DNA from: an uncultured Chloroflexia bacterium
GTDB taxonomy: Bacteria; Chloroflexota; Anaerolineae; CG2-30-64-16
DNA: 64,000 bases
Assembly: GCA_963774265.1 (NCBI GenBank)
Contig: CAVZDU010000001.1
Location: 1,376,001 to 1,440,000 of the forward strand
Direction of reading: 5' to 3'
Shown here: positions 1 to 64,000 of the stretch, one piece after another
Layout: the number at the start of each line of letters is the position of its first letter
Position numbering within the stretch: the first letter of the stretch is position 1
Made by a program: the position numbers and the translations under genes
The notes under the pieces: generated by a model
Database searches by the model: none
The model's input: the letters and a program-made list of their open reading frames with translations, nothing else
What the model was told of the DNA's origin: nothing

Positions 1-2
1 CT

Positions 3-2126
3 GTGTTCTTCCACCTGGGGGTAGAAGGGCCCGAAGGCGGCTTTCCCCCGCGGGTCAGCCATCCACTCGCGGATGGTGGATTCCCTGTCGAGAATGCAGG
101 GCAGGTTCAGGGTCGATTCGAGGGTCACCGCCAGGGTGTGGTGAATATGGGCGGCGGAGGACGCGATCAGGATGTCGAAATCGCCATCCTCGGTGATCCA
201 TTGCTTGTATTCGGGGTGATAGTAGGCAAAGGCCCGAAAGTCCAGCTTGATAGCGACCGATTTGGTCTCACCCGGCTGGAGTGCCACCTTCGCGAAACCT
301 TTCAGCTCCTTTTCGGGCCGCACCAGACCCCATGCCCGGTCGTGGACGTACACCTGGACGATCTCCTTGCCCGCCATGTGTCCCGAGTTGGTGACATCCA
401 CCGTCACGGTCAGCCCGTCTACATCCCGGAAGGTCTTCGCTGACACTTCAGCATTGCTGTAGGCGAAAGTGGTGTAGCTCAAGCCATGGCCAAAGGGGAA
501 GAGCACCGGCAGCTCCTTGGCGTCGTAATAGCGGTAGCCGATGAACAGCCCTTCGCCATACCGCACCTTGCCTGCGCCGCCTGGCCAGTTGAGATGCGCC
601 GGGGTGTCGGAGAGCTTGAGCGGGAAGGTCTCGGCCAGCTTGCCGCAGGGGTTGACCTGGCCAAAGAGGACGTCGGCCAGCGCCGCGCCGCCCGCCTGAC
701 CCATCATCCAGCCCTCGAGGACGGCCGGGACCGCGTCGATCCAGGCGCTCATTGCCACCGGCGCGCCGTTATTGAGCACCACTACTGTCTTGGGCTGGGC
801 TTTTGCCACCGCCTGGATCAACGCCACCTGCTGCACGGTCAAATCGAGGTCGGTGCGATCGTAGCCTTCGGATTCTTTGTAGGTGGGCAGCGCAATGTAG
901 AGCAGCGCAACGTCCGCCGATCGCGCCAGCCCCACGGCCTGGTCGATCAAATCCTGGCGGAAGGAGTCGTCCGCGGGATAGCCTTCGGCGTAGGTCAGTT
1001 CGGCGTTAGTGGCGCGAGACTGAAGCTCCTGGAACGGCACGTCCACTCTGGTCGGGTTGATGTGCGAACTGCCGCCGCCCTGGAAGTGAGCGGCTTCGGC
1101 GGAACGACCGATGACGGCGATCTGCTGGTGGCCTTTCAGGGGCAGCAAGGGCCCCTGCTGCGACAGGGGGGCATTCTTGAGCAAAACCATGCCTTCAGCG
1201 GCGATCTTGCGCGCAAGTCTGTGATGTGCGTTCACGTCGAAGGCGCCGCCCTTAGGGGTCTCCCGGGCCTTGAACACAATCCGCAGAATACGGCGGACCG
1301 ATTCATCCAGGATCGCCTCAGCCAATTCGCCGGAGCGCACCGCTTCGACGACGGCCTTGACGCGCCGGTCCTGCGGGCCGGGCATTTCCCAATCCAGGCC
1401 GCCTCGGAGCGCGGCCACGCGGTCGCGCACGGCGCCCCAGTCGGAGACCACCAACCCCTCGAAGCCCCATTCATCCTTGAGGATCTCGGTCAGCAGGGTG
1501 TGATGCTCGGAAGCGAAGACGCCGTTCACCTTGTTATAAGAGCACATCACCGTCCAGGGTTGGGCCTCCTTGACGGCCTTCTCGAAGGCGGGCAGGTAGA
1601 TTTCGCGCAGGGTGCGTTCGTCCACCTCGGCGCTGATGCTGAAGCGCTGAAACTCCTGGTTGTTGGCGGCGTAGTGCTTGAGCGAGGTGCCCACCCCTTT
1701 CGATTGAACGCCGTTGATGAAGTTGACCGCCAACTCTCCGGCCAGGTAGGGATCCTCGGAGAAATATTCGAAGTTGCGGCCCCCCAGCGGCGAGCGCTTC
1801 ATGTTGGCGCCAGGGCCAAGCAGGACGTCCACATGCAGGGCGATGGCTTCTTCCGCCAGCGCCGCGCCCAGTTCGCGCATCAACTCCACGTCCCAGGTGG
1901 ACGCGCTGCAGGAGGCCGTTGGGAAACAGGTGGCGGGCAAGCTTTGCTGGGTCATCGCGTGAATATCGGGTACGCGTCGGATGCCGTGCGGGCCATCCGA
2001 AACGATCATCTCGGGCACGCCCAGGCGTTCCACCGGGGTGGTCGACCACGCGCTGGCGCCGGTACACAGGGCGGCTTTTTCTTCGAGCGTCATGCTCGCA
2101 ATGATGGATTGAATATCAGTGTTCAT
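3..2126 (-). CDS. GH3 beta-glucosidase (BglX-like), 3' end runs off the window start
   Basis: Absent from the ORF track because no stop codon lies in the window. Manual translation from ATG 2126 (SD AAGGA) gives MNTDIQSIIASMTLEEKAALCTG...SDGPHGIR, then LKHYAANNQE, VVSDWGAV (GH3 nucleophile motif) and a C-terminal Fn3-like region. The frame at the start codon matches the frame at position 3. Confidence 0.93.
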   Translation of the reverse strand, partial: MNTDIQSIIASMTLEEKAALCTGASAWSTTPVERLGVPEMIVSDGPHGIRRVPDIHAMTQQSLPATCFPTASCSASTWDVELMRELGAALAEEAIALHVDVLLGPGANMKRSPLGGRNFEYFSEDPYLAGELAVNFINGVQSKGVGTSLKHYAANNQEFQRFSISAEVDERTLREIYLPAFEKAVKEAQPWTVMCSYNKVNGVFASEHHTLLTEILKDEWGFEGLVVSDWGAVRDRVAALRGGLDWEMPGPQDRRVKAVVEAVRSGELAEAILDESVRRILRIVFKARETPKGGAFDVNAHHRLARKIAAEGMVLLKNAPLSQQGPLLPLKGHQQIAVIGRSAEAAHFQGGGSSHINPTRVDVPFQELQSRATNAELTYAEGYPADDSFRQDLIDQAVGLARSADVALLYIALPTYKESEGYDRTDLDLTVQQVALIQAVAKAQPKTVVVLNNGAPVAMSAWIDAVPAVLEGWMMGQAGGAALADVLFGQVNPCGKLAETFPLKLSDTPAHLNWPGGAGKVRYGEGLFIGYRYYDAKELPVLFPFGHGLSYTTFAYSNAEVSAKTFRDVDGLTVTVDVTNSGHMAGKEIVQVYVHDRAWGLVRPEKELKGFAKVALQPGETKSVAIKLDFRAFAYYHPEYKQWITEDGDFDILIASSAAHIHHTLAVTLESTLNLPCILDRESTIREWMADPRGKAAFGPFYPQVEEH

Positions 2127-2149
2127 GTCATTCCTTTTGTTGAGCCATT

Positions 2150-4672
2150 TCACCTGGAATATGTGTTGTAGACAGAGCGTACCTTGAGGGCTGCCCGGGC
2201 CGTAGCCAAATCCCATCCCGCCGGCAGGGAAGCCGTGAGACTGATGACTTTCTGGGCCGGCAGATCGAAATAGTTGTCACTGAAGATCACACCGCCTTCG
2301 GCGGGTGCGCCGGTCAGACTGCATTCCACAAGGCGGGCCAGTGAACGCGCCGACAGCTCGATGGCAAGCCGGCCCTCCTGCAGCGTCACATCGGCATTGA
2401 TCTGCGGATCGACCAGTGACAGGTGTTTGGTGGGGACAAAGAAAGCGGTCTGAGCGGCCAGCGGGCCGGCGGCGAGGGGACCGTTGGCCAGGCGCCGGTC
2501 TCCCTGCCATAACTCGGCCACAAACACCAGTTCCCGGCGGGTACCATCATCCAGGAATGGGGAAAAATCGAGCTTTTCGACAGCCGTCACGCCCAATGGT
2601 TCCACGTGCGCGGCTTTCTCGCCTGAGGCCAACATCTTGCCGTCCAGAGTCGTCAGGGCCCAATGCACTGAACCCTGCCATTCTTCGAGCAAGTCGCTGC
2701 TAAGGAAGATCGACTGACACGGAGGGGCGTCTTCAATCGAAAGCAGCAAAGGCGCATAGAAGCGGCGGGCGGCATAGTGCAAGGCTTTCCAGCGGCCAAA
2801 ATAGTCCAGGCTGGACCACGACGCGACCGGCCAGCAGTCGTTCAACTGCCAGTACAGCGTGCCCGATACGCGCCGGGTATGCCTGCGCCAGTGCTCCACC
2901 CCATAGCGAATCCCTTCGGCCTGCAAGACCATGCTGAGATACACCAGCGACTCGAAGTCCTTGGGCAGGCGGAAGGTGTCCAGCATCTGGCTCACCATCA
3001 GCGAGTTGCCGCTCGCATTCTTCTGGTGTTGCTCCATGATGTAGGAGGTTATGTTCCAGTCGGGTTCCGCCGCGTAGGTGCGGATGGTCTCCAAAGGCGG
3101 CAGAGCCTGGAAGCCAAACTCGCTCATGAAGCGGGGGTACTGGCTACGGTACGCCGTGAACGGCTTGCGCCCATGCCAGACATCCCAATAATGCGCATCG
3201 CCCTGAATCTGGCCGTTGGGAGTCTTGAATGGCGTATCTGAGGAAGGTGAGCTTGGCCAATAGGCATGGTCGGGGTCTTCAGCCGCGCACCATTCCAACA
3301 GCGTGTGGTGGAAGAAGAGGTCATAAGCGGCCTTCAAATCCTGTAACTCAGGCTTGTTCCAGTTCCACTCCGCCCACCCTTGCTCCATTTCGTTGTTACC
3401 GCACCACAAGGCCAGGCTGGCGCGGTGCCGCAGGCGTCGAATGTTTTCGACCACTTCGACGCGGACATTTTCAACGAAGTTGGGCTCATCGAACGGGTAT
3501 ATGCTGCACGAGAAGACAAAATCCTGCCAGACCAGGATGCCATAGCGGTCGCAAAGATCGTAGAAGCGTTCGTCTTCGTAAAAGCCGCCGCCCCACACGC
3601 GCAGCATGTTCTGGTGCGTCCGGGCAGCAGAACGGATCAGGCCCTCCAGGGCAGCCCCGGTCAGGCGCGTGGGGAAGGAATCAGCCGGAATCCAGTTGGA
3701 ACCTTTCGCGAAGAGCGGCTGGCCGTTGACCACAAAAGTGAACGAGCGCCCCCATTCGTCCGGCTCCTGCCGCAGCTCAATGGTGCGCAGACCCAGTTGA
3801 TAGGTCTTTTCGTCCAGGATCGCCCCAGCCCGGTTCAGTTGCACCTGAACACCATAGAGCGGTTGATCCCCCAACCCGTTCGGCCACCAAAGCTGCGGAT
3901 TTTCGATCTCTAGCGCGAGGCGGTTGTTGGTCGCGGACGTCAAGGCAGCGCGGATTGTGCGGGCCGCGCCGTCAGGCGCAGTCACCTGCAGAAGGGTCGA
4001 AAGCCCGGAGGTCCAGTTCTCCACCGCCAGGTGCGCCTCCACCCTGACGATGCCATTGACGTGAAACTGGCGCAGGTGGACTTCCAAAAGGCGGGCGGAA
4101 TCAAACGCCTCCAGGCGGATGTCTTTCCAGATGCCGACCGGCGGGAGCTGCGGCCCCCAATCCCAGCCGAATTGGCAGGGCGCCTTGCGAACGTGCGGGC
4201 CGCCCGCGATGGCCTGTGAAACACCAGGCAGGGCGCGGATAGCCTGTTTCTGGGTCACATGCCTCACGACGGACTCCAGATCGATCCGCAGCTCATTCCC
4301 TTCCGCCTTGAGCAGGGGCTTCACATCCCAGCGATACTGGCGGAACATGTTCGCCGCATGTCCCAGTTCGCGGCCATTCAGGCTGACGGTCGCCAGGGTA
4401 TCCAGCCCGTCGCAGACCAGCCAGATGTGCGGCTGGCGCAGAAGTTCGGGCGTGACGGAAAACTGATGGCGGTATTCCCAATCTGCTTCGGCCACCCACT
4501 GCACGCGACGCTCGTTATCGCCCACAAATGGGTCGGGGATGCGGCCCAGAGCCAGCAAGTCGGTATGCGCGCCGCCGGGGACGGTGGCGGGCAGCCACTC
4601 TTCTGCCCCAGGTTGGGGGGCGCCCGCCTGGCGAAACTGCCAGGCGCCCGTCAAAGATTGCATGCGTATCAT
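2150..4672 (-). CDS. GH2 beta-mannosidase
   Basis: 840 aa; motifs RKAPCQFGWDWGP, NMLRVWGGG, LWCGNNE, SEFGFQA, YWQLNDCWP. Confidence 0.93.
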   Translation of the reverse strand: MIRMQSLTGAWQFRQAGAPQPGAEEWLPATVPGGAHTDLLALGRIPDPFVGDNERRVQWVAEADWEYRHQFSVTPELLRQPHIWLVCDGLDTLATVSLNGRELGHAANMFRQYRWDVKPLLKAEGNELRIDLESVVRHVTQKQAIRALPGVSQAIAGGPHVRKAPCQFGWDWGPQLPPVGIWKDIRLEAFDSARLLEVHLRQFHVNGIVRVEAHLAVENWTSGLSTLLQVTAPDGAARTIRAALTSATNNRLALEIENPQLWWPNGLGDQPLYGVQVQLNRAGAILDEKTYQLGLRTIELRQEPDEWGRSFTFVVNGQPLFAKGSNWIPADSFPTRLTGAALEGLIRSAARTHQNMLRVWGGGFYEDERFYDLCDRYGILVWQDFVFSCSIYPFDEPNFVENVRVEVVENIRRLRHRASLALWCGNNEMEQGWAEWNWNKPELQDLKAAYDLFFHHTLLEWCAAEDPDHAYWPSSPSSDTPFKTPNGQIQGDAHYWDVWHGRKPFTAYRSQYPRFMSEFGFQALPPLETIRTYAAEPDWNITSYIMEQHQKNASGNSLMVSQMLDTFRLPKDFESLVYLSMVLQAEGIRYGVEHWRRHTRRVSGTLYWQLNDCWPVASWSSLDYFGRWKALHYAARRFYAPLLLSIEDAPPCQSIFLSSDLLEEWQGSVHWALTTLDGKMLASGEKAAHVEPLGVTAVEKLDFSPFLDDGTRRELVFVAELWQGDRRLANGPLAAGPLAAQTAFFVPTKHLSLVDPQINADVTLQEGRLAIELSARSLARLVECSLTGAPAEGGVIFSDNYFDLPAQKVISLTASLPAGWDLATARAALKVRSVYNTYSR

Positions 4673-4688
4673 GTGTTTTCCTGTGAAC

Positions 4689-5543
4689 TCACTTTTCTTT
4701 CCAAACAGCCTGTAAGGCTCGATAGTCCAGGAGTATGATACCTTCTGCTCGGACGATATCTTTTGTCTGTTGAGACGTCAGGAAGTCGTAATCCGCCTGG
4801 CGGATACGAATGCCGCCAGGCTCGATCGCCAACAGTTCAGGAGTGTCGAGGCCCGGGTGCACCGCCCACTCGCTCAAACCAGCAGGTAGCTCGTGTAGAA
4901 GTTGTGCATAACGGGCGGCCTTATTGACCGGGTCAAGGAGGTAGCTGTCCAGAACGTCGTAATCGTCGGTGGGGAACCCTTGGTTTTGCAGCTTTTCGAT
5001 GGAGGATCGGCTGGAAACCCGGAGCGCCAGCCCGTACTCTCGTGCTAGCCTGAACAGCACATCGAAAATATCCTCTCGACCGCTAATCCGCAGCGAGTGC
5101 CAGTCAAGGTGCGTCGGGTGCAGCCCCGCAGCCAGCACCACTTCGATCTGCGCCCGGAGTTCCATCTCCAATTGGTCCAGCCTGACCTGCGCCAGGAATT
5201 CACCCATGTGCTCAAAGTCGTAGAAGTACCCCGCATCGTCGTGCAGGGATGGGACCTTTTTTCTGGCGGTCACTGGTCTCCAACGGTTATCCGCCGAATC
5301 AGAGATGGCGGTGAGGTGAATGCCAAAGGGTATCTCGGGGTGGTCAGCGAGGAAATGTGCAGCGTGCAACCTCCAGGGACAGGGGACCATCAAGCTCGTC
5401 GAGCGGATGATGCCCTCCTTCAACGCACCCACGATAGCTTCATTCACCGCATGGCACATTCCGAAATCATCCGCGTTGATAATCAGTAGACGAGCATCAT
5501 CCGGATACCCTAGCAACCGGTTTGTTTGGCTATTGGGTGTTAT
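4689..5543 (-). CDS. YdjC/ChbG-family carbohydrate deacetylase
   Basis: Motifs LIINADDFG, GIHL, THLDWH, VHPG. The ORF track starts at TTG 5516, but an in-frame ATA at 5543 is the codon that follows the SD (GGGGG). Confidence 0.85.
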   Translation of the reverse strand: MTPNSQTNRLLGYPDDARLLIINADDFGMCHAVNEAIVGALKEGIIRSTSLMVPCPWRLHAAHFLADHPEIPFGIHLTAISDSADNRWRPVTARKKVPSLHDDAGYFYDFEHMGEFLAQVRLDQLEMELRAQIEVVLAAGLHPTHLDWHSLRISGREDIFDVLFRLAREYGLALRVSSRSSIEKLQNQGFPTDDYDVLDSYLLDPVNKAARYAQLLHELPAGLSEWAVHPGLDTPELLAIEPGGIRIRQADYDFLTSQQTKDIVRAEGIILLDYRALQAVWKEK

Positions 5544-5604
5544 GTTCGTCCCCCTGTCTAGCTTTCCTTAAATTTCGCTCGAACCCGAAATCAAGAGATA
5601 TGGA

Positions 5605-6417
5605 TTACACAGTAGAGAGATCCCATTCCTCGTAGATCTTCGGAACATCATTGATCAAGCGACGGGTGTATGCCTCTTTCGGATGCAGAATCACCCTATC
5701 GGCAGATCCGTGTTCAACGATCTTTCCATGCTCCATAATCCATACGCTGTCAGAAACATAATACGCCAGGCCGATGTCATGAGTGATGAAAACAATCGTC
5801 ATCCCTATTTCGTCACGCAACTGCATCAGCATATCCAGGATGGTCGCGCGTGAGCAGGCATCGATCATCGAGGTGGGCTCATCGGCCAGCAGTATCTTGG
5901 GCTTCAGCAGGAAGATACGGGCAATCATCAAGCGCTGCATCTGTCCGCCCGAAAGCTCAAAAGGGTATTTGTTGGTCAATTCTTCGAATTTCAAGTTGAC
6001 AAAGCTGCACGCCTCGGCCATCAACTCCACTTTTTTCGCATGCGGCAGCTTGCGACCGCCACGCATGCGAATACAATCTAGGAGCACGGCATCGATCTTA
6101 CTGAATATGTTGTATGAAGAAAACGGATCCTGAAAGATAGCCTGGATGTTTTTCCAGTATTCCTGTTTCTTCTTTTGAGAGCTGATATCGCGCTTCTGCC
6201 CCTGGAAGTAAACATCACCCTCAGTGGGGTTGATCAATCCCAGAAGCATCTTCGCCAAAGTGGTCTTTCCGCTGCCTGATTCGCCTACGATCGAGATGAC
6301 TTCGCCCTCGTGGAAATCGAAATCCACATGATCGACGGCGACAGTTTTGTGGCGGCCCAACCCAAACACCTTGGTCAGTCCTGACCCGCTCAGGCATGAG
6401 CTTCTTTCATCAGCCAT
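5605..6417 (-). CDS. Oligopeptide-type ABC transporter ATPase (OppF/AppF-like)
   Basis: Walker A GESGSGKT, signature LSGGQ, Walker B LLADEP. Confidence 0.93.
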
Positions 6418-7428
6418 TTTTATAGGCCCTTCTCATTTGTTCTTCCGACGAGTTACATCGGTAAGCGCGTCCGCCGCCAAGCTTCGCGAAGATCGACAGA
6501 GCGCAGCAGGCATTCTGACTGTGCAAATTTGCAGCGTTCGGCAAACCGGCAGCCAGCCGGTGGGTTTTTGAGATTGGGCGGTACACCGGGAATGGAGGCC
6601 AGTTTTATTCCCCGCAGACCACTTTCAGGCACAATGATCGAGCCCATGAGACCTCTGGCATATGGATGGAGCGGATCAAACACGGCTTCCTTTGGCGGCG
6701 CCCTTCTCCACGATCTGCCCGGCGTACATGACCATGATGTCATCTGTGACGTTGTAGAGGAGGGGGAGCTCGTGCGTGATGAAGATCATCGATTTGATGA
6801 AACCATTTTCCATCAGACCCTTCAGCATCTTGATGACCATCTTTTGTGACGTGACATCGAGCGCAGAGGAAGGCTCATCGGCAATGAGCACCGTTGGACG
6901 AAGAATCACCGACACCGCGATCACCGTGCGCTGTTTCATGCCGCCCGAGAGTTCGACAGGGTATTTTTGCAGTACCTCGGCTGGAAGCCCCAGGATCTCA
7001 AAGCTTGCTCTGGCAAGGTCATAGATGAACTTCTTGTTTTCGGTTGGATCATGCGCCAGAATAACATCTTCAATAAAGTTGATGATCTTCCGGGTGGGGT
7101 TGAGCGCGTTCATCGCGGCCTGGGGGATATAGGCAATCTCCGTCCCCAATATCGATTTACGAACGTCATCAGGGTTCATCCCGGTAATGTTTTGCCCGTC
7201 GATGATGATCTCGCCACTCGTATAGTGCAGAGGAGGGAAGTAATAACCCATCAGGCTGAGGGCCAGCGTCGATTTCCCGCAGCCGGATTCTCCTGCGATG
7301 CCCAGCGTCTTCCCTTCCTCGACCTTCAGAGACACATGGTCCACCGCATAGATATCTTCCCCGAAGCGGGTGATGTATTTGGTGGTGAGTTCTCGAACCT
7401 CTAGCATGACGTTTGACATTTCGATCAC
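6410..7428 (-). CDS. Oligopeptide-type ABC transporter ATPase (OppD-like), two apparent frameshifts (~6690, ~6480)
   Basis: [13 protein letters not shown] and IADEP in ORF 6676-7428; C-terminal HPY...GCRFAERC in ORF 6453-6743; a third frame reads [19 protein letters not shown] and overlaps the next ATG. Confidence 0.88.
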
Positions 7429-8679
<1,251 letters not shown>

Positions 8680-8693
8680 AGCACCACCTTTGC

Positions 8694-9698
8694 CTAATCA
8701 GCCTGCGCCGTTTTGATGCGCGGGTCGATGATGCCGTAGAGGATTTCGATGGCAAAGTTCGCAATCAACACCATAATAGTGATGATCAACGTTGCTGCTG
8801 AGATAAGCGGATAATCCTGTCCCATAACGGCGGACAAGAGCACGGTGCCGAGCCCTGGATAACTGAAGATGATCTCCGCCACCAACGCGCCCCCGACCAT
8901 GGTGCCGACCGATAACGCCAGGCCGGTAATCTGGGGCAGCATGGCATTCCGAAATACATAACCGACGATCTTGCTGTCTTTGATGCCCATGAAACGGCTG
9001 TATTTCACATAATCCGCATTCAGTTCGTAGATCGCCATGGAGCGCATGCCGATCGCCTGGCCCCCGATCGCGATCAACACGATCGACCAGAACGGCAGTT
9101 GGTAATGTACGATCACAGACCATAGGAATTTCCAACTGAAGCTGGGTATCAGGTCAAATCCATATCCGCCCGATGTTGGGAACCATTTCAATCCAACTCC
9201 AAAAACAACCAGCAATATGACTGCCATGCCAAAGGGCGGGAAATTGCTCACAAAGATGCTGACGGGCATGAGGACTTTATCAAAGCCTCCCTTGCGATAC
9301 GCCGCCAATGCACCGAGTGTGTTCCCGATCAGCCAGCCGACGATGATCGCCGGGAACTGCAGGCAGATCGTCCACAAGATGGAAGATTTGAGAACGTCTG
9401 CAACTGTTCGTGGATATGCGCTGAACGAGAAACCGAAATCACCCTGCATGACATTTCTCACATAGAGGAAGAACTGTTCGATCATGGGTCGATTGGTGCC
9501 GAACAGCTCCGTGTACTGCTGGTAGATCGCCTGGATCCCGGCCGAATTGCTCATGCCTTGGGCCATCCTGGCTACGATCGCTGCCACGGGATCTCCCGGC
9601 ATCAAGCGGGGCAGGATGAAATTCAGCAGGAAGGCGAAAACGAAGGTAATGGCGAACCACCCCAACTTGTTGAGGAAATACCTGCGGTAGCCCTTCAA
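8694..9698 (-). CDS. ABC transporter permease (OppB-like)
   Basis: [38 protein letters not shown]. Start placed at TTG 9698 after SD GGGGG rather than at the ORF-track start 9812. Confidence 0.9.
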
Positions 9699-9779
9699 CC
9701 CAACACCCCCTTCGATGGAGACCTTGTTATCGTTGCGTGTGGAGGCCGCCCACACATGGGGCGCCCACTGCCCTTGATG

Positions 9780-9823
9780 GCGAACCCGCCATGCCCTGGG
9801 GTTCGTGGACATGGCGGATTCGC
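9780..9823 (-). other. Intercistronic stem-loop downstream of the substrate-binding gene (mRNA stabiliser or partial terminator)
   Basis: GCGAACCCGCCATG ... CATGGCGGATTCGC inverted repeat with one mismatch, between the SBP stop and the permease start. Confidence 0.65.
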
Positions 9824-9834
9824 GCGATGACGGT

Positions 9835-11791
9835 TTACTTCACGAGCGTCAGGTTGTAAAGGCCTGCGATACTCCATCCGTCCGTCAGGTCGAGCGGCGG
9901 GACGGGCGGGTTGGTGCCATCACCATCGTGCGGGAAGTCGGTCCAAACACTCTCGTTCACGGCATGGAACGATTGAGGTCGGTACATGAGCGTGAAGGAG
10001 GGAACATCGGTCAGGTAGATCTTGACCAGGTCCGTGTAGGCTGCCTTCAGCTTGGCCTCATCGGTCATCGTGGGGATCGCTTTGATCAATTTGTCGGCAT
10101 CAGGATTGCTGTACTGACCCCAGTTGCCGTTCCAGTTGCTCGACATACCGACGAATTCGGAGCTCATCAGCTTGCGGATACGTCCCCAAGGCTGGGTCGG
10201 GCCGGCGCCGTCGCTCCACATCATGAAGATGTCGTAGCCCTCGGGCAGCGGCTTGTCAGACGCGGTGACGACGGTCTGATAGACGCCCCATTCAGGGTAG
10301 TTGGTCGTGATGTCGATGCCGATCTTCTTGCCGGCGGCAGCAACGATTTCGATGGCAGCCTGCCAGTCGGACCAGCCGTTCGGGCAGGTGGCAACGTAGT
10401 GAAGATTCTTCCCGTTGTATTCACGCCAGCCATCGCCATCGGTGTCCTTGATCCCGGCATCGTCGAGCAGCTTCTTGGCGCCCTCGATGTCGTTGCCGGC
10501 CCACTGCAGGTCCTTGACGGCTTCGTGGTCGTACAGTGGCCTGTTCGCCGGCGGTCGGGTTCATGAGCGAGCGCGGCACCTGGTCGAAGGTAGCCGATTG
10601 GTTGGTCATGGCGTTGGCAATGATGGTGGGATAGTCAACCGCCATGGCGATGGCCTTGCGGACCGCAACCTGGTCCAGACCAGGGGATTTCAGGTTGTAG
10701 AAGGCGGTTGGGAGGCTGGCGCCAATGCCGTAGGGAGCCTCGGGCAGGTAGGTGGAGACGGGCAGACCATAGTTGAGCCACAGAATCTTGGATGTTGGAG
10801 TTGAACTGCTGGCTGACATCCACCTCACCCTGTGCCAAAGCAACAGAACCGGCCGCGTTATCCTTGAAGATCGTATGCGCCAGGTACTTCGGAGCAGGCA
10901 GCTTGCCCCACATGCTGGCATCCTGGCCCCAGTAGTTGTCATTCCGAACGTAGACGACCTTCGAATCGTCAGAGAAGAACTTGTGATAGGGACCGGAGTA
11001 GACAACATCCTCCGCGGGATCAGCCAGCAACTTGGTGGCATCGCCGCCGACGCGGGCTTCCAGTGTCTCGGTCCAGGCTTTCTGGACGACATAGTTGGTG
11101 CTCAGGTAAGCAGCGACTAGCAGAGGATTGACCGCTTTGCCGTCCGCACCCAGTTTGGCCTTGATCACGACCGTCTGGGCATCCTTGGCTTCGATGGTAT
11201 CGACGTAGTCCTTATTGGCAGCGGCGAGTGGGGTCTTGTACTTGACATGCGGTGGCCCAGGTATAGGCGACATCCTCAGCGGTCACCGGGGTGCCATCGC
11301 TCCACTTTGCGGCAGCCTTGATCTTGAAGGTGACCTCGGTCACGCGCGTCGTTCCACGCATAGTCGCCATCCGCCAGCAGAGGATACTGCTTGCCATCGA
11401 GCATGTTGTACAGGTACGGGGTTTCGAACATGATGACGCGGGCGTTGTCCTGCTGGGCGATAGCCATCGCATTATTGTTGCTGTTGGAGTATGGATTCCA
11501 ACCAACCACCGCACCCCACTGTTGACCATTGAAGTACAGGGTTTCATTGCGGGGCAAAGTATTGGCATCAACAGCGGGTTTGGCCGGGACCGCGGTCGGC
11601 GCCGGCGTGGCAACCACGACCTTCTCAACCTGGACGGTTTGAACGACCGTCTTCTCGACCACTTGTGTTACAACCTTCTCGACCTGCTGTGTCACCACCT
11701 TCTCCACCACCTGGGGTGTGGGCGCGGCACAGGCAGTCAGGAAGGACACGACTACCAACAAGCTGACGACGGAAAGTACGAGCTTACGCAT
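9835..11791 (-). CDS. Family-5 (OppA-type) oligosaccharide-binding lipoprotein, at least 4 apparent frameshifts
   Basis: Lipobox FLTAC, VVEK repeats, [36 protein letters not shown]. Pieces lie in ORFs 11276-11905, 11212-11628, 10635-11273, 10421-11092 and 9835-10224; SD GGAGGAGG precedes ATG 11791. Confidence 0.88.
11616..11712 (-). repeat. ~24-bp tandem coding repeat (VEKVVTQx) in the SBP linker
   Basis: [34 protein letters not shown]. Confidence 0.75.
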
Positions 11792-11901
11792 TCTGGAACC
11801 TCCTCCATGATGTAGACTAGGGTTTGTTCGCTTGAAACATCGGCTGAGCACACACACTTCTTGTCGAATTACACCTCCTTCTCTCTGCCCGTTTCCAGCC
11901 A

Positions 11902-12943
11902 TCACGGCGGCGGGTCAGGCATCACCCCAGCAGCACCACATGACTGCCGCACGACCAGTTCCGTCGGCAGGACACTCCTGCGCGCGGCTGACCCTGGTTC
12001 GGGTGGATTGGCCAGTAACTCCATCAACAAGTCTGCGACGGCCGAACCCAACTGCCGAATGGGCTGGTGCACCGTGGTCAACGACGGTTGGATAGAAGAG
12101 GCGATCGGGACATCGTCAAAACCAATGATGGCGACGTCGTGCGGAACCTGGCGGCCAGCCACGCGGAGCGCCTTTCAGCGCGCCGATGGCCATGATGTCG
12201 CTGGCCACGAAAATGGCGGTGGGTGCACTGGGAAGCAGATGTTTCACGCCAGCGATGCCGCTGCTTTCCGTATAGTCTCCCTCAAAGATCAGGGCTTCCT
12301 CGACCGCAAGGTCGTGTTTGGCCAGGGTGCAGCGGTAACCGGCCAGCCGGTCCGCGCCGGAGGTCATCGTCAACGGGCCCGTGATCGTGGCGATACGAGT
12401 GTGGCCCAGACGGATCAGGTGCTCGACGGCCAGCCGTGCACCGCCAACGTTGTCGACATCAATACAGTGCACACGCTCGTCCGGACAGCGCCCCGCCACC
12501 ACGAATGGGATCCCATCCTGGAGCAAGCGCGCGGGCAATGAGTCATCCATGTGCGCCGAGGCCACGATCACCCCATCCAGATGCCCACTGCCCACGATTC
12601 GTCTGTAGCGTTCGTCCTGCTCAGACGGACCATGAAAAAGCGAGAGCATAAGATGGTATTGCTGCGCATTACAGGTTTCAGTGATGCCGTACAGAAGGAT
12701 GGGGAAGAATGGGTCGGTGAAAAGCTTGGTGATGGTTTCTGGGATTACTACCGCCAGGATTTGGGTGCGTCGCGTCACGAGGCTGCGGGCAGCCGCGTAG
12801 GGCTGGTACCCCGTCTCGTTAATCACACGCCATACTTGTTCGCGGACTACGGCCCGCACGCTGGGGTGGTCATTGACGACACGGGAGACCGTGGAGCGGG
12901 AAACACCCGCTATTCGGGCGATCCCTTCCAAAGTGAACGGCAT
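11902..12943 (-). CDS. LacI-family transcriptional regulator (CelR-like), one apparent frameshift ~12165
   Basis: [24 protein letters not shown]; C-terminal VAIIGFDD...PSLTTVHQP...[10 protein letters not shown] lies in the adjacent frame. Confidence 0.93.
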
Positions 12944-13037
12944 AGTTATGCCTCTCTCCTCTTCGAGAGCACACCAGGGGAGGCGCACCACGTCATTATG
13001 ACTGACCACGAGCATACGTTACCGGATGATGTCTTCT

Positions 13038-13053
13038 TTGGGAGCGCTCCCAA
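13038..13053. promoter_or_regulatory. LacI-family operator TTGGGAGCGCTCCCAA (CelR/CebR-type box)
   Basis: Perfect 16-bp palindrome with central CG, 5 bp downstream of the operon -10 element. Confidence 0.88.
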
Positions 13054-13058
13054 GGAGC

Positions 13059-13087
13059 AGTATGACACAATTGGGTCGCCTTGTCAA
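13059..13087 (-). promoter_or_regulatory. Sigma70-type promoter of the lacI-sugar operon
   Basis: TTGACA (13087-13082), 17 bp, CATACT (13064-13059), with an extended -10 TG. Confidence 0.8.
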
Positions 13088-13148
13088 TCCCTTTTTGAAA
13101 AACTGGCCTCGCAAGGGGCGCGTCATTTCCCACCCTGCGCATCCCGTC

Positions 13149-13157
13149 TGTTATAAT
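13149..13157 (+). promoter_or_regulatory. Extended -10 promoter of dnaE
   Basis: TGtTATAAT about 40 bp upstream of the ATG. Confidence 0.65.
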
Positions 13158-13198
13158 CGGGAGGCTGGAATTCTATCCCATTCAACAGGGTGCGGGCG

Positions 13199-16100
13199 AT
13201 GTCCGACGATTTCGTCCATCTTCATCTTCACACCGAGTACTCGCTGCTCGATGGCCTTGGCCGCGTGCCCGCGATGGCCAAACGCGCCGCCGAGCTGGGT
13301 CAGCGCGCGCTCGCGCTGACCGATCACGGCACCATGCACGGCGCGATTGAGTTCACGCGCGCGTGCAAGGGAGTTGGCATCAAGCCGCTGTTGGGTGTGG
13401 AGGCATATATCACTCAGTGGGGACGCCCGATGACGAGTCACGAGGGTGAGCTCGACCGGGGACGGCATCACCTGCTGTTGTTGGCTGAGAACATGACGGG
13501 CTACCGGAACCTGCTCCAGATCTGTTCTGACGCCCAACTTCGAGGCTATTACTATCGTCCACGCATCGACGCGGACTACCTGGCGAGCCATAGCGAGGGC
13601 CTGATCTGCACATCCGGTTGCCTTGCAGCGGAACTGCCCACGCTGATCAAGAACGGACAGGCGCACAAAGCAGTGGACCGTCTGATGTGGTATCGCGACG
13701 TCTTCGGTCCTGACCGTTGGTATATCGAGTTCCAGGAGCACGGCATCCCTGAGCTGACTGAGGTGAACAAACAGCTCTGGTCCTTCGCCCAGAAGTACGA
13801 TGTTCCGGTGGTGGTCACCAATGATGTTCACTACGTGCGGGAGGAAGATGCCAAGGCGCACGACACGTTGCTCTGTGTCCAAACCAGCGCCTTGCTGACT
13901 GATCCAAAGCGCATGCGCTACGACGGGGATTCGTACTTCTTGAAGAGCCTGGAGCAGATGCGGCAGACGTTCCTGCCCTATGTCGACATGCCCGAGAGCG
14001 CCTTCACGAATCCGATGAAGATCGCCGAGATGTGCGATGCAGACCCGGAAGACAGACACTATCACCTGCCAGATATCGACATCCCTGAAGGCTATAACTA
14101 CGAATCCTACCTGCGCCACCTGACTGAAGAGGGCCTCAAGGAGCGCTACGGTGGCCGCGCCGACGATCCGGAGGTGCAAGCCCGCAAAGACCATGAGCTC
14201 GAGGTCATCCACAGCATGGGGTTCGACGTCTACTACCTCATTGTGTGGGACCTGTGCATGTACGCCAAGCACCGTGGCATCTGGTGGAATGTACGCGGTT
14301 CGGGGGCTGGCTCCATTGTGGCCTACGCGATGGGTGTCACCAACCTCGACCCCCTGCGGAACAAGCTGATCTTCGAGCGATTCCTTAATCCGGGCCGTGT
14401 CACGATGCCCGACTTCGATTTGGATTTCCCTGATGATCAGCGCGAGGAATTGATCCGATATACGGTGGAGAAATACGGCAACCACCGTGTGGCGCAGGTT
14501 GTCACCTTCGGCCGGATGAAGGCGCGCGCGGCCGTCCGGGATGTGGGTCGCGCGATGGCTGTGCCCCTGGATCAGGTTGACGTCATCGCCAAGCTGATTC
14601 CGGGAATTGCAGGCAAGCCGGTCACGATTCAGGATGTGCTGACAGAGGGTCATGAGTTCTACTCCGCCGATCTTAAGGCACGTTACGACAGCGAAGAAGT
14701 GGTTCGCAATCTCCTTGACGCGTCCAAACAGCTTGAAGGTGTCGCGCGTCATTCGTCCATTCACCCTGCAGCGGTCATGGTGGCAGATCGCGAGCTTACC
14801 TATTACACCCCGCTGATGCGGCCACCCAAGTCCGCCATCACTGAGACGGTCACGCAGTACGAGTACCCAATCCTGGAGTCCATTGGGCTGCTTAAGGTCG
14901 ATTTCCTGGGCCTGTCGACGCTCACCTTGATGCGCGAAGCGGCAAGGCTCATCAGGGAGCGGCACGGGATTGAGTACACGCTTGTCAATTTGCCGATCGA
15001 TGATGCCAAGACCTACGAGCTGCTGACTGCAGGCGATGTCATGGGTGTTTTTCAGGTGGAAGGCCAGGGCATGCGCCGCGTGCTGATGGAAATGCAGCCG
15101 ACGGAATTCGACCACATTACCGCCACAATTTCGCTCTATCGACCCGGCCCCATGGAGTTCATCCCCGATTTCATCGCATGCCTGCACGGTGAGAAGCAGC
15201 CCAAATATGTACACCCCATCCTGGCCTCCATCCTGGCTGAAACCATGGGGGTCTGCGTGTACCAGGAACAGGTGATTCAGATCCTCGCCGATGTGGCTGG
15301 CTACACCCCCGGCGAGGCAGACCTGGTCCGCCGGGGCATTAGCAAGAAGTCAAAGAAGACGCTGGACGAACACCGCGAGATTTTTGCCGAGGGCAGCGCT
15401 AAGAAGTCGGGCCTCACGCGTGTAGAGGCTGACGCCATCTGGGATGAACTCATGGGTTTCGCGCGTTACGGATTCAACCGCGCGCACGCGGCGGATTACG
15501 CGGTCGTCGTCGCCCAGACCGGTTTTCTGAAGGCGCATTACCCTGTCGAATACATGGCGGCGCTGCTCACTGTCGAACGTCATGACACCGAAAAAGTCGG
15601 TGTCCTCATCGCCGAGTGCCGGCGCATGGGTATCGAAGTGCTGCCACCGAGCGTTAACGTCAGCCAACACACCTTTACGATCGAGAACCTGCCGGCCAAC
15701 CGCGTGCCCCCGCGCCAGATCACGGCGTTTCCGTTTCCCGTCGAGGCCGGCGCGGCCATTCGCATGGGCCTGGATGCGATCAAAAACGTCGGTGAAGGTC
15801 CCATCGACTCGATTCTTTCGGCGCGGGGTAAACGCCCCTTCACCTCCCTGGCCGAGTTTGCCGAGCGGGTCGATTTGCGCCAGATCAATCGCCGCGGACT
15901 TGAGTGTCTCATCAAAGTCGGCGCGCTGGATGACTTCGGCGAACGAGCGCGAATTCTCGCCGCGATCGATCAGCTCATGCACGTCAGCTCGTCGGCGCAC
16001 GACGCGGCTGACGCGGGTCAATTGACGCTGTTCGGAGAGGTCGAGTCTGCGTCTGACGCGGACATCCTGGCCGCGGCGGGTCCGATCGCAAAGGTCAGCA

Positions 16101-17131
16101 ACAAGGACATTCTGGAGTGGGAGAAGGAGTTGGTGGGCGTGTACGTCTCCAGCCATCCGCTGCAGCAGATGACGGTCGACCTGGCGAACATCATCACCCA
16201 TGCGACGGTCGATATCACCGAGGAGCTTGGCAAGCAGGGGGTTGCCGTGGCCGGCGTGCTGGCGGAAGTGCGGCCGTTCACCACAAAGAAGGGCGAGCAG
16301 ATGGCCTTCTGTCGATTGGAGGATTTGCAGGGCTCGGTGGATGTGACGGTTTTCCCACAACTCTTTCGGGAGAAGCGCGACCTTTGGAAGCAGGATAAGA
16401 TCGCGATCATATGGGGCAAGGCGGAGTTTCGCAACGGCCGCATGAGCATCGTCGCAGACCGGGTGCAGGATTACGTGCAGGGCCAGCGCATCATTGAGGA
16501 TACATCGACCACCTACCACCGGTTTCAGAACGGTGACGCTCAGGCCGCGCGACCGACGGTGCGTGGAGGCATCGGCAGCAACAGCCCGAAAGAGGGTGGG
16601 AAGACGCGCTTCGCACCGCCAGTCGTCGACCATGTGAGCGATGATGAAGACAGTGACACCGGTGAGGCGAATCCGTTTGCAGCGCAAGCGCCGGATTGGC
16701 TGATGGAAGACGCTGAGCCAGATTCGGATGAAGCTGCCGCCGCCCCGTCGACTGCGGTCTCGGGGCAACCTAAAGTTCCGGATGTCGTGCCGGAGAACGG
16801 AGCATCCAGGCTCGCCGCGCTGGCCCAAGAGCAGTCTCCGGAATCCGTCGGCTCAGTTACAGTTCCTCAAACGTTTGTCACACCGCGCTCCCCGCGCCTG
16901 CACGTTACAATGCGCCGCAGTCACAGTCTGGATGCGGATCGCCGGCGGCTGTCGGACCTGGTGGACCTCCTGGAGAAGTACAGAGGAACCGATCGTTTCG
17001 TGATCATGATCGAAGCACCTGGAGAGGCCAGTTACCAGCTTGACTTTCCGAACAGCTATACTTGCATCTGCAAGGAACTCCGGGCTGAGCTCAGTCAGAG
17101 GCTGGGGGTCAACCATTGGCGGGTCGAGTAA
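13199..17131 (+). CDS. dnaE: DNA polymerase III alpha subunit
   Basis: PHP domain [15 protein letters not shown] and TDHG; RGSGAGS; catalytic PDFDLDF; KVDFLGL; YGFNRAHA; OB fold. Confidence 0.97.
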
Positions 17132-18447
17132 TCAGGACGGTTGAACCCTTCTACCTCGTTGCCATCGCTCCGCTGCTGCTCTTTCCTGCTTTTCGTCCGT
17201 CATGGACTGCTGTCGCTTTGGCTGGGTTGGCCATCCTCTGCTTGGCGCGGGCGGTCGTCTGTCGCGAGCCATGGCCTGCCACCCCGTATAACGGCGCGCT
17301 GTTACTTTTCTGCCTGTCGGTTCCCCTCGCTGTCTGGGCGTCGGCCGTGCCTGAGTTGACTCTTCCCAAACTCACCGGCCTGATCCTCGGATTGGCCACC
17401 TTTCGTGTGCTGGTTTTTGCTATCCATGACCGCCGCAGCTTCGAGATTGCGCTGGCGGTCTTTGGCCTGGTGGGGGCAGGTATTTGGGCGGTGGGCCTAC
17501 TCGGTGCGCGCCTGACTTTTTTGCAGCCATTCGTTCAGCGCCTCCCTGCAGCGCTGGTCAGTCTGCCTGGTGCGCCCGACCAGGGCATCAACCCGAATCA
17601 ACTCGCCGGCGCGCTGGTCCTGTATTTGCCGGTCGTGTTTGCGGTTGCGTTGGGCTGCGCGGCCGAGCGGCGTCCAATTGTTGCCGCTCTTCTGATGGTT
17701 GCGGGTTTGGCAGCGGTGGCCACCCTGGTCGTCACGCGTTCCCGCTCGGGGTGGATTGGGTTTGGGGTTTCGCTGGTGACACTCGGCGTGTTGGTGGCTC
17801 TGGTCGTGGGCAGCCGGCGGGTGAAGGCGACGGTCTTTGGTTTCGGGGCCCTGGCATTGATCGGGGGGCTGATCGCCGGGATCGTGTTGTTGCCGACGCG
17901 CCTCGCCGGCAGCGTCGATGGTGCAACAGGCATCTCGCAGGTGGGCGAGGTGATGCAGCAGCTCTCCCTGGATGCCCGCGTGGAGATTTGGTCGCGAGCG
18001 CTCTACGCACTCCAGGATTTCCCATTTACTGGCGTTGGGCTGGGCACGTTCCGTCGCGTGGTCAATCTGCTGTATCCACTGTTCCTCATACCCCCGGACA
18101 TTGACATCGGTCATGCGCACAATATCTTCTTGCAGGTCGGCGTGGATCTCGGTCTCGGCGGGCTTATCGCGTATGTGGCGTTGATAATTATCGCTGGGGC
18201 GGTCGGGTGGCAGATCGCACGAGGGACAGGCGGTTTCTTGCGTTTTGTGGCTCTGGGGCTCGTCACGTCGTTGGTCGGACTCCATGTCTATGGTCTGGCC
18301 GATGCCCTCTCGCTTGGCTCCAAACCCTCGCTGGCTTTTTGGATGGTCCTGGGCCTGATCGCCGCGCTGGCGAGTTGCCATGATGATCGAGCATGGCAGG
18401 TTAATCGGCGCGTAGCGGCCGCAGGCCCTGCCGTTGAGCAAGGGTGA
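17116..18447 (+). CDS. O-antigen ligase/Wzy_C-family membrane protein
   Basis: [41 protein letters not shown]; polytopic; start codon uncertain. Confidence 0.88.
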
Positions 18448-19093
18448 TTTCCACCACGTTTAGCACCCAATGCGCAGCCAGCGGAACCCAAATGCTTCCC
18501 GACCACAAGAATAGGGCCGACAAGACGAGGCCCAGCAGGGTTGTCCCCACGACGCCCCACTCACCTTGGGCCCAGTGCAGCAGCCCGAACACGAGCGCCA
18601 GAGGCCACATCATCACCCACGGCGAGATGATCCACGCGAACCCCGCGAGCGGCATTGAACGGAAGAGCAACTCCTCCGCGAACGCTGCAGGTAACATGGC
18701 CAGCGCCACCCCAACCCACTCGCGGCGGTCGACAGGCACAATTGCTCGCAGAAGCCGGTTGTTGTAAACTCCGCCCCCCCACCGTGCGACGACATAGTTG
18801 CCGGTCCACAGGATTACCGGGGCCAGAAGGAGGCCCACGGCTGCGCCCAGAGTGAGGTCGATCGGCAGCCGATTCGTTTCCCATCCCAACGCTTCGATCC
18901 CTGGACCTACCGTGAGGCCAATCACGATGCAGAGAAGGATCAGGAAAAGCCGTGCGAAATTGTCCGGCAGGTGCAAGAGAAGGTTGGTCTGGGGTGTGAA
19001 GCGCTGAAGCAGCCGGCCTGATTGCACGGTCAGCCAACCCATGGAGGCTGTCAGGCAAACCACGAGGGCAGTGAAAATAAGACGATCGCTCAT
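18401..19093 (-). CDS. CPBP (CAAX/Abi) intramembrane metalloprotease
   Basis: EELLFR, FGLLH, AAHWVLN motifs. Confidence 0.9.
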   Translation of the reverse strand: MSDRLIFTALVVCLTASMGWLTVQSGRLLQRFTPQTNLLLHLPDNFARLFLILLCIVIGLTVGPGIEALGWETNRLPIDLTLGAAVGLLLAPVILWTGNYVVARWGGGVYNNRLLRAIVPVDRREWVGVALAMLPAAFAEELLFRSMPLAGFAWIISPWVMMWPLALVFGLLHWAQGEWGVVGTTLLGLVLSALFLWSGSIWVPLAAHWVLNVVEITLAQRQGLRPLRAD

Positions 19094-19154
19094 GGGCCGT
19101 TACACGGCTGCGACCAGGGATGCATCATCATGGTCGCAACCGCGTGCTCTTTCG

Positions 19155-21299
19155 TCAATCCCGTGTAATCGTGTAGCTGTAGGTGGCCTTTTCGGTCGTA
19201 ATTGGCGCCAGAGCGGTGACGATCATCATGACGTCCTGCAAGTCCTCCATATTGTCGATCCGCAGCTCACCCACACCGTCCGGGCCGACCGCCAGCCGTT
19301 CGACGGTGAGCGTACCACCGCCCAGCTCCAGCACCTGGACGAGCCAATCCTGTTTCACTGAGTTATCAATCAGGACCCAGCCATCCGCAGTCCAGTCACC
19401 CTCTCCCGCTTCGCCTTCATCTTGCCAGCTAATCTCCGGGATGCGAAGGTTGTCGATCAGCAGCCCTGGCTTGTTCACCGCGTCGTCGGTCACCATTTCG
19501 AAACGGAGGAGGATCTCTTTGCCCGCATAGTGCGACAGGTCCACCCGCTCTTCCACCCAACGGGCCTCATCACCGCCGCCGCTAATGCCGGTCCAGCCTG
19601 GTCCGAAGGCGTTGCCAACCGGGTCTTCATCGGTTGTATACTTGCCTTCAAGGATGTTCCAACGCTTGCCACCGTCGGTCGACACTTCAACATACGCATA
19701 ATCCCAGCCATCCTCGATCTCGAACCAGGCAGAGAATTCGAGGGACGCGGAGATGACAGTGCGGAGATCGACCGGCCGGGTCAAGGTCGAGTCGCTCACG
19801 TCTCCTCTGTTCGACCACCATGAGTACTCACCCTGAGGTGTTGCGTTCACGAGCGGAACCTGCTGCTGGCCTTCGAATCGAATCATGATGGGCTGACGGC
19901 CAGCGAGCCGGATGTAATCCGCGCCGTATTGGCTGACTTGTGCTTTCGCGGAGACGGGATAGCGGCGATATTCCTCTGAGATGGCCATGGGGAACAAGTC
20001 AATATCCGAGTAGCCGTAGCGGCCTTCATCATCGGCCTCGGGTGCATCCAGGTAGTTGGCAATCACCCAGTCAGCAAAGACATCCTCGAAACGCTCGGGG
20101 CGGCCGGCCTGTTGCAGGGCCTCGTCGTAGCCGGCAATGCCGTTCTTATCGGAAGCAACCACCGCCTTGGTCAGGTCCTCTCCGAACCGATCCAGGAAAT
20201 AAGCAGCGAACAAGTACGAAGCACCGTAGTGCTCCAAGACACTCTCCTCACTCGGATCGCCCCACGTTGTCAGCTGCGTATCGGGGCGCAGAGCGTACGA
20301 CATATCATGTCCGCCCGGGTCGAAGCCGTTCAGGTAGCTGGCCAGTTCCGATAGACCTTCGTTCACCCATGATGCCTCGTTGCGATCGTTGGCCCAGTGG
20401 ATCATGTGCTGAAATTCATGCGCCAGCGTGCCGTCATAATATGTGCTGTTTGGCTCCGCGTTGTCGGAATCTGCCGAGACGTAAAACATCTCTCGCTCAT
20501 TGGAATACTCGTTTACCTGCCTGGCGTATTCATCGGCTGATGAGTAATAGCCGGCGACGCTCTCGCCCAAACCGCGTGCATGGAGGATGTGCAGCCGGGG
20601 GTCGTTATCGACGCCAGGTTTCCACTCACTGCCAAAGAACTCGCGATTGGTCGGATACGTCTCTTTTGTAAATCGGTTGGCCGAGGCTTCGAGGTCGTTC
20701 TGGTTCAGCCGCACACCATCCTGAACCCACACTGCCAAGACGTCGGTGACGTACTTCAGCTCGGCGGTGATCTGCGTGTAGTCTCGAGTGTCTTGGTTTG
20801 AGATCCAGAACCGCTGTTTATCACCGACCTTGTACTGCGGGGCAGAGTCCGTCATGATTTCCGGGATGTTCCCTCCGTCAGGACTCAGCCGCATGGCCAG
20901 CAGCCTGCGATCGGCAGACGGCATCTCGCTCGCCTCGAGCATCGCGACCTCATCTAACGTAGACGCGTCGGGCGCGGCCGCCGGGGCTGTCGTAGGCGCT
21001 GCACTGCCCTCCGGAGTGGGGAGTAGGGTCGCTGCGGTGGGCGTTGGCTGGCTTGTGCTGTCACTCTGGGGCCGCTCGATTTCCGCGGGCGTCGGTGTGG
21101 CAGCAACGGGGGTGCGCATCCCTTGCGTTGTGGCGATGCGCGTCACGACTCGCGTGATCATCACAGTGGGCCGTCCGGACTGTCCGAATGGCGTCCTCAT
21201 CAGAAAGGCGCCGACCCCGCCCATAACAACGCAGGAGCAGCAAACGACAAGCGCTGCTACGATCAAGACGATCAGCAAGGTTCGGTTTGATTTCTGCAC
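19155..21299 (-). CDS. Membrane-anchored zinc metalloprotease (immune inhibitor A/M6- or M30-like)
   Basis: N-terminal TM, T/P-rich linker, TLAHEFQHMIH (HExxH) with WVNEGLS, C-terminal beta-sandwich (EDGWDYAYVEVSTDGG, IDNLRIP). Confidence 0.82.
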   Translation of the reverse strand: MQKSNRTLLIVLIVAALVVCCSCVVMGGVGAFLMRTPFGQSGRPTVMITRVVTRIATTQGMRTPVAATPTPAEIERPQSDSTSQPTPTAATLLPTPEGSAAPTTAPAAAPDASTLDEVAMLEASEMPSADRRLLAMRLSPDGGNIPEIMTDSAPQYKVGDKQRFWISNQDTRDYTQITAELKYVTDVLAVWVQDGVRLNQNDLEASANRFTKETYPTNREFFGSEWKPGVDNDPRLHILHARGLGESVAGYYSSADEYARQVNEYSNEREMFYVSADSDNAEPNSTYYDGTLAHEFQHMIHWANDRNEASWVNEGLSELASYLNGFDPGGHDMSYALRPDTQLTTWGDPSEESVLEHYGASYLFAAYFLDRFGEDLTKAVVASDKNGIAGYDEALQQAGRPERFEDVFADWVIANYLDAPEADDEGRYGYSDIDLFPMAISEEYRRYPVSAKAQVSQYGADYIRLAGRQPIMIRFEGQQQVPLVNATPQGEYSWWSNRGDVSDSTLTRPVDLRTVISASLEFSAWFEIEDGWDYAYVEVSTDGGKRWNILEGKYTTDEDPVGNAFGPGWTGISGGGDEARWVEERVDLSHYAGKEILLRFEMVTDDAVNKPGLLIDNLRIPEISWQDEGEAGEGDWTADGWVLIDNSVKQDWLVQVLELGGGTLTVERLAVGPDGVGELRIDNMEDLQDVMMIVTALAPITTEKATYSYTITRD

Positions 21300-21402
21300 G
21301 AGGGACTCACCTTTCGCCGGTCCGCAGGAGGGCCTGGGGGCCAGTCACTTTATTGAACAAGAAAAGTTTATCACATTACCGAGAGGAGCGCACAAGGCGC
21401 AC

Positions 21403-22131
21403 TCACGGCCAACAGGAGACTTCATTGGGAAGGACCCCTCCGGCGTTGCTGTGCACACCCTCAGGTGTCATATCCAGGAACATATTGCCGGTCGGCAAGT
21501 AGAAGAAGGTGTATGCGGCCAGACAGACGCGCATTCCCCCTTGACCGTCAGACCGCGGGCGCACATCCTGCAATCCTACCCGCAGCACGGGTGCTTTTGC
21601 ATCCTGATCGTACATGTAGACCTCGCGTTGGGCGTTGATTGCGATTCTCTGCGGATCCCCGCGCACCTTGGCCTGGGGCGGCGGCAAAAAAAGCGGGGAC
21701 AGGGCCAATGGCCCGACCGCGAGAACCAGCCCAAGGAGTGTCTGCACCAACAGCGCGTTGCGTCGCAACTCCCCGCACCGCACCAGGACGGCATGAACCA
21801 CCGCCGACCAACTGAGCGCCAGAACCAGGTACACGAGACTGTTGACCGCAAACCCGACGGGGGAGAACGTGGCGCTCTCACTATCAATGCGATAGGTAGC
21901 GATCGGCGCGCCGCGATGACCGACGCATAGAGCATCACACCCCGCCCGGTACGGCTCTACTACGAACACCTCGCCGGACCACCAACTGAGCAAGGGGGCG
22001 ACGATCAGGCAAATGGTAAGCACCAAGGGCCACTGGAACGTGTGTTGTCTCCACCAAATGGTGAGGAACACAGCCACGACGATCAGCCCCAGCCCCACAA
22101 GAACGCCTGCCCAGGCCGGCAGTAAGATCAT
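21403..22131 (-). CDS. Hypothetical membrane protein (about 4 TM)
   Basis: Hydrophobic segments; ATG 22131 overlaps the stop of the upstream gene (ATGA). Confidence 0.7.
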   Translation of the reverse strand: MILLPAWAGVLVGLGLIVVAVFLTIWWRQHTFQWPLVLTICLIVAPLLSWWSGEVFVVEPYRAGCDALCVGHRGAPIATYRIDSESATFSPVGFAVNSLVYLVLALSWSAVVHAVLVRCGELRRNALLVQTLLGLVLAVGPLALSPLFLPPPQAKVRGDPQRIAINAQREVYMYDQDAKAPVLRVGLQDVRPRSDGQGGMRVCLAAYTFFYLPTGNMFLDMTPEGVHSNAGGVLPNEVSCWP

Positions 22132-25100
22132 GGGAGACACCCCTGGATGATTTCATCTTTCGTGGGGAAGAAGGTGCGTGAATCGACCCCGTGGGCCCAG
22201 ATGGTCGGATAGCTTTGGACGCCCTCCACCTCCACCCACAAATACAACCTGTTGGCCGGATCGATGGCGCGGTCCACCGGCACGTCATTGAATTCCCATG
22301 AAGGATAAGTGATTGCTCCTGACTGGCGAGTCGTGGCGATAGCGGTTGTTGCCAGGGGACGAGCCACTTCAGCATTCCACGCGCCGTACAGCGTGAGGCC
22401 CGTCGGACGCCAGTTGCGCGGAACGGATAATCGAGTGCCGTGTTTGAAGATCGTCACCATGACATTCGCCAGGGTTGCTTCACTGACGCCTCGCTGGATG
22501 CCTGCTGTGTCGTGAGGCCAAACGATCTGAACGCGAGCGTCGACCGCATCGATGGCGCCGATGGCTAAACCACTGGGCACCAATTGCTCCGGGAAGTAGG
22601 TGCGCGCATCTACGGCATGCGCCCAGACGCTGGTGGCCGTGTCCACTCCATCCACCTGCACCAGAAAATACACTTTAGACGCGCCATCCCGGGCCTGCGA
22701 CACATCCACGTCATTCGCCTCCCAATAAGGGAAGGGCTGACCGTCCACAGTCCGTTGTTCGGCCTCATCGATGGGCAGCGCCGGCTCTGTGTTCACCGCG
22801 CGCCACAGGCGCACTTTGGGCCGCCAACCGCAATCCGGCGGCTGCAGGCTTTCGGGCATGAACAGTCGAATGCCCACATTGGCGAGCTGCGCCTGATCGA
22901 GCGGGGCAAAATCATGCGGCCACACGACCTCGATGCGCGCGTCTACGCCTGCGCGGGATCCCTGACCGCTGGGTATGCTGGTGGGGGAGCCGGGCGGTGT
23001 TTGGGTGGCGGCGGGCGTGGGACCTTCTGTGCCCAGCAGCCACACGCCGGCCGTCGCCGTCGTCATGAAGAGCCCACCGGGAACGGCATAGTTGACGGCC
23101 AACCCCAAGCCCAGGTTGTCGCCCACGCCGATGCCCGCGTTCTGCCAGCTATCCCCGTTATCGGTGCTGCGATACACGCCCCCGCCATCACGCGTCGCCC
23201 ACAACAGACCAGGTGATCGCCCATCTGAAACGAAGGCGATGATGTTGCTGCTTGCTGGCAATCCACTGCTGGCTGGCTGCCAGTTCTCTGTCGCGCTGCT
23301 CCAGCGCATGATCCCGTTTCCACTTACGCCGGCAAAGAGCGCCACCGGCGCGGTGTCATCTGCCTGGGCGGCGGATGCCGTGAGCCAGCGCACCTGTTGG
23401 CCGTCAAGCCCGAACGGCTGCCAGGAATTGCCGCCATCTCGGCTTTGAAGCACACCATTATTGGTTCCGGCCCAGATGCGCAGCTCATCATTTGGGTGAA
23501 CCGCCATCCCCTTCACATCCGTCGGCGGCTCGCCCTGCGCTGATACCACCTGCATGGGGACCCATGTCTCACCGCCGTCTTTGCTGTGCAGGCCGGGAAT
23601 GCCGTCGACGTAAATGTGTTCCGGTGCGGAGGGTGCGAAGGCGATCGCGGAGCGTTGTCCGGAGGTCAGCAATTCGGTTTTCCAGGTGGCGCCGCCGTCG
23701 TGCGTGGTGGAAATGTGCTCCCAACCCGCGAGGATGAAACCCTGGCTGTTGGCCGGGTCGCTGGCCCACGCGGTTGAGCGATCTGTGGGGATGCCGCCAT
23801 CGTTTGGGAGCCAGGATCGGCCCGTGTCCCTACTGATCAACAGAGCTGGGCCCGGCCGGCCTTGTTGGATCGGTGCGATGAACTGAGAAGGTTGGTCGGG
23901 ATGTGTGAGCAGGCCAGCCAGCGCGGCGTTGGCGGGAAGTCCAGTTCCCAGGGGACGCCACAGCGCGCCTGCATCGGTCGAGGCAAACAATCCGTAACCC
24001 GTGGCTGCCAACACGGTCGTAGCGTTGCCGGCGCCCTGCAGCGACGCGAACTCCATAACCGGCCCGGCGCTAAGTGCGCCTTCGAGTGGCTGCCAGGTGA
24101 GCCCCCGGTCAGCGCTTCGATAGGTCCCGCCGATCGTGCTGACCAGGAGGATGCCATCGCCCAGCGCGGCGGCTGCCCCGACGCCGGACCCCACGTCAGG
24201 CAGTCCACTGGCCCGCACTTGCGACCAGGTTTTGCCGCCGTCGCTGCTGCGTTGAACGGACCAGTCGGGCGTCCGAGCACCCAGCAGGGTGAGCGTCTGC
24301 GAGTCGCCTGGTTCGATCACCAGTTGGCTGCGTTCTCGACCTGCAGAGCAGACGCCGGACTCTGAATCACAGGCCCAGGTTTTGCCGCCGTCACCGGAGC
24401 GCAGCAAGTTCCCGTTGGTCGTTACGACGAAGAGCAGTTGCGCGTCCTGGGGATGTGCGACGAGCGTTGCCAAGTCACCGCCGGACCCGTCTGCGATCCG
24501 GGGCAATTCGATACTTGCCCAAGTAGCACCGTTGTCTGAGCTGCGGTAGACATAACTTAGGCCCGCTTCGGCCGCGCGCGCAGCCCCAACGACAAGCTCG
24601 CCCCGCGCGTCGCGCCGGATGATGCGGATGAGCAGGTCATCGCGATCGAGCCGCACCCGCTGCCAGGTGCGCCCCTGGTCGAAACTGCGCCACATCCCGG
24701 AGCGCGGTTCCATCTCATTCAAGCGCTCCAGTAGACCGACCCAAACAGACTCATCGCGGCTGTCGACAAAGAGCTCGGTGATGGCGCCCGGCGGCAGATC
24801 GTTCGTTGCGGGCAGCCAGGTGGCGCCCCCGTCAGTGCTGCGGTACAGCGCATCGGCGCTTGTAGGCGCCCCGGTGTCACGCCATTGGGTCTGATCCCCC
24901 TGGCGGTACAAAATCACGCTGCTCACAGCATAGACTGTCCGCCCATCTTTGCCGGCCGATAATTGCGTGATCACCCCACCGGGCGTGGCCAGCGACTGCC
25001 ACTTAGTCGGGATTTCCTGGGCATGGGTCGCGGGTGGGACGGTCAGAGACAGCATGACGAGGCACAGCAGCGGAGGAAGCAAGCGAAGTCGATGAGCCAT
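22128..25100 (-). CDS. Secreted BNR/Asp-box (VPS10-like) beta-propeller protein with two C-terminal repeats of an unrecognised domain
   Basis: Signal peptide; about 12 SxDGGxTW Asp-boxes; two VDARxxxVWPHD...WAHxVDxRTxFP repeats; SD GGAG. Confidence 0.85.
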   Translation of the reverse strand: MAHRLRLLPPLLCLVMLSLTVPPATHAQEIPTKWQSLATPGGVITQLSAGKDGRTVYAVSSVILYRQGDQTQWRDTGAPTSADALYRSTDGGATWLPATNDLPPGAITELFVDSRDESVWVGLLERLNEMEPRSGMWRSFDQGRTWQRVRLDRDDLLIRIIRRDARGELVVGAARAAEAGLSYVYRSSDNGATWASIELPRIADGSGGDLATLVAHPQDAQLLFVVTTNGNLLRSGDGGKTWACDSESGVCSAGRERSQLVIEPGDSQTLTLLGARTPDWSVQRSSDGGKTWSQVRASGLPDVGSGVGAAAALGDGILLVSTIGGTYRSADRGLTWQPLEGALSAGPVMEFASLQGAGNATTVLAATGYGLFASTDAGALWRPLGTGLPANAALAGLLTHPDQPSQFIAPIQQGRPGPALLISRDTGRSWLPNDGGIPTDRSTAWASDPANSQGFILAGWEHISTTHDGGATWKTELLTSGQRSAIAFAPSAPEHIYVDGIPGLHSKDGGETWVPMQVVSAQGEPPTDVKGMAVHPNDELRIWAGTNNGVLQSRDGGNSWQPFGLDGQQVRWLTASAAQADDTAPVALFAGVSGNGIMRWSSATENWQPASSGLPASSNIIAFVSDGRSPGLLWATRDGGGVYRSTDNGDSWQNAGIGVGDNLGLGLAVNYAVPGGLFMTTATAGVWLLGTEGPTPAATQTPPGSPTSIPSGQGSRAGVDARIEVVWPHDFAPLDQAQLANVGIRLFMPESLQPPDCGWRPKVRLWRAVNTEPALPIDEAEQRTVDGQPFPYWEANDVDVSQARDGASKVYFLVQVDGVDTATSVWAHAVDARTYFPEQLVPSGLAIGAIDAVDARVQIVWPHDTAGIQRGVSEATLANVMVTIFKHGTRLSVPRNWRPTGLTLYGAWNAEVARPLATTAIATTRQSGAITYPSWEFNDVPVDRAIDPANRLYLWVEVEGVQSYPTIWAHGVDSRTFFPTKDEIIQGCLP

Positions 25101-25226
25101 AAATTCTCCGGCAGAGCGATAACGGGCAGCCGACGCGTCCTGGAAGCATCAGGATGTCGAGAGGATTTTATCACAACTGAGGGATCAGTGCGAAGAGATT
25201 CCCCTCGTCTGCTTTTAAATGAAACG

Positions 25227-25260
25227 AGCGGCGCAATCCCCCTGGGAAGAAGCGCCGCCC
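25227..25260 (-). terminator. Probable intrinsic terminator after the SIMPL gene
   Basis: GCGGCGC...GCGCCGC stem followed on the minus strand by a T-rich tail. Confidence 0.5.
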
Positions 25261-25289
25261 TTGACTTACGAACTCACTGCCCTGCGGTC

Positions 25290-26078
25290 TTACTTGATCG
25301 CATACACTATCTGGATCTGCGTGGTGAAGGACACTTCACCTGGCTCGACCGGGGTGCCACCGCCACCTCCGCGACCTTCCGCTGCGGAGTACATGACCGC
25401 CGGCACATTGCCGATAACTTCGCTCACAGCGACCACGTCGCCAACGGTCACACCGGTCAGCTCAGCCAGACTTTCGGCCCGGGCACGGGCGTTTTTGACG
25501 GCGGCCTCGCGGGCCCGGACTTCGAGGGCGTCCGTATCATCCAACCCAAAGGTGATGCCCCAGACGTTGTTGGCGCCGGCCTTCACGGCCGCGTCCAGCA
25601 CCGCGCCGACCTGCTTCAGGTCCCGGATGGTGATCGTCACCATGTTGCTGACCCGGTAGAACCCGGCCGGTTGAGAGCTTTCAGTCTTTGTACCCTCGGG
25701 CGTGCCCGTTTGCGGGCGCTCGAAGTTGATCGAGAAGTTACTGGTCTGAATATCCTTGTCGGCAATGTCCAGTTTCTTCAGGGCCGCCAGGACGGCGTCC
25801 ATACGCGCCTGCGCGTCTTCCATCGCCGCGTCCACGGTTGGGGCTAATGCCTCAACTCCCACCGTGGTGGTCGCCAATTCGGGCTTAACCTTCACCTCAC
25901 CGCGGCCAACCACAGTGATAGTGCGGGTGGCGGCCTGCCCATTTGGCGACTGCGTTCCAGTCGGCGACTGCGTTGCAGTCTGCGCCTGCGCAGGCAAAAT
26001 ACCATTGCTCAGCACGAGCGCCGCAGCCAGCGCCACTACTCCCAATGCGGCCACAATACTCGTTCGACGAACTGACAT
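25290..26078 (-). CDS. SIMPL domain (DUF541) exported protein
   Basis: RTITVVGRGEVKVKPE, DIQTSNFSI, VLDAAVKAGAN, AVKNARARAE; SD GAGGAGG before ATG 26078. Confidence 0.92.
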   Translation of the reverse strand: MSVRRTSIVAALGVVALAAALVLSNGILPAQAQTATQSPTGTQSPNGQAATRTITVVGRGEVKVKPELATTTVGVEALAPTVDAAMEDAQARMDAVLAALKKLDIADKDIQTSNFSINFERPQTGTPEGTKTESSQPAGFYRVSNMVTITIRDLKQVGAVLDAAVKAGANNVWGITFGLDDTDALEVRAREAAVKNARARAESLAELTGVTVGDVVAVSEVIGNVPAVMYSAAEGRGGGGGTPVEPGEVSFTTQIQIVYAIK

Positions 26079-26141
26079 ACGGGAACCCTCCTCTTGGTGT
26101 GTATCATTAGTTGCTCTCCGGCCATGCCGGTCACCTAATAC

Positions 26142-26168
26142 TGACGCCAATTTGTGGAGGATGGTTCC
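26142..26168 (-). promoter_or_regulatory. Putative ECF-sigma promoter of the SIMPL gene
   Basis: GGAACC-N16-CGTCA. Confidence 0.55.
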
Positions 26169-26178
26169 GCTTCATATG

Positions 26179-26694
26179 TCAATTAAACTGCGGCAGGCGC
26201 GTCTGAAGTTCGTCCGGTCCTCGCTGCACTTCCCACGGATAGACGATGAACCGGTCTGTCACGGCAGCGTAGTAGTCCGGACCGGCCTCGCGAAACAGGC
26301 TGCTACCCGGCTTGTAGTGTATTACGGCGGCCTCCGGTTTGCCGCCGGCCGCCAGCACGCGGCCTTTGACCGTCGTCAGTGTCCGCCCGTTGGCCCAGAT
26401 ATCGTCGACGACGAGAATGTGCTTGTCTCGCAGCAATCGATCCTCGGGGAACTGAAGGAATGTGGGCCAGGCCAGTCGCGACTGGCCGGCCTCGGGGAAC
26501 TGCACCGCGGCGGTCAAAATGTGATTTAATCCCAGTGCTTCCGCGATCATGCCGCCGGGGACGATGCCGCCCCGTGTGATCAACAAAAGTGCATCGTAGG
26601 GACCGCGCAGCTGAGGCAGTAAGTAGTCAATCAGCTTGTCGACCTCTTGCCAGGTCAGAAATTCAGGTGCGCTGGGCATTGTCGGACTCGTCAT
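26179..26694 (-). CDS. Type I phosphoribosyltransferase (purine PRT-like)
   Basis: ITRGG, PRPP loop ILVVDDIWANGRT, IVYPWE. Confidence 0.9.
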   Translation of the reverse strand: MTSPTMPSAPEFLTWQEVDKLIDYLLPQLRGPYDALLLITRGGIVPGGMIAEALGLNHILTAAVQFPEAGQSRLAWPTFLQFPEDRLLRDKHILVVDDIWANGRTLTTVKGRVLAAGGKPEAAVIHYKPGSSLFREAGPDYYAAVTDRFIVYPWEVQRGPDELQTRLPQFN

Positions 26695-27590
26695 GCCAAC
26701 TCCTTTAGGGCAATATGTAGCTGCGTTCGTTGTTCTTCGGTGAGTTCGATCTGTGGGGGGCGCACTGCAGTTGCGGGCAAACCGGCCAATTCAGCCAGCG
26801 CAGCCTTGGTTGACGGCTGGAGTGGGAACAAATCCAGCACATTCCGAGCCGCCGAAAGGCGCGCCTGCGCCTGTGATGCATCGCCACCATTCCAGATGGC
26901 TGCCTGGACCGCGGCCGCACGATCAGGAAATACATTGGCCCCCGCAGTAATCGAGCCTGCGCCGCCTGCTGCGCAGGCCTCGGCCACGCGGTGGTCGTTG
27001 CCGGCGAAGTAGGCGAGCTGCGGAAATGTCGAACGGAAATGAGTCAGTTGGGCGGGATCGCCCGTGGAATCTTTGATCCCGTAGATCAGCTCACGATGCG
27101 ATGCGAGTAGCAACTGGAGCAGGCCATCGCTGATCGGCACGCCCGTGGTCTGTGGAATGTGATATAACAACACCCGTCCGCCACGCGGAGCCGCGGCATC
27201 CAAGAGCCGCCGGTACCAACCGGCGACGCCCGTTTCTGCCGGCTTTTTGAAGTAGAACGGCGGCATGACCAGCACCGCGTCGGCTCCCACGTCGAAGGCA
27301 TGCCGGGTGAGGGTGATCGAGTCCGTCAGCGCAGCCGCGCCTGTCCCCACGATCACCGGCATCCCCAATCTCCTGGCGGCGGCCAGCGCGGCTTCGGCCA
27401 CCTGCAACCGTTCCGCCACGCTCAGCGATGCCGCCTCACCATTTGTCCCGCAAGGGACGATGCCTGTGCACCCATGCTCATGGATGTAGCTCACGTGCTC
27501 GGCAATCCAGGGTAAATCCACCTGGCCGTCTGAGAAACGGAACGGGGTCACGATTGGGGCGAACACTCCGCGCAATGGATTCACTCGCAC
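26691..27590 (-). CDS. Dihydrodipicolinate synthase (DapA/NanA)-family aldolase
   Basis: VTPF, GTNGE, LYHIP, Schiff-base GIKDS. Confidence 0.9.
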   Translation of the reverse strand: MRVNPLRGVFAPIVTPFRFSDGQVDLPWIAEHVSYIHEHGCTGIVPCGTNGEAASLSVAERLQVAEAALAAARRLGMPVIVGTGAAALTDSITLTRHAFDVGADAVLVMPPFYFKKPAETGVAGWYRRLLDAAAPRGGRVLLYHIPQTTGVPISDGLLQLLLASHRELIYGIKDSTGDPAQLTHFRSTFPQLAYFAGNDHRVAEACAAGGAGSITAGANVFPDRAAAVQAAIWNGGDASQAQARLSAARNVLDLFPLQPSTKAALAELAGLPATAVRPPQIELTEEQRTQLHIALKELA

Positions 27591-27595
27591 TTCTC

Positions 27596-28252
27596 CTAAC
27601 TGAAGGGCTGCTCAAGCACAACACGGGCCGGCGCACCGTCACCGCCTTCGTAGCGGAGCGGCAGGCAGATGAGCCGGTAGCCGCCTGGCTTCACATCGGC
27701 AAGCATCAGATTCTCGATGATCACGATCTTGTTGGCAAGGAGCATGCGATGTACGGCGAAATCCTCTGAACCGAACGGATCCACAGAAGGTCCGTCGATC
27801 CCGACCAGGCGAATACGTTTTGCCAACAACCAACCACCCGCCATGGGATCCAGGGCAACGTAATTCTTGTCGAAGGGCAAGGCCTTTCCCCCCGTGGCCC
27901 GGTTCTCCGGTTTTGGCAACGAATTGTCTGTTCTGAGCAGCAATCGCTCGATGCCGGCAGGGATGGGGCAGCGGTCCAGTAGCTCTGCCGTGACCAGCCC
28001 AACGCTCCCAATATGAGCGACCCAAGTCGGACCGATGAGAATGTCCAGTGGGAGCTGATCCACCGTGGCGCCCCGGGTCATGAAGTGCGCGGGCGCATCG
28101 ACGTGAGTTCCTACATGACTGCTCATCCGAATCTCGGAGACAGTGGAGACTCCAGTCGACCGGTTTACCGTCACCGGTGTGTCGCCCGGCCATATGGGGA
28201 GTCGATCGGAAAACGGAAGCGTGATGTCCAGATAGGTAGCAGTGTTGGGCAT
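27596..28252 (-). CDS. Cyclase/kynurenine formamidase-family metallohydrolase
   Basis: HVGTHVDAPAH, VGIDGPSVD, IIENL, GDGAPAR. Confidence 0.92.
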   Translation of the reverse strand: MPNTATYLDITLPFSDRLPIWPGDTPVTVNRSTGVSTVSEIRMSSHVGTHVDAPAHFMTRGATVDQLPLDILIGPTWVAHIGSVGLVTAELLDRCPIPAGIERLLLRTDNSLPKPENRATGGKALPFDKNYVALDPMAGGWLLAKRIRLVGIDGPSVDPFGSEDFAVHRMLLANKIVIIENLMLADVKPGGYRLICLPLRYEGGDGAPARVVLEQPFS

Positions 28253-28312
28253 GAAGGGATTTTACCATAGCACGTGCCCTGTACGAAGATGACGTGGGCC
28301 GTGTGACTTCCT

Positions 28313-29840
28313 GACTCGGTTCCGTCCTATGTTGGCGGACCGAGTCGGCCTGTTGGTAGGTGATAATCGGCAGACGGCTGCGCAGACTTTGCCTCCCGTC
28401 GCTCGCCGCCGGTAAGGGGCGACAAGCGACGGGACCGTGGGCGTTTACACGCCCAAAGCGTCCAGGTAGCTCACTTTTCCGGGTGGCACGCCGGCGACTT
28501 GGAGGGCACTTTGGCCGGGATGCCGGTAATGACGTTTACGCTCAGACCTCCCTTGAGCGGGCTCGAAGTTATGGTAGATCGCCCAGACCAGGGTCGCCCG
28601 CTCCAGGCGCTGATCCGAGCGGTGGTTGCGGCCGCGGCTGAGTCGTAAGCGAAAATCTCGCCAGTACCACTCGGGTGTCACCCGCTGCAAGCCTTGGTAG
28701 TAAGCCAGCAGGTGCACGAGTACCCGATCGAGTTGCTCATTGAGCAGCTTGCCGAGGGTTGCGCCTAGCGGATGCCCCAGCAGCGTGGCTAACGCTGCTT
28801 CCGCCTCAGTGTAACTCTGGGCGTCCATGATCTTGTGAATCAGCCCGCCCAACTCATCTCGGGTTTGCTTGCGGATGTGCTCGGCAGCTTCGCCGGTCAG
28901 GTCGCCCGCCGCTTCGCTGGCGGCTTTGGCGAGCTCGCCTCCCAGGTTGCGCCACAAATGCCAGACGCAGCGCTGATGCTGGACCCAGGCGAGGCTCCGG
29001 CGCAAGTAAGCCAGCAGCCCCTGTGCGCCATCGGACGTTGCGCCACGCAGGGCATCCACGTCCAGTCCGGCCCGCTTAGCCCGTTCAAACAGCCGCTGCC
29101 ACGGTCCTACCGACCCTTCGCCTTTGGCCACGACTGGCGGATAGACCAGGCCGGTAACGCTGTCCACGATGAGCAGCACGACCCGCTGCGCCTTGCCTTT
29201 CAGCTTGGCCCATAAGCCGTCCGTGCCCACCGCGTGCGTGTGGGCAATGCCCGCTAGTTGCCCGTCCACGCTGGCTTGAGCCGTTTTGCCGGCCCCGTCC
29301 AGCCAGCGCTGCACGGTGCTGGCCGCCAAATAACACCGCTCGCCGCTCTCGGGATCCAGCGGTCGCCAGAGCAACCAACGTTCCTGGTGCCCCAACCAGG
29401 AGCGCAGCAACTCCGCCGTCCGCCGTAATGAGGTGCCGCCGTGTTGCCAGTGGTCGACCGCACAACGGTGAACGTCCCGGGCATACCAACTACCGCGCAC
29501 CAGCAGGGCCGACCGCTCCGAATACGTCTTGTTGCAGGCGTAGCACTTGTGGCGCTGGATGCGCACCTCCTGCCGGCCCCGATCCAGGAACCAGGGGTGA
29601 CGGGGATACGTGCCCCAGCAACTCGTCCACGTCCCGCCACAGGTCGGACAGCGCTTCCAGTCCCAAACGCTGCGCTTGGCCAGCGCCACTAAGGATTGCA
29701 GGTGTGCCCTGCCTCGCTCTATAATGTTCATGGGCCGTGCGGCTTTCTTGTGCGGTGTCACAACTACACAATGGCCGTTTGGCCCATTTTTGTCAATAGC
29801 CCCTGTCGCTACACCGACCAACACAATCTGGAACCGAGTC
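28313..29840 (-). mobile_element. Complete insertion sequence, 1528 bp, IS256/ISH6 (Mutator-like) superfamily or unclassified
   Basis: TIRs GACTCGGTTCCgtcctaTGTTGG (28313-) and GACTCGGTTCCagattgTGTTGG (reverse complement, ending 29840); 8-bp TSD GACTTCCT at 28305-28312 and 29841-29848. Confidence 0.93.
28445..29731 (-). CDS. DDE transposase with an N-terminal Zn ribbon (428 aa)
   Basis: CPTCG...CYAC, HTH-like SLRRTAELL, GTDGLW (D1), TSDGA (D2), HQRCVWH (CxxH), TPEWYWR (candidate E). Confidence 0.88.
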   Translation of the reverse strand: MNIIERGRAHLQSLVALAKRSVWDWKRCPTCGGTWTSCWGTYPRHPWFLDRGRQEVRIQRHKCYACNKTYSERSALLVRGSWYARDVHRCAVDHWQHGGTSLRRTAELLRSWLGHQERWLLWRPLDPESGERCYLAASTVQRWLDGAGKTAQASVDGQLAGIAHTHAVGTDGLWAKLKGKAQRVVLLIVDSVTGLVYPPVVAKGEGSVGPWQRLFERAKRAGLDVDALRGATSDGAQGLLAYLRRSLAWVQHQRCVWHLWRNLGGELAKAASEAAGDLTGEAAEHIRKQTRDELGGLIHKIMDAQSYTEAEAALATLLGHPLGATLGKLLNEQLDRVLVHLLAYYQGLQRVTPEWYWRDFRLRLSRGRNHRSDQRLERATLVWAIYHNFEPAQGRSERKRHYRHPGQSALQVAGVPPGKVSYLDALGV

Positions 29841-29847
29841 GACTTCC

Positions 29848-29876
29848 TTGGCCGATCTAGGATGGGCCAGTATAAT
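29848..29876 (+). promoter_or_regulatory. Sigma70-type promoter for the sugar SBP gene, abutting the IS target duplication
   Basis: TTGGCC-17 bp-TATAAT. Confidence 0.65.
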
Positions 29877-29911
29877 CGTCATGTCCAGCCTTCTTGAATG
29901 GAGCCAAGCCG

Positions 29912-31238
29912 GTGCGCTTACCGAAGCTTCTCACGATCTTCCTTATCATGCTTGTGATCCTCAATGCGTGCGCGCCAACTCGCCTTCAGCCGACGCCGAC
30001 GCCGACCACAACAACCGCAGTCAGCCCCCAACCGAGCCCGCGCGTCACGCCTGGCGGTCCCATTACTCTCACGTACTGGGAGGAAGACAATGACGCGGCA
30101 GATGTGCTCCTGGACGAGCTTACGGCTGCCTTCACTGCTGCCAACCCCGAGATCACGATCGAGCGCACGCATTATAGCTACAACGATCTGCGCAACCAGT
30201 TCCGCGCCGAGTCTTTGTTTGCGGGGGAACCTCCTGACCTTGTACCGCGCGCCCGGTGAATTCACAGGCCCCTTCGGAGAGTTGCACATCGTCAAGGCGC
30301 TGGACGACATTTTCTCTGCCGAGTTTCTCGACGGTTATCTGTCCGGCGCGCTGGCCGGAGCGACTCTTAGGTCTAAGGTATGGGGGCTGCCAGACAACTA
30401 TAGCGGCCATCTTATGCTGCTATATAACAAGGACCTGGTGGTGCAAGTTCCTCTTGACACCGACACGTGGATAGCGCAGCTCAAGACGCTGACGGATGCT
30501 GCAAACGGCCAATACGGCCTCGTATTTGACGCCACAGAATCTTATTGGCTGATCCCTTGGCTTGCGGGCTTCGGGGGTTGGCCCCTGGACACGCAGGAGA
30601 AGCCCGCGCTGGCTACGGCCGAAATGATCGAGGCGCTGTGGTTCTTACACGACCTCAAGTACGAGCACCGGGTCATGCCCGACAAGGTAGACTATCAGAT
30701 CGCCTATGACCTGTTCAGTCAGGGCAAGGCCGCTTATGTAATCGATGGCGCCTGGAATCGTGATCGGTACGAGGGGCTGGGGGTGGAGGTGGGGATTGCG
30801 CTTCTGCCACGCGTCAGCCAGACGAAACTTTTGCCCGCACCGATGGCCACCGGCCGCTACTGGTTTATTGCCGATGGGGTGGATGGCGCGAGGCTGGACG
30901 CTGCAGCGCGTTTCGTGGAATTCATGACTTCCGCGCAAACGCAGGATCAGTGGTTGACCAAGATGCGGCGAATGCCCAGCAGCAAAGAAACGCTGGCCAG
31001 CCCGGCGGTTCTGTCGGATCCCGTGCTCGCGCCCATGGCCGAGCAATTGCGCTTGACGCGGGGCGTTCCGCCCGCCCTGGAGATGCCCTGCGCGTGGCGC
31101 GGCATGGGCGCCTACTTCGCAAAGGTTATGGCCGGTGAAATCACCGCGGATGACGCTGCACCTGCGATGCAGGAGGTGGCCGATGCCTGCGTCGCGGATA
31201 TGAATGGGGATGAAGTCACGCCGACAGTTGAGCCGTAG
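29912..31238 (+). CDS. Sugar ABC solute-binding lipoprotein (family 1, MalE-like), apparent frameshift ~30245
   Basis: Lipobox LNAC, T/P linker, ITLTYW, WGLP...LLYNKDLV, IDGAW; split across ORFs 29894-30259 and 29964-31238. Confidence 0.87.
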
Positions 31239-31316
31239 TAGCTAATGCCACGCGAATCGTGGGTTGCAGGGAAATCAACCGAGATGGAATTGTGACAAAA
31301 AAAGCGCTGTATTGGT

Positions 31317-31345
31317 TTGACAGTTGTTAAACACAGTGCTAATAT
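31317..31345 (+). promoter_or_regulatory. Strong sigma70 promoter of the mal-like operon
   Basis: TTGACA-17 bp-TAATAT with an extended -10 TG; implies a leader of about 200 nt. Confidence 0.8.
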
Positions 31346-31555
31346 ATTTAACCAGCTTTTGCTGCTGCTCTGGCAGCAGTCGTCATCGATGGACACCAAC
31401 CTTTCAGTTTGATAGCCAGCTCGCGCAGCGCCTTTCGGCGTGGTTTTGGCTTGGAATGGTCGGACCAGAGGAGGTGCACGACTGAGTTTAGCCTTGTCGA
31501 CTTGGACTGTGATTCTGAGATCCAATCTACATATTGAGGAAAAAGGAGAAGAACG

Positions 31556-32917
31556 ATGTCACGGCGATTCAATCTGATGTTTGTCATGCTGATCCTGGCG
31601 AGCCTCGTGCTCGCGGCATGCGGCGGCGGCGCTGCCACTCAGGCCCCGGCTGCCCCCACGGCCACCCAGGCGCCCGCGGCCGCCCCTGCGGCGACCGAAG
31701 CCCCGGCCGCTGCCCCTGCGGCGACCGAAGCCCCGGCTGCTGCGCCCGCAGCCACCGAAGCCCCGGCCGCAACCGAAGCTCCGGCTGCTGAAGCCAAGAC
31801 CATCACCATCTGGCACCAGTGGGACGGCAAGTACCTGGATGCGATTCAGGCCGCCTTTAAGGCGTATGAGACTGCGAACCCTGGCGTGAAGATCGACATC
31901 TCCAAGCCCGATGATGTCAGCAACGCGTTGAAGGTCGCCATTCCCGCCGGTGAGGGACCTGACATCATCGGTTGGGCGAATGACAAGATCGGTTCGCTGG
32001 CGCTGGCCGGCAACATCGTCGCCCTCGATGACCTGGGCGTCGACAAGGCGTTCCTCGACAGCACTTTCGAGCCAGCGGCTGTGAAGGGCGTTATCTGGTC
32101 CGGCAAGATTTGGGCGCTCCCCGAAAGCCAGGAAGGCATCGCGCTGGTCTACAACAAGGACCTCGTGACGGACAAGTACCTGCCCAAGGACCTGGATGAT
32201 CTGCTAGTCAAGGCTGAGCAGTTCCAGAAGGACACCGGCAACGTGCTGGTTTGCAACCAGGGTTTCGGCGCCCAGGACGCATACCATGTGGCCCCGATTT
32301 ACTTTGGCTATGGCATGCCGACCTATGTCGACGACGCTGGTAAGGTCTATATGAACACGCCCGAGGGTATCAAGGGCGCCGAGTGGCTTGCGGCCTTGAG
32401 CAAGGTCTCCCTGAAGGAGAACTCTTACGACATCTGCAACGCTTCGCTGAAGGACGGCAAGATTGGTGCGTGGTGGACGGGCCCGTGGGCGATTGCCGCT
32501 GTGGAAGAGAACAAGATTAACTACGGGATCCTCTCTGTCGGCAAGCCGTTCGTCGGCATCAAGACCTTGATGATCAGCAAGAACGCTGTTGACCGCGGCA
32601 CCGCCGAACTGGCGCTGGACATCCTGAAGTTCTTCACCAGCGCCGAGGTGCAGAAGCCGATTGCCCTGACCAACAAGACCATCCCGGCCACCACCGCGGC
32701 CCTGAAGGATCCTGAGGTCCAGGCGCTCGGCACCATCGCCGGGTTTGGCGAGGCACTAAGGGTGGGCGTGCCCATGGCGAATACACCGTATGCGGATGCC
32801 CAGTGGGTGCCCGTTGGCGATGCCAGCGCGGCAGTGTGGACTGGCGCCCAAACGCCGGCCGATGCGATGGCCGGCGCCCAGAAGGCCATTGAAGACAAAG
32901 TCAAGGAAATGCAGTAG
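31556..32917 (+). CDS. Maltose/maltodextrin ABC transporter binding lipoprotein (MalE-like)
   Basis: Lipobox LAAC, ITIWHQW, GEGPDII, LVYNKDLV, TGPW, KPFVG, PMAN. Confidence 0.92.
   Translation: MSRRFNLMFVMLILASLVLAACGGGAATQAPAAPTATQAPAAAPAATEAPAAAPAATEAPAAAPAATEAPAATEAPAAEAKTITIWHQWDGKYLDAIQAAFKAYETANPGVKIDISKPDDVSNALKVAIPAGEGPDIIGWANDKIGSLALAGNIVALDDLGVDKAFLDSTFEPAAVKGVIWSGKIWALPESQEGIALVYNKDLVTDKYLPKDLDDLLVKAEQFQKDTGNVLVCNQGFGAQDAYHVAPIYFGYGMPTYVDDAGKVYMNTPEGIKGAEWLAALSKVSLKENSYDICNASLKDGKIGAWWTGPWAIAAVEENKINYGILSVGKPFVGIKTLMISKNAVDRGTAELALDILKFFTSAEVQKPIALTNKTIPATTAALKDPEVQALGTIAGFGEALRVGVPMANTPYADAQWVPVGDASAAVWTGAQTPADAMAGAQKAIEDKVKEMQ
31656..31790 (+). repeat. ~30-bp tandem coding repeat (PAATEAPAAA)
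   Basis: GCGGCGACCGAAGCCCCGGCCGCTGCCCCT-like units, about 4 copies. Confidence 0.85.
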
Positions 32918-32929
32918 ACTTCGGTTTTT

Positions 32930-32960
32930 GTGGGGCGGCTGAGAAGATCGGTCGCCCCAC
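32930..32960 (+). other. Intercistronic stem-loop after the malE-like gene
   Basis: GTGGGGCGGCTGA-gaaga-TCGGTCGCCCCAC. Confidence 0.7.
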
Positions 32961-33017
32961 ACTCCTTCAGCCAACCAAATACGGCGCGCACCGCCTCACT
33001 CTCAAGGAGGTCACCCA

Positions 33018-34232
33018 ATGGTCAATTGGTCGGGACGCCGCAAAACGTTGATGATCCTTCTCTTTACTGGCCCAATGCTCCTGGGGCTCCTGGTCTTCAA
33101 CGTCTATCCCATCGTCTTCAGCACCTACATCTCCCTCACCAATCGCAATCAATTTCACCCTTACCCCGATTGCACGGAAGCTGCCAATCGCATTATTGAG
33201 CCAACTTGTTGGGGCCTGACCAAGGCACCGTCTGGGCTGGGCCAGCCTTTCGGCATTCGGGAACCTTTCTATGCCAACTATACCGACATGCTCGGCCAGT
33301 TCTTCACCAGTTCTTCGATGGTCAATCTGATGCGGATTCTGGCCGTTCTCGTGCCCATCATCATCGCCGCACAGGTGAACAAACGCCTGGGGCGGCAACT
33401 GATTCGGCCAGTATCATCCGGCGCGGTCTGGCTGGCGGGAATCGTGGGTGCAATCGCCGTGGCCCTTCTCGTCAACCTGGGAGGTGCATATCAAACGCTC
33501 CTCAATTCAGGTGACTTCGTGGGCGTCATTGTCCAGACAGTCCTGTATGTGGCCATCCGTGTGCCGCTGACCCTTGTGTTGGCGATGGTGCTCGCGTTGG
33601 TACTCAACAGCGACTTTATCAAGGGTCGCTCTTTCTTTCGGGTACTCTTGTTCGTTCCGTGGGCTGCGTCTTCGCTGGCGATCCTCATTGCCCTTATCTG
33701 GCAGTTCTTCTTCCGCGAGCAGGGCACGATCAACCAGTTCCTGGCCGCAGTCTTCGGCATCAAGGGGCCAGCCTGGCTGAACATGGAATGGGGGGCGATG
33801 GGCGCGGTCGTGCTCGCTGATATCTGGTTCTCCTACCCCTTCATGATGATCATCATTCTGGGAGCTCTGCAGTCGATCCCGGGTGAACAGTACGAGGCGT
33901 CGGAGATTGATGGCGCGACCTGGATGCAGCAGTTCAGCAGCATTACGCTGCCGCTGCTGAGACCGGCCATCTTGCCAGCCATCGTGTTGACCTCAATCTC
34001 CGCCTTCCAGATGTTCGGCACTGCCTATGCAATGACCGCCGGTGGCCCGATCAAAGGCGCAGGGAGGCCCGGCTTCACCGAGCTTGTCATGGTTTATGCC
34101 TACAAGCAGGTGTTCCAGACCCAGGCTTATGGCCGCATGGGCGCGTTTGCGGTGATCATCTTCATTCTGCTCTTTGCCGCGACGCTGTACAGCCTCCGTG
34201 TCACGCGCATCACGAAAGGAGCCTACGAATGA
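33018..34232 (+). CDS. Sugar ABC permease (MalF-like)
   Basis: EAA-loop YEASEIDGA, ITLPLLRP, multiple TMs. Confidence 0.92.
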   Translation: MVNWSGRRKTLMILLFTGPMLLGLLVFNVYPIVFSTYISLTNRNQFHPYPDCTEAANRIIEPTCWGLTKAPSGLGQPFGIREPFYANYTDMLGQFFTSSSMVNLMRILAVLVPIIIAAQVNKRLGRQLIRPVSSGAVWLAGIVGAIAVALLVNLGGAYQTLLNSGDFVGVIVQTVLYVAIRVPLTLVLAMVLALVLNSDFIKGRSFFRVLLFVPWAASSLAILIALIWQFFFREQGTINQFLAAVFGIKGPAWLNMEWGAMGAVVLADIWFSYPFMMIIILGALQSIPGEQYEASEIDGATWMQQFSSITLPLLRPAILPAIVLTSISAFQMFGTAYAMTAGGPIKGAGRPGFTELVMVYAYKQVFQTQAYGRMGAFAVIIFILLFAATLYSLRVTRITKGAYE

Positions 34233-35074
34233 AACGGCGTCCGTCCCCCATCGTCATGGCTTTGCAGTACCTCCTGCTTGTCCTGGCGGGCATCTTCGCA
34301 TTCTATCCCGTCTGGTTCGCCATTCTCGCTTCGGGACGCCTGGGCGGACGTCTCTACAGCATGAACCTGCCTGGGATGCTCTTCCCCGTCGAGTGGACTT
34401 TCGAGAACTACAGGGTCATGCTATTCGACCGACCCTTCCTCACCTGGCTGATGAACAGCATCGTCGTAGCTGCGATCACGATGGGCAGCTCGATGTTGTT
34501 TGCGACGTCGGCCGCGTTCGCCTTCTCGCGCTTTCGATTTAAGGGGCGTGAGCTAGGGCTCATCTTTTTCCTGGCGTTGCAGGCATTCCCGGGCGTGCTG
34601 GCGCTGGTCCCCGTTGCACAACTCCTGGCCGCATTGGGTCTGTACGGCTCCAAGCTGGGCCTGGTGTTCGCCTACACGACGGGCACTCTTATCTTCTGTA
34701 CGTGGAATTTGAAGGGTTATTTCGACACCATCCCCATAGACCTCGAAGAAGCGGGGATGATCGACGGCGCCGGGCCGATTCAATCGTTCCTATTGATCGC
34801 CCTGCCGCTGGCGCGGCCCGCGTTGGCAGTCACGGCTCTCTTCGCATTTCTGGCGGGCTGGAGCGACTTCGTCTTCGCGTCCGTCCTCGTGCCCGCGCCC
34901 GACAGCGCGAAAATGCTGGTACCGGGCATGTACAGCCTGGCGAACAGCCAGAGTGTGCCCTGGGGGTACTTCGCGGCCGGCGCCGTGATGATCATTTTGC
35001 CGGTGTCCGCGTTGTTCCTCTATCTGCAGCGCTTCTTCGAGTCTGGCCTGACGCTCGGCGGCGTGAAGGGCTAA
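34229..35074 (+). CDS. Sugar ABC permease (MalG-like)
   Basis: KGYFDTIPIDLEEAGMIDGA, LPLARP, C-terminal GLTLGGVKG. Confidence 0.93.
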   Translation: MKRRPSPIVMALQYLLLVLAGIFAFYPVWFAILASGRLGGRLYSMNLPGMLFPVEWTFENYRVMLFDRPFLTWLMNSIVVAAITMGSSMLFATSAAFAFSRFRFKGRELGLIFFLALQAFPGVLALVPVAQLLAALGLYGSKLGLVFAYTTGTLIFCTWNLKGYFDTIPIDLEEAGMIDGAGPIQSFLLIALPLARPALAVTALFAFLAGWSDFVFASVLVPAPDSAKMLVPGMYSLANSQSVPWGYFAAGAVMIILPVSALFLYLQRFFESGLTLGGVKG

Positions 35075-35150
35075 ACGGTTGTGGCCTGCTGCAACCTGAT
35101 GATCAAGCACCAAAAGAGGCACTTGCAGGATCCTATCGGTAGTACGCCAT

Positions 35151-35189
35151 AGCCGGATGCGCTGGAGCACAGCCATCCGGCTGCTTTTT
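35151..35189 (+). terminator. Probable intrinsic terminator after the malG-like gene
   Basis: AGCCGGATG...CATCCGGCT stem followed by GCTTTTT. Confidence 0.65.
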
Positions 35190-35202
35190 CCCACGTGGCC
35201 CT

Positions 35203-37326
35203 ATGCGAACATTGCGTTCTTCGCGACATCTGACGGTCCTGGGCATCGTCCTGTTGGCCGCGGTCCTGCACCTGTGGGCCGCAACGAAGCTGCCGGTGGA
35301 TTTCGATGAGCCGGATTATGTCCAGGCTGGCTACGGCTATGCCGCGGTGATAGCTGCAGGTGACCTGGATGGGTTGATAGACTACCCATTCAACCGTGAG
35401 CACCCCCCGTTGGTTAAGTTGACCTACGGCCTGGCTGTTTTGGCCCTCGGTGATCGGGCCACCTGGATCGGCTCACTGTACGCGGCGCGGCTGATCTCCG
35501 CGGCCCTCGGCGTGCTGGCGGTGCTGTTCCTGACACTGGTCGATCCGCTGGCCGGCGTGCTGCTGGCCACTCACACCCTGGCCATGAAGTACACCAGTCA
35601 GGCCTACCTGGAGGCGCTGCCTTTCTGTGCGGGGTTGGCTGCGGTGCTGGCGATGACCCGCTCGCGAGCGACGCGCGATCGCTGGTTCTGGCTGTCGGCC
35701 GTGGCGTTGGGCGTGACCGCGGCCGGCAAATTCACCTATTTCCCCGTGGTATTTCCCATCTTCTTCCTGTTGGTGGTGCACCAGAAGCGGCGCTGGACCG
35801 ATCTCCTTCTCTACGGTGGCGTCGCCGTGGCGACCTTCTGGGCGTTGAACCCAACACTCTGGCGCGAGCCGTTGGCGCGGTTTGCCGATATGCTGCTGTT
35901 TCATGTGCGATACTCGCAAGGTTCGAATGTCCAGCGCGCCGGCTACCCCTGGTATCAGCCGGTATTGTGGCTGTCACAACCTGTCCCCTGGCATCGCCAG
36001 GTGTTTTTCTATATCGGGCCGGACGGTCTTATCTTTTGGCTGGCTGCCCTGGGCGCGTGTTTGGAGCGCCGCACGCGGCCGTGGCTCGCGGTCTGGCTGG
36101 TTTGTGGGCTGGCCGTACTACTTTTTTGGCGCACCAAGTGGCCCCAGTACACACTGGTGCTGGTCCCGGCGCTTTGCCTGGCCGCAGCGTCCGCGCTCCG
36201 CTGGCTGGCGCAGCGGGTGCGTGATTGGGAGGACCGTTGGCAGGTTCTGCGCAACATTTTCCCGCGCCCACGCGTTCGTTCTGGATCTTCATCCTTCTGC
36301 TGGTGGCCGCTGTTATCTTAGGGATGGCGTTCAATTCGATCCGCACGGTGACCACCCGCATGCCCTGGTCGCATATGACTTCGGAGGCGACCCTTTTGCC
36401 GAGCAACACCGTTCATGCCATCCTGGCTCTCTCAGGTGGCGAACTGCCACCGGGCAGTATGGCGCTTGGCACAGAGCGCGGTCTGGCTGTGTGGGCGCCG
36501 GCGATCGAGAACCATTCGATCGATCGTTGGATGATCTTCACTGCGGAGGACGGTGGCCTTCCACACGACCGCGTGCTTGCCCTGGCGCAGGATGCGGCCG
36601 GGAATCTATGGATTGGCACGGGCGGCGGCGTGGGCAGGTATGACGGCACTGACTGGCAAGTTGACCGGGCATCCGACCTGGGCCTTGGGGGTGAGCAGGT
36701 GAACGCACTGGGGGTGGACAGCGCCGGCCGCGTCTGGGCCGGCACCGATGCCGGCGCTGCCGTGTTCGACGGCGAGGCCTGGCAGCCCTATACGGCCGCC
36801 ACATCCGGACTGAAAAGCGATTATGTGCTTTCGCTGGCGATCGAGCGTCGTGCCGGCGGAGACGTGATCTGGTTCGGCCTGTTGGACGGGATCAGCCGGC
36901 TCGACATGGCCACTGGCCAATGGACCAGTCTCACGCCCGCGGAGGCCGATCTCGGATCGGGCGGCATCGGAGCGCTCTATGTCGATGCGGCGGGCCACGT
37001 GTGGGCGGGCTCGCTGGGCGGAGGGCTGAGCCGCTGGGACGGCGTCAATTGGCGAGGCGCGCGGACGGGCGACTGGGATATTCCTAACGAGACGGTCCAG
37101 GTGATTTCTGAGAGCGAGCCGGGTCGCCTGTGGGTCGGCACCGCCCTGCCGATGAACGTTGGCGGCACGCTGTCGAGTTATGACGGTCGCGGCGTGGCGG
37201 CATTACTCGGCGAGCAACTCCGGCTATTCGGGCGCCGAGCCACTGGCGCTCGCCCTCGATGCCCAAGGCAGGCTATGGGCCGGTACCCAGACGGCAGGTG
37301 TGGACATCTTTCTGATGGAGCATTGA
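35203..37326 (+). CDS. GT-C/GT39 (PMT-like) membrane domain joined to a two-component-regulator-type beta-propeller; apparent frameshifts ~36270 and ~37190
   Basis: DFDEPDY and EHPPLVK in ORF 35203-36321; LPSNTVHAI, LPHDRVLALAQDAAGNLWIGT and DSAGRVWAGT repeats in ORF 36225-37370; last frame AQGRLWAGT...MEH* ends at 37326. Confidence 0.72.
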
Positions 37327-37327
37327 C

Positions 37328-38956
37328 ATGGAGGAATTCACCTTCGGAACCTTGGCCACCGATGAACTGAAACTGACCCACCACCGGGCCGCGCAACGAG
37401 GGCTCCAGCATGATCACCAATTGGAACCCTATGACCCGCTGCCCGGTCAGCCGGTCACGGTCACGGCGCGTGTTGGGCCGGACCTGGACGCTGGCACGGT
37501 CGCCTGTTACTACACAACTGACGGCAGCGAGCCGGCGGGGAGCCGAGGAACTGCTGAGAATGGGGCCGTCCTCTTCCTCCGACGGTCTGACATCACCTGG
37601 GATACCCTGGCGTGGGGCTACCTGACGGTCTGGCGCGGCATCTTGCCCGCACAGACTGAAGGAACGCTCCTGCGGTACCGCATCGGCGCATGGAACGGCG
37701 ACGGCCCTGAGCTCTTCGCCGATTGGCCCCGCGTGCAGGATGTGGTGGAAGCTGCCGCGCACGCCTTTTTCCATGGACCGGCGCTCCCTGTCGCCACCGC
37801 ACAGCTGCCCGGTGGCGGCCACACGTTCGTTTGTCCCGTCGATCGTCTGGGACCGCCCGCGTGGGCGCGCAACGCGGTTATCTACCAGATATTTGTCGAT
37901 CGCTTTAGCCCGGGCGCGGGCCGGGAGTGGCGACAGACGTCCGATCTGCGCGCGGTTTGGGGCGGCACGCTGTGGGGCGTGATCGAGAAGCTGGACTACA
38001 TTGCTGAGTTGGGCGCGGATTGCATCTGGCTTACCCCTATCTTCGTCTCAGATTCGCACCACGGCTACGACGCGGTGGATCTGGCCCACATTGAGCCGCG
38101 TTTGGGCGGCGAGAAGGCTCTGGCCGCTCTAGTGGAAGATGCGCATGCACGAGGTATTCGCATTCTGCTGGATATGGTCTGCAACCATGTTTCGGCCCGG
38201 CACCCGATGTTCCGGGCTGCGCAGGCGGACCCCAGCGGCCCTTATCGTGACTGGTTCACCTTCGATGATTCACCCATCGGTTATCGCACTTTCTCCGGCG
38301 TTGCGTCGATGCCCGAGGTGAACCTGGCCGACGCAGGCGCGCGCGGTTGGCTTATCGACATCGCGCGATACTGGCTGCGCGAATTTGGCATTGACGGTTA
38401 CCGGCTGGACTATGCCAACGGGCCGGGACCGGACTTCTGGGCGGATTTCTGGACGGCGTGTAAGGCGGAGCGTCCGGACAGCTTCTGCTTTGGCGAGGTC
38501 ATCGATGCGCCCGACGCCCAGCGCTCGTACGTTGGCCGACTGGATGGCTGCCTGGACTTCCACTTAAGCGAGATGCTGCGCCGGACCTTCGCCTTCCGTA
38601 CCCGCACCGGGGCGGACCTGGAGCGTTTCCTCTCGCGCCACGCCGGTTTTTTCCCCTTCAATTTCGTCATGCCGACGTTCATCGACAATCATGATATGGA
38701 CCGTTTTCTTTTCATTGCAGGGGGCGACAAGGGCGCGCTGCGCCGGGCGGTCGCGCTACAGATGCGACTTCCCGGTCCGCCTATCATCTACTATGGCACG
38801 GAGATTGGATTGACGCAGCTCGAGGGCAAGGATGAGGGTCTGGGGTTGGACGTGTGTCGCGTTCCCATGGCGTGGGATGAAAAACAGGATGGGGGACTGT
38901 TGGCCTTCTATCGCGACCAGATCCGCGAACGCCGCCGGCGACAGGCCGCCGTGTAG
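37328..38956 (+). CDS. GH13 alpha-amylase family (neopullulanase/cyclomaltodextrinase-like)
   Basis: YQIFVDRF, HGYD, DMVCNH, DGYRLDYA, GEV, DNHD, IYYGTEIG. Confidence 0.93.
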   Translation: MEEFTFGTLATDELKLTHHRAAQRGLQHDHQLEPYDPLPGQPVTVTARVGPDLDAGTVACYYTTDGSEPAGSRGTAENGAVLFLRRSDITWDTLAWGYLTVWRGILPAQTEGTLLRYRIGAWNGDGPELFADWPRVQDVVEAAAHAFFHGPALPVATAQLPGGGHTFVCPVDRLGPPAWARNAVIYQIFVDRFSPGAGREWRQTSDLRAVWGGTLWGVIEKLDYIAELGADCIWLTPIFVSDSHHGYDAVDLAHIEPRLGGEKALAALVEDAHARGIRILLDMVCNHVSARHPMFRAAQADPSGPYRDWFTFDDSPIGYRTFSGVASMPEVNLADAGARGWLIDIARYWLREFGIDGYRLDYANGPGPDFWADFWTACKAERPDSFCFGEVIDAPDAQRSYVGRLDGCLDFHLSEMLRRTFAFRTRTGADLERFLSRHAGFFPFNFVMPTFIDNHDMDRFLFIAGGDKGALRRAVALQMRLPGPPIIYYGTEIGLTQLEGKDEGLGLDVCRVPMAWDEKQDGGLLAFYRDQIRERRRRQAAV

Positions 38957-39041
38957 GTCGACGCGACAATCTATCGCAGGCATTTCCAATACCAGTGCGT
39001 CAGGGCCTCTCGAAGGCGATGGGGGCATCGACCTAATGGGC

Positions 39042-41509
39042 TCATACGCGCTCCAGCACGTTCCGCAACGCCATCCACTGCGCGTCGCTCACCCGATCCA
39101 TTTCGCCAGCTAACTGCTGCGAGCGCTGCGGCTCCTGCACGAGATCCGGCATGGCCTCATTCAGAACCAGCTTCGCCCACGAATCGAGCTTGAATGCCCG
39201 CAGCATGGCACGGCAGGTCTCCAGGCGCCGATCACGCTTGGAAAGCAGGGAACCATCCGCCACGCCGAGCGCCAGCGTCAGTTCGTCGGCCGGACCAACC
39301 GGCAGGCTCGGCAATTGCAATGATTCGGTAGCCTCGTCGTAGGTCCACTCGACCGTCAGGCCGGCTCCGTTGATCGCCACGTTAACCTGATCCGGCTTAC
39401 GGACGCCCCGGAACATCAGCCGATAGGCGCGTCCAGCCGGGATGAGGCGGCCGGCCACCCTTTGGTGGCGCGATGCCGCCGCGTTGCCCTCAACCTTGTT
39501 GATCTTGAAGGTCAACTGTGAGTCCCCCCAGGTCTGTGCCAGACGTGTGATCGCATAGTCGCCATCCAGGTATGCGGTTGAGGCGCCGTCGTCCTCGTAG
39601 AGCGCGAACGCGCCATCCGCGCCGGGGAAGACGACCACCGTCAATTCGGCAGGGTTGTCGATGCCGCCCCAGCCGACTTGCGGCCCCAGCGGCACGATGC
39701 CGCCGGCCCGGGCGAGCACGGGGATGTCATCGAGCGTGCCGTATAGTGTCACCGTGCGACCGCCGGTGAAGTGCTCGCCCGTGGTGAAGTCGAACCAATC
39801 TCCATGCGGCAGCCAGACCGATTGTCGGCTCAGGTTGGTATCTTCGTGGCGCGGGGTCACGAAGGGCGCGACCAGAAGCTCACTGCCGAACCAGAACTGG
39901 GTGCGGCAGTGATACGCCTCTCTCCGCTCCGGCTCCCAGTAATAGAGTGGCGTCACCAGGGGGATGCTTTCTTGCGCCATGCGCCACGCCATGGTGTAGA
40001 GGTACGGGATCAAGGCGTGGCGCAACCGCATCGCGTTGCGCGTGACGCGGAATACATCATCGCCGTGGCCCCACGGCCGGCGATCGAGAAATGGGTTACT
40101 GGTGCTGTGCAGGCGCAGGATCGGGCTAAAGACGCCGAGCTGCACCCAGCGCGCGTATAGCTCGGGCTCCTCGATGCCGCCCATGTGGCCGCCGATGTCG
40201 TGGCTCCACCAGCCGAACGCGACGTTCGAGGCCGTGGCAGTGAAATAGGGCTGAAACGCCAGGGAAGCCCACGTCACGCAGGTGTCGCCGGAGAAGCCGA
40301 TGGGGTAGCGGTGGCTGCCAAGTCCACCCCAGCGCGAGAAGATGAAGGGACGCCGGGCGCCGTCACGGCCAAGGTCATAGAAGTGCAGGTGGTTGAGCCA
40401 CCACAGCGGGTCCATGACCTCGGCCACCGGCTGCTTGGAGTAGACCATGCGCTGGCCCTGCTGCCAGTCAAGCCACCAGAAATCGACCCCCTGTGCTTCC
40501 ATCGGATGGTGCAAGATCTTGAAGTAGCCTTCGACAAAGTGCGGATCAGCCGCGTCAAAGCGCACCGGTTGGCCGCTCGACGGGTCTTGGTCCATCCAGC
40601 GCGCCATCGCCTCGTACTGCTCCTCGTGCGGCCAGATGCCGTCGGCCGGATGCAGGTTCAGTGCGGTGCGCAAACCCTGGCTCGTGCAGCCAGGCCAGGA
40701 ACCCCTCCGGGTCAGGCCACTGCTGGCGATTCCAGGTGTAGCCGGTCCAGCCGCGAGATACGTTGCCCGTCTTGGTGATGTGCCAGTCCATGTCGATAAT
40801 GCACACCGACAGGGGCACCTGCTTCTCCCGGAACTCGACCATCAGATCACGCAACTCGTCCTGGCGATAGTTCCAGAAGCGACTCCACCAGTTGCCCAAC
40901 ACGTAGCGCGGCACCATGGGCACGCGGCCGCTGACTCTCGTGAAGTCTTGCAGACAGCCGATGTAGTCGTGGCCGTGGCCGAAGAAATACAGATCCTGGT
41001 ACTCGGAAACACGAGCCGGGGGCCGTTCTTCCAGCCAGCCAATCCTGATTGAAAACCAGGCTGGCTGAGTCATCCACCAGAGACCATCCCGCGCGAGACA
41101 TCAGGCCCGGCTCCAGCGGTATTTCGCCATCAGCCTTATCGAGCGTCCGCGCGGTGCCCCGTAGGTTACGGCGATCGCGGTCACCCAAGCGCCAGGTCAC
41201 GCCCAGTTCCTTCACCAAGACGGAGAGGGTCTCGGCGGTGAAGCCTGCCTCAGTGACCCGGTAGCGGAGCAGCAGGTGCTCAGTCTCGATTTCGATCCCG
41301 TCCGATGCTTGTGTGGACCTGAATGGTGGTATGGGCTGGCGGCGATACCAGAACGCCTGACTAGCGCGATCTTCGAAGGCGTTGCTTTGGCTGTACTCCA
41401 TGCGGATCAAACGCGAGGTCAACACCGTGAAGCGGACTTCCGGTCCGGTTACGAAAGCGGCCGGATCGGCCTGTGATGGAAATGAAGCGGGGATCGTGAT
41501 GGCCGTCAT
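39042..41509 (-). CDS. GH31 alpha-glucosidase-family protein, apparent frameshifts ~41045 and ~40675
   Basis: LGNWWSR, IDMDWH, DFWWLDWQQG, GFSGD, WSHDIGG, LRLH, LYEDDG; split over three ORFs. Confidence 0.9.
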
Positions 41510-41528
41510 GTTTCGTCCTCGCGTGCAA

Positions 41529-41564
41529 TGGAGTCAGTGTAACATGATCAGAAGGCTGACTCCA
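41529..41564. promoter_or_regulatory. 9-bp inverted repeat bracketing the GH31 promoter
   Basis: TGGAGTCAG-N18-CTGACTCCA, overlapping a minus-strand TGtTACACT extended -10. Confidence 0.5.
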
Positions 41565-41643
41565 AGTCGTTCCGACTGAGATCGAGTAGACTTTGTGTTC
41601 CCGGTTCCTTGCGCATTCTCCTCGCCCGGTGCTAGAATTAGCC

Positions 41644-42171
41644 ATGCATATTTATCGGGCCGATCTGCGCGACCTGACCGGCTGCCTGCAACTCGATGGC
41701 TCCTATGAGACCGAGCATGTCTGGCAGATCACGCAACAACAAGAGGGCGGCCAGGTTATCACGCGCTTCCAGGTGGCGCGCCTGCCGCGTGCGATGCAGG
41801 TGCAGTACCCTGGTTGGAGTGAGGCGCTGCTGGCGCACCAACAACGAGGCGACCTGATCCTGGTGGCGGCGGCTGCTACGGATGTGCATGGGTATATTGA
41901 CCAGGAGTCGCAGCCCGACCAATCGGTTGCCTGGATCCATCATCTGGTCATCAAGCCGGAGCAACGCCGGCAAGGGATCGGTTCAGCACTATTGACGCGC
42001 GGGTTGCAGCACGGACGACAACAGGGGATGGCCCAGGTGATGACCGTCGTGCAAAGCAAAAACTACCCGGGCATCCAGTTCTTGCAGAAACACGGTTTCA
42101 AGTTCTGTGGCTATAATGAGCGATATTACCGCAGCAGGGACATTGCGCTGTATTTTGTACGCGGGTTATAG
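41644..42171 (+). CDS. GNAT acetyltransferase (streptothricin acetyltransferase-like), probably leaderless
   Basis: Motif A RRQGIGSALL and NYPGIQFLQKHGF; TGcTAGAAT lies 5 nt before the ATG and there is no SD. Confidence 0.9.
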   Translation: MHIYRADLRDLTGCLQLDGSYETEHVWQITQQQEGGQVITRFQVARLPRAMQVQYPGWSEALLAHQQRGDLILVAAAATDVHGYIDQESQPDQSVAWIHHLVIKPEQRRQGIGSALLTRGLQHGRQQGMAQVMTVVQSKNYPGIQFLQKHGFKFCGYNERYYRSRDIALYFVRGL

Positions 42172-42174
42172 GGC

Positions 42175-44187
42175 ATGATGGAGTCCTCGGGCCTGACGTG
42201 GCCCGTGATCCTGGCGTTCGCGAATCTCCTGCTTTCCTCAGCCATCGTAATCACTGCTTTCTCGCTTCTCGGGTTCATGTTGACCCGGAACCTGCGCAGT
42301 GCGGTGGCCCAGACGTTTAGCGTGCTCCTCACCTGTGTGCTGATCGTCTTCGCGGTAGACATCATCAGCGCGCGCGTGGAGACCACGCATGCTGCGCTTG
42401 TGTGGCTTCGTGTGCAGTGGATTGGGATCGCTTTGGTTCCCGCAGCCTACCTGCATTTCTCAGATGCTGTGCTGCGCACCACCTGGCACTGGTCGTTGCG
42501 CCGGCGTGCCGTCGTCATCGCCAGTTATATCGTGAGCGCTGCGTTACTGTTGCTGGCCTTGTTCACCGACACGCTGGTTTACGATGGGCCATACGCACCG
42601 GGTGTCCCTCACCTTTCGGCCGGCACTGTATTTCCCTTTTTCGTGGCTTACTTTGTGGCGACGGCGATATATGGCGCGTGGAATGTGTATCGCGCCCGTC
42701 GGCGGTGCCTCACCCCCACCTCCCGCCGTCGAATGACGTATCTCACGTTGTCTTTTGCAGCGCCCGGTCTTGGCGTGTTCCCGTACTTGCTGACTCTGGG
42801 ATCGGCCGAGAACCTGCCATCATCGTTGATTCTCGTGCTCGCCATGATTGGGAACTTCGCCGTCGGTACTATGCTCGTCGTAATGGCTTATAGCGTCACG
42901 TACCTGGGCGTGTTATCACCCGAGCGCGTCATCAAGCACGATCTACTCCACTACCTGCTGCGCGGTCCCGTAGTGGGCACCCTGGTGATCGTTGTCATGC
43001 TGGTCATCCCTCGCGTCGAGCTAATTCTTGGCCTCCCTCGCGACACGGCACTGATCTTCGCGGTCGTCGGTGTCATGGTTGTCGGCCAGTTGGCGGTTGG
43101 TCTGGCGAAACCCTGGATTGATCGCTTGCTCTATCCTGAGGACCGCGAGGAGATCACCTGGATTCAGACGCTCGATCGTCGCCTGCTGACGTCCAGCGAT
43201 CTACGCCAGTTTCTAACCAACATTCTCATCAGCCTTTGCGAGTTGTTGCGCGTGCCCAACGGCTTTGTCATGGTGCAAACGGATGAAGGTTTACGCCTGG
43301 AAGCCGTCGCCGGCGATGTCAAAGCGCCTTCTGCCTATGTCGCAAGTAAGAACGCCGCAGAAATCTGGCAGCAATTTGCAGCGAATGCCGGACCATTGGA
43401 TGAAGATGATCGCCCGAGTGGAGATGACTTGTCGTTCGCCTTCCAGTCTGACGCCGGTTTCTGGTTCTGTCCTCTGCACAGTCAGGACGGCGGCAAACTG
43501 CTGGGATTGCTAGCGGTGGTCGCACGGACGAACGAAGTTCAGATGGATGAAGACGAACAAGCCGAAGCGGAGGCGCTTCTTACACAGGCTGCCGCTGCAA
43601 TGGCTGATCGGTATGTCCAGGAAGGCGTTTTCGCGACCCTTCAGCGCATCCTGCCTGACCTTGAGCGTATCCAGGAGTGGCGCGGCGCAGTACGTTACGC
43701 GTCTCCGTTGCCTTCGCACGACATGGTGTCGGCTGAACCTGCAACCGATACGCAGCAGATGCTCGCACAGACGACCTGGCAGCAGTGGGTCAAGGATGCC
43801 CTGAGTCACTACTGGGGAGGGCCGAAGCTGACTGAGAGCCCACTGATGGACCTCAGATTAGTACGCCGCCGGCTGAAGGCTTCCGATGGCAATTTGACCG
43901 CTGCATTGCGCTCGGTGTTGCAGGAGGCGATCGAGCGCCAGAAGCCACCTGGTGAACGGAAGCTTACGGCATCCGAATGGTTGGTGTACAATATACTTGA
44001 TATGCGATTCGTTCAGGGCCAGCGCGTCCTGGACATTTCGCGGCGGCTGTCGATGAGTGAGTCGGATCTCTATCGCAAGCAGCGGGTAGCGGTGGCAGCA
44101 GTGGCACGAACGTTGGCCGAAATGGAGTCATCTGACGCCGGCGATACTGGCGATTGGCCTCCGCCGGAGCGGCAGAGGGTTGGATAA
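42175..44187 (+). CDS. Membrane sensor (histidine-kinase N-terminal 7TM-like) with a GAF-like region and a C-terminal HTH; no kinase core
   Basis: About 9 TM segments incl. WLRVQWIG..VPAAYLHF; C-terminal YNILDMRFVQGQRVLDISRRLSMSESDLYRKQR HTH; no H/N/G boxes seen. Confidence 0.75.
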   Translation: MMESSGLTWPVILAFANLLLSSAIVITAFSLLGFMLTRNLRSAVAQTFSVLLTCVLIVFAVDIISARVETTHAALVWLRVQWIGIALVPAAYLHFSDAVLRTTWHWSLRRRAVVIASYIVSAALLLLALFTDTLVYDGPYAPGVPHLSAGTVFPFFVAYFVATAIYGAWNVYRARRRCLTPTSRRRMTYLTLSFAAPGLGVFPYLLTLGSAENLPSSLILVLAMIGNFAVGTMLVVMAYSVTYLGVLSPERVIKHDLLHYLLRGPVVGTLVIVVMLVIPRVELILGLPRDTALIFAVVGVMVVGQLAVGLAKPWIDRLLYPEDREEITWIQTLDRRLLTSSDLRQFLTNILISLCELLRVPNGFVMVQTDEGLRLEAVAGDVKAPSAYVASKNAAEIWQQFAANAGPLDEDDRPSGDDLSFAFQSDAGFWFCPLHSQDGGKLLGLLAVVARTNEVQMDEDEQAEAEALLTQAAAAMADRYVQEGVFATLQRILPDLERIQEWRGAVRYASPLPSHDMVSAEPATDTQQMLAQTTWQQWVKDALSHYWGGPKLTESPLMDLRLVRRRLKASDGNLTAALRSVLQEAIERQKPPGERKLTASEWLVYNILDMRFVQGQRVLDISRRLSMSESDLYRKQRVAVAAVARTLAEMESSDAGDTGDWPPPERQRVG

Positions 44188-44237
44188 GTAGATTCTCTGG
44201 TGATGACCAGATCATCACCGGTAATAGGAGTTTTTGA

Positions 44238-45230
44238 ATGGACGACGGATACTGGGCGGCGCTCCTGCGAGATATTGAAGAGGAACCAGAGACCCCTCGG
44301 CCGCAGATAGGGGCGGATGATGCAAGTGGCGAAGCAGGAAGCCTGTCGAGCGCCCGCCGCTGGTCGAGTACGGCCGGATCAGACAGCGAGGTCGACTGGC
44401 AGCGAGCGGAGACGTTGTTGGCGAGCAGCGAAGTTGCTGAAGTCAGGATTTCGGGTTTCAATCGTGGTGGGCTGCTGGCGGATTTTGGCGCCTTGCAGGG
44501 CTTTATCCCTGCCTCCCATTTGGTGACGCCGCTGCCCGGTCAGTCACAGGAGCAGCGCGCTGCCGGTTTGGCTGCCCGCATCAGTGAGACGCTGACTGTG
44601 CGGGTCGTTGAGATTGATCGCGGGCGATGTCGCCTGATCCTCTCCGAACGCATGGCCCGTGATAACAGCAAGGAAACCGAGCTGCTTGCCAGCCTTGAAC
44701 CGGGTCAGGTGCACAGCGGCCAGGTCACGAGTCTGTGCCCCTTCGGCGCGTTCGTGGACCTCGGCGGCTTTGAGGGTCTGATTCATATCTCCGAACTGTC
44801 TTGGGGCAGGGTCGGCGCGCCGGGTGATGTCGTGACCCCCGGCGATAGGGTGCAGGTGCTGGTGCTGGAGACAAACCCGGGCGAGCAGAAGGTAGCGCTC
44901 AGTCTCAAGCGCCTCTTGCCGGACCCCTGGCAGGGGGTGGAGGAGCGGTATCACCCGGGGCAGGCTGTCGAGGCGATCATCACCAATGTGGTCAATTTCG
45001 GCGCGTTCGCCCGCCTGGAGGAGGGTCTTGAGGGCCTGATCCACGTTTCCGAATTGGCTGAAGGAAGCTTCATGCACCCACGCAACGTCATCCGCGAAGG
45101 TGACAAAGTCCGGGCGCGCGTTATTGCCGTGGATGCAACAAAGCGTCGCATCGCTCTTACTCTACGTTCGCTGGATATGGCCTTACGCAACAATCAGGAA
45201 CCGCAGGGGTCGGATACCTGGGATCTCTAG
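44238..45230 (+). CDS. S1 RNA-binding domain protein (ribosomal protein S1 paralog, 3 S1 domains)
   Basis: GFIPASHL, FGAFVDLGGFEGLIHISELSW, FGAFARLEEGLEGLIHVSEL. Confidence 0.92.
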   Translation: MDDGYWAALLRDIEEEPETPRPQIGADDASGEAGSLSSARRWSSTAGSDSEVDWQRAETLLASSEVAEVRISGFNRGGLLADFGALQGFIPASHLVTPLPGQSQEQRAAGLAARISETLTVRVVEIDRGRCRLILSERMARDNSKETELLASLEPGQVHSGQVTSLCPFGAFVDLGGFEGLIHISELSWGRVGAPGDVVTPGDRVQVLVLETNPGEQKVALSLKRLLPDPWQGVEERYHPGQAVEAIITNVVNFGAFARLEEGLEGLIHVSELAEGSFMHPRNVIREGDKVRARVIAVDATKRRIALTLRSLDMALRNNQEPQGSDTWDL

Positions 45231-45272
45231 CCGCGTGGCGCCCAACCCCGCCCCTGCCATAGAGCTGGCGAT

Positions 45273-47364
45273 TTGAAACGAAGCGTTCAGGACATCGTTG
45301 GTTGGGCTATCGCGGGCTTCACTCTGGTAGCCCTGGCGTTGCTCGCTCTGGATTTTGGGCTGAGTGCGCCGCTGCTTCGCTTGCTTTTCGGTTGGGGCGC
45401 CTACCTGCTTCCGCCCGCGTTACTGGTCGGTGGACTTTCTCTCGCCTTCGCTGAACGGCGGGGTTGGCAAGTGCGTTTCATCGGAATTGCCAGCGCCGAA
45501 GCGATCTTTTTGTGTCTCCTCGCCTTGAGTCATCTTGGATCGGAAGCGGGCCTGGCGGACGCCTTGCTCGGACGCCGCGGTGGTCTTGCTGGCTGGGGTA
45601 TCAGCCAGTTCCTGCTTTTGTTCCTGCCGCCTGTCCTGGTCTGGACGGTCTTCATTCTGGCTGTGCTTGCGGGTCTCGTGGGGGTCTATGTTAATCTTCC
45701 TCCGTCCTGGCAAGTTATCCCGTCCGCTCTGTGGGATAAGATTCGCGCCGCGTTGGCGCCCACCGGGCGCGCCGCGCCTGATGTAGAGGATGCTCGGGAG
45801 GCGCGGGCGCCGCTTGTTCTTGATGACAGCCCCCAACCCAAAAGCAAGGATCTCTCCCGGCGGCGTCGGCCGCGCAACGCCCAGCTTGTCAAGCGCCCAG
45901 AGTGGCTCCCGCCGCTGGACCTCTTGCGCTCCGATCCAGGAGGCAATGGTCCTGGGACATCGAACGCCTATTCACCTAACGCGCGCCAGCGCGCACAGCT
46001 CATCAAGCATACCCTTGCTGACTTTGGCGTGCCCGTCGAAGTGGTGAGCATCAAGGAAGGACCGACTGTCACCCAGTTTGGCGTCGAACCGGGTGAGATC
46101 GTTAAGGAACGTGATGGCGAGATAATCCGCCGCCGCGTCTCAGTCCAGCGCATCTTGCGCCTGCGCGATGATCTGGCGTTAGAGCTTGCTGCTGCGTCCC
46201 TACGTATCGAGGCGCCGGTCCCTGGGCGGCCGTACGTGGGAATCGAGGTGCCGAACAGCGCAAAAACCCTGGTCAGCCTTCGCAATGTCATAGAATCCCA
46301 GAGCTTCGTTGCGGTTCGATCGCCGTTGGCTGTAGCGTTGGGTCGAGATGCGTCCGGAGACCCGGTGGTGACTGACCTCGGTAAGTTGCCTCATTTGCTG
46401 ATTGCTGGTGCGACCGGCTCCGGCAAATCGGTCTGTATCAATGCCATCGTGTGTAGCCTGTTGATGAGCAACGGCCCTGAAACGCTGCGGTTTCTCATGG
46501 TGGATCCCAAGATGGTCGAGCTGCCCGGCTATAACGGCATCCCTCACTTACTTGGGCCTGTGATTACCGATCCAGGGCAGGCTGCTGGCGCCCTCTCGTG
46601 GTTGATGCTCCAGATGGATGACCGATATCGCCTGTTTGCCGAGACAGGGGTTCGCAACATCGCCGAATTCAACCGTAAGGCCCTGCGCTCGCGCACCAAA
46701 CGCCCGCTGCCATATCTTGTTTTGATCATCGATGAGCTCGCCGATCTCATGATGACCGCGGCGGTGGATGTGGAGCGCCAATTGTGCCGTCTTGGGCAGA
46801 TGGCGCGCGCTACCGGCATTCACCTGGTGCTTGCAACTCAACGCCCCAGCGTTGATGTTATCACCGGGCTGATCAAGGCCAACTTCCCGGCGCGTATCGC
46901 CTTTGCCGTCACAACCCAGATTGACAGCCGCGTGATCCTGGATGTACCCGGGGCAGAAAAGCTGCTGGGCCGCGGCGACATGCTTTACATGGCGCCCGAC
47001 TCGGCCAAGCTGGCGCGCATCCAGGGTTGCTTCGTGTCCGACCGGGAGATCGAGCGGATCGTTGACTTCTGGACCACAGCGGCCTGAGAGCGAGGTCGAG
47101 CGGATGCCCATCTCGCCTCCGTGGGCGGGATTTGGCACGGGAGATCAAACGGATCAACTCCTGAACCAGGCCCTTAGGTTGCTGGAAAACAAAACGCACG
47201 TGTCGACAAGCCTGCTCCAACGCCAGTTGCGTATCGGCTTTCCCCGCGCTGCGCGACTCATGGATCAACTCGAGGAGATGGGGGCTGTCGCGGCCGACGA
47301 AGGCGGCGGCCGTTCCCGTGAAGTCCTGTATCGCCCGGAATCTGGCGTCGACGCCATACTTTGA
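45273..47364 (+). CDS. ftsK: DNA translocase FtsK/SpoIIIE, apparent frameshift ~47080
   Basis: N-terminal TMs, PHLLIAGATGSGKS, IIDELADLM, ATQRPS, GAEKLLGRGDML; gamma domain STSLLQRQLRIGFPRAARLMDQLE in the next frame. Confidence 0.93.
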
Positions 47365-47398
47365 GCACCACGACGAATGAGGTATAATGAAGGGCAAT

Positions 47399-47473
<75 letters not shown>

Positions 47474-47485
47474 ACCTGTCGTTGA

Positions 47486-47527
47486 CCTGGTCTCGCCTTT
47501 CCGTGCGGCAGACCAGGTTTTTCTTTT
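47486..47527 (+). terminator. Intrinsic terminator after tRNA-Val
   Basis: ACCTGGTCT...AGACCAGGT stem followed by a T-rich tail (TTTTCTTTT). Confidence 0.8.
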
Positions 47528-47555
47528 GCAACTGTATGCGTTGAGAGGATGCTCA

Positions 47556-48949
47556 ATGTCTGACCCAATTGTGACCCATCCTGACAGCCGTCGCAGCTTG
47601 CCCAGTGTTGACCGCCTTTTGGCTGTCCCTGCGCTCATGTCCTTTGCCGAGGAACATGGTCACACTGTGACTCTGGAAGCTGTGCGCGCTGCGCTGGTCG
47701 ACGCGCGCAGCCGGCTGGCCGAGGGCGAATCGGCGCCGGATCTCGCAGCATTGGCCGAAGACGCCCTCGCCCGCGCCCGCGACACAGTCACCGGAACACT
47801 CGTCCCAGTTATCAATGCCACCGGTGTCATTGTACACACGAACCTCGGTCGGGCTCCGCTTTCTCACTCGGCATACGCTGCGATGGAGTCAGTGGCTTCC
47901 GGCTACTCCAATTTGGAGTACGATCTCGAAGCTGGCGAACACGGGTCGCGGTACATCCACACCGAAGATTTGCTGCGCAAGCTGACCGGGGCTGAAGCAG
48001 CACTTGTGGTTAACAACAACGCCGGCGCCGTTTTCCTTACGCTTTCTGCGTTGGCGCGGGAGCGCGAAGTGGTCATCTCCCGCGGTCAATTGGTGGAGAT
48101 CGGAGGCGGCTTCCGAATCCCTGATGTCTTGCGCCAGAGTGGAGCTCGTCTCGTCGAAGTGGGGACGACCAACCGGACTCACAAGAGCGATTATGAGGGA
48201 GCCCTTAGCTCAGAGACGGCCCTGCTACTCCGGGTGCACTCTTCGAATTTCAAGCAAATCGGCTTTACCGCCGAGGTTGCTCTGACTGATATGGTGTCCC
48301 TGGCGAGAGCAGCCGGCGTCCTGGTCATCGATGATCTGGGCAGTGGCACCCTGCTGGACACATCGCGCTATGGTTTGGCCCGGGAGCCCATGATTCAAGA
48401 GAGCATCATGGCCGGTGCGGATCTTGTCACCTTCAGCGGCGACAAGCTTCTCGGCGGACCGCAGGCGGGTTTGATCGTGGGGCGGGCCGACCTCGTCGGG
48501 AGGTTGCGTCAACATCCCCTCGCACGCGCCTTACGGGTTGACAAGGCCACGCTCTCCGCACTTCAGGCCACCCTCCTGCATTACTTGCGCGGTGAAGCCG
48601 AGCGTGAGATCCCAGTGTGGCGGATGATCAGTACGCCGCGGGAGATTCTGTCGGCGCGCGCTGCTGACCTGGCTGCTGGTCTGCGCAGTCACGGCCTCGG
48701 CGCCAAGGTTGTATCCGTCGAGGGCATGGTGGGGGAGGATCATTGCCGGGCCAGATGTTGCCGAGCATCGCAGTCGCCGTGGCCACCCCTGTGCCCGACA
48801 TCTTGTCCACCGCGCTGCGGAAAGGCCAGCCTCCGGTTGTTGCGCGCATCGCAGACGACGAGCTGATGCTCGACATGCGAACGGTTCAACCCCACGAGGA
48901 CGAGAGTTTGTTACAGGCAATGTTGCGCGCCTGGAAGAAATCTGCCTAG
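47556..48949 (+). CDS. selA: L-seryl-tRNA(Sec) selenium transferase, apparent frameshift in the G-run ~48731
   Basis: VINATGVIVHTNLGRAPL, VVNNNA, SRGQLVEIGGGFRIPD, FSGDKLLGGPQAG; C-terminal LDMRTV in the next frame. Confidence 0.93.
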
Positions 48950-48958
48950 GGGAACGCG

Positions 48959-49363
48959 ATGACGCAAACTGCGACCTTCACTGCACGCATCATTCGCTCC
49001 GGCCGCGCTGAAGGACCGGCGTTGGTTTCTTCTGCGCCAATCGGTTTTCTCGGCGGGGTTGACCCGGACACAGGTGTTGTGCTGGAGCCCGGCCATCCAC
49101 TTCAAGGCCAGTCCATTAAGGGGACGGTGTTGGTCTTTCCGACTGGCAAGGGCAGCACGGTTGGCTCTTACACGATCCTGCGCCTGGCGCGCAGCGGCGC
49201 CGGACCTGTCGCTATCGTTAATGCCGAAAGCGAAGCTATCGTGGCGGTTGGGGCGATCATCAGCGACATTCCGATGGTTGATAAAGTAGACATAACGCAA
49301 ATAAAGGACGGCGACTGGGTCGTCGTCGATGGCGAGAAGGTGATTGTGACGCGGCAGACATGA
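48959..49363 (+). CDS. DUF126/aconitase X swivelling subunit (phosphomevalonate dehydratase small-subunit-like)
   Basis: GRAEGPALVS, FLGGVDPDTG, GHPL, VFPTGKGSTVGS, GAIISDIPMVD. Confidence 0.88.
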   Translation: MTQTATFTARIIRSGRAEGPALVSSAPIGFLGGVDPDTGVVLEPGHPLQGQSIKGTVLVFPTGKGSTVGSYTILRLARSGAGPVAIVNAESEAIVAVGAIISDIPMVDKVDITQIKDGDWVVVDGEKVIVTRQT

Positions 49364-50178
49364 CAGAGCTCGTCTTTCTGAAACTGGGCGGCTCCCTCCT
49401 CACGGACAAGACCCAGCCGCAGTCGCTCCGCGGGGACGTCCTTCGCCGCCTGGCAGGGGAGATCGCCGGCGCGCGGCTTGCTCGTCCGGACCTCAGATTG
49501 CTCTTGGGGCATGGCAGCGGCTCCTTCGGCCATGTTGGCGCCAAGCGCTACGGCACGCGTGAAGGTGTGCGGACTGCCGAGCAATGGCGCGGCTATGCTG
49601 AGACCGGCCGGCTGGCGTCGGAGCTGAATCGGCTGGTTGTTGATGCGCTATGGGATGCGGACATACCTGCACTGCGCGTGCAACCTTCCGCATCCGCCCT
49701 CTGTCATGATGGGGAACTACGTTCCCTGGCAGAACGTCCTTTAGTCGCCGGCATGGAACACGGTCTCGTTCCGGTGATCCACGGTGATGTCGCGCTCGAT
49801 GAAGTCCGTGGCGGGACGATCATTTCGACGGAAGAGATCTTTGCTTTCCTGGCTCCCAGGCTGTGGCCTGCGCGCGTTATCCTGGTGGGCGAGGTTGAGG
49901 GGGTCTTGACAGTGGATCCGGCCACGGCGATTGATGGTGAAGTGATCCGAAGCATCTCGCGCGTCTCGTTGTCCGCGCTGAGCCCTGCGCTCGGAGGTTC
50001 GCGCGGCGTCGATGTGACTGGCGGCATGATGACGAAGGTCCGGGAGATGTTGGACCTCGTCGAGAGCACTTCTGGCCTGAGTGCTGTTCACATCGTGTCC
50101 GGTTTGATCCCTGGGCTGTTGTGCGATGTGCTAAAGCATCCTGACGTGCCGGCAGGCACTCGGATCGTGGCCGGGTGA
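49360..50178 (+). CDS. Isopentenyl phosphate kinase (amino-acid-kinase fold)
   Basis: LKLGGSLLTDK, IPK signature HGSGSFGH, PVIHGDV, ISTE, DVTGGM. Confidence 0.87.
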   Translation: MTELVFLKLGGSLLTDKTQPQSLRGDVLRRLAGEIAGARLARPDLRLLLGHGSGSFGHVGAKRYGTREGVRTAEQWRGYAETGRLASELNRLVVDALWDADIPALRVQPSASALCHDGELRSLAERPLVAGMEHGLVPVIHGDVALDEVRGGTIISTEEIFAFLAPRLWPARVILVGEVEGVLTVDPATAIDGEVIRSISRVSLSALSPALGGSRGVDVTGGMMTKVREMLDLVESTSGLSAVHIVSGLIPGLLCDVLKHPDVPAGTRIVAG

Positions 50179-50197
50179 AACCGTCCATACGGAAGCA

Positions 50198-50220
50198 TTC
50201 CTGCTGACGCAGGACCTTTT
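50198..50220 (+). terminator. Possible terminator after the IPK gene
   Basis: TCCTGC-tgac-GCAGGA-CCTTTT. Confidence 0.5.
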
Positions 50221-50303
50221 GCGAGTTATCATAAGAGTGAATATAATGAATATCCGCGTGTCGACCGAGAGACGTAGACATCGTGGGTAAGTGAGAGGTT
50301 TGA

Positions 50304-51401
50304 ATGTTGCTGACGGTTCTTTCGTTCATCCTGGTGATGGGCGTGGTAGTCTTTATACATGAACTCGGCCACCTGATTGCCGCCAAGCGCAATGGCATCA
50401 TCGTGGAGGAGTTCGGGTTGGGATATCCGCCGCGTTTGGTGAAGCTTTTCGAGCGGGGCGGCACAGTATATTCCATCAATGCGATTCCCTTCGGCGGCTT
50501 CGCACGCATGCGCGGGGAAGATGATCCGACCGAGCCCGGCAGCTTTGCTGCGGCATCTCGCTGGGCCCGTTTCGTTACTCTCTCTGCCGGTCCGGTCATG
50601 AATTTCTTGCTGGCCATTGTCCTCTTCGCCAGTATGAGTATGGTGCAGGGAATGCCGGATGCGAGCAAGCCGGGGGCCGTCGTCAATGCTCTTGTTTCGG
50701 GCGCGCCGGCCGAGCAGGCTGGCATGCTCATTAATGACCGTATCATTGCGGCGGATGGGCAGCCCGTAGTCAGTTTTGCTGACCTGCAGAGTTATACGTC
50801 GGCGCATTTGGGCCAACCCATTAAGTACACATTGGTCCGTTTGGATGAAACGACGGGTGCGGTGCAGAGGCTGGATATAACAGTCACGCCTCGTGCTAAT
50901 CCCCCGGAAAATGAGGGCGCACTGGGCATTCAGATTGGTTCGTTCATGCGGCCGACGCGTATCTGGGAAGCGGCTTGGACTGGCGTGCGCAGTGTGGGTG
51001 AGATCATTTACATGACCTTCGCAATTCCTGCCAACCTCATTCGTGAAGGACGGCCCATCGATGAGGCTGGTTTCATGGGGCCGGTGGGCATTGCGGCAAC
51101 CACGGGGCAATTCGTGCGCTACGGGTTGAGCACCGAATCGATCCAGCCCATTCTGTATCTCATCGCGGTGATTAGCGCTGCCCTGGGTCTCACCAACTTG
51201 TTGCCGATTCCGGCACTGGATGGCGGCCGTCTGCTCTTCCTGGCGGTTGAGACGATTCGCGGCCGGCGCATCGAACCAGCGCGTGAGGGCATGGTGCATC
51301 TGATCGGTTTCGGGCTGCTCTTGTTGCTGGTTGGGCTTCTTACCGTGCGGGAAGTCAGTTGGTTAATCAACGGCACGTTCCCCACAATAGGCTTGCCGTA
51401 A
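50304..51401 (+). CDS. rseP: Site-2 intramembrane metalloprotease with PDZ domain (M50)
   Basis: HELGH, IPFGGF, AGPVMN, PDZ region, NLLPIPALDGG. Confidence 0.93.
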   Translation: MLLTVLSFILVMGVVVFIHELGHLIAAKRNGIIVEEFGLGYPPRLVKLFERGGTVYSINAIPFGGFARMRGEDDPTEPGSFAAASRWARFVTLSAGPVMNFLLAIVLFASMSMVQGMPDASKPGAVVNALVSGAPAEQAGMLINDRIIAADGQPVVSFADLQSYTSAHLGQPIKYTLVRLDETTGAVQRLDITVTPRANPPENEGALGIQIGSFMRPTRIWEAAWTGVRSVGEIIYMTFAIPANLIREGRPIDEAGFMGPVGIAATTGQFVRYGLSTESIQPILYLIAVISAALGLTNLLPIPALDGGRLLFLAVETIRGRRIEPAREGMVHLIGFGLLLLLVGLLTVREVSWLINGTFPTIGLP

Positions 51402-51406
51402 CCCAG

Positions 51407-51430
51407 GCCACCACGCCCATGCGTGGTGGC
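51407..51430. other. Perfect 10-bp stem-loop after rseP
   Basis: GCCACCACGC-ccat-GCGTGGTGGC. Confidence 0.7.
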
Positions 51431-51491
51431 TACTTCGTTCCATAGGGACGGTTCCCTGTCCCAAAGGGATGGTTCCCAAAGGACAAGTTGT

Positions 51492-52742
51492 ATGTACTGT
51501 AGACGCTGCGGGGCGCCCCTACACCAGGGTGTGGTCATTTGCCCCGAATGCGGGGCCCGGCAGCGCCGCGGGCTAAGCGCTGTACGTTGTGCGCGCTGTG
51601 GTGACCGCGTGCCCCTCGGTTTGACTGTCTGCCCTCATTGCGGAAGAGATGTTCATGCCGCCGGTCCGCGGTGGGGCCTTTGGATCGCGGGGTTTGCCGT
51701 GGTGGCCCTGGCAGTGCTATGGGGATTCGGTAAACTGCCAATGGAAAGCATCCTCGACGAGATTGCGTCAGTTCGTACACGCGTCGAAGGTGTTGTGCGG
51801 GTTCTCGGCCCTGTTGCGTCCGACTTGACCGAGTCTCAGAGGGATGGCACCCAAACCCCAAGGGACGGTTCCCAGTCGGGCGCGGCTACAACAACGCCCC
51901 AAGTTATTGCAGAGTTGGATAATACGCCGCCAGCTGCCTCGATTGACCTCCCCGGGCCAGAATCGACGGAAAAGATTCCTGAAACTTCGACGCCGCTACC
52001 AAATCCCGAAGGGATGGTTACCAATTCCACCACCGAACCGACGGTGATGCCAACCCCAACACCAACGGATACTTCCACGCCGGAGCCCACGGCCACTGCG
52101 ACGGCCGTGCCGACGGAGACCGCGACCGCAGCCCCAACACAGGCGCCTGCAGCCACAGGACGAACGACCTATAAGGTGAAGTCAGGAGACACGTTGTCGG
52201 GTATTGCGGCGCAATTTGGGATCGCCTGGCAGGATCTCGCCGCTGCCAATAACCTCACAAGCCGGTCAACCTTGGGTGTAGGGCAAGAGTTAGTTGTTCC
52301 GGTAGGAGGGAGTGGGGCCCCAGCGCCTCCCACAGCTACGACCGCGCCCAGAGCTGCCCAGACAATCATGCCGTCCAGCCCGACGCCGGTGCAGTTGCTG
52401 TCCGCGCCCCAGTTGCTGAGCCCCGCGGATCAAACGCCATACTCGGGCGCGAACGCGGATTTGGAACTGGTCTGGTCGCCCGTCGCGGGGATTCCCTTTG
52501 GCGCCCAGTACCAGGTCTCAATTCGATGGATGGAGCAGGGCTCACCGATGGAGTATTCCGAACTCTACACAACTGCGACGAGCATCCGAATGCCGGAGTG
52601 GCTGTTTGCTAAGGCCGATCAGCCCGCGCGGCAGTACTCCTGGTCGGTGCGGGTAGTGCAGACGACGACTGACGGGCAGGGCGGACAGAAGGACATTTTG
52701 CTCAGTCCTTCCAGTGCGACCCAGGTGCTCTATTGGAACTAA
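51492..52742 (+). CDS. Double zinc ribbon - TM - T/P linker - LysM domain protein
   Basis: CRRC/CPEC/CARC/CPHC, one TM, LysM YKVKSGDTLSGIAAQFG...GQELVVP, C-terminal Ig-like region. Confidence 0.88.
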   Translation: MYCRRCGAPLHQGVVICPECGARQRRGLSAVRCARCGDRVPLGLTVCPHCGRDVHAAGPRWGLWIAGFAVVALAVLWGFGKLPMESILDEIASVRTRVEGVVRVLGPVASDLTESQRDGTQTPRDGSQSGAATTTPQVIAELDNTPPAASIDLPGPESTEKIPETSTPLPNPEGMVTNSTTEPTVMPTPTPTDTSTPEPTATATAVPTETATAAPTQAPAATGRTTYKVKSGDTLSGIAAQFGIAWQDLAAANNLTSRSTLGVGQELVVPVGGSGAPAPPTATTAPRAAQTIMPSSPTPVQLLSAPQLLSPADQTPYSGANADLELVWSPVAGIPFGAQYQVSIRWMEQGSPMEYSELYTTATSIRMPEWLFAKADQPARQYSWSVRVVQTTTDGQGGQKDILLSPSSATQVLYWN

Positions 52743-52790
52743 GGCCAGCAAGTCCCAACGGGATGGTTCCCAAAGACAACTGTGCTAAGT

Positions 52791-53969
52791 ATGACACAAG
52801 AATTTGACAGCGTATTGGTGAGACTGGCCGACGGAAGTCGGCCAGTCCGTTCGATTAATATATCCCCCCTGTCTGACCTGGCGCGCGAGCGGCTGTCCGA
52901 CTTTGAGGCGACGTGGCATGCTTTGAGCGCGTCCCGACGCCTCGAATTGATCAGAGAAATGGTCGAGCAGGCGGAAACCAACATTCATTTCAACTTTCAC
53001 GCCATCTTGCGTACGCTATTGCATGATCCCGAACCCGAAGTTCGAAAACTGGCTGTTGAAGGCCTGTGGGAAGATGAGAAGACCAATCTCATCTCGCCCT
53101 TAGCGGGTTTGTTGCTCGACGACCCGGCGGTTGAGGTGCGTGCCGCGGCTGCGATCTCTCTCGGCCGGTATATCCTGCTCGGCGTCTTGGGGGATATCAG
53201 AGAAGAGCCAGCACTGTCAGCCGAGCGGGCTTTGCTTCAGGCCTGGTCGCGCATTGGGGAGGTCCATGATGTCCGCCGGCGCGCGCTTGAGAGCCTGGCA
53301 TATGGCAGCACATCGGACCTGAATGAGATGATCCGGAACGCCTACTACGATGAGGACGCCGCTTTGCGCCAGAGCGCGGTGTTCGCGATGGGTCGCACCG
53401 CCGATGCTCGCTGGTCAAGGCTCGTGCTTGAGGAACTGCACAGCTATGAGCCAGCCATGCGCTTCGAGGCCGCCCAGGCCGCGGGGGAGATGGGCCTCAA
53501 GGCTGCGGTGCAGCCATTGATCAAGTGTGTGGACGATCCAGATGCCAATGTGCGACAGGCGTCTGTTGCCGCGCTTGGCAGAATCGGCGGCCCCGCGGTT
53601 AAGCGTGCGCTCCAGGCCCTCCGTCACCTTGAGGACGAGGCCCTGGTGCAGGCTGCGGAAGACGCCTTGGATGAACTCAACTTCGGCAGCGACACAGCGG
53701 CTGATCCCATAGGGACGGTTCCCAACACCCTGCTAGATTTTGCGATAGGTAGCTCAGTCAAGGAAGCCATCTCTGACGATCTGGATGACCTTGATGACCT
53801 CAAAGATCTCGACCACGACTGGGAATCATCTCTGGGAGATGATGTTCATGATGAAGACGATTTTGGTTTCGAGGACGGCTTGGAGGTCGGTAATGATGAT
53901 GACCTGGATTGGGATGATGCGGACGGGGACGAATATGCCGATGTTGGTGACGACGAGGATGAATTCTAG
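52791..53969 (+). CDS. HEAT/PBS-lyase repeat protein with a long acidic tail
   Basis: Repeats LxDPxxEVRxxAxxxLG; Asp/Glu-rich C-terminal ~70 aa. Confidence 0.87.
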   Translation: MTQEFDSVLVRLADGSRPVRSINISPLSDLARERLSDFEATWHALSASRRLELIREMVEQAETNIHFNFHAILRTLLHDPEPEVRKLAVEGLWEDEKTNLISPLAGLLLDDPAVEVRAAAAISLGRYILLGVLGDIREEPALSAERALLQAWSRIGEVHDVRRRALESLAYGSTSDLNEMIRNAYYDEDAALRQSAVFAMGRTADARWSRLVLEELHSYEPAMRFEAAQAAGEMGLKAAVQPLIKCVDDPDANVRQASVAALGRIGGPAVKRALQALRHLEDEALVQAAEDALDELNFGSDTAADPIGTVPNTLLDFAIGSSVKEAISDDLDDLDDLKDLDHDWESSLGDDVHDEDDFGFEDGLEVGNDDDLDWDDADGDEYADVGDDEDEF

Positions 53970-54511
53970 ATGATGAGCAGCCGGTCTCAATCCTACGATC
54001 GAAAGTCCTCTGCACCAGGCGATGGGGAACAAGACGATCGTGTCAATCGACTGGTAGAAGAAGGCGCGCGCCTGCTGTCACTGCGCCGTCCGGGAGAAGC
54101 ACTGGCACCGCTCCTTCAAGCCCAAGAACTGGACCCGAACAATGTCGGGGTCGCCATCAACATAGGCAGCGCGTATATCTTGCAGGGCAAGCACAAGCAA
54201 GCTATCCCGATACTCGAAAAGGCATCTCGGTTGGAGCCGTCCAATTCGATGGTCTGGATCAATCTGGCGGCTGCCTACCTGGGAAAGCTGCCCTTCTCGA
54301 CACTCGATATGCAGAACCAGGCCATCGAGGCGTTTGAGCAAGCGCTCGCCCTTGATGTGCGCGCGCCCACGTGAACTATAATCTGGGGTTGATTTACCTG
54401 GAACGTAAAGATGTAGAACAGGCCGCCTTGCATTTCTATGCAGCCATCGAGAATGATCCCAATGATCGCGATGCCCAGATGTGGCTCGACAAAATCCGGC
54501 ACGCTTTGTAG
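53970..54511 (+). CDS. TPR protein, apparent frameshift ~54368
   Basis: TPR motifs; continuation VNYNLGLIYLER...AIENDPNDRDAQMWL* ends at 54511. Confidence 0.82.
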
Positions 54512-54595
54512 GGAGGGGATGAGCGTCGCCCCTGCAGGCCCCGGCACACTGAATACCAGGACAGGCTCTGACCTATCCCAAAGGGACGGTTCCCA

Positions 54596-55840
54596 GTGAA
54601 CTGGCGTCAAAATCCTACGCGCGTTGCCTGGTTGATCTTGTTGATCAGCTTTTTTGCGTGTGTCCTGCTTGCGGTCGCGGTGCCGGTGGGAGTGCGCGCC
54701 GTGCTCTTGCACGCCAGTCGGAGCAAGTTCGCGTTTCTTCAAGCCACGCAGGGGACTGCGCAGCTGTGGGCGCCAAACTCGGGTGATGCATCCGCCGTGA
54801 TTGATCGCCGGCCTATTTCGGAAGGCAGTCGCATTGTAACAGACAATGCAACCAAGGCCGTCCTGACGCTCTCCGTCGATGAAACGGGTCAACTTGTATT
54901 AGCCACGGTCCAGCTCTCGCCGAACACGACGGTTCAGCTCGATGAGGCACGGAGTCCGCGCTTCAACGTCAGCCAGGATCCTCACCGGGCGCAGTTTGGC
55001 TTTACCGGCGGACGATTGTTCTTGACCCTGCAGCAGGCCGACCAGCGCGACGTTCAGATTCGTCTTGTGACGCCCAATGCGACTGTTGACCTGACTTCCG
55101 GCGTATTCGATGTGACGGCGGACGAAACTGAGACGCGCGTCCGTGTTCGCTCGGGTACCGCGCGCGTACAGAGCGCGGGTCGTGTCGCGGAAGTTAACGC
55201 GGGTGAACGCGTCAACGTTCTGGCGGGTCGCGCCCCGGAGTTCCCCGTCTCCGACACAGTGAACCTGATCGTCAACGGCAGCTTTGTGCAGCAACTTGCG
55301 CCGCTCTGGCAGGAATTTGCCGAAGTGAAGCCCGGCCAGCGACCGGGTGTTGTGGAACTCATCCAGGACGACCGTCCCACAGGGATGGTTCCCAACCGTA
55401 ACGCTGTCCGGTTCAGCCGGCGCACGGAGGAGGATATTCCGAACCGGGTTGGCCTGGTCCAGGCGGTCAATCGTGACGTTGAGAAGTACGATGATTTGGC
55501 ACTGCGCTTTGACCTCAAAGTGCTGTATCAGAGCGTGCCCGGCGGAGGTGAAAAGGGCACCGAGTACCCGGTGATGGCGGATCTGTTCTACACCGACATC
55601 TATGGGAAGGACCTGCACTGGTACGTAGGATTTTATAATCTGGAGTTGCCGCCGGGCAGTCCCTACCCAACACCATCCGGCGAGCGTGTTCCCCTTGGGG
55701 TCTGGTACACTTACGAGTCGCCTAACTTGTTCGAACTGCTCGAAGAGACGCGGCCCGCGCGTATCAACAGCCTGACCATCTATGCCAATGGTCACGACTA
55801 TGAGAGCCTCGTCTCCGATGTTGCGCTGACGGTCCAATAG
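54596..55840 (+). CDS. FecR-like domain membrane protein with a C-terminal carbohydrate-binding-like beta-sandwich; true start may be ATG 54519
   Basis: N-terminal TM; IVTD...QLSPNTTV, TPNATV and TRVRVRSG resemble the FecR pattern; NLIVNGSF. Confidence 0.7.
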   Translation: MNWRQNPTRVAWLILLISFFACVLLAVAVPVGVRAVLLHASRSKFAFLQATQGTAQLWAPNSGDASAVIDRRPISEGSRIVTDNATKAVLTLSVDETGQLVLATVQLSPNTTVQLDEARSPRFNVSQDPHRAQFGFTGGRLFLTLQQADQRDVQIRLVTPNATVDLTSGVFDVTADETETRVRVRSGTARVQSAGRVAEVNAGERVNVLAGRAPEFPVSDTVNLIVNGSFVQQLAPLWQEFAEVKPGQRPGVVELIQDDRPTGMVPNRNAVRFSRRTEEDIPNRVGLVQAVNRDVEKYDDLALRFDLKVLYQSVPGGGEKGTEYPVMADLFYTDIYGKDLHWYVGFYNLELPPGSPYPTPSGERVPLGVWYTYESPNLFELLEETRPARINSLTIYANGHDYESLVSDVALTVQ

Positions 55841-55878
55841 CGGGTCTAGCTCGAGCGAACCCCCCGTGTGGGACAAGG

Positions 55879-57654
55879 ATGCCTTTGAGTCTCGCGTCGT
55901 CTATTCTACCTGTTGAGTCATCAGCCACGACCAATCCGGACACTGTTCGGCGCGCCCTTTCTGTCCTGCCCCTGGTTGTGGCCCTGGTCGTGTTTGCTGC
56001 CCTTGCGGCATACCACCTCGATCTGCCCGGCCTGCACTACGACGAAGCCAAAGAGGCCGGCGTCAACGCCATGCAACTCCTGACCGGCCGACCGGTGACC
56101 GCGTTCCGCGATGCAACCGTGACGATGGGGCCGTGGCGTATCCCCCTGATGGTTCAGGATTACATCGGCAACCTTAACGTGCTCATGGTCCTGCCGTTTC
56201 TCGCTGCAGGTGGCTTCACGCCGGTTGCACTGCGGGCCTTGCCCCTTGTCTTGGCCATGCTCACCCTGGTATTCGCCTGGAAGCTCGCTGCTCGTTTGGG
56301 CGGACCGCTGGCAGCCGGTGTCACAGCGTTGCTTCTTGCGGTCAATCCGTCTTTCGTCTTCTGGAGCCGTCAAGGTATTTTCGTCACTAACATTACGATT
56401 CTCTTCTTTATGGCCGCCCTTTGGTTTGGGCTCATCTGGTGGCAGGAACGCCGCGCGCTCGACCTGATCGTAGCCGCCTTTATGTGCGGCCTGGGCGTCT
56501 ACGCCAAATTGCTCTTCGTGTGGGCCCTGTTCGCGATGGTTGGGGTGGCTCTTTTCGCCCTCCTTTTGGGCGCGTGGCGGCGCCGTTTTACAGAGGCGCT
56601 CACCTCGTGGCCGACCGTTCCGCACCTCGGGGTGGTGCTCCTCGCGGCAGGGGCGTTTGTCGTTCCGCTGCTCCCGCTCATCGCGTTCAACCTGCAGACC
56701 AGCGGCACCCTGACATCCATCTTCGGCAATCTCGGCCGGTCTTATTATGGAGTGGACAACAGTGCATACGGCGCCAACCTGGGCGTCCGACTGGGACAGA
56801 TCACGACTCTGCTCCGGGGGAGTCAATTCTGGTACCTGGGGGAGACGTATGCCAATCAATGGGCGCCGTGGCTGTTGATCTCATTGGTGGTGTTGGCTCT
56901 CATAACCTGGCTCCTCACACCGCGACGTGGGCCTTTTTGGCCCCTCTTGCCCCTGGCGCTGCTAGCTCTCATCGGGTTGCAGAGCGCGTTCACAGTCAGC
57001 GACCTGTTTATCACCCATTTTGCACTGGTTGTACCTCTGATCCCATTGACGGCCGGCCTAGCTGTCAGCATCTTGTGGCCACGTGCACCCGGCCAGCCTC
57101 ATCCCACCGGACTGAAGGAAGAAGGAACAAGGAAGAAGGAAAATTGTCCTTCTTTCTTCTGTCGTCCAGCCATGATAGCGGTCGGTGTGCTGGGCGTTCT
57201 GCTAGCACTGGCTTGGGCTGGGACTGACGCCACCACGACCATTCGCTACCATCGGATACTGACTATTTCGGGCGGTTACGCAGCTCATTCCGATGCGATT
57301 TATGATCTTGCGGATTACCTGGACAAAGAGAATTTCACCTCACCCGTTGCCTTGGATTGGGGTATTGACGCGCCAGTCCAATTCCTTACGGCGGGGCGGG
57401 TCAATCCCGTCGATGTCTTCGGTTATACGCGCATCGATGCACCGGACCCAGGCTTTGCGGATCGGGTCGAACCGTATCTGGAGGATTGGCAGACGATTTA
57501 TGTAGCGCACTCTCCCGAGAACGTGGTTTTCAAGGGGCGTCTGGAAGCCATTGCCGAGTGGGCTGCTGAGCGAGGCTGGCGCTGGTTCGAGCAGATACGC
57601 TTCGGCCAGCGCAGCGGCGACCCGGTGTACATTGTTTACCGGTTTCTTGAATAG
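55879..57654 (+). CDS. GT39/ArnT-like (GT-C) membrane glycosyltransferase
   Basis: PGLHYDEA, ALRAL, LLAVNP, GLGVYAK; polytopic. Confidence 0.82.
   Translation: MPLSLASSILPVESSATTNPDTVRRALSVLPLVVALVVFAALAAYHLDLPGLHYDEAKEAGVNAMQLLTGRPVTAFRDATVTMGPWRIPLMVQDYIGNLNVLMVLPFLAAGGFTPVALRALPLVLAMLTLVFAWKLAARLGGPLAAGVTALLLAVNPSFVFWSRQGIFVTNITILFFMAALWFGLIWWQERRALDLIVAAFMCGLGVYAKLLFVWALFAMVGVALFALLLGAWRRRFTEALTSWPTVPHLGVVLLAAGAFVVPLLPLIAFNLQTSGTLTSIFGNLGRSYYGVDNSAYGANLGVRLGQITTLLRGSQFWYLGETYANQWAPWLLISLVVLALITWLLTPRRGPFWPLLPLALLALIGLQSAFTVSDLFITHFALVVPLIPLTAGLAVSILWPRAPGQPHPTGLKEEGTRKKENCPSFFCRPAMIAVGVLGVLLALAWAGTDATTTIRYHRILTISGGYAAHSDAIYDLADYLDKENFTSPVALDWGIDAPVQFLTAGRVNPVDVFGYTRIDAPDPGFADRVEPYLEDWQTIYVAHSPENVVFKGRLEAIAEWAAERGWRWFEQIRFGQRSGDPVYIVYRFLE
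57114..57167. repeat. Heptamer tandem/inverted repeat (GAAGGAA x4 / TYCTTCT x2-3) within the GT39 CDS
   Basis: gaaggaa gaaggaa caaggaa gaaggaa aattg tccttct ttcttct gtcgtcc. Confidence 0.8.
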
Positions 57655-57660
57655 ATGTCG

Positions 57661-58836
57661 TCACCGACCTCGCGCAAACCAGATGATGAGCGCCGCGATC
57701 AAAACGAACATGGCTGAAGTGAGGGCAACTGCCGGCAGCCCATCCGCTGCCCACAACCTGGGACCGCTGAGCGAGCCGGCCATGCGGCCGAGTGAGGCGG
57801 CTGATACGTTAAGCGCCATGACGGTCCCGCGCACATCTGGCGCCAACTCCGAGATCAACGGAATTGACGCCACGATGCTGAATTCGAAGGTCAGAAACAT
57901 CAGCGCTACGCCGGTCAATGCCGTGCCGAGACCGCCTGCGAGACGCGGTAAAAGCAGGTAGGCTCCGACGGTTAAAATGAGCCCGGCGAAGACAGACCGT
58001 CGCTTGCCAAGTGAGTCAACGAGCGCGGCCGAGGCGAATTCCGCTGTGAGTTCAGCAACACTGATGACGAGTGACGCCAGACCCAATGCCGCCACCGCCA
58101 GGTCGAATTGTTTTTCCAGCCAGTCGCCGTACACAATGAAGACGTTCTCGTTGGCCAGCGTGATAAGCCACGTCATGGTTAGCAGAGGCAGACAGCGACG
58201 CCAGGGTACTCGCCCGAAGGTCCGCAGAAGCGCGGTACGGTCTATGGGGATGGCCGTGCGGCCGCATTGGGGGCATAGCCCCCATAATGCCGCCAGCGCC
58301 AGCACGCCGGCGCCTGCGATCAGGACAAACGGGGCGCGCCACCCTGATCGAGCGATGAGAAAACCGGCGATCGGCACGCCGAGAAACCATGAGAGCGACC
58401 AGGAGAGCTCCAGAAGGCTCATGACGCGGCCGCGTCGCTCATAAGGCACGCTGTCACCCACGTAGGCTTGCATAGCCGGGTCGAAGGCAGCCTTCGAGAA
58501 ACCCAACAAGGTGAAGGCGAGCAGGGCAACTCCCAGGCCTGGAGCCAGCGCTGTCAGCCCTGCGCCTGCGACCAACGCAAGCAGCCCGGCCAACATCAAG
58601 GGCCGCCGCCCATAGCGATCCGCCGCCAGCCCATAGATCGGACTGAGCGCACCGACGAGCGACCGGATCGTTAGCAGCAGGCTGGCGGTTTCCAAAGGTA
58701 CGCCAAGGCCGCGACTGATTGCGGGCAGAAACGGGTACACGACGCGGAATTGCAGGTTGAGCGCCACACGTGCGAGCAAAATCACAACGAGCTCGCGCGT
58801 GGGATGGCTAGGTGACTTGGCTGGGTGAGTGGCCAT
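57661..58836 (-). CDS. MFS transporter, probably leaderless or with a very short leader
   Basis: Motif A GLAADRYGRRP, about 12 TMs; TGcTATACT lies 8 nt before ATG 58836. Confidence 0.92.
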   Translation of the reverse strand: MATHPAKSPSHPTRELVVILLARVALNLQFRVVYPFLPAISRGLGVPLETASLLLTIRSLVGALSPIYGLAADRYGRRPLMLAGLLALVAGAGLTALAPGLGVALLAFTLLGFSKAAFDPAMQAYVGDSVPYERRGRVMSLLELSWSLSWFLGVPIAGFLIARSGWRAPFVLIAGAGVLALAALWGLCPQCGRTAIPIDRTALLRTFGRVPWRRCLPLLTMTWLITLANENVFIVYGDWLEKQFDLAVAALGLASLVISVAELTAEFASAALVDSLGKRRSVFAGLILTVGAYLLLPRLAGGLGTALTGVALMFLTFEFSIVASIPLISELAPDVRGTVMALNVSAASLGRMAGSLSGPRLWAADGLPAVALTSAMFVLIAALIIWFARGR

Positions 58837-58958
58837 GGTCGGATAGTATAGCAGCATTGAACTTATTTGCCCTGCCCAACGTCATGTATAATGACATCCC
58901 CAGTTTGTGACCGGCGGTGCACCCGCAATGACGATAACTCGGTCCTCAGGAGGAGTTT

Positions 58959-60225
58959 GTGACCAGGCGCTTTCGCAATTCGCTGATTTTTATTACCCTT
59001 GCTTTGTTGGTCTTTGCAGGCACGCTCACGGGTTGTGCGCCTTCGGTTCAGGCCACACCCACGCCGACGAAGACGCCGCGCGTGGAGCCCACTGCCGTTC
59101 CACCCACGGTTGTGCCGACGGAACCGCCGCCGACGCCCGAGCCGACCTCGCCGCCCACAGCCGAACCGACGGCTACGGCCACTGAGCCTCCCGCGACAGA
59201 AACCCCAACGGCTGATTTCGCTCAGGCAACTGCGGTTCAGGTGTCCAATAACCTCAGCACCGTCGTGATCGCGCGCGAGGAGGGCGTTTCTATCTTCACA
59301 GGCCTTCGTCCGGCCGACCCCTCGGTGCTTAACCGCCGGCCCCTGGCAGTTAAGGTCGACAACGATCTGGCTGTAGTGCCCCAATCAGGGCTGAGCAAGG
59401 CCGATATCGTTGTGGAACACCCCAAAGAAGCATGCATGACGCGGCTTACCGCTATATACCAGAGCCAGAATGCACCGCGTATCGGCTCCATCCGAAGCGC
59501 GCGTATCATCGACAAGGAGTTGCCGGTCATTTTCGATGCGATCCTTGCTTTCTCGGGGAGTGTTGAGCCGGTGCGGCAGATGATCTATAAGTCGGACATC
59601 GGCGGCCAGGTGCTGGAGCAGGCGCGTAACGGCAGTGCGTTCTTCCGAGTATCCCAATATTCGCGTACCGTTCAACCTGTTTGCCAACACTGCAACCTTG
59701 TGGAGCGTTGCCACCCAGCGCGGTTGGAATGTGGCCCCGAAGCCTTCCGCGGCATGGGTCTTCTCCGACGGCGCCCCGTCTGGCGGCAAAGCCGCGACAA
59801 AGCTCGACATTCCGTATCCGAAGGCCTATGCGGCATTGCGGGTCGGTTGGCGCTACGATGGGAGCAGCGGGCGGTGGCTCCGCTTGCTGGGCGGTAAACC
59901 CGCCATCGAGAAGACCGATAGCACGCAACTCAGCGCAGCGAACGTGGTGGTTATCACCGCGACCACAGTCCAAACCCTCATCCCCGAGCAAGGGACAAAG
60001 CTAACGACAGGGGCATGCTCGAATGCATCGGTGGAGATCCAGCTTTGGGGTCAAGGCCCGGTCAAGATCTTGCGTGACGGCAAGGTTTACGAGGGGAAAT
60101 GGCTGCGAGCTGACCGTCATGCGCCGTTCCGCTTCGTGGACGCGCAAGGCAAGGATATTCCTCTGAAGCCTGGCAACAGCTGGTGGCAGATCGTGTCATC
60201 GGGCATGCCGGTTACAATCCAATAA
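58959..60225 (+). CDS. DUF3048 (YerB-like) lipoprotein, apparent frameshift ~59650
   Basis: Lipobox LTGC, RRPLAVKVDN, PQSGLSKADIVVE, IGSIRSAR, LKPGNSWWQIV; SD AGGAGGAG. Confidence 0.88.
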
Positions 60226-60317
60226 GCTGAACGGCCGCTGCTGGGAGGAGCTTATCTCTGAGCGAAAACTAAACTCGTTCTCACCTGAGATTAATCTGAC
60301 CATGTGATACTACAGAT

Positions 60318-60432
60318 GCTTCGGGTGAGGGTTCGGGACAGCCTAAACCCAAAGAGAAAAGGTTCCTCCTCCACAACTACATAGGCGGTCTGAGCACGAA
60401 TCCTCGGCGGGTGGGCCGGGGATTCGTGCTTT
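60318..60432 (+). ncRNA. Candidate small RNA with an exposed anti-SD motif
   Basis: Extended -10 TGtGATACT (60303-60311), 5' hairpin GGGTTCGGG-acag-CCTAAACCC, single-stranded CCTCCTCC, strong terminal stem. Confidence 0.4.
60392..60430. terminator. Strong stem-loop/terminator between convergent genes
   Basis: AGCACGAATCCTCGGC...GCCGGGGATTCGTGCT, 16-bp stem. Confidence 0.8.
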
Positions 60433-62926
60433 AACGGGGATATAACCTGCGGTAGAACTCGTAGTTTTGCCAGACTGTCTGCACGTAGACTCGAGTCTCG
60501 TTGATGTTGATCAGCCCTGCAAACAGATCATCATCATTCGGCGCCAACTTCCACCACGCATCCGCGTTTCCTGGTCCGCCGTTGTACGACGCCAGCGCGG
60601 CGAAGACGCTTCCGTCAAAGTGGCTCAACCACTGCCGGACGTAGAATGACCCGAAGGCGACATTCACGTACGGCCAGTATGCCTGGCTGTCCTGGTAGCC
60701 CGGCCATGACATCTGCCTTGCGATCCCGGACGCCGTGCCCGGCATAACCTGCATCAGCCCCTGCGCGCCCGCGGACGATGCTACGCCCGGCTCGAAACGG
60801 CTTTCCTGACGGATGATGGCTGCCAGCAGCCGTGGGTCGAGATTCTGCCGCTCCGCCTCTTGTCGAACTAGCGCCTCATACGGGAAGGGATAGGCGAGCT
60901 TCTGAAGAGCAACCGGCGTCTCACGCAGTGGCTGCGCCCGCAAGCTGATCACCCCCTCTGCGCTCAGCAACGACAACCGGTTTGCACCCGCATCGCGGAA
61001 GGCGAGTGACAGACGCGGCAAGCGTCCAAGGCTCCTTTTCGTAACGTTTACGCACACGTTCCCAGTTCTGCAGCGCTTCGGTGCGCCAGCCAATCGTGTG
61101 CAGCACGTGGCCGCGCTTCCAGTCCGCATCGGTCGTTACGCGCTGTGGTAGGGTGAGGGAGCCCTGACCGGCCCAGCCTTTGAGCCAGTTGCTGATCTCG
61201 GTCCGTTCGTCCAGCGAGCTTTTCAAGAGTAGCGTATCAGTCTTTGCCGCTTCCTCACGCACCCAGGCTTCAGGCTTGCCGTCGAGCCAAGCAGCGGCGC
61301 GGAGACCATAGAAGCTTTCGCCCAGCGCCTTCCCTGCCTCCCACCGCGTCTTGCACCCGCTGCGTCGCCAGCCGCAGCCAGCGCGCGACCCTGCCAATAG
61401 TACCCCACGGGTCGTGCGAAGGCGGCAATGTCCCTGGCTGTCGCCATCTCACCCCACACCTCGGCCACGCGCCGCCACTCGGCTCGCCGGAAGAGCGTCA
61501 TGCCTGCGGCCTGGTATCCGCGCCAGCCCTCATCGGCGCCTGGGTAGCGCCGCGCAACGTCCAGGTAGGCGTCCTGCACCTGATCGATCGCGCTGTCTGC
61601 CAACAGCAACGCGACCTGCCACAGAGCTTTCGGCGCCTGGGGCGAACTAGGTCGCTGTTTCGCCAGATCGCGATACGCGGCCACGGCCTCAGTCGTCCGC
61701 CCTGCGCGAGCCAGGGCCCGGGCCTTGGCCATCCACGCGTCTGCCCATTGGGGGCTGTTTGGCCATTTGCGGATGAACGCGTCCAGCATTTGCAGCCCTG
61801 GGTCCAGTTCTCCCAGGGCAATCTGGCTGAGGCCTGTGTAGTAGAACGCCAGCCCTTGGCGGCCATCCGGCTCGGCTGCGCGCACTCGGTCAAATGCCGC
61901 CACAGCGAGGGCATGGACGCCATTTGAGTGATTTGCCAGGCCGCGTTGGAACTCATCTACTGGCGCACCGGCGCCAAGCAGGGCCACGATGGAGGAGTGG
62001 GCGTAGCTTGACGTGTTGTCGGCATCGACCGCGGCCTGCCAGCGTTTCAACGCTTCGGCGGGATAGGTCGGCGTGATCACACCGGTCGCTTTGATCGCGT
62101 TCGCCACCTGTGCCAGCGCATTGCCCGACAGGAATTGCATTTCCGCTGCCCATGCCCCCGTCGTGGCGTTTCCGCGGAGCGCATCATATTGTGCAACAGC
62201 TTCCTTTGCGTTTCCAACCGCCTCCGCGAGGCCGGCCAGGTTCCGGCGGATGGCCACGGTGTTGGTCCAGTCCGGCGACTTGGCCAGCGCCTGGCGGTAG
62301 GCCTCGGCCGCGCCGCTCGGGTTGTATTGCGCCTGCCGCTGGGCAGCGATACGCTGCCACGTCAGGTACTGCAGCTCCGGCGTGAGGGCCAGGTGGGCCT
62401 GGTACGCGGCTTCGGCCGCCTTCCAATTCCCCAAACTGGACAGCGCTTCACCCAACAGGAAGTGGGCCGGCGCCCGATGCGCATCCTCTGATGGTGCGGT
62501 GGACAGCAGATCCTTTAGCGTGGCCATGGCCTCAGCGGCCGCGTTATCGCGCAAATAGCACTGCGCCATTCGGTATTTTGCTTCGGCGCCTGCTGTGGCT
62601 GTTGGCTGGCTTTTTATGATGGTGGCAAAAATCCGCCGCGCCTGATCGCAGTTCCCGATGAGCTGTTGGAAGCGCCCTTCTTCCAACTGAGCTGCTACGG
62701 CCTGGCCGGGTTGTTGGCTGTCTGCGCCCGGTGCAGGTGTGGTCGCGCGAGTGGCGACCGGCGTGGCGTTCGACTTGATAGTTGAAGATGCTACAGGGCC
62801 AGGTGTCGCCCCTGGTGTGCGTGTGGGGGCAGCCCCCTGATGCGCAGGGCTGGCCAGCAAGGGCGTTGAAGAAAGGGCAAGGCAGGCCAACAAGATCAGG
62901 CTTGCCAGAGTGCGTTTGGGAATCAA
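60431..62926 (-). CDS. Soluble lytic transglycosylase (SLT) with N-terminal TPRs, apparent frameshifts ~61350 and ~61020
   Basis: Signal peptide, TPRs, AIIRQESRF, GAQGLMQVMP, ASYNGGPG, ETRVYV. Confidence 0.9.
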
Positions 62927-63122
62927 GATAGACTACTCCGTTATGCCGCCACTGGCTCAACTGCCAGCGCAGGCTTCTGCTTGCCCGCACGCGGCCTCGT
63001 CGTGTTGCGTGTGGCGAAGTGCGGCACTGGCGTTGGCTTTATCACTCGCGTTCAAGCGAAACCTCATCTGGAAAGGAGGCTCCTCTATCAAGAACGCATG
63101 AGAGGCCTGGGAGGTTCCGTTC

Positions 63123-63962
63123 CTAAAGATCGCGTCGGGAAAACAGGCGCACCGCAATCGCCAGGGCTGCAACGACGTAGAGTACCGCATAACCCACCAT
63201 CAGGGGACTTGGCGTGCTGGCCGCACCGAAAGGTGTGGCATCGAGCCCCAGGTTGCTCAGGAACGGCGGCTGTAGGAGGTACGCAGCGCGCTTCCACATT
63301 GCTTCGCTCGGCATGAGAAGGCTCACCACAATGCCCGTGTTGATGGCCGCCTCGTTGCGGAGCATGGCGCCTATTTGTTCGATCCACCCGGCGATGAATG
63401 CCAGACCATAGAGCATGAACACCACAACGCCGTTGGCAAGTGCTGGCAGCCGAGTGCCGCCCAGAATTGAGAGAGTCAGCACCACCAACCCTTCAAGAAC
63501 AATCAGCAGCATGGCCGGCAAGGGGTTGGGCGGCAGGTAGCGGGTGATGGTCCATACGATGCCGATCAACGCGCCGCACATGACCACGATGAACAAACTC
63601 AACATCGCCGCGAGGCCCAGCCATTTACCCACGACCACCTCCCAGCGGCGCAGCGGCTTAGTCACCAGTGTCTGGATCGTACCAGACGTGATTTCACCTG
63701 CGATCGTGTCGACAGAAATAAGTAGCGCAAGCACTACGCCAAGGAAGGCAACGCCGTACATCCCCGCCAGGACGAAGAAGTTTACCGGCTCCAACATTCG
63801 CACAGTTGCGATATCGTTGTACCGACCCATGTCACGCCACATGAAGTAGAAGCCGACGCCGTAGACGATCAGGAAGGCGAGGCCGAGCAAGATGATGGCC
63901 CACGCCACCTTGCGCCAACGTGCCTCCATGAACGTGATGCCAGCGATCTTCAGCAGGTTCAT
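63123..63962 (-). CDS. ABC-2 type transporter permease
   Basis: IAGEITSGTIQTLVTKPLRRWEVVVGKWLG, C-terminal FSRRDL. Confidence 0.9.
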   Translation of the reverse strand: MNLLKIAGITFMEARWRKVAWAIILLGLAFLIVYGVGFYFMWRDMGRYNDIATVRMLEPVNFFVLAGMYGVAFLGVVLALLISVDTIAGEITSGTIQTLVTKPLRRWEVVVGKWLGLAAMLSLFIVVMCGALIGIVWTITRYLPPNPLPAMLLIVLEGLVVLTLSILGGTRLPALANGVVVFMLYGLAFIAGWIEQIGAMLRNEAAINTGIVVSLLMPSEAMWKRAAYLLQPPFLSNLGLDATPFGAASTPSPLMVGYAVLYVVAALAIAVRLFSRRDL

Positions 63963-64000
63963 GCCGATTCCTCCGACATCACGCGCATGAAAAGCTCCTC
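63959..64000 (-). CDS. C-terminal end of a probable ABC-2 ATPase (partial)
   Basis: EELFMRVMSEESA* resembles the (L)EELF tail of ABC-2 ATPases; TGA overlaps the permease ATG. Confidence 0.6.
   Translation of the reverse strand, partial: EELFMRVMSEESA

Follow-up and report, generated by a model that had tools for sequence, protein, structure and literature searches.

The nine short repeats that lie in a single gene run of the 64,000-bp stretch of DNA analysed here (the window) are members of a 21-bp repeat family with about 46 copies, which is probably a very small, non-autonomous mobile element, a reading to which we give a probability of roughly 0.75. Alignments of orthologous regions show that new sites gain the whole 21-bp unit, with neither a target-site duplication nor terminal inverted repeats, and that insertion takes place on either strand and both between and within genes. 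New copies tend to arrive close to existing ones and co-oriented with them, or in direct tandem, and the same comparisons show a family that has, to judge from its congeners, multiplied in this species only.

That the nine window repeats are real is confirmed. A search of the window with the pattern TCCCANAGGGAYGGTTCCCA found nine + strand copies at 51438-55394, where 0.04 were expected, with 0, 0, 0, 0, 1, 2, 2, 2 and 3 mismatches; there was no further copy on either strand in the rest of the 64 kb, and nine or more copies were reached in 0 of 100 shuffles. These are the same nine co-oriented copies, including two tandem pairs (51438/51459 and 51834/51855) spaced at exactly 21 bp, that an earlier note on this DNA had listed. 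The 12-mer core GGGAYGGTTCCC at ≤1 mismatch recovers eight of the nine, and its one extra match in the 64 kb is a half-site at 39248 on the - strand, which is at chance level. Other public soil-metagenome runs, from two studies, yield contigs that carry six of the nine copies, five of them gap-free (for example copies 4 and 9, covered by records 1 and 8 of contig X1, respectively) and the sixth (52753) lacking a single nucleotide; for the tandem pair 51438/51459 the sole match in such contigs comes from another locus. The source species is a soil member of the Chloroflexota.

The positions given in the earlier note also hold (Table 1): copies stand upstream of the LysM, HEAT and FecR starts, and five are inside coding sequences in two frames, giving the peptides SQRDGTQ-TPRDGSQ, PEGMVT, PIGTVP and PTGMVP. 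The similarity of the last three might be taken to reflect protein-level selection of a recurring peptide motif, and the repetition itself an assembly artefact, but we find this scarcely credible and count it as refuted: at least five different frames/strands are used by the family, about half of its copies are non-coding, orthologues are without the peptides, and the contigs from other runs speak against an artefact of assembly.

Table 1. The nine copies of the 21-bp unit in the window and the genes among which they lie
Feature	Coordinates	Strand	Mismatches	Context	Peptide or Pfam match
Copy 1	51438..51458	+	2	intergenic; first unit of tandem pair	
Copy 2	51459..51479	+	0	second unit of tandem pair	
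Zinc-ribbon + LysM membrane protein	51492..52742	+			LysM 2.2e-15, Zn_Ribbon_1/DZR
Copy 3	51834..51854	+	3	in CDS	SQRDGTQ
Copy 4	51855..51875	+	2	in CDS, tandem to copy 3	TPRDGSQ
Copy 5	52004..52024	+	2	in CDS, frame differs from copies 3 and 4	PEGMVTN
Copy 6	52753..52773	+	1	intergenic, upstream of HEAT gene	
HEAT-repeat protein with acidic tail	52791..53969	+			HEAT_2 4e-27
Copy 7	53705..53725	+	0	in CDS	PIGTVPN
TPR gene	53970..54511	+			TPR families
Copy 8	54576..54596	+	0	upstream of FecR-domain gene	
FecR-domain membrane protein	54596..55840	+		carries copy 9	FecR 2.5e-6
Copy 9	55375..55395	+	0	in CDS; clean 21-bp insertion	PTGMVPN

Comparison with congeners points both to new copies and to older ones, which have decayed in the sister species. 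Copy 9 is absent from the FecR-domain protein in 6/6 congeners, which have the conserved flanks QDDR|RNAVRF directly joined, and the PMT_2 glycosyltransferase gene contains two clean 21-bp (7-aa) insertions, antisense to the gene, that are absent in 3/3 congeners. Copies 3 and 4 align to one degenerate 7-aa unit in the closest congener, G002, with a 21-bp gap, so that one unit of the pair counts as a further clean insertion; they lie, with copy 5, in a low-complexity linker of the zinc-ribbon/LysM protein, whose orthologues begin MYCRRCG. Copy 1, downstream of the stop of an M50 peptidase gene and of a hairpin, is within a stretch of ~50 bp missing from G002. By comparison, copy 5 aligns to G002 without gaps (11/20 identical), and at the positions of copies 2 and 6 G002 has look-alikes of equal length (12/20 each), which for copy 2 suggests an origin before the split from G002. 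The 21-bp units of copies 2 and 6 end 12 and 17 nt (the 20-mers 51459-51478 and 52753-52772 end 13 and 18 nt) upstream of ATG 51492 and ATG 52791, respectively. Copy 7 sits where the HEAT part meets the acidic tail, a region that is variable among orthologues. At copy 8 the 20-mer (54576-54595) adjoins GTG 54596, the final G of the 21-mer being the G of the GTG, and at this position ATGAACTGG/ATGAATTGG stands in five of the six congeners (in the sixth, G007, the ATG is one codon farther upstream); because the base preceding the unit is A, the unit appears to have been placed between the A and TG of a former start codon, on an alignment that is weak upstream. Against G002, the TPR gene between these copies has lost its frame through a 1-nt gap near 54365 (GCGCG-CCCAC versus GCGCGCCCCAC), and no contig of other public metagenome runs covers this frameshift.

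The earlier note's finding of no full copy beyond this run holds for the 64 kb but not genome-wide, where there are 37 more copies, on both strands. The 5.5-Mb genome (84% complete) holds 46 copies at ≤3 mismatches (8, 9, 12 and 17 at 0, 1, 2 and 3 mismatches), while five shuffled patterns gave 0-8 and the reversed pattern none. They are located on eight contigs, with 25 in seven clusters and 21 as singletons far from any other copy, and the 18 neighbouring pairs that are <10 kb apart compare with 3.6 expected (maximum 10 in 2000 random placements). Fifteen of these 18 pairs are co-oriented, mostly from the 51438-55394 region, without which there are seven same and three opposite. A third in-phase tandem pair is at C2:154602/154623. 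A crude coding test places six sense and nine antisense copies inside coding frames, and it overlooked four further known cases. Their hosts have unrelated functions (PMT_2, YqeC/MobA, a PriA-like helicase, a response regulator-cyclase, an ABC ATPase, a MalT-like regulator, MeaB, a B12-binding mutase subunit and the NusA-IF2 spacer). By hand count ~10 of 15 clusters are on the G-rich strand, a replication strand bias that is not significant; the cumulative GC skew of contig C1 has its turning point near 450 kb.

Seven congeners have 0-1 copies each at ≤2 mismatches; at ≤3 mismatches G002 has five (its control has four) and four to five others have none. This species-limited expansion, the co-oriented clustering, the unrelated hosts and the 21-bp/7-aa differences between orthologues all support the earlier idea of a mini-element that hops locally and extends proteins by short peptides. 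Among 185,579 species genomes there were only 11 exact matches, never more than one per contig, and 16 metagenome contigs have single matches. Within genus g9, two nearly identical copies of a multicopy sRNA-like element differ by exactly the 21-mer, which in one of them is a clean insertion in the loop. The 20-mer is invariant in eight diverged copies of the sRNA-like element in other genera while the flanks vary, which points to some sequence-specific function there.

Could the nine copies instead be a regulatory array, a cis-acting site for a DNA- or RNA-binding protein or small RNA repeated through an M50-LysM-HEAT-TPR-FecR-PMT_2 envelope run? Three copies lie 0-18 nt upstream of the start codons of consecutive genes, nine of nine window copies are sense-oriented, and the 20-mer is invariant in the sRNA-like element of other genera. 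In addition, copies at sites common to G002 are near consensus here and decayed in G002, which could reflect selection for function, although part of this contrast is a bias from how the copies were picked. Against this, the gene run is conserved without the motif in six aligned congeners, the motif elsewhere turns up in housekeeping genes with no function in common, sense as well as antisense and frequently far into the coding sequence, the new copies are exact 21-bp insertions within conserved protein sequence, and the distances to the start codons vary (0, 13 and 18 nt). We therefore regard such an array as unlikely, and the polar binding-site array of the earlier note finds little support, with the constancy of the 20-mer in other genera kept in view.

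The unit is 21 bp, TCCCANAGGGAYGGTTCCCAR, and contains the two palindromes described previously: they form alternative 4-bp stems (best DNA fold -2.9 kcal/mol). Of the 46 copies, 35 retain an intact stem A and 33 an intact stem B, and no compensatory stem changes are present among them. Its ends, TCCCA...TCCCA, are direct and not inverted. It is free of stops in all six frames except in one frame when N = T, as are 35% of random 21-mers of equal GC content. Copies in genes would be read as a 7-aa loop or linker (such as PxG(M/T)VP, SQRDGSQ, LGTIPVG or WEPSLWD), and a length divisible by three, together with the near lack of stops in every frame, would let them survive there. None of five clean insertion junctions has a target-site duplication, and duplication models with TCC, CAG or CCG misfit the orthologue sequences. 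Apart from a purine in front of the unit and T followed by C/G behind it, the 46 copies have no target motif. Three junctions looked by eye like palindromic or hairpin-loop targets, but flanking stems of the 46 copies are no longer than those of random sites (mean 2.04 versus 1.95; 2.48 versus 2.49 in a wider search). A longer hidden repeat around the 20-mer was ruled out, the flanks being unconserved; BLAST of the relatives' long element against the genome aligns only a ~25-bp core. Rfam gave no match at E ≤1 for positions 50000-57000 of the window and no credible match for six related loci (three sub-threshold chance hits). In published full text the string GGGATGGTTCCC matched one unrelated mouse paper only, and none of the listed public runs that hold the sequence is an RNA run.

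For the mobile repeat that we favour, the mover would be a trans-acting enzyme that recognises the GGGA-YGGT-TCCC hairpin in single-stranded DNA, for example a transposase of the HUH/Y1 type, or alternatively replication-coupled template switching. The link to a RAYT/HUH nuclease or reverse transcriptase suggested earlier was not borne out in this 84% complete genome: the motif flanks none of its three Y1_Tnp genes, no copy comes within ~700 bp of them (one has a GTAG repeat of its own on its flanks), there is no RVT_1 match, and no linked transposase was found. Nor does Y1_Tnp track the repeat, since congeners G004 and G005 have three such genes each and no copies. An enzyme-free origin from copies close by, whether through slippage during replication, template switching or short-patch gene conversion, would fit the lack of a target duplication and of an associated transposase, the three in-phase 21-bp tandem pairs, and the strong local clustering in a common orientation. 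We nevertheless consider it quite unlikely, as 21 of 46 copies are distant singletons over eight contigs, the unit is also inside a different element in other genera, and the junctions examined share no common microhomology. Less likely again is that the 21-mer is written, without a classical transposase, by a templated process from a master copy. As master one would take the invariant 21-mer that the multicopy sRNA-like element of related genera, with its promoter and terminator, has in its loop, and an intermediate, either RNA or single-stranded, would serve as template at breaks or replication forks; such writing would account for a unit of exact length, for the missing target duplication, for the in-phase tandems and for the absence of a flanking transposase.

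The smallest bacterial repeats, dispersed ones of ~20 bp among them, have no known means of spread, and CGTC-type REPs too are stated to have no transposase dedicated to them (PMC3733652). The present family offers a clean comparative case, with ~46 near-consensus copies in one species and only decayed relics in its sister species, while exact 21-bp junctions can be followed in conserved proteins, in what is probably a start codon and in the sRNA-like element of a second genus. It also illustrates how 7-aa loops are added to envelope proteins without breaking them.

Among known systems the family resembles the small dispersed repeats (SDRs) of cyanobacteria, and in genes its behaviour is like that of REPs or Rickettsia palindromic elements (RPEs). 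Elhai et al. are said to have distinguished eight SDR families of 21-27 nt. The present unit falls in the SDR range of ~20-27 nt and is both dispersed and tandem (46 copies of 21 bp, eight contigs, three in-phase tandem pairs), and its mobility in orthologous regions is seen as clean 21-bp presence-absence at three sites here and one in g9. SDRs (Elhai et al. 2008, Genome Res 18:1484) are described as dispersed and tandem too and have no known mobilising enzyme; their hosts are heterocyst-forming cyanobacteria and not Chloroflexota. The 21-bp unit makes precise in-frame insertions in conserved proteins, a trait that SDRs may or may not share. REPs and REPINs, in the accounts given in PMC3733652 and PMC3116915, are likewise short, hairpin-forming and dispersed, with families of 20-100 units in many species and some members within genes, in linkers or loops, so that family size and in-gene placement are shared. 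CGTC-type REPs are described as lacking a dedicated transposase, and REP stems are listed as 5-13 bp (PMC3733652, Table 1) as against 4 bp here. Moreover, a logo of the 46 copies with 10-nt flanks has no unpaired GTAG/CGTC tag at either end (CGTC occurs only inside the reverse-strand loop when Y = C), tandem copies are direct with no REPIN-like head-to-head dimers, and the 84% complete genome has no RAYT gene flanked by the repeat. MITEs are similarly non-autonomous, multicopy and expanded in particular lineages, but have terminal inverted repeats and target-site duplications, both absent here, and are several-fold larger. RPEs, as characterised in PMC10969869, also enter unrelated genes in frame and add a peptide with the frame kept, but are ~100-150 bp with one conserved peptide each, whereas the present unit uses several frames and both strands. 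Small in-frame repeats are already known, and the 21-base unit is among the smallest of them.

A pattern search of the 64-kb window with TCCCANAGGGAYGGTTCCCA (≤3 mismatches) gave nine matches between 51438 and 55394, all on the + strand, which are the same nine that the earlier note had listed; 0.04 matches would be expected by chance, and no shuffle out of 100 reached nine. A 12-base core recovered eight of the nine plus one chance-level half-site. The two tandem pairs are spaced at exactly 21 bp, as had been claimed, and the run of genes (Pfam: M50 peptidase, Zn-ribbon+LysM, HEAT, TPR, FecR domain, PMT_2 glycosyltransferase) holds five copies inside coding sequences in two frames, again as described. 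The copies said to lie shortly before gene starts end 13, 18 and 0 nt upstream of the start codons of the zinc-ribbon/LysM, HEAT and FecR-domain genes, respectively. Both 4-bp stems of the two palindromes in the unit are, as had been noted, mostly intact across copies, and the unit folds preferentially into the hairpin GGGA-YGGT-TCCC (−2.9 kcal/mol for DNA, −6.1 for RNA). Compensatory changes in the stems were not found among the copies, so covariation neither supports nor refutes the structure. The flanks are not palindromic beyond chance, and an Rfam search with part of the window and related loci found no family match. The unit is stop-free in six frames, except when N = T in one frame, as are 35% of random 21-mers of the same GC content.

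Are these copies insertions? DNA matching the run is present in all seven congeners, six of which were aligned and have the same gene order (G003, with matches on small contigs, was left out); over the whole genome only ~20 of the 46 sites discussed below were compared with orthologues. The FecR-domain protein reads IQDDR-PTGMVPN-RNAVRF here and QDDR-RNAVRF in all six congeners (QDEG-RNAVRF in G001), and at the DNA level the congeners have a gap of exactly 21 bp. A PMT_2 glycosyltransferase at another place on contig C1 (439928-442477) contains two exact 21-bp insertions of seven amino acids (LGIIPVG and GLGTIPV), antisense to the gene, that are missing from the three congeners examined, G002, G004 and G005 (matches in G001 and G007 were partial or paralogous, and these two were set aside). 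Opposite one unit of the 51834/51855 pair, G002, the closest congener and a sister species, has a gap of 21 bp. The suggestion of a mini-element that inserts peptides into proteins is thus supported by exact 21-bp/7-aa insertions relative to orthologues; the target duplications also considered in the earlier note were absent from every junction examined, where the borders can be placed only to within one base. At the FecR-domain start, five of the six congeners have ATGAACTGG/ATGAATTGG (G007 has its ATG one codon further upstream), while copy 8 gives A-[21-mer ending in G]-TGAACTGG and adjoins the start codon. Copy 8 therefore seems to have been inserted between the A and the TG of the start codon, its last base apparently restoring a GTG start; the upstream alignment here is weak.

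The parent genome (G000, with the window at C1:1376001-1440000; 5.5 Mb, 10 contigs, 62.5% GC, 84% complete) has 29 copies at ≤2 mismatches (16 forward and 13 reverse; control, 0). By our own count there are 8, 9, 12, 17 and 28 copies at 0, 1, 2, 3 and 4 mismatches, against 0, 0, 0, 0 and 19 for the reversed pattern and 0-8 matches at ≤3 mismatches for five shuffled patterns, which puts the family at about 46 members. The motif is confined to the 4-kb run only within the 64 kb, as the earlier note had seen it; genome-wide the run holds 9 of the 46 copies (20%). A sequence logo shows purines at position 21 and just before the unit, with T and then C/G following it; flanking conservation goes no further among these copies, so there is no longer repeat of which the 21-bp unit would be the core. 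Of the 46 copies, 25 lie in seven clusters; 18 neighbouring pairs are <10 kb apart (3.6 expected; maximum 10 in 2000 random placements), and 15 of these 18 have the same orientation (7 of 10 outside the window). Genome-wide clustering, which the earlier note proposed to record, was found, with copies on both strands; the relation of copy strand to GC skew is a weak trend. In a crude coding-potential test 15 of the 46 copies lie in a frame open on both sides (6 sense, 9 antisense) and the remainder at gene borders or in intergenic DNA, although four copies known to lie in genes (441207 and three within the LysM linker) escaped this test, and the genome is an incomplete MAG with crude gene calls. 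Genes in or beside copies have unrelated housekeeping functions: gamma-glutamyltranspeptidase neighbours, YqeC/MobA, a PriA-like helicase, a response regulator-cyclase-HD protein, an ABC ATPase with a cNMP domain, a MalT-like regulator, MeaB, a B12-binding mutase subunit, the NusA-IF2 spacer, a RecA-like gene and an ImpB-family gene. A regulatory array, in which the nine copies would form a clustered polar binding site, would suit their common strand and the copies ahead of starts; beside the clean insertions and the dispersal over such genes it is unlikely. That the 21-mer is a real family of very small mobile repeats is well supported.

Among 40 relatives (≤2 mismatches) the seven congeners together have one match, in G002, other genera of the family have 0-4 each, and 16 other families of the class have none. 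At ≤3 mismatches there are 5 matches in G002, whose control gives 4, and 0 in G001, G004, G005 and G007. An exact scan of one genome per species (185,579 species) found 11 stretches, three titled Chloroflexota or Chloroflexi MAGs, with never more than one match per contig, which by our own estimate is about chance level; a metagenome collection gave 16 stretches with one match each (both scans may omit records of the window's own genome). Among all that was searched, only this species shows the expansion. Several copies predate the split from G002, with which one copy shares a derived base and where five others are represented by degraded sequence of the same length (Table), so the family is older than the species and has decayed in the sister lineage. 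It follows that in the lineage studied here the family stayed or became active, although the way in which copies were chosen accounts in part for their looking near-consensus here and decayed in G002.

Small shares of the stretch are present in four public soil-metagenome runs (two studies), in contigs mostly 95-99% identical to it. These span copies 3, 4, 5, 8 and 9 gap-free and copy 6 with one nucleotide deleted, and in one contig (run X1) 51417-51487, including the upstream tandem pair, is replaced by 28 other bases, a hint that units vary in presence among strains. A contig from another locus (run X3, record 15) has at least three tandem units, and therefore longer arrays exist in related strains. 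The runs are not fully independent support, because they and the source of the assembly may go back to one campaign.

Other genera of the family carry the exact 20-mer within a conserved unit of ~170 nt, which has a promoter-like TTGCnn-N17-TAtAAT, a first hairpin, a second stem TCCTG/CAGGA, a third stem with a variable insert and an intrinsic terminator. A covariance model of the core of this sRNA-like unit (R1) matches 17 of 37 genomes of the family with up to 13 copies per genome, most of them ~93 nt long and without the 20-mer; no Rfam family matches the element. In several cases the gene downstream of a copy resembles a defence-type helicase gene. Two near-identical R1 copies in G015, a genome of another genus, differ by exactly TCCCAAAGGGATGGTTCCCAA inserted in the second-stem loop, a clean 21-bp insertion and an independent one. 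Eight aligned composite copies have an invariant 20-mer between variable flanks (that of a ninth copy, in G010, is degenerate, with part of it deleted), and simple neutral descent cannot easily explain this invariance.

What moves the unit? None of the three Y1_Tnp genes of the parent genome (C7:428276-428614, C1:1281552-1281893 and C5:45865-46035) is near a copy, contrary to the suggested RAYT/HUH nuclease flanked by the motif; the one on C5 is in a classical REP/RAYT arrangement unrelated to the 21-mer. G002 has no Y1_Tnp gene and G004 and G005 have three each yet no copies, so Y1_Tnp presence does not track the repeat. The proposed link to a reverse transcriptase fared no better, no RVT_1 domain being found in the 84% complete genome.

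Table. Locations of repeat copies and of other features (C, contigs of the parent genome; L, extracted loci)
Feature	Location	Remarks
Copies 1-9	window 51438, 51459, 51834, 51855, 52004, 52753, 53705, 54576, 55375	
Half-site	window 39248	
PMT_2 gene	C1:439928-442477	
Length difference	C1:1290566	21 bp longer than G004, G007, G001; variable loop
Shared copy	C1:1447598	also in G002, shared derived base (GGTCCCCA); absent in G001, G007, G004
Degraded in G002	C1:1446904, C1:1111377; window 51459, 52004, 52753	same length, only 11-14 of 20-22 bases matching
Polarity not settled by comparison	copy 7 (HEAT protein), C5:529527, C5:529853, C1:1111167	
Copies in one gene	C1:913826, 914080	gene without orthologue in five congeners searched
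sRNA-like elements	L124:1501-1615, L140:1501-1616, L125:1501-1620 and others	~93-116 nt; three stems, promoter-like upstream box, terminator
Weak R1 match	C1:1214965-1215059	31.6 bits, no 20-mer; only match in parent genome
Y1_Tnp (RAYT-like) gene with its flanking repeats	C5:45536-46730	between inverted copies of GTAG-starting 25-mer (GTAGGGGCGAGTGTGGCGCCGGCGA)
Sister motif TCCCA[CA]AGGGATGCTTCGCA	C6:251479-251498; L035:2002, L036:2005	left half of 21-mer; also in four other genera (G009, G014, G015, G017), sometimes between GCGAAG and CTTCGC arms
~49-bp palindromic repeat GGTGCCCGGCAC...GTGTCGGGCACC	L003:1294-1342 (C1:~1290359-1290407)	dozens of near-identical copies in G002, G004
Separate 27-bp AT-rich repeat	L003:2702-2728	common in G004, G005
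GC-rich hairpin (GCCACCACGC...GCGTGGTGGC)	window 51405-51431	3' of M50 peptidase gene, directly ahead of first tandem pair; within ~50-bp stretch missing from G002
Split TPR gene	window 54360-54370	1-nt gap vs G002 (GCGCG-CCCAC vs GCGCGCCCCAC); no public contig spans site; pseudogene or assembly error

Within genes the 21-mer behaves like intragenic REPs (PMC3733652) and Rickettsia palindromic elements (PMC10969869), both of which are tolerated in linkers and loops. It differs from REPs in having no GTAG or CGTC tag, a stem of 4 bp and no linked RAYT, and from MITEs in having neither inverted ends nor target duplication; nor does it fit the Rickettsia elements, which are ~150 bp long with one peptide. 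Very small mobile repeats are an already known kind, and the 21-mer family itself is new. In size and behaviour it is like the cyanobacterial small dispersed repeats.
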